Source: Promethearchaeota archaeon
GTDB lineage: Archaea; Asgardarchaeota; Lokiarchaeia; Sigyniarchaeales; SOKP01
Length of the DNA: 13,853 nucleotides
Assembly (NCBI GenBank): GCA_048938855.1
Contig: JBHLLT010000038.1
Span: 1,836 to 15,688 of the forward strand
Direction: 5' to 3'
Shown here: positions 1 to 13,853 of the stretch, piece after piece
How the letters are laid out: each line of letters starts with the position of its first letter
How positions within the stretch are numbered: the stretch's first letter is position 1
Translations under genes and position numbers: made by a program
The notes under the pieces: generated by a model
The model's input: only the letters and a program-made list of their open reading frames with translations
Told to the model about the DNA's origin: nothing
The model's database searches: none

Positions 1-895
1 CCCACATACATGCTGTCTTCGCTCCAAAAGTTCCATCTAAAAATAGTTTTAAAGTACCTACTTTGAATTTGCTGTCCTCCTTTCCTTCATCTAAGGGTGG
101 TTTTTTATATTTTGATAGTTTTTTTGGTTTATTGGTTGATATAAGAGCATACAAATTTTGAAATATTTTATCCTGAATTGATTTGCATATTTCTATTCGC
201 CCACCTTCTTCTTCTATCACACCTTGAATAGAAGTTATGCCATTTGCTGCAAAATCTTTAAAAGCTTTTTCAGAAGATTCCTGTAATATACTAAGTTTGG
301 GAAGTAAGTGTTTGAGGAGTTTTGAAATGAACATATCTAAAACATTTTCTGATATAATACCTGTGATTTCACCCTTTTCATTTTTCCTAACTTCTCCCCC
401 TTCTGGAGCAAATTTATTATAGTCCACATCAATTAATTCTAAAGTTTTCGTGTTGGCAATCCCAATATGCCCGTCATATCTAATTATAAAAACAGGATGA
501 TCAGGACAAACTTCATCTAAATCCCATCGAGTGGGCAATCTGGGAATATCAAATTCTTCTTCTTTCAATCTTAAACCAAAAATCATTTCTCCTTTTGGTT
601 TATGTTCTGCGGCTTCTTTTAATATTGATTGAAGTTCTTTTAAGCTTTTAACAGTAGATAAATCATAATTCAATAATAGAATAATGTATGAAATGGGATG
701 CATATGACTGTCAATAAAACCAGGTAACAGAGAATTTCCTTTTAAATCTATTAATTTGGCATCTTTTCCCATATATTCTTTAACTTCTGGTAAGGTTCCA
801 ATAACAGAAATCTTTTCTCCATTGATACCTACTGCTTCTACTATTGGTTGGTTTTCATTCATTGTAATAATCGGTCCACCATAATAAATACTCAT
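1..895 (-). CDS. Metal-dependent amidohydrolase, YtcJ-like (Amidohydro_3); N-terminal part, runs off the window's left edge
   Basis: Not in the ORF track; translated by hand from ATG at 895: MSIYYGGPIITMNENQPIVEAVGINGEKI...LLPGFIDSHMHP (HxH metal motif)...KVGTLKLFLDGTFGAKTA (matches the YtcJ KLFxDGsLGxxTA motif). The motifs stay in one frame and I saw no stop before position 1. Confidence 0.9.
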   Translation of the reverse strand, partial: MSIYYGGPIITMNENQPIVEAVGINGEKISVIGTLPEVKEYMGKDAKLIDLKGNSLLPGFIDSHMHPISYIILLLNYDLSTVKSLKELQSILKEAAEHKPKGEMIFGLRLKEEEFDIPRLPTRWDLDEVCPDHPVFIIRYDGHIGIANTKTLELIDVDYNKFAPEGGEVRKNEKGEITGIISENVLDMFISKLLKHLLPKLSILQESSEKAFKDFAANGITSIQGVIEEEGGRIEICKSIQDKIFQNLYALISTNKPKKLSKYKKPPLDEGKEDSKFKVGTLKLFLDGTFGAKTACMW

Positions 896-955
896 TTAAC
901 ATAACCTTTTCAATATTAATTAAAATTATATTCTCAAGATTAAATTAAAAATTTA

Positions 956-1534
956 TTACTTTTTCTTTAGTTTAAGTACAATAGATTTTTCTTCTGCGAC
1001 TTTAGTAAGATTTCTTTTAAAAATATTTGATTTAGATTTTACATCTTTTGAATCAATTTTTTCATTTTTAAGTACTTGTGAAGTTACTTTCAGTGCTTTT
1101 TCTATATCCTCAATGGGTAGTAACGCAGCTGCAATACAGTAAAAACTTTTAGATCTACCCTCATTAAAGCTTTTTAACATTAAGTCAAGTAATTCTATTC
1201 TTTTTTGTTGCTGATTGAAGAATTGTTCAATCCCTTTTTCTTTAATTAATTTCAAATTTGAAAGAGAAACACGATGCGATATAAAAGAATCAACTTTGTC
1301 CCACTTATCGATTTTTGGGCATGGAAATTCATTACATTCAGCACAAGTTTCAAATTTATGCTCTTTAACGCAACAAGTGATTATACCACATGAAGGATGC
1401 CTATTTTGAAAATCTGGACCACAACATCCAGGACATCTTGAAGGTCCTTTAGTATAATAAACAGGACATAACCCACAATCCAATCCACAGCATGCAATTG
1501 TAGGATATTCTTTCGTGGCTAGTTGCTTAGTCAT
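956..1534 (-). CDS. DUF3795-like cysteine-rich protein (probable metal/Fe-S binding)
   Basis: 192 aa; CCGLDCGLCP...CPGC...CGIITCC...TCAECNEFPC is the DUF3795 Cys pattern; C-terminal FNEGRSKSFYCIAAALL extension. Confidence 0.8.
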   Translation of the reverse strand: MTKQLATKEYPTIACCGLDCGLCPVYYTKGPSRCPGCCGPDFQNRHPSCGIITCCVKEHKFETCAECNEFPCPKIDKWDKVDSFISHRVSLSNLKLIKEKGIEQFFNQQQKRIELLDLMLKSFNEGRSKSFYCIAAALLPIEDIEKALKVTSQVLKNEKIDSKDVKSKSNIFKRNLTKVAEEKSIVLKLKKK

Positions 1535-1666
1535 TATATAACAAATTAGTAATTCGTTTAATACCTATTACAAGGATTTTAAAAAATAAAAAGATTATAA
1601 GAAAAATATTAAAAATATGAAATAATTCTTAGGATTAATCATTAGGGAAAAACTTGAAATTTTAAA

Positions 1667-4009
1667 ATGAAAGCATCAACATTGAAAAAATTAAATTTAT
1701 TAATTGAAGAAGCTAATGCTCTTAAAGATAAAAATAACTTCTCGAAGGCAATTAAAAAGCTCCAAGAAGCTTTAGATTTTATTAATTTAAAGGTTAAAGA
1801 AGAGGAAGATAAAGTCACTGAAATAGAGAATATAAAAAATGTGATTAACCAAACATATTCTGTTCAAGTGGATAGTGTAATCCAAGTTGGTATACATCAT
1901 ACAGCTCAAAAGAGGTATGATAAAGCAAAAGAGGAATTTCAAAACGCACTAAAGATTATTGAAAATATAGATGACGTTCAGCTGAAAAATGCTGAAGTTG
2001 ATGAAATAAATAAATTGATTAGTGAAAATGATATAGAGCAATTATTAGCCGGTGGACTTGAGTTGAAAAATAAAGGTAACCCCGATGAAGCTTTAGCAAT
2101 ATTTCAAAAGGCATTAAGTATTGCTGAGAAGATTTATCAAAACAAATTTAGTTCAGAAGGTATTTTAAGAATTAAAAATGAGATTGCCCTTATTTATGAT
2201 TCCCAGATTGATAAAATTATAGAAAATGGTAAGGATCTTAAAAAAAATGGACAAAACGATGAGGCTATTAAAATTTTTGAAAATGCTTTAAATACTATTA
2301 AAATGTATTTTGATCCAAAAGATAAAAAAACCCAAATTAGTACTATCAAGAACCAGATTAATGAAATCTATTCGAATCGAATTAAACCTTTATCTGTAAG
2401 GGGAAAAGATTTATTACAACAAAACTTAATGGACCAAGCAATTACTGAGTTTAAAAATGCTTTATCAATAGCGAATAAAATGTACGATTCTGATTTAAAA
2501 ACCCTTGAATTAAGTCTTCTTGCCGAAGTATTAAACCCTATTTACATTGATGAAATTGATTCACTCATTCAAAAAGGTAAGGAAATTACACAAAAAGACA
2601 ATTATGCTGAATCTATATCATTAGTCAATGAAGCTGTCGATAAATTCTATCAAGCTTCTGATATAATAAAAAATATGGTTCAATCAGAATTAACAGATAT
2701 TAAAGTAAATGAAATTAATGAATTGATCAATATTTCATGTCTAGCTGGAATTAATGTAATTAAAGATAAATCTATTCAGGTTATAGTTCAAAAAAAATAT
2801 GAGGAGGTAGTGAGTGATTTATATTCTGCTTTAAGTTTAGCGAAAAGAATGCCATACCCGGAAGATCAAAATCCAGAATTAGAGAATCTAAAAAACTTAG
2901 TTAATAAGGTTTATTTGGCTGAAGTAACTGAAGTTGTAAATAAAGCAGACAAATTGGTAGAAAAAAAAGAGTTCCAAAATGCAATAGATACCTATAATGA
3001 AGCATTGATTATGACCAATAAAATGTATTTAACAACTGAAATGGAAAAAGAAGTTCGTAAGATTAAAAGTTTGATCTATGAAACGGAAATCAAACAATTA
3101 GTTGGAAAAGGAGAAGTAACAGAAGAACAGAAATTAAAAGAGAAAGAGATCGAAAAACTCAAAAAACGACTCGAATATGCCCAAACTATAGATGATCCTG
3201 AACGACGAGTAGCAGAAATGACAAAGATTAAAAAATTGATTGATGAAGTCCATTCAGAGGAAATTAAATTATTAATAGAACAAGGGAATCAACTAGCTGA
3301 TTTAAAAAAATTTGATGACGCCTTTAATTTCTACGAAAAAGCATTAAAAGTCAATGAAATGATGGAATCACCAGATGTAAAAAATAAGGATCTAATTAAA
3401 ACATCTTATAAAAAAGAATTAATCAATCGAGCGAAATTTGAATTAGAAAATCGAAATTATGATAAATCAATTGAACAGTGTACCCGAGCTCTAGAATTAG
3501 ATGATATTTTTGTTGATGCATATCATTATCTCGGTCTTAATTATTACTATAAGAAAAATTATACACTTTCAATAGACAATTTTCAAAGAGCTGTAGATTA
3601 TGATAAAAATTATTTTGAATCATGGAAATGGTTAGGATTAACGTATGAAGCAAAGGAAGATTATGATAATGCTCTCGAAAATATAAGTAAATCAGTAGAA
3701 ATAAATCCTAATTATGCGGACGGTTGGTTTAACTTAGGAAATGTGTATAAATTACGAGGAGAATTTGATAAGGCTATTGAAAGTTATGATAAAGCAACAG
3801 AAGTAGAAGTTGAATTCGCGAATGCATGGTTCTTCAAAGGAATTGCATATTTTGATAAAAAAGATTATAATAATGCTGTTCTCAGTATTGAAAAGGCAAT
3901 TAAATTAGACCCAAATCTGGGTAAAGACATCACTACTCATGTAAAAGACTTTAAAAATGTTATCGAAAAACTTCAAGAGGATCTTTCGATGTCCTTTATT
4001 AAGAGATAA
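1667..4009 (+). CDS. Large helical-repeat protein: about 10 N-terminal 55-65 aa repeats plus about 5 canonical C-terminal TPRs
   Basis: 780 aa; C-terminal 34-aa TPRs (e.g. ADGWFNLGNVYKLRGEFDKAIESYDKATEV, ANAWFFKGIAYFDKKDYNNAVLSIEKAIKLDPN); recurring I.xLIxxG..L.....xxA...FxxAL units in the N-terminal region. Confidence 0.88.
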   Translation: MKASTLKKLNLLIEEANALKDKNNFSKAIKKLQEALDFINLKVKEEEDKVTEIENIKNVINQTYSVQVDSVIQVGIHHTAQKRYDKAKEEFQNALKIIENIDDVQLKNAEVDEINKLISENDIEQLLAGGLELKNKGNPDEALAIFQKALSIAEKIYQNKFSSEGILRIKNEIALIYDSQIDKIIENGKDLKKNGQNDEAIKIFENALNTIKMYFDPKDKKTQISTIKNQINEIYSNRIKPLSVRGKDLLQQNLMDQAITEFKNALSIANKMYDSDLKTLELSLLAEVLNPIYIDEIDSLIQKGKEITQKDNYAESISLVNEAVDKFYQASDIIKNMVQSELTDIKVNEINELINISCLAGINVIKDKSIQVIVQKKYEEVVSDLYSALSLAKRMPYPEDQNPELENLKNLVNKVYLAEVTEVVNKADKLVEKKEFQNAIDTYNEALIMTNKMYLTTEMEKEVRKIKSLIYETEIKQLVGKGEVTEEQKLKEKEIEKLKKRLEYAQTIDDPERRVAEMTKIKKLIDEVHSEEIKLLIEQGNQLADLKKFDDAFNFYEKALKVNEMMESPDVKNKDLIKTSYKKELINRAKFELENRNYDKSIEQCTRALELDDIFVDAYHYLGLNYYYKKNYTLSIDNFQRAVDYDKNYFESWKWLGLTYEAKEDYDNALENISKSVEINPNYADGWFNLGNVYKLRGEFDKAIESYDKATEVEVEFANAWFFKGIAYFDKKDYNNAVLSIEKAIKLDPNLGKDITTHVKDFKNVIEKLQEDLSMSFIKR

Positions 4010-4067
4010 TCGTCTTCTTTAATGTAGTTCATATTTTGTCTCGTTATTAATTGAAATCACCAAAATT

Positions 4068-4088
4068 AAAAGATGATCTTTTTGTTTT
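4068..4088 (+). terminator. Possible oligo-T terminator between the convergent TPR and permease genes
   Basis: AAAAGAT-G-ATCTTTT palindrome running into TTTTTGTTTT; an A-run near 4101-4108 gives a T-run on the minus strand. Confidence 0.35.
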
Positions 4089-4115
4089 AAAATAAAAATT
4101 AAAAAAAAGAAACAA

Positions 4116-5729
4116 TTATTCAATTTTCTTTAAGTGTCTTAGACCTGTAAAGAATAAAGGAAGCGCTATCGCAAGGTGTATGGAAATGAATAATACAGTA
4201 GGAGTTAATTCCCAAGTTGTGATTTCCGGTAATATTCCGCTCAACCAAACCATTAAAAATATGAAGCCTGTAAGTACTCCCATTTGGATACTCATAAGTT
4301 TAAACATATTCAATCCCATGAATTTTCCCTTTTCTTCGAATGCGGGACTAAATCCCTGTATTCCAATTGCTTCAATCAGTACCAGTATCCCATAAGATAA
4401 ATAGGATATGATAAAAACAACCACATAAAACGCATCAAATTGAAATAGAATAGTAAAGAATATTGTTACAACCAAAGCTAATATTATATTGATAATAAAC
4501 ATCGATATTATGAAGGAATAGACAAGACTGTTTACATTCCTAGGACTCCGCTTATACACCCATAATAAGTCTTTACTGCCTACAAAGATGAAATTCCCAA
4601 GCATAAGCCCATAGAGGAGTCCTCCCATGAATATTACCATAAATACTTTAAATCCACCGGATATGAAATCGTTGGCAGCTCCACTTACAGAAAATGAAAA
4701 AATCAATCCATAAACACAGGTAATCCCACCTAAATAAACTAATTTCATGATATTTTCTTTTTTTCGGAAAAATTCCTTGAACTGAGTGATTACTAATCCC
4801 TCCCATTTTACACCTAAAATCCATCTATTCAATTTGTAAAAGGCATTTTCTTTCTTTATAATAGAACTCGTTTTCTCAACTCCCCCTTCTAGGGTGTAGA
4901 AAACATCTGCTTTTTTATAAGAAAGGTATGAGATTAATAAAGGTACGAGAATTGTTAGAGCTAAACTCATCCATATATTTAAGATATAAGGGTTTAATAA
5001 TCCAGGATCAAAAGTATAGAGTATTATATTAGAAAACCATAGAGGCGGATACCACATAAAATAATTTTTAAGCTCTGGATTTTCCAAGATGAACTGAAAG
5101 CCAAACTGTAATGAGTAAATGAGAGCGACCATTCCAATTGTAAGTAAAATCAATAAAACTTTAGCATAATCTCGTGCTTTTTCACTCTTAGCAATCTTAC
5201 GTTCCAGCCAACTCATGATTATACTACCAATTAAGGTTGCCAAAAATACAAGACCAAATACACATATATAAATTACCAAAGTCTGGACAAACGACAAATT
5301 AAAAATTGGATTCAGCATATTTACAAAGATGGGTGTGAGAGCAAATACGAAAGAGAAAAGAATGGGCATCTTTCCTAAGAACTCTCCCAAAAAGATATCT
5401 CCTGCACTAATTGGGGATGCCAACAGGATTTCTTTAAATCCAATCTCAGTTTTACGATACACGTTATTAAGAGGATACATCATAATTACAATAAAGAAGA
5501 TCATCATAACTTGTTCTATAATCATCGCTATAGATGGAATCAAAATTGTAGAGATCTCCTCCATCCCGGCCAAGGTTGGCATAAATTGGTCAAATATGAA
5601 TGGACAAAGATAAAATGCCCAAAAGATTAGGAAAGAATATAAAACTAAGAAAAATGCTTTTCTATTTTTGCGAAATTTTGAAGTCCTAAGTCTGACTTCA
5701 TTCATAGCAATTTTCGTCCATAAAGCCAT
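4116..5729 (-). CDS. ABC exporter permease (polytopic, two fused permease-like halves)
   Basis: 537 aa, about 12-14 hydrophobic segments; EILLASPISAGDIFLGEF ABC-2-type coupling motif in the first half and LWVYKRSPRNVNSLVYS in the second; begins 6 bp after the ATPase stop. Confidence 0.8.
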   Translation of the reverse strand: MALWTKIAMNEVRLRTSKFRKNRKAFFLVLYSFLIFWAFYLCPFIFDQFMPTLAGMEEISTILIPSIAMIIEQVMMIFFIVIMMYPLNNVYRKTEIGFKEILLASPISAGDIFLGEFLGKMPILFSFVFALTPIFVNMLNPIFNLSFVQTLVIYICVFGLVFLATLIGSIIMSWLERKIAKSEKARDYAKVLLILLTIGMVALIYSLQFGFQFILENPELKNYFMWYPPLWFSNIILYTFDPGLLNPYILNIWMSLALTILVPLLISYLSYKKADVFYTLEGGVEKTSSIIKKENAFYKLNRWILGVKWEGLVITQFKEFFRKKENIMKLVYLGGITCVYGLIFSFSVSGAANDFISGGFKVFMVIFMGGLLYGLMLGNFIFVGSKDLLWVYKRSPRNVNSLVYSFIISMFIINIILALVVTIFFTILFQFDAFYVVVFIISYLSYGILVLIEAIGIQGFSPAFEEKGKFMGLNMFKLMSIQMGVLTGFIFLMVWLSGILPEITTWELTPTVLFISIHLAIALPLFFTGLRHLKKIE

Positions 5730-5735
5730 AATCTA

Positions 5736-6551
5736 TCACTTCCCTTTCTTTTTTTTTTTCTTATTAGGGTTTTCACTATTTAGACCATTTTCACGCCACG
5801 ATAATAAGTCTTCTAGATGCTTTGCCCCCATAATTTTAAGGTATGCATCTTCTAGATCTTTTGCATTTTGAGATTCAATAATATCGTTTGGACGACCTTC
5901 CAATTTCAAAGTCCCTTTATCAATTATACCTATAATATCGCATAACTCTTCAGCTGCATCAAGTAAATGAGTACAGATAAAAATAGTTTTATCTGCTTTC
6001 TTCGCTAAATCTGATATAAGATCTTTAACCATTCTCGCTGCTGCAGGATCTAGATTAGATGTAGGTTCATCCAAAAAAATAATCTTGGGATCCTGAATTA
6101 AAGCTGCACAAAGACAAACCTTCTGTTTCATTCCACGCGAATATCCTTCAAGCAAATCGTTTTCACGCCCTTCAAGGTCAAATAGATCAAGGAGCTCATC
6201 TATACGACTTGCAATAGTTGCTTTCGGTAAATAATACAATTCGCCGATAAACTCTAAGAATTCTTTCGCTGTTAATTTTTGATATAATCCAGGAGATTCT
6301 GGTAGAAAACCACAGATCATCTTCACATCATTTGCTTGAGTGAGAATATCATAACCCCCAATTGAGGCTGTACCATTTGAGGGGGAAATAATAGCATTTA
6401 ACATCCTAACTGTGGTGGTTTTTCCTGCACCATTAGGCCCCAGAAGACCATAGGTACTCCCATACGGAATCTCAATATTTAAATCTCTTACAGCTACAAT
6501 ATTACCAAAATTCTTTGTGAGATTTTTGGTCATTATCGCATATTTTTCCAT
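5736..6551 (-). CDS. ABC transporter ATP-binding protein (ABC-2/drug exporter type)
   Basis: Walker A GPNGAGKTT, signature YSRGMKQK, Walker B IIFLDEPT, H-loop CTHLL. Confidence 0.96.
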   Translation of the reverse strand: MEKYAIMTKNLTKNFGNIVAVRDLNIEIPYGSTYGLLGPNGAGKTTTVRMLNAIISPSNGTASIGGYDILTQANDVKMICGFLPESPGLYQKLTAKEFLEFIGELYYLPKATIASRIDELLDLFDLEGRENDLLEGYSRGMKQKVCLCAALIQDPKIIFLDEPTSNLDPAAARMVKDLISDLAKKADKTIFICTHLLDAAEELCDIIGIIDKGTLKLEGRPNDIIESQNAKDLEDAYLKIMGAKHLEDLLSWRENGLNSENPNKKKKKKGK

Positions 6552-6610
6552 TTTTTTCTCTATACACTTCCAAAATTTTTCTGTTTTTTTTTTATTTATT
6601 TTATAGATTT

Positions 6611-7030
6611 TTAATTCTCAGCTTCTTTTTCGAATAGATCCTCAAAGTTCATTCCTAATCCCTTGGCAATTTTAACTAATACATTATCATTAAAAATTGA
6701 ACTTACCTCTTCGTCGTCTATTTCGCTCAAAGAAGCCAATTGTTCGAGACTGATATCAGCAACATTAGCAATCTCTCTTAATTCTGCTAATGGTTTACCC
6801 TCTAAGATATCTTTAATTACTGGTTCTTGATAAAAAATCTCATCTATAGGTTTTTTCAAGATTTCCGATATTTTAAAAGATATTGTCAAGGATGGATTAT
6901 ATGAACCCCGTTCTAAGTAATATATTGTCTGGCGAGAAACTCCTACAAGATTAGCTAATTCTAACTGGGACAAATTTAATTCCTCCCTGAATTGCCTTAC
7001 TCTTGAAGCGATTTTTTTCTTAAATTTCAA
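6611..7030 (-). CDS. XRE/Cro-CI family HTH transcriptional regulator with a second, degenerate C-terminal HTH-like region
   Basis: REELNLSQLELANLVGVSRQTIYYLERGSYNPSL...KISEIL is a canonical HTH_3; TTG start preceded by GGTGA SD (minus strand GGTGAGAACGG-TTG). Confidence 0.9.
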   Translation of the reverse strand: MKFKKKIASRVRQFREELNLSQLELANLVGVSRQTIYYLERGSYNPSLTISFKISEILKKPIDEIFYQEPVIKDILEGKPLAELREIANVADISLEQLASLSEIDDEEVSSIFNDNVLVKIAKGLGMNFEDLFEKEAEN

Positions 7031-7094
7031 CCGTTCTCACCATTTACTCAATTTGGAGTTAAAATAATCAAAATATTAAAAAAAATGTTCAATT

Positions 7095-7922
7095 TTAAGC
7101 TAATTTAAACAAATCTTCTATTTTACAATGAAGTACTTCCGCAATTTTGTATGCTAATGCTAAACTTGGATTATATCGACCTTCTTCTAAGAAATTTATC
7201 GTTTGAATTGGTACTCCCACTTTTTCAGCTAAAACGGCAGGGCTCATATTAATACTTTCTCTTTTTTCTCTGATAGTTGTCTTTAAAGATTCTCCTTCTC
7301 GCATTTTCGAAAGGATATAACTAATAAAATTATCAAAAGCAAGTTCTTCCGGTTTAAAGATTTTATCTTCTAATCCGCTTGGAATCTGAGAATATTTTGT
7401 CATCATTTCTATTATTTTGTTCTCAATTATGTATGGATCCTCAAGCCCTGGAATAAGACCTTCAGGACGTACATTGCCTCCACCACCCCCTCCGGCACCA
7501 CTAGCTCCTGCTGTCTCTATTTTTACAGTATAGATCTTATATAATCTATCGAAAACACCATTAACAATATTAATGTTTTGAATTCGAGTATAAGGAATTG
7601 TTGCTCTTTTCTTTGTAAAAACTCCATGGCGAATTATTATGTTATTTTCGGATATTTCATAAGAATACAGTTTTACATATTTATTAAGATACCACAGTGA
7701 GAATGGTATTACAATAACCAAGGGCAGCAATACAGAGTAAATTATCAGCCAAAGAAACAGACTCAATGTAAAGACTAATGGATCAAAAAAGTAGCTTAGC
7801 CAATATGTCAAGATCATCCAAACTGCATAAAATACAATATACCCTAGAATAATTTTAATAATTGATTTTTTCGTGTAACTTCGAGAAATACCACCTTCAT
7901 ATGCAAAGTCTTTTTGACTCAT
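7095..7922 (-). CDS. Membrane protein: 2 TM helices + bacterial PH domain (bPH_2, YdbS-like) + C-terminal XRE HTH
   Basis: Two N-terminal hydrophobic segments; YSYEISENNIIIRHGVFTKKRATIPYTRIQNINIVNGVFDRLYKIYTVKIETAG is typical bPH_2; C-terminal REKRESINMSPAVLAEKVGVPIQTINFLEEGRYNPSLALAYKIAEVL is an XRE HTH; GGAGG SD at 7932-7936 on the minus strand. Confidence 0.88.
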   Translation of the reverse strand: MSQKDFAYEGGISRSYTKKSIIKIILGYIVFYAVWMILTYWLSYFFDPLVFTLSLFLWLIIYSVLLPLVIVIPFSLWYLNKYVKLYSYEISENNIIIRHGVFTKKRATIPYTRIQNINIVNGVFDRLYKIYTVKIETAGASGAGGGGGGNVRPEGLIPGLEDPYIIENKIIEMMTKYSQIPSGLEDKIFKPEELAFDNFISYILSKMREGESLKTTIREKRESINMSPAVLAEKVGVPIQTINFLEEGRYNPSLALAYKIAEVLHCKIEDLFKLA

Positions 7923-8036
7923 TTTATTTTTCCTCCATTTTATTTTAAATTTATTTTTATATATGTAAACTATAATTGTACTAATAATTTAGGCTTTTAA
8001 ACCCCGAAATGTGTTATTTCGAAATTTTTATTCCTT

Positions 8037-8055
8037 ATGTAATATTTATTTACAT
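8037..8055. promoter_or_regulatory. Palindromic putative XRE operator ATGTAA-N7-TTACAT
   Basis: Perfect 6-bp arms, immediately downstream of the minus-strand TATA box. Confidence 0.55.
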
Positions 8056-8058
8056 TAA

Positions 8059-8073
8059 TATTTAAATGTTTCG
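8059..8073 (-). promoter_or_regulatory. Archaeal BRE-TATA promoter for the PH-XRE/XRE/ABC cluster
   Basis: Minus strand reads CGAAACA-TTTAAATA, about 140 bp upstream of the ATG at 7922. Confidence 0.5.
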
Positions 8074-8122
8074 TTTTAATTCTTAAATGTTGCTTCTGGG
8101 ATTCTTTATCCTATTTTAATTG

Positions 8123-8142
8123 ATGTTAAGCAAGCTTTACAT
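8123..8142. promoter_or_regulatory. Second palindromic putative operator ATGTTAAG-CAAG-CTTTACAT
   Basis: 8-bp arms with one mismatch; shares ATGT...TTACAT ends with the 8037-8055 site. Confidence 0.5.
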
Positions 8143-8346
8143 TATTTTTTATTGTATATCTTTTTAAAAATCTAAATTTTGTTCAACAGTAACCCAAAAA
8201 CTTAAATTTAAGATCAAATATTTTTTATGAATTTTCAGTTATTATGATAAAAATAGATATATTGTTCATTTTTCTTTTAGGATTTGTAATAAAATAGCCT
8301 TCTGTTTTTTGTCGTTTCGCTTTATACAATAATGGGAAATTAAGGG

Positions 8347-8359
8347 GAAAGTTTAAATA
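8347..8359 (+). promoter_or_regulatory. Putative BRE-TATA for the micro-protein gene
   Basis: GAAAG-TTTAAATA about 120 bp upstream of ATG 8481. Confidence 0.4.
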
Positions 8360-8480
8360 GACAAAATAGCTATTATTATTAATAAATATTAAAAATATTA
8401 TGATGTTATATCGTTCAGAGTATAAAATAATATTCTGAAAAATTGTTCACTAATAATAGAAAAGGTGATTACCAAAAAAG

Positions 8481-8669
8481 ATGAATAAATTTCCATGTGG
8501 TGTCAAACATAACTTTGATACTGGAGTTATAATTGAGAGTGATGATCGTAAGAAATATGAGTGGAATTGCTCTACTTGTTATTTGAAGGAAACTATACTT
8601 ACTAAGGAAGATTTCGAAGAATTTAAAATGAATGGAAGAGTTATTTGCCCTCTATTAACGTATGAGTAA
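8481..8669 (+). CDS. Small Cys/His-containing hypothetical protein (possible zinc-binding micro-protein)
   Basis: 62 aa standalone ORF with CGVKH, CSTC and CP motifs; GGTGA at 8464-8468; long T-tract right after the stop. Confidence 0.6.
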   Translation: MNKFPCGVKHNFDTGVIIESDDRKKYEWNCSTCYLKETILTKEDFEEFKMNGRVICPLLTYE

Positions 8670-8683
8670 TGTATTATTTTATG

Positions 8684-8702
8684 ATTTTTTTTTTCTTCTT
8701 TT
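8684..8702 (+). terminator. Oligo-T terminator downstream of the micro-protein gene
   Basis: T10 followed by CTTCTTTTT, about 15 bp after the stop; archaeal-type U-tract. Confidence 0.5.
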
Positions 8703-8788
8703 AAAAATATTCATATAAGCAATGTTTTTAAGAATTTTGGACTTAAGTTCACTTTTGAAAGTATGAAAAGTTTCCCAATTAATTTGAT

Positions 8789-9631
8789 TTAGAATTTTAT
8801 TGAGGATTCTAGAATTTTTTTCATTCCAAGATTATGAAAGTCAAGTAGTTGGGGTAACATTGATAATATTGCCATTGGGAGTGGAATTGGTATTGGAATT
8901 TTGAAGAAACTTTTTTTCCAATCAATTATCATTAACCCAAATATATCCTCTAAATGGATAGCAATTTCTTTAAGTATATGAAATGAATAGGCTTTTTTTT
9001 GTTCTTGTGGAAGAAAATTTTCAATGTTTTCAAGAATATTTTTAATAATATCAAATGCGGGGGCACTAAGGTAATATTTATTGATTCCAGAAAGTTGGTT
9101 TTCTAATTCTCCTATATCCTTATCATGAAATATTAATTTAATTTCAATTTCGTTCTTACGTTTATTTAAGATTGAAACTATTTTCTCATCATAATGAGAG
9201 AGAGGAAGAAATGAAATAATTGTTTCTTTGGCTGTATCTATCAACATATAGAGATATTCTTGAAGCACTGTTTCTCCCGCAATGCCGATAAAAGGTAAAT
9301 CTTCAGCTTCTTCTGTATCATAAATATTATCTATTATTTCAATACTTTTCTGCCCTAAATCCTGAATTTTACGAGAATAGTTTAGTAAATGTTCTTGAAT
9401 TACTTCTTTTGGCTTAATGAGGTACATTTTCTTTTTCTTTTTAGGATAAATATCAATGAAACCCTTTTGTTGAAGTTTAATCATTGTTTCGTAAATTTTG
9501 GGTTGAGGAACGCCACTGTATTTATGAATTTCATGAGCACTTAAGATTTTATAACGTATCAGGGTGGTGAGTGTTTGAGCTTCATATTGAGTAAAACCGA
9601 AGTTTTGCAGTAATTTTTCTAAATGATTCAT
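8789..9631 (-). CDS. TrmB family transcriptional regulator
   Basis: LQNFGFTQYEAQTLTTL...SAHEIHKYSGVPQPKIYETMIKLQQKGFI winged HTH; C-terminal effector domain remnants (IDTAKETIISFLP, LMIIDWKKSF). Confidence 0.92.
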   Translation of the reverse strand: MNHLEKLLQNFGFTQYEAQTLTTLIRYKILSAHEIHKYSGVPQPKIYETMIKLQQKGFIDIYPKKKKKMYLIKPKEVIQEHLLNYSRKIQDLGQKSIEIIDNIYDTEEAEDLPFIGIAGETVLQEYLYMLIDTAKETIISFLPLSHYDEKIVSILNKRKNEIEIKLIFHDKDIGELENQLSGINKYYLSAPAFDIIKNILENIENFLPQEQKKAYSFHILKEIAIHLEDIFGLMIIDWKKSFFKIPIPIPLPMAILSMLPQLLDFHNLGMKKILESSIKF

Positions 9632-9653
9632 ATCAAGCTAAATCTTCAAATTT

Positions 9654-9668
9654 CAAAATATTTATATA
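9654..9668 (+). promoter_or_regulatory. BRE-TATA for the ABC-2 operon
   Basis: CAAAATA-TTTATATA. Confidence 0.45.
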
Positions 9669-9680
9669 TGTTTTGCTATG

Positions 9681-9698
9681 TTACTACTAGAGTAGTAA
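9681..9698. promoter_or_regulatory. Perfect palindrome TTACTACT-AG-AGTAGTAA, putative TrmB operator
   Basis: 8-bp perfect arms in the divergent trmB/ABC intergenic region; TACT...AGTA half-sites resemble described TrmB-family motifs. Confidence 0.7.
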
Positions 9699-9700
9699 TA

Positions 9701-9713
9701 TATATAAATTTTT
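9701..9713 (-). promoter_or_regulatory. BRE-TATA for the TrmB gene
   Basis: Minus strand reads AAAAA-TTTATATA, about 70 bp upstream of ATG 9631. Confidence 0.45.
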
Positions 9714-9761
9714 ATATTCTGAATAATCATAAAAAATTTAGAATTTTTTAAGGTAATTAAT

Positions 9762-10781
9762 GTGTCAGTAAATGAGAAAGAAAATCTGGTCAATAATTCT
9801 AGCCAAAAATCTACTAACGTTCTTATCGAATTAAATCGGGTCAGCAAAAATTACCCTAATACCGTTGCATTGGACAATATTTCATTTCAGATTCATAAAG
9901 GAGAAATTTTCTGTTTAAATGGACCAAATGGAGCAGGAAAATCAACACTAGTAAAATTAATAACAGGACAGTTGAAGCAAACTAATGGAACAATTAAAGT
10001 TAAAGGCCGAGATCCTTATAATGAAAGAAAATCGTTATTTGGTGTGTTTGGTCTTGTCCCACAAGAAATAGCTTTATATAATGAACTTACTGGTCGTGAA
10101 AATTTAGAATTTCATGCAAGATTATATAATGTACCAAAATCTGAAATAAGTCCTAAAGTTGAGAAGTTATTAAAGCTTGCTGGTCTTTTTGAAAGGAGAA
10201 ATGATCGAGTTGGAACTTACTCAGGAGGAATGAAAAGACGTCTCCAATTAATCAGAGCATTACTCCATGAACCAGAACTTCTTATATTAGATGAACCAAC
10301 GTTAGGAGTAGACGTTCAGACACGTAGTGCAATTCATGAATATATTTTAGAATTAGCCAGTCAAGGAATGACAATATTAGTAACTACAAATTATATGGAA
10401 GAAGCTGAAAGATTAGCTGAAAATATTGTCATTCTAGATACAAAGATAATTGAAGGACCTGGACGCCTACGTGAGATACAAGAACGCGTATTTCCAAACA
10501 CTATTTTTGAATTTAAAACTACCTATAAGAGTCTCACTTCTGAGTTTTATGATCAGTTTCTTAAACAAGAATTAAATGGACAAATTATAATGGAAAAAAA
10601 CTTGAGCGAAACACACTCGTTTTTTCAAATTATGTTTGAATCAAATAATATTGAAGAAATTATTGAAAAATTTCTGGGATATACTAAATCCCATAATATC
10701 CCTATTGAGGAATTTGTATTTAAAAAACCAACATTAGAAGATATCTTTCTTAAACTTACCGGTAAGGAGTTTAGAGAGTAA
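9762..10781 (+). CDS. ABC-2 exporter ATP-binding subunit (DrrA-like)
   Basis: Walker A GPNGAGKST, Q-loop VPQE, signature YSGGMKRR, Walker B LILDEPT, C-terminal PTLEDIFLKLTG; GTG start; H-loop reads TTNY. Confidence 0.95.
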   Translation: MSVNEKENLVNNSSQKSTNVLIELNRVSKNYPNTVALDNISFQIHKGEIFCLNGPNGAGKSTLVKLITGQLKQTNGTIKVKGRDPYNERKSLFGVFGLVPQEIALYNELTGRENLEFHARLYNVPKSEISPKVEKLLKLAGLFERRNDRVGTYSGGMKRRLQLIRALLHEPELLILDEPTLGVDVQTRSAIHEYILELASQGMTILVTTNYMEEAERLAENIVILDTKIIEGPGRLREIQERVFPNTIFEFKTTYKSLTSEFYDQFLKQELNGQIIMEKNLSETHSFFQIMFESNNIEEIIEKFLGYTKSHNIPIEEFVFKKPTLEDIFLKLTGKEFRE

Positions 10782-11977
10782 TGAAAAAGAAGAATGAGCT
10801 AAATATTAAAAAAGGATACGTTACTAATCTAAAATTATGGTTTCATGATTTAAAAACGATATTACATAAGGATCTAATTTCTACTAAAAGAGTTAAGAAA
10901 TATTTTATAACTGCCATAATTCCTCCTTTGGTTATATTAATTGTTTTTTCAACCTTTTTACTAGTTGATAATCCTGAAACATATACAGTTATGGTAGTTG
11001 ATGATGATAATACTAAATATTCCAATATTATGGTTAATTACATAAGCAATATCACCAGTGAATTTGCTCCTTGGTTTAATGTAATAGAAATCGATTCTTA
11101 TGAAGATGCGAAAACAAAATTAGAAAATTATGAAGTTTTGGGACTTATTCACATTCCCACTGGATTCCAAGCAAATATCACTGCTAATAGTACATATATT
11201 AAAGGAGTTCTATATTTGGAAGTCCAAAATATAAATGATGATTATGTAAAAAATTATATTCAAAGATTAGATGAGGCTGTTCTCGCTTTCAATCAATATG
11301 TACATTTATCTAGTGGTCATGTAGATAATTTCGAGCTTATTGCGAAAAAGTCTTACGTAATTAATCAAGATGTAAGTCAAATAAAGGGGATAGTCATAGG
11401 TGTTATTGGAGTATATGGAATTGTATGTGGTCTATTATATGGAGGGTTAAATGTAGCAAAAGAATACAATGATGATACAATGATTGAAGTTATAATTAGC
11501 CCAATTAAGCGTAGTGCTTATATTGCATCAAAGCAATTAATAGCGGTTATTTTAGGGTCTATTGTCGTGTCAATTTTATCTCTTATCTTATTTTTGATAT
11601 TTAACATAGAATTTCGTGGTAATTTAGGAATAGTTATTTTAGCATTCCTCCTTTCAACCTGGTTTCATACATGTTTAGGTGGTTTAATTGGATTAAAATC
11701 AAAACATACGATGAACGTAATTCTAATAACGATAGTTATAGGAATTCTTTTTTGGTTTTTTTCAGGAGGATTTGCTCCCACAAGAATGTTAGGAGGTACA
11801 GTCTATTTAGTTTCAAGGTTCATTCCTGCAACTTACTGGATGGAGATTTTATTTTCAGAAACGTTATTACCAAACCTTTTTTATGTTTTACCTAGATTAG
11901 GGATTCTAGCAATATCGTGTATTTGTCTTACTATTCTTTTTTGGGTTTTAATTTCAAGGGAGGGATTTAAGTTATGA
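10781..11977 (+). CDS. ABC-2 type permease with large extracellular domain (ABC2_membrane_3-like)
   Basis: TM1, VMVVDDDNTKYS loop motif, EYNDDTMIEVIISPIKRSAYIASK coupling motif, FFSGGFAP, SRFIPATY; TAATG overlap with the ATPase. Confidence 0.92.
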   Translation: MKKKNELNIKKGYVTNLKLWFHDLKTILHKDLISTKRVKKYFITAIIPPLVILIVFSTFLLVDNPETYTVMVVDDDNTKYSNIMVNYISNITSEFAPWFNVIEIDSYEDAKTKLENYEVLGLIHIPTGFQANITANSTYIKGVLYLEVQNINDDYVKNYIQRLDEAVLAFNQYVHLSSGHVDNFELIAKKSYVINQDVSQIKGIVIGVIGVYGIVCGLLYGGLNVAKEYNDDTMIEVIISPIKRSAYIASKQLIAVILGSIVVSILSLILFLIFNIEFRGNLGIVILAFLLSTWFHTCLGGLIGLKSKHTMNVILITIVIGILFWFFSGGFAPTRMLGGTVYLVSRFIPATYWMEILFSETLLPNLFYVLPRLGILAISCICLTILFWVLISREGFKL

Positions 11978-13212
11978 TAAAAAAGGTTTCTAAGAAAAAG
12001 AATTCAACAATTGCTCTGCTTAAAAATGAGATCTCAAAAAATATTAAAATAATTTTCCGTGGTCCTTCTCGTACTTTATTGCTGATTTCTTTAATATTTC
12101 CAATAACCTATTTGTTTTTTATGAATATGATTTTTGGAGCTGTAAATTTTAATTACCCAATTGCTCTTGTAATTCCTGATTATAATTCTGATAACGAACT
12201 GAATTTTGCCTTAGAAAACAATGAGATCCCAAATGTCGAGGAATTCATGGATTATTTAAATAACAACGATTTAGTAGGCCCAACAATTGTAAAGAGCCAT
12301 ATACAAATGATCGGAATTTCAGCCCAGCAATTTGAAAACATATTAAAACTTGAGGAGATTGTTATGATTGCTATACTTCCTGAAAATTTTGAAAATATAA
12401 TACAATCTGTGAAAAATGGTACATGGACAGAGGGTAATGTTACAATTGAGTTAAGATGCTTAAATATTCATGAAGATTATCTCAAAAATCTATACTTTGG
12501 ATTTCAGAGAAAGCTAAAAGCATATTATGATAATGTTTTGTTTAATGAGACTGAAGTAATTTATGTTTATAGTGATGCTCATCCTGAAAGACAAACCTTC
12601 CCGCGAATGTGGACGATTGGTACAGAAGCAATAGTATTTGTTTGCTTAGTTTCTTCAATGATAATTGGCTCTGCATTTATATTTATTGAGAAAGGTAATA
12701 GAATGACTCCTGAACTTGCGCTTGCTACTGCACCAAATCAAAATTATACTTACTTGGGGAAAGTACTTTCAGCGAGTATTTTGAGTTTTATTATCAATTT
12801 TACATTAGGGACAACGATCATTTTTCTTTGGATTGGGATCCAGTTTCCAGTAAATTTTCTTGGCTTTTTATTAATTTCTTTCGGTTCTATTATTTTAGGG
12901 TCAATTCTAGGGACTTTCCTTGGAGCTTTAATCCCAGAACAAGTATATGCTTTCCCAATATCCTTGTTTACTGTACTTGCAACCCTTTTTTTATGTGGAG
13001 GATTTGTGTCTGTTGAAATGTTCGGTCCCCTTCTTCGTTCTATTGCTAATTGGATTCCTTTCACGTATCTCTATACTATTATGGGAAATACTGTATTAAC
13101 CGGAGATGCAGCTAGTGTGATTCAGATTCTTGGTTTAATTGGCTATATTATATTATTTTTTGGTTTAGGTTTAATAATATATCGAAGATTTGTAATAAAA
13201 CCTAAAAATTAA
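11974..13212 (+). CDS. ABC-2 type permease, second subunit
   Basis: TM1, PIALV loop start, EKGNRMTPELALATAP...YLGK, FLCGGFVS, ANWIPFTY; ATGA overlap with the preceding permease. Confidence 0.92.
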   Translation: MIKKVSKKKNSTIALLKNEISKNIKIIFRGPSRTLLLISLIFPITYLFFMNMIFGAVNFNYPIALVIPDYNSDNELNFALENNEIPNVEEFMDYLNNNDLVGPTIVKSHIQMIGISAQQFENILKLEEIVMIAILPENFENIIQSVKNGTWTEGNVTIELRCLNIHEDYLKNLYFGFQRKLKAYYDNVLFNETEVIYVYSDAHPERQTFPRMWTIGTEAIVFVCLVSSMIIGSAFIFIEKGNRMTPELALATAPNQNYTYLGKVLSASILSFIINFTLGTTIIFLWIGIQFPVNFLGFLLISFGSIILGSILGTFLGALIPEQVYAFPISLFTVLATLFLCGGFVSVEMFGPLLRSIANWIPFTYLYTIMGNTVLTGDAASVIQILGLIGYIILFFGLGLIIYRRFVIKPKN

Positions 13213-13213
13213 A

Positions 13214-13853
13214 TCAAAAGAGCAGCGCCTTAAAAAATTTTGGACTTAAAGTTATTTTTGAAAGAGCAGGAAGCTTACCAAACCACTTTTCTCCAACATA
13301 TCTATCATTACTCGTGTTATGTGTAGAAAGATCGTGGTTTATATATGCCTCATAAATATATTTTCTTGCTAATTTATTTTCATTAAGTAATTCTGTATAC
13401 AATCGCCATATAGATTTTACATATGAGCTATCATTATAAATTAAGTACTCTAGTGCATTTCCATTCTTATAATATGTAAATAAGATACGTTTAACTTCGT
13501 GATCATATTTACTTAATTCTATCCGGCTAAAGTTGCTGTCGTTTTCTAATAAGGGTTTTAATGTGTTAGATGCAATATGAGCCGTTGCTACTCCTGGTAA
13601 CATCCCTTCATAAAAGAACGCAGTTACTAAACCTGCTGCTTCACCTAAAACAAGGACTCGATCATTTGAGAAGTTTTTAATAGGGTGTTTAGAGATTTCC
13701 CCCACGACTGCTGTGGATAAATCGTATTTCAATCCATTTACAAAATGTTGAATAGGTTTATAATTTTTTAGAATTCTATCGAGTTTTGATAAAATTTCAT
13801 CCTTCGATTCATTTTTTTTCCCTAGATATCCTGTTGCCACTCTTTCTAAACCT
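13214..13853 (-). CDS. FAD-dependent oxidoreductase, geranylgeranyl reductase-like; C-terminal part, start lies beyond the window
   Basis: DRVLVLGEAAGLVTAFFYEGMLPGVATAHIA resembles the GGR/FixC GDAAG...EG motif; frame stays open past the track's GTG at 13840 (GLERVATG) to the window end. Confidence 0.8.
   Translation of the reverse strand, partial: GLERVATGYLGKKNESKDEILSKLDRILKNYKPIQHFVNGLKYDLSTAVVGEISKHPIKNFSNDRVLVLGEAAGLVTAFFYEGMLPGVATAHIASNTLKPLLENDSNFSRIELSKYDHEVKRILFTYYKNGNALEYLIYNDSSYVKSIWRLYTELLNENKLARKYIYEAYINHDLSTHNTSNDRYVGEKWFGKLPALSKITLSPKFFKALLF

Follow-up and report, generated by a model that had tools for sequence, protein, structure and literature searches.

The closest described analogues of the locus analysed here are CylR1/CylR2 of the Enterococcus faecalis cytolysin, which resembles it in combining a small XRE protein with a membrane protein and no phosphorelay, and BcrR. 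The signalling route from CylR1 to CylR2 is an open question in bacteria (PMC3709268); BcrR and the other transmembrane transcription regulators (TTRs) are membrane-anchored DNA-binding proteins that have no obvious outer sensor domain and control an ABC transporter (PMC3968067; PMC10269533). Expression of ydbST, which encodes a membrane bPH_2 protein, is sigma-W dependent (PMC3498285). Membrane-to-gene signalling in Asgard archaea is barely characterised. The window (the whole 13,853-nucleotide stretch that was analysed, from contig JBHLLT010000038.1 of a Promethearchaeota archaeon) contains a unit of membrane fusion, soluble XRE and operator that is apparently undescribed; the architecture had been thought uncharacterised in archaea, and a literature search, with subscription journals mostly outside its reach, found no account of it. 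With the fusion family come a regulator, a precisely defined operator and a mechanism that lends itself to testing.

An earlier note on this DNA had claimed four co-oriented genes downstream of a BRE/TATA flanked by two palindromes. The genes were borne out by minus-strand open reading frames and Pfam domains, and both palindromic sites were located, site A scoring above chance. The features, from promoter to permease, are:

8123-8142: predicted operator A, palindromic over 20 bp (ATGTAAA-N6-TTAACAT), on the upstream side of the BRE at a distance of some 50 bp
8057-8074, minus strand: BRE/TATA-like element with the core TTTAAATA, a putative promoter element
8037-8055: predicted operator B, a 19-bp palindrome (ATGTAA-N7-TTACAT) immediately downstream of the TATA, in repressor position
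7963-7983: candidate site C, one half canonical (TTTACAT), the other non-canonical yet conserved
7095-7922, minus strand: fusion gene (gene 1), 275 aa, two TM segments, bPH_2, linker helix and HTH
6611-7030, minus strand: soluble XRE gene (gene 2), 139 aa, HTH_3 (E 6e-20)
5736-6551, minus strand: ABC ATPase gene (gene 3), 271 aa, ABC_tran, DrrA-like exporter type
4116-5729, minus strand: permease gene (gene 4), 537 aa, 12 hydrophobic segments (12-TM)

The fusion consists of two TM segments (residues ~21-39 and ~54-72), a bPH_2 domain (86-142, E 1e-16) whose fold gave a weak structure match to 3dcx, a conserved linker helix (195-208) and a CylR2-like HTH (HTH_3 at 217-271, E 3e-15), with the PH domain and HTH on one side of the membrane; it thus has the TTR plan of at least one TM segment and a DNA-binding domain in one chain, and also the 2 TM plus bPH_2 plan of YdbS and DdE. 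The soluble XRE gene has a TTG start with a GGTGA motif ahead, and its product has a CylR2-like HTH that is intact and, behind it, a second one that is degenerate. Among solved structures, and by sequence too, CylR2 (1utx) came closest to both HTHs (E 6e-11); the small XRE shares the SQ-ELA, SRQTI and YNPSL motifs with it and is CylR2-like at TM score 0.89-0.90 by target and 44% identity. An exporter-type ATPase, whose match to TIGR01188 falls under the cut-off of that model, adjoins a permease, the make-up of an ABC exporter. The permease, whose locus belongs to a set of five paralogues in this genome, gave zero Pfam matches, bPH_2 included, and resembles ABC_tran_2 / 12TM_1 clusters, a family placement by embedding look-alikes only. 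Short intergenic gaps (64, 59 and 6 nt, from fusion to permease) and a single promoter region make the four genes a candidate operon, which would be co-transcribed.

The operator matrix was trained without the window's own sites. Site A scored 22.6 bits, the highest in the genome (3.95 Mb scanned; runner-up 15.4), shuffled sequence yielded 0.33 sites scoring 19 bits or above, and no operator site of at least 13 bits was found at the permease paralogues. Because site A is the best match genome-wide, the predicted regulon is its own operon; a wider regulon was ruled out, no further genome site standing above background. In relatives the position of site A is kept, the A-B spacing is 86-88 bp (~20 related loci) and the BRE/TATA-like element likewise lies 2-4 nt upstream of site B. 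Operator halves track the helix of the partner XRE, Q-to-E partners occurring with CGTGAA halves (L139, L140) and T-to-M partners with GCAAC halves (L046, L047, L146). The SRTT helix of a solo fusion (L057) was considered as the cause of its AGCTAAG operator and dropped, a relative (P0128) having TRQT and the same operator. Site C is a third site, absent from the earlier note.

Reading residues were scored as the CylR2-type Q22 and S32-R33-Q34 (numbering of the soluble XRE), positions assigned a base-reading role by analogy with 434/Cro-type HTHs. All four were intact in 63/63 soluble partners, in 0/63 partnered fusions and in 7/9 solo fusions; the solo fusions with all four have the operator upstream and no partner, and no other CylR2-like genes were found in solo-fusion genomes G041, G042, G045, G046 and G053. 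Four partnered fusions of genus g9 retain two to three of the four. The pattern was predicted in advance for ten further loci (P0138 was left out because its contig ends) and held in nine, the single exception being P0133, a solo fusion with SKQT; it also held in two paralogous loci. Partnered fusions fall into at least two clades with differing substitutions, a single clade being rejected narrowly (p-AU 0.046), and with only two to three phylogenetically independent contrasts the sign test was not significant. Sequence analysis shows the architecture, the predicted operator, the two-state residue pattern and a predicted regulon restricted to its own operon.

The window's fusion retains one of the four residues and so probably does not read the operator itself; because it has P228, P238 and I239 at the places of its partner's Q22, S32 and R33, the soluble XRE is the likely DNA reader here. 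Control had earlier been attributed to either the fusion's HTH or the soluble XRE, and the second is the likelier in this genome. The reading preferred, at an even chance, is an autoregulated kinase-free two-protein switch in which the XRE represses and the remodelled fusion HTH binds the XRE and tunes its activity. The soluble XRE would bind the palindromes around the promoter and repress the operon, site B blocking the start and site A probably assisting via looping. The paralogous HTH of the fusion, its base-reading residues lost and its fold and dimer face retained, would bind the XRE; the cytoplasmic PH-linker would read a signal at the inner membrane face, and the repressor would then be pulled off DNA or let go. 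Solo fusions in other lineages would act on the same operator as plain one-component regulators in the membrane. The identity of the DNA-binding partner, the heterodimer, repression and co-transcription are what we infer from sequence.

Complex modelling of the fusion with the XRE gave a score of 0.48 (best control 0.00), which is weak support for the pair; 58/80 solved pairs reached the mark, as did 2/110 mismatched pairs, neither of which scored above 0.60, and runs agreed in at least 46% of contacts with a partner pLDDT of at least 81. The pass may be an echo of likeness to solved CylR2 homodimers. It lends equal weak support to a heterodimer that sits on DNA, in which the XRE would recognise the canonical half, the fusion's remodelled helix would recognise another, and the promoter would be tethered to the membrane in ToxR/TcpP fashion. 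The remodelled helix is conserved rather than decaying (P238 51/51; I/L/V239 51/51), which fits the preferred switch, but it might just as well recognise a half-site of another kind; Q240 and T241 are largely retained, site C is asymmetric with its odd half conserved, and hybrid sites occur at L049. We nevertheless hold this arrangement to be unlikely: fusion helices PIQT, KNET, SRTT and SETT all occur with one canonical operator, the top-scoring sites are symmetric, and partnered fusions have a more acidic helix 2-3 region (mean -1.3 vs +0.1 in the XRE).

For the preferred switch, conservation would place the input in the cytoplasmic PH-linker, the most conserved fusion region. The linker helix (0.95) and HTH (0.80) are the best-kept parts; conservation is lowest in the outer loop (identity 0.36, variable length), which was rejected on these grounds as chief sensor. 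The sensing of envelope stress or a peptide proposed in the earlier note stays a hypothesis, with the PH domain and HTH on one side of the membrane and this loop poorly kept. Our guess at the most likely signal is a membrane-active peptide or lipid-like compound expelled by the cargo exporter. The conservation of linker helix and HTH speaks against the fusion HTH being a folded relic without regulatory contact, a reading in which the XRE acts alone as autorepressor and the PH protein is simply cargo under its control. Redundancy does predict that reading residues are lost once a soluble copy is gained, and small XREs commonly head exporter operons; however, the XRE has no sensory domain, and the fusion-XRE pair remains adjacent while every other neighbour varies between loci, and such a relic seems quite improbable.

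The 2TM-bPH_2-XRE fusion was found in 99/161 genomes of the class, judged to be Lokiarchaeia by homologue names. It was not found in the other Asgard families sampled, nor among named matches outside the class, the representative library having no taxonomy. A precursor with PH and XRE on separate genes was sought outside the class and rejected: PH-only homologues in other Asgard classes, read at six loci, had no adjacent XRE or operator. Fusion, soluble XRE and operator are conserved class-wide, and at the level of sequence the proposal of a kinase-free, self-regulating unit is upheld. The ABC exporter fails as a fixed part of it: ABC genes lie beside the fusion at 24/39 informative loci and are missing at 15/39, and the permease type changes between families, with no sequence similarity detected between the 537-aa and 572-aa types. 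A fixed four-gene module was rejected on this basis, and the exporter is, by gene order, variable cargo of the circuit. These absences, the dissimilar permeases and the lack of a YdbT-like partner gene in the loci (a genome search for a multi-PH gene of this type gave no bPH_2 match beyond the fusion) argue against transport-coupled sensing, in which the TM-PH part is an exporter accessory like DdE/YdbS and signals how active the exporter is to the two HTHs. Such coupling, which we rate very unlikely, is suggested by the requirement for YdbS-like DdE in enterocin DD14 export (PMC8657885) and by ABC genes that recur by fusions in distant lineages, including L145, where all four genes are present (identity 46% for the permease and 78% for the ATPase), and the solo fusions L048, L058 and L143.

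An orphan degenerate fusion (L157) has neither partner nor operator, which fits the preferred switch. G055, taken to be the cultured Ca. Lokiarchaeum ossiferum B35, has two fusions of the solo kind and one with a partner, and thus offers a single organism in which to study both states. Tentatively, at somewhat below an even chance, Lokiarchaeia more than once evolved a membrane PH receptor with a decoy repressor copy, a pseudo-HTH that holds or releases the soluble factor, with one-component and split forms coexisting. If true, the coexisting forms would give a direct view of a TTR becoming a two-protein relay. A PH domain feeding straight into transcription would bear on the history of PH signalling, bPH_2 itself being a prokaryotic family.

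Among known systems, the fusion family offers a concrete type of answer to how a CylR2-like repressor can be controlled by a membrane partner without phosphorylation. CylR1 is set apart by its description, 3-TM with no reported PH or HTH, whereas the partner here is 2TM-bPH_2-paralogous HTH; unlike in the cytolysin system, where a secreted peptide induces the linked lantibiotic operon, no lantibiotic genes were recognised in the loci mapped. Solo fusions match the one-component plan of BcrR and the TTRs. BcrR, which is not known to have a PH domain, is an activator with no soluble paralogue, whereas the window's fusion has one and is without the reading residues; the text and accessible supplements of the TTR survey mention neither bPH_2 nor Asgard. 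YdbS and DdE, which lack an HTH and are paired with YdbT/DdF, serve as export factors or are themselves under regulation, and do not act as regulators. SinR is controlled by paralogous mimics (SinI/SlrR), SinI being soluble and mimicking the oligomerisation domain, and Mlc is sequestered at the membrane protein PtsG, which is unrelated to it; in the fusion both ideas would be merged in one protein.

The four co-oriented genes claimed in the earlier note (TM-TM-bPH_2-XRE, XRE, ABC ATPase and permease) were confirmed by domain and TM calls. Their intergenic gaps, from gene 1 to gene 4, are 64, 59 and 6 nt, and the features of the unit are as follows.

8123-8142: site A, palindrome and matrix match, upstream of BRE/TATA
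8057-8074: BRE/TATA, between sites A and B
8037-8055: site B, palindrome, on the downstream side of BRE/TATA
7963-7983: site C, one canonical half
7922-7095, minus strand: gene 1, fusion with two TM segments, bPH_2 and C-terminal HTH_3
7030-6611, minus strand: gene 2, soluble XRE with HTH_3 and a degenerate second HTH
6551-5736, minus strand: gene 3, exporter-type ABC ATPase
5729-4116, minus strand: gene 4, permease with 12 hydrophobic segments, resembling ABC_tran_2/12TM_1 clusters by embedding

Pfam and NCBIfam searches with the gene 4 permease returned no match. In its model (pLDDT 79.7) the fusion has two long helices and a PH sandwich, then a helix at 196-207 and an HTH of five helices, and CylR2 and DR_2454 were the closest solved structures for the HTHs of both fusion and XRE. 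In one clade the XRE carries a degenerate HTH as its second domain (window 6611-6820; L040:5598-5984; L041:5498-5899), whereas two other partnered groups have a single-domain XRE of 65-75 aa.

The operator matrix was built from 48 sites, all of other genomes. Site A scored 22.6 bits, the top score across the 3.95 Mb genome (runner-up 15.4), and the two palindromes said to flank BRE/TATA were borne out; at 13-17 bits shuffled sequence yielded more matches than the real genome. With site A far above background and the weaker matches below shuffles, the operator is, on sequence grounds, real and its predicted regulon is the fusion unit itself. In the 40 larger loci, most matches lay where the transcription unit with the fusion begins. 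Sites A and B are spaced 86-88 bp apart in about 20 loci and site B sits close behind the TATA, an arrangement that would suit repression with an auxiliary site. Two further operators ahead of a downstream DUF3784 gene (L135:1250-1340) mark a predicted second regulated promoter.

Four positions were scored in each HTH, the helix-2 Gln and the S/T-R-Q opening helix 3, which we take to be DNA contacts as in 434/Cro-type HTHs. All four residues were kept in 63/63 soluble partners and in 0/63 partnered fusions (0-1 kept in 56/63); solo fusions, with no XRE neighbour, kept four in 7/9, three in 1/9 and none in 1/9, the last also being without an operator. This orphan (L157:4447-5295) has a degenerate helix and a long branch, with partner and operator absent in 8.4 kb (genome 81% complete). 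The genomes of five solo fusions were searched and no other CylR2-like gene was found. Predictions for new divergent proteins were written down before their loci were read: all four predicted-solo (intact) proteins were solo, five degenerate proteins had an adjacent XRE and one (P0133) was solo, and an ambiguous protein was solo, the test loci being mostly kin and one further protein having no readable outcome. Trees built without the HTH gave two supported partnered clades, solo forms between them and two changes of state, and narrowly rejected a single partnered clade (p-AU 0.046); the residue pattern is backed by high counts but by few independent events. One genome (G055) carries both states, with two solo fusions and a single fusion that has a partner.

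Partners with a Q-to-E change (L139, L140) went with CGTGAA operator halves and those with a T-to-M change (L046, L047, L146) with GCAAC halves and a shorter spacer, each variant being one clade only; the canonical operator was common to loci with very different fusion helices. As far as sequence can tell, the operator changes where the partner's helix changes. The four scored residues do not account for the hybrid sites of L049, where the partner helix is unchanged, or for the tandem AGCTAAG-N4-CTTAGCT palindromes of two solo loci (L057, upstream of 6672; L133, upstream of 197). Control had been proposed through the fusion's own HTH or the soluble XRE; the XRE, whose helix the operator follows, is the probable reader, but the partnered fusion HTH, intact in none of the 63, probably is not.

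Fusion P238 was found in 51/51 sequences, position 239 holds only I, L or V, and the segments of the fusion that are conserved best include the wing, the dimer face and the linker helix (identity 0.95), which argues that its HTH is not decaying. Modelled as a complex with XRE, fusion 80-275 scored 0.48, and the highest of three controls 0.00; the mark for support is reached by 58/80 solved pairs and 2/110 mismatched pairs; runs shared at least 46% of contacts, with partner pLDDT at least 81. The model hints at a fusion-XRE complex, and its score may echo solved CylR2 dimers. On our preferred reading, to which we give an even chance, the remodelled HTH would bind the XRE repressor and sequester or release it; the main rival of this reading, that fusion and XRE bind DNA together, we hold to be rather improbable. 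In three loci one XRE is common to two tandem fusions with both helices remodelled (L038:4360-6629; L142:145-2540; L155:2996-5523), and such fusions could be several inputs to one repressor.

No TM lies between PH and HTH, and basic residues ahead of TM1 suggest that both fusion termini are inside. Identity was lowest in the outer loop (0.36), next in the TMs (~0.5) and 0.77 in the PH. With PH and HTH on the same side and outer loop and TMs least conserved, a receptor on the outside is unlikely, and the signal is more likely to be sensed inside the membrane or at its inner face.

Homologue names assign the window's genome to the Promethearchaeota/Lokiarchaeia. The fusion was present in 99/161 genomes of this class; families outside it in a phylum sample gave matches to the PH part only, and six such PH-only loci had neither XRE nor operator. 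An exhaustive profile search gave ~20 near full-length fusion clusters at 50% identity, and the Atlas one archaeal fusion cluster of 61 members. Of the module claimed earlier, operator and fusion, with or without XRE, form the constant core across loci, but the exporter is not fixed: by our own count it adjoins the unit in 24/39 informative loci and is not adjacent in 15/39. The 537-aa permease occurs in the window's genus, some loci of genus g20 and the distant L145, which has the complete four-gene order; other families carry a permease of 572 aa that does not detectably resemble it. Further cargo comprises a beta-lactamase-family protein, DUF3784 and DUF4386, the first being a ~700-aa PF00144 protein between XRE and ABC genes at L049:6021-8129 and L050:5822-7978. 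A 780-aa TPR protein and a DUF3795 protein (window 956-4009) stay 3' of the unit at many loci within the genus, even at L062 and L070, which have no ABC genes; this points to a fixed site from which the exporter was lost. Four additional paralogues of the unannotated 12-TM permease lie at C54, C75, C41 and C74 of the window's genome; this family is expanded in the window's genus and also occurs in families f6 and f7, and was not found in f2-f4 with the window's permease as query. A 62-aa ORF with Cys pairs and no family match (window 8481-8669) recurs at 59-74% identity in L036, L061, L062, L063 and L071, where it too lies upstream of the fusion and divergent from it. Beyond it (8789-13212), a TrmB-family regulator (minus strand) is divergent from a second exporter, whose genes, for a DrrA-like ATPase and two ABC2_membrane_3 permeases, overlap at their starts and stops; this region has no XRE-type operator.

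No account of a bPH_2-XRE fusion turned up in the literature search, in keeping with the claim that the architecture is uncharacterised in archaea. The unit is real and conserved, and would be a variant of kinase-free membrane regulators, its mechanism being inferred; judged on the features that define them, it belongs to neither the CylR nor the YdbST system. An envelope theme is plausible by likeness to YdbST, DdE and BcrR and from the membrane-linked cargo: ydbST is sigma-W dependent (PMC3498285), bacteriocin export needs DdE (PMC8657885) and bacitracin is sensed by BcrR without an outer domain (PMC3968067). The solo fusion would resemble a TTR of the BcrR kind, and the window's pair may work in a similar way to CylR1/CylR2, as membrane protein and repressor, where the link from the one to the other is still unknown (PMC3709268).

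Follow-up and report, generated by a model that had tools for sequence, protein, structure and literature searches.

The window analysed here, a stretch of 13,853 nucleotides from a Promethearchaeota archaeon, carries on its minus strand a gene (P0001, positions 7095–7922, stop codon counted) for a membrane protein of 275 aa, in which a bPH_2 domain is joined in frame to a C-terminal helix-turn-helix (HTH) domain of the XRE type. Downstream on the same strand lie a gene for a soluble HTH protein of 139 aa (positions 6611–7030), a gene for an ABC ATPase (positions 5736–6551) and one for a 537-aa polytopic membrane protein (positions 4116–5729). The uninterrupted reading frame, the two domains and the two transmembrane (TM) segments of the fusion protein had been recognised before in a sequence-only reading, which did not give the strand; all of them were recovered here by ORF analysis, Pfam, hydropathy and AlphaFold2 modelling, and the fusion is conserved in homologues.

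The protein begins with a TM hairpin (residues 15–85; positions 7668–7880, minus strand), delimited by AlphaFold2, hydropathy and charge pattern. The model places the two helices at residues 15–46 and 53–85 (pLDDT ~90), while the hydropathy peaks mark the TM segments at 21–39 and 54–72. Since the N-terminal tail contains 5 Lys/Arg residues and the loop between the TM segments contains none, the PH and the HTH domains are both predicted to be cytoplasmic according to the positive-inside rule, which is the topology that the sequence-only reading had expected. For the PH domain, this agrees with the prediction that DUF304 PHb domains are intracellular and oligomeric (PMC2817789).

The bPH_2 domain, including a Gly-rich loop and a C-terminal helix, occupies residues 86–179 (positions 7386–7667, minus strand) as judged by Pfam, AlphaFold2 and Foldseek. 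Pfam bPH_2 (PF03703) matches residues 86–142 with 61.1 bits (cut-off 22, E = 1.2e-16), and the model shows beta strands between residues 87 and 160 followed by a helix at 164–178. The domain is of the prokaryotic type that is common in bacteria and in other archaea, and its nearest solved relative found with Foldseek is the bacterial PHb protein 3dcx. It had been suggested that a PH-fold signalling protein would be of interest if the host were an Asgard archaeon. The host is indeed an Asgard archaeon, but eukaryote-like PH signalling was discarded, as the domain is bacterial-type and its relatives are prokaryotic only; the locus has no bearing on the origin of eukaryotic PH-domain signalling.

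The region connecting the two domains (residues 180–212; positions 7287–7385, minus strand; alignment A1 and AlphaFold2) consists of a linker and a helix; no other part of the protein is as conserved in alignment A1. Its family signature, [VI]F-x4-[LIV]AFDxF[IV][SA]Y, is shared with the stand-alone relatives described below, and 30 diverse members all have A195, D197 and F199. The linker quoted in the sequence-only reading is present at residues 185–208, within this stretch. The model has low pLDDT at residues 180–195 (38–56) and a helix at 194–209. Finally, the HTH domain (residues 213–275; positions 7098–7286, minus strand) is matched by Pfam HTH_3 (PF01381) at residues 217–271 with 56.6 bits (cut-off 23, E = 2.7e-15). 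Foldseek places it with CylR2 (1utx, 2xiu) and DR_2454 (9k3w), with rmsd values of 0.9–1.0 Å, TM scores of 0.87–0.89 and 41–47% identity; its five helices and terminal beta strands are superposable on those of CylR2.

The fusion is genuine and is conserved among Loki-type Asgard archaea. Both domains are present in all of the best 120 of 408 homologues, nearly all of which measure ~270–285 aa, with a few shorter, whereas YdbS-like proteins without an HTH are indeed shorter (~150–230 aa in an exhaustive search), as had been noted from the sequence. We found the fusion at 71 loci, each from the genome of a different species. Matches occur in 106 of the 400 genomes of the phylum, nearly all of them full length and free of internal stops, and more than 100 full-length homologues come from independent Asgard assemblies and projects, closed genomes included. 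The homologues are confined to one Asgard class (Lokiarchaeia-like), with Lokiarchaeum ossiferum among the carriers, and no full-length fusion homologue was found outside this class. Within the best-sampled Loki-type family, 85 of 134 genomes contain the gene. It is single-copy, its distribution follows lineage boundaries, and the fusion-protein query gave no second strong bPH match in its own genome.

These data bear on the concern, raised with the first reading of the sequence, that a stop or a frameshift might separate the two domains or that homologues might always be separate genes. An artefact of assembly or annotation, in which a sequencing error joined a YdbS-like gene to an XRE gene, has a stop in the linker of a few relatives and nothing else in its favour; with the same frame intact in all those independent genomes, and with the linker as the most conserved part of the protein, we regard its probability as negligible. 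The linker-stop variants (G240, G241, G252 and G229) were also considered as naturally split genes. In G241 (locus L074), the only one examined, the stop lies inside a deletion remnant, and the tethered HTH and the partner gene were lost together. Likewise, the matches obtained with residues 150–274 alone, which could have pointed to a linker-HTH module carried by other sensors, turned out in Pfam to be divergent bPH_2-HTH proteins of the same architecture.

The 139-aa protein encoded next to the fusion combines a canonical CylR2-type HTH with an acidic, degenerate HTH-like domain (Pfam and AlphaFold2). Pfam assigns HTH_3 to residues 11–65 and HTH_26 to residues 84–136. The AlphaFold2 model has a pLDDT of 92.9 and CylR2 as its best fold match; SinR is among the fold matches of this protein and of the tethered HTH, and NCBIfam gives the partner a weak match to SlrR. 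At all 67 loci compared, residues Q22, S32, R33, Q34 and T35 are the same, and the net charge of the second domain is −7 on average and −11 in the protein of the window. The partner gene lies downstream of the fusion gene at 66 of the 71 species-level loci, usually 57–166 nt away, and the remaining five loci look cut by contig ends. Pfam detected no phosphorelay (kinase or receiver) domain in either protein.

Upstream of the fusion gene, we identified the elements of a putative archaeal promoter, all read on the minus strand. A TATA-box-like element, TTTAAATA (positions 8059–8066), is followed 3 nt downstream by a candidate operator, O1, the palindrome ATGTAA-N7-TTACAT (positions 8037–8055); such an element stands next to a palindrome in 37 of 61 upstream regions. 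The second candidate operator, O2, is a 20-bp palindrome, ATGTAAAG-N4-CTTAACAT (positions 8123–8142), located 86 bp upstream of O1. An isolated half-site, GTTTACAT (positions 7963–7970), lies 48 nt before the start codon and is conserved upstream in close relatives, and a Shine-Dalgarno-like GGAGG (positions 7932–7936), whose first base is 14 nt before the ATG, is conserved across loci. In 871 kb of related loci, 36 of the 41 matches to the combination of TATA box and palindrome fall within 300 nt upstream of the fusion gene. The 3.95-Mb genome contains seven strict palindromes, two of which are upstream of the fusion gene; the other five, considered as signs of a wider regulon, are not promoter-like, and the module seems to regulate only its own operon. 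A conserved inverted repeat at positions 8005–8024 folds with a z-score of only −2.0, and an RNA element in the leader was rejected on this ground; Rfam found no RNA family in the window. Scans for sigma-70 promoters and terminators did not rise above shuffled sequences, these being bacterial models that are not relevant to an archaeal host.

The sequence-only reading had proposed a membrane-tethered one-component transcription factor, possibly released by proteolysis. The most classical version of this proposal is a transmembrane one-component regulator whose tethered HTH would control the operon by binding the ATGTAA…TTACAT operators as a membrane-bound dimer. The partner would be a second, independent or cooperating regulator, for instance a heterodimer partner on the 19-/20-bp sites. 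The fusion does have the architecture, TM region plus DNA-binding domain in one protein, by which transmembrane transcription regulators (TTRs) are defined in the literature, and TTRs have been reported in archaea (Demey et al., 2023; PMC10269533). The dimer could be provided by oligomerisation of the bPH domain (PMC2817789), and the HTH of the window protein is well folded and CylR2-like (rmsd 1.0 Å), with strong conservation over most of the domain, T241 and the YNPS loop included.

The residues that would read the DNA tell against it. At the positions where CylR2, DR_2454, the soluble partner and the stand-alone relatives keep [ST]-Q and S/T-R-Q-T in the alignment, the tethered HTH has S-P and P-I-Q-T, so that P228 stands in place of the Gln of helix 2, and P238 and I239 in place of the Ser-Arg with which helix 3 begins. 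We take these positions to contact DNA, as they do in HTHs of the 434/lambda type in general. Among the tethered HTHs compared, position 228 is Ala in 52% (Pro in the window protein), 238 is Pro in 93%, 239 is Ile in 55% and 240 is Gln in 73%. The replaced positions are not the same in all clades, while the half-site of the operator remains ATGTwAA, and the invariant reading residues of the partner match this conserved operator. Furthermore, the strict pairing with the partner is left unexplained if the fusion is self-sufficient.

The picture is not uniform. The partner-bearing lineages form two well-supported clades, in both of which the canonical tethered residues were lost, and this loss amounts to only about two independent evolutionary events; two partnered members (L080 and L089) retain SRTT in the tethered HTH. 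Since the tethered HTH, which is under strong purifying selection, keeps T241, mostly Q240, and the YNPS loop, it may still bind DNA, either with a different specificity or within a heterodimer at the 19-/20-bp sites. The stand-alone relatives, i.e., family members from sister lineages, very probably work in the classical way: all seven retain the residues [ST]Q…[ST]R[QT]T, and palindromes adjoin the TATA box at their own promoters. Overall, the near-obligatory partner and the degenerate residues argue against self-sufficiency of the fusion, whereas the canonical stand-alone relatives argue that the ancestor was a one-component system. The one-component label is thus unsupported as it was given, considering the soluble paralogous HTH partner and the replaced contact residues of the tethered domain. 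The classical DNA-binding factor is nonetheless a serious rival to a tethered HTH that acts on the partner, although we consider it unlikely for the protein of the window.

The genes that follow the pair may indicate what is controlled. The ABC ATPase belongs to the DrrA/ABC-2 exporter subfamily (Pfam ABC_tran; NCBIfam drrA, 247 bits) and is probably part of the same operon. It follows the pair in 25 loci and is nearby in ~30; about half of the loci have the ATPase and a large membrane protein linked to the pair, in some cases upstream of it. The 537-aa protein has 12 hydropathy peaks, corresponding to ~12 TM segments, and no match in Pfam, NCBIfam or PADLOC; we presume it to be the permease. 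It co-occurs with the ABC ATPase in 26 loci, while a classical ABC-2 permease takes its place in others. As about half of the loci are without a linked transporter, an exporter is not what the module controls in every case. Anti-phage defence or toxin-antitoxin function was considered and rejected, because the PADLOC matches are only generic ones to HTH (HTH_VI, capH, RmrA N-terminus) and ABC (mad3, AriA) proteins and the gene is single-copy and lineage-bound; PADLOC gave no match for the bPH part.

The association with a transporter also allows a reading in which the TM hairpin and a bPH_2 ring are part of an exporter, or of a peptide-export/immunity device like YdbS/DdE, with the HTH coupling the abundance of the device to its own expression. 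Indeed, the YdbS/YdbT-like proteins DdE and DdF are needed for the export of a leaderless bacteriocin (PMC8657885), pores or transporters were proposed for membrane PHb proteins by Xu et al. (PMC2817789), and here about half of the loci have a DrrA-type ABC-2 exporter linked to the pair, its permease being of either of two types. Against this, the cluster holds no conserved YdbT-like protein with three bPH domains and no conserved small peptide gene, and the loci without a transporter retain the HTH pair. This last point indicates that the constant element is regulatory rather than transport-related, and we consider a role as transport accessory improbable.

Since the fusion gene nearly always stands beside a gene for a soluble look-alike repressor and behind palindromic operators, the membrane protein and the soluble repressor are probably one half each of a simple membrane-to-gene switch, often placed over an export pump. 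Our preferred reading, which we hold as an evenly balanced proposition, is that the fusion and the soluble protein make up an autoregulated signalling module which is specific to Loki-type Asgard archaea and works without phosphorylation. The fusion would supply its membrane side, and the tethered HTH would mainly act on the partner. The soluble partner would read the operators and repress the operon by occupying the site beside the TATA box, a typical position for archaeal repressors. A cue at the membrane, plausibly the substrate of the exporter or a membrane-active compound, would be sensed by the TM hairpin together with oligomeric bPH_2 domains. The tethered HTH and the linker helix would then pass the state of the sensor on by binding the partner, either through HTH-HTH heterodimerisation or through docking of its acidic domain, and a partner held at the membrane would leave the operon and the pump de-repressed. 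The canonical HTHs of the stand-alone relatives, with operators of the same kind, point to an ancestor that was a true autoregulator tethered to the membrane; a duplicated soluble HTH may later have taken over DNA reading.

A sharper form of this proposal can be put forward only tentatively, and we find it somewhat doubtful: the tethered HTH may have given up DNA reading altogether and serve as a membrane-anchored decoy, or anti-repressor, which captures the CylR2-type repressor depending on the state of the sensor, via HTH-HTH contacts or via the acidic domain as a DNA mimic. The linker could alternatively be the site of a signal-triggered cut, within the flexible residues 180–195, that frees the helix and the HTH. 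High conservation combined with low pLDDT would suit a recognition or cleavage site, and equally well an interaction surface; the neighbourhood of the pair contains no conserved protease gene, and a freed HTH without the canonical reading residues would gain little. The release by proteolysis that had been suggested from the sequence thus finds no specific support, and we judge it very improbable.

To our knowledge, signal transduction in Asgard archaea has hardly been studied experimentally. The module proposed here would constitute a compact, kinase-free path from the membrane to a promoter, and would give the bPH_2 (YdbS/YdbT) domain its first clear tie to gene regulation. With its well-defined predicted operator, a regulon that appears restricted to its own operon and, often, an ABC-2 exporter as output, it may be a tractable model of how archaeal tethered regulators reach the DNA or control a soluble repressor. 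It may also be testable in Lokiarchaeum ossiferum, where the family is present and which is understood to be in culture. The series from stand-alone canonical members, through the acquisition of a partner, to a degenerate tethered HTH represents a natural experiment in the splitting of a one-component system into two. If the decoy proposal is correct, Lokiarchaeia keep three stages on the way from a one-component membrane regulator to a two-protein relay, namely stand-alone canonical members, members with a single-HTH partner, and members whose partner is a tandem-HTH protein and whose tethered HTH is degenerate; it would also offer a concrete model for the CylR1-to-CylR2 signalling step.

Among known systems, YdbS/DdE (COG3402; PF03703, formerly DUF304) resembles the membrane part, as it likewise has an N-terminal 2-TM hairpin, a single cytoplasmic bPH_2 domain and an ETAG…PEG motif, and the association with an ABC transporter recurs, as for DdE/DdF beside ddHIJ (PMC8657885). 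However, a YdbS-like protein stops after the PH domain, at ~140–200 aa, and has a YdbT-like protein with three bPH domains as its partner, whereas the fusion has ~95 additional residues (linker helix and HTH) and, both in the window and among its conserved neighbours, the gene of an HTH partner instead of a YdbT-like one.

With TTRs such as ToxR, CadC and BcrR, the fusion shares a TM region and a DNA-binding-type domain in one chain, although the text of the TTR survey contains no mention of a TTR with a bPH_2 domain (PMC10269533). Compared with BcrR-type TTRs, the order is reversed, the membrane part being N-terminal and the HTH C-terminal, and a bPH_2 domain, an obligatory soluble paralogue and degenerate tethered contact residues are added. 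BcrR itself is an XRE-family membrane regulator of a bacitracin exporter of the ABC-2 type. In the SinR/SinI/SlrR system of Bacillus, the activity of an XRE repressor depends on the heteromers it forms with a paralogue or another related protein rather than on a small ligand, and the control of an XRE repressor by a paralogue that we propose is similar; here, on the other hand, the antagonist would be anchored in the membrane and joined to a PH sensor, and the contact would involve the HTH and linker rather than a C-terminal helical hook of the SinR type.

A further parallel is CylR1/CylR2 of Enterococcus faecalis. CylR2 is the nearest match of either HTH of the pair, by sequence as well as by fold (41–47% identity, rmsd ~1 Å), and in both systems a membrane protein is encoded together with a small soluble repressor and without phosphorelay parts. 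CylR2 is a 66-aa XRE repressor that sits on palindromic promoter DNA, and its induction requires the membrane protein CylR1 by a mechanism described as unresolved (PMC3709268); in our proposal, the soluble partner would likewise occupy palindromes at a promoter. CylR1, with ~94 aa and three TM segments, has no other domain (PMC3709268), and this description sets it apart from the fusion, a 2-TM bPH_2 protein with a CylR2-like domain of its own. Finally, the soluble repressor of the Loki-type pair has an extra, acidic pseudo-HTH, and the system is archaeal, with a TATA-box promoter.

The fusion gene occupies positions 7095-7922 of the minus strand as a single uninterrupted ORF of 275 codons, in which Pfam recognizes both a bPH_2 domain (residues 86-142; 61.1 bits, cut-off 22) and an HTH_3 domain (residues 217-271; 56.6 bits, cut-off 23). 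The hydropathy of the encoded protein peaks at residues 21-39 and 54-72, and an AlphaFold2 model built from 30 family members (mean pLDDT 77) begins with two long helices (15-46 and 53-85), followed by the beta sandwich of the PH part (87-160, with a disordered Gly-rich loop at 140-151) and its C-terminal helix (164-178). Next come a low-confidence stretch (180-195), the linker helix (194-209) and the C-terminal or tethered HTH, whose five helices (217-264) are closed by short terminal strands. The 275-aa ORF, two TM segments, PH domain, linker and full XRE fold that had been read from the sequence alone are thus all borne out. Five K/R residues lie in the N-tail against none in the seven-residue loop between the helices; on this charge pattern, the predicted topology is N-in/C-in, with the PH and HTH domains both in the cytoplasm. 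The same topology was predicted by Xu et al. for DUF304/bPH_2 proteins (PMC2817789). The linker is the best-conserved stretch of the protein, A195, D197 and F199 being invariant.

The fusion is not an artefact, since the same architecture recurs in 71 loci of species-representative genomes, exclusively Asgard MAGs, and 106 of 400 genomes of the phylum have a match. A word-indexed search returned 408 homologues, the best 120 of which are nearly all about 270-285 aa long (a few are shorter) and all contain both Pfam domains; where named, their sources are Promethearchaeota, 'Loki', 'Hod', 'Hermod', 'Thor' and 'Odin' MAGs. An exhaustive phmmer search of 1.84 billion cluster representatives gave just 27 clusters at E <= 1e-30, the matches beyond this level becoming YdbT-like (3-4 x bPH_2), YdbS-like or HTH-only proteins. 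When the 20 representatives of greatest divergence (33-57% identity) were checked, all those with a name, including Lokiarchaeum ossiferum NEF87_000646, proved to be from Lokiarchaeota or Promethearchaeota; in the ESM Atlas the two domains occur together in a single cluster, which is 100% archaeal. The 106 matching genomes all belong to one class, in families f1-f5 and f7 (85/134 in f1, 12/14 in f3, 3/4 in f4 and 2/2 in f7), with f5 matches spanning the bPH part only; the approximately 240 genomes of the remaining families gave no match to this query. The host is an Asgard archaeon, as the sequence-only reading had allowed for. The PH domain is of the prokaryotic type, so neither eukaryote-like PH signalling nor a link to eukaryogenesis finds support.

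The reading frame is unbroken almost everywhere. A few genomes have a stop within the linker (G241 and similarly G240, G252 and G229). In the one examined (L074:1435-2234, from G241), the truncated bPH gene is the remnant of a deletion that must have taken the HTH and the neighbouring partner gene together, since a leftover ORF of 32 aa runs from helix 2 of the tethered HTH straight into the C-terminal end of the partner. Neither the homologue searches nor the 400 genomes yielded a lineage with intact, separate PH and HTH genes. In one locus (L075:860-3129, genome G182) the fusion gene is tandemly duplicated, a full 285-aa copy and a truncated 229-aa copy preceding the tandem-HTH partner.

This partner, a soluble protein of 139 aa with two HTH-type domains, is encoded directly downstream of the fusion gene (6611-7030, minus strand), followed on the same strand by a DrrA-type ABC ATPase (5736-6551; NCBIfam drrA, 247 bits) and a protein of 537 aa in which hydropathy predicts about 12 TM segments (4116-5729); the successive gaps are 64, 59 and 6 nt. 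The partner gene lies 3' of the fusion gene in 66 of the 71 loci, usually 57-166 nt away, and the loci lacking it look clipped by a contig end. By comparison, the ATPase and the 537-aa protein come after the pair in about 25-30 loci. In four others an ABC ATPase and a permease precede it on the same strand, the permease being of the classical ABC-2 type in L028, L036 and L041 and of the 537-aa type in L033; in the remaining loci the pair is on its own, the gene after it being convergent. What stays constant is thus the gene pair, and the exporter is an optional, if common, cargo. A transport-accessory role of the fusion protein, like that of DdE/DdF (PMC8657885), is one of the weaker explanations. 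The 537-aa protein has no match in Pfam, NCBIfam or PADLOC and probably represents an undescribed Asgard family of permeases, found in 26 loci, that serve ABC-2 type ATPases.

The 860-nt gap 5' of the fusion gene contains, on the opposite strand, an ORF of 62 aa (8481-8669, plus strand) with the Cys/His pattern PCGVKH…NCSTCY…ICP; it has no Pfam match, but counterparts in 11 related loci (tblastn, 60-87% identity) make it likely to be a genuine small protein, possibly zinc-binding. Further on, a second transporter module (8789-13212) consists of a TrmB-family regulator (8789-9631, minus strand) divergent to an ABC-2 exporter operon with an ATPase (9762-10781) and two permeases (10781-11977 and 11974-13212); in a synteny test, the TrmB gene is near the PH-HTH pair in just one related locus. 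The cluster faces a convergent gene (1667-4009, plus strand) for a TPR-rich protein of 780 aa with a weak MIT-like match, and this gene keeps its synteny in 14-16 related loci, alongside those for a DUF3795 protein and an amidohydrolase.

Divergent loci have in common, 5' of the fusion gene, a TATA-like element, TTTAAATA, and 2-4 nt after it the palindrome ATGTwAA…TTwACAT. In 871 kb of related loci, searched on both strands, the combined pattern has 41 matches, 36 of them within 300 nt 5' of a fusion gene, counts that the kinship of the loci inflates somewhat. In the window, all on the minus strand, the TATA box (8066-8059) is followed by the 19-bp palindromic operator O1 (8055-8037); a 20-bp operator, O2 (8142-8123), a half-site (7970-7963) and a GGAGG (7936-7932) are also present. 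O1 and O2 are two of only seven strict palindromes in the whole 3.95-Mb genome (30% G+C). The other five lie within ORFs or away from gene starts, have no TATA box and reveal no wider regulon. The palindrome stays beside the TATA box even though the distance to the start codon shifts from about -130 to about -60. A site just downstream of the TATA box is typical of archaeal repressors, and its position suggests that the module is autoregulated. Between O1 and the start codon lies an inverted repeat, TTTCGAAAT-N5-ATTTCG (8005-8024, minus strand), which in close relatives reads TCAAAAT-N5-ATTTTGA, a symmetrical change in both arms. It could form a hairpin in the leader RNA (the fold z is only -2.0) or be bound by a protein as a site of another kind, perhaps by the tethered HTH.

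The tethered HTH and the first HTH of the partner are 41% identical, and CylR2 and DR_2454 are the nearest relatives of both (41-47% identity, rmsd about 1 A), yet the two differ systematically. Over 67 loci, Q22 at the start of helix 2 of the partner and S32-R33-Q34-T35 at the start of its recognition helix are 100% conserved, and the alignment shows CylR2 and DR_2454 to share this version. In the tethered HTH, the equivalent of Q22 (position 228) is Ala in 52% of the loci and Pro in the window, while positions 238, 239 and 240 are Pro (93%), Ile (55%) and Gln (73%); T241 is retained. The differing positions are those that contact bases and phosphates in HTHs of the 434/lambda type. The residue patterns thus indicate that the invariant DNA-reading head is that of the partner, which would fit the conserved operator. 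The model of the whole partner is a confident one (pLDDT 92.9). Its second domain is a degenerate HTH whose 'recognition helix' is acidic; the net charge of this domain averages -7 and is -11 in the window.

In the most likely reading, to which we give about an even chance, the fusion protein would be the sensor at the membrane in a relay of two proteins, its tethered HTH acting on the partner and not on DNA. The architecture, the linkage, the operator and the residue patterns are observed, and we infer which molecule binds which and what the signal is. The partner would repress the operon at O1/O2, and a membrane-associated cue would be sensed by the TM hairpin together with the bPH_2 domain, which is probably oligomeric. 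Capture of the partner, or heterodimerization with it, would fall to the tethered HTH and the conserved linker helix, and de-repression would raise the module, plus the ABC-2 exporter where present. The main rival, a classical membrane-tethered DNA-binding regulator, corresponds to the one-component factor of the sequence-only reading. Because the tethered HTH is still strongly conserved, it is a serious, if less likely, explanation for the fusion protein; the regular presence of the partner and the replacement of the canonical reading residues count against it. Release by regulated proteolysis, also proposed in that reading, is a weaker candidate.

The idea of the tethered HTH as a decoy towards the partner was examined by comparing sister lineages (f3 and f4, including the L. 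ossiferum paralogues), a maximum-likelihood tree and residue conservation. For seven family members no partner gene lies close by; these are two of the three L. ossiferum paralogues and the members from three further f3 genomes and from both f4 genomes. Each of the seven retains [ST]Q…[ST]R[QT]T, and their promoters contain TATA-adjacent palindromes, ATGTAA…TTACAT or TGTCAAG…CTTGACA, so the arrangement is kept in other families too; these stand-alone relatives probably work as classical membrane-tethered DNA-binding regulators. Five f3 members are accompanied by a single-HTH partner of 64-96 aa with VSRQ, and the tethered copies have AET, AES or SES, SRT being kept in two. In f1, f2 and f7 the partner is the tandem form, and the tethered helix reads PIQ, PIE, KKE, KNE, KPE or SVE. 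The tandem-partner and single-partner groups each form one well-supported clade (100/99), the latter nested among stand-alone forms; the pattern in which the partner is gained and the tethered HTH then loses its reading residues therefore rests on about two independent events, and is suggestive but not conclusive. Both 'stages' coexist in one organism: G138, a 6.04-Mb single contig matching Lokiarchaeum ossiferum, which we take to be cultured, encodes three paralogues (L076, L077 and L078), two stand-alone with canonical SRQ/TRQ recognition helices and the third with a degenerate AET helix and, as its partner, a single-HTH protein of 67 aa. In L079 and L088, the operator 5' of the fusion gene is TGCAACC-ATT-GGTTGCA, in two copies, and the recognition helix of the single-HTH partner reads SRQM instead of SRQT, which may reflect co-variation of the partner with its operator.

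Transmembrane transcription regulators have been reported in archaea too (PMC10269533), and CylR2 is under membrane-protein-dependent control by CylR1, through a mechanism left unresolved there (PMC3709268). Database records for the present family have generic names only, those of the best 120 of the 408 homologues being merely 'PH domain-containing protein' or 'putative transcriptional regulator'. In the literature searched, we found no description of a bPH_2-XRE fusion, of an obligatory soluble paralogue with an acidic pseudo-HTH beside it, of the operator of such a module, of its restriction to Loki-type Asgard archaea, or of an apparent hand-over of DNA reading from a tethered to a soluble copy. 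The parts are individually familiar, the fusion protein sharing its membrane and PH portion with bPH_2/YdbS proteins and both HTHs of the pair belonging with the CylR2-type XRE repressors.
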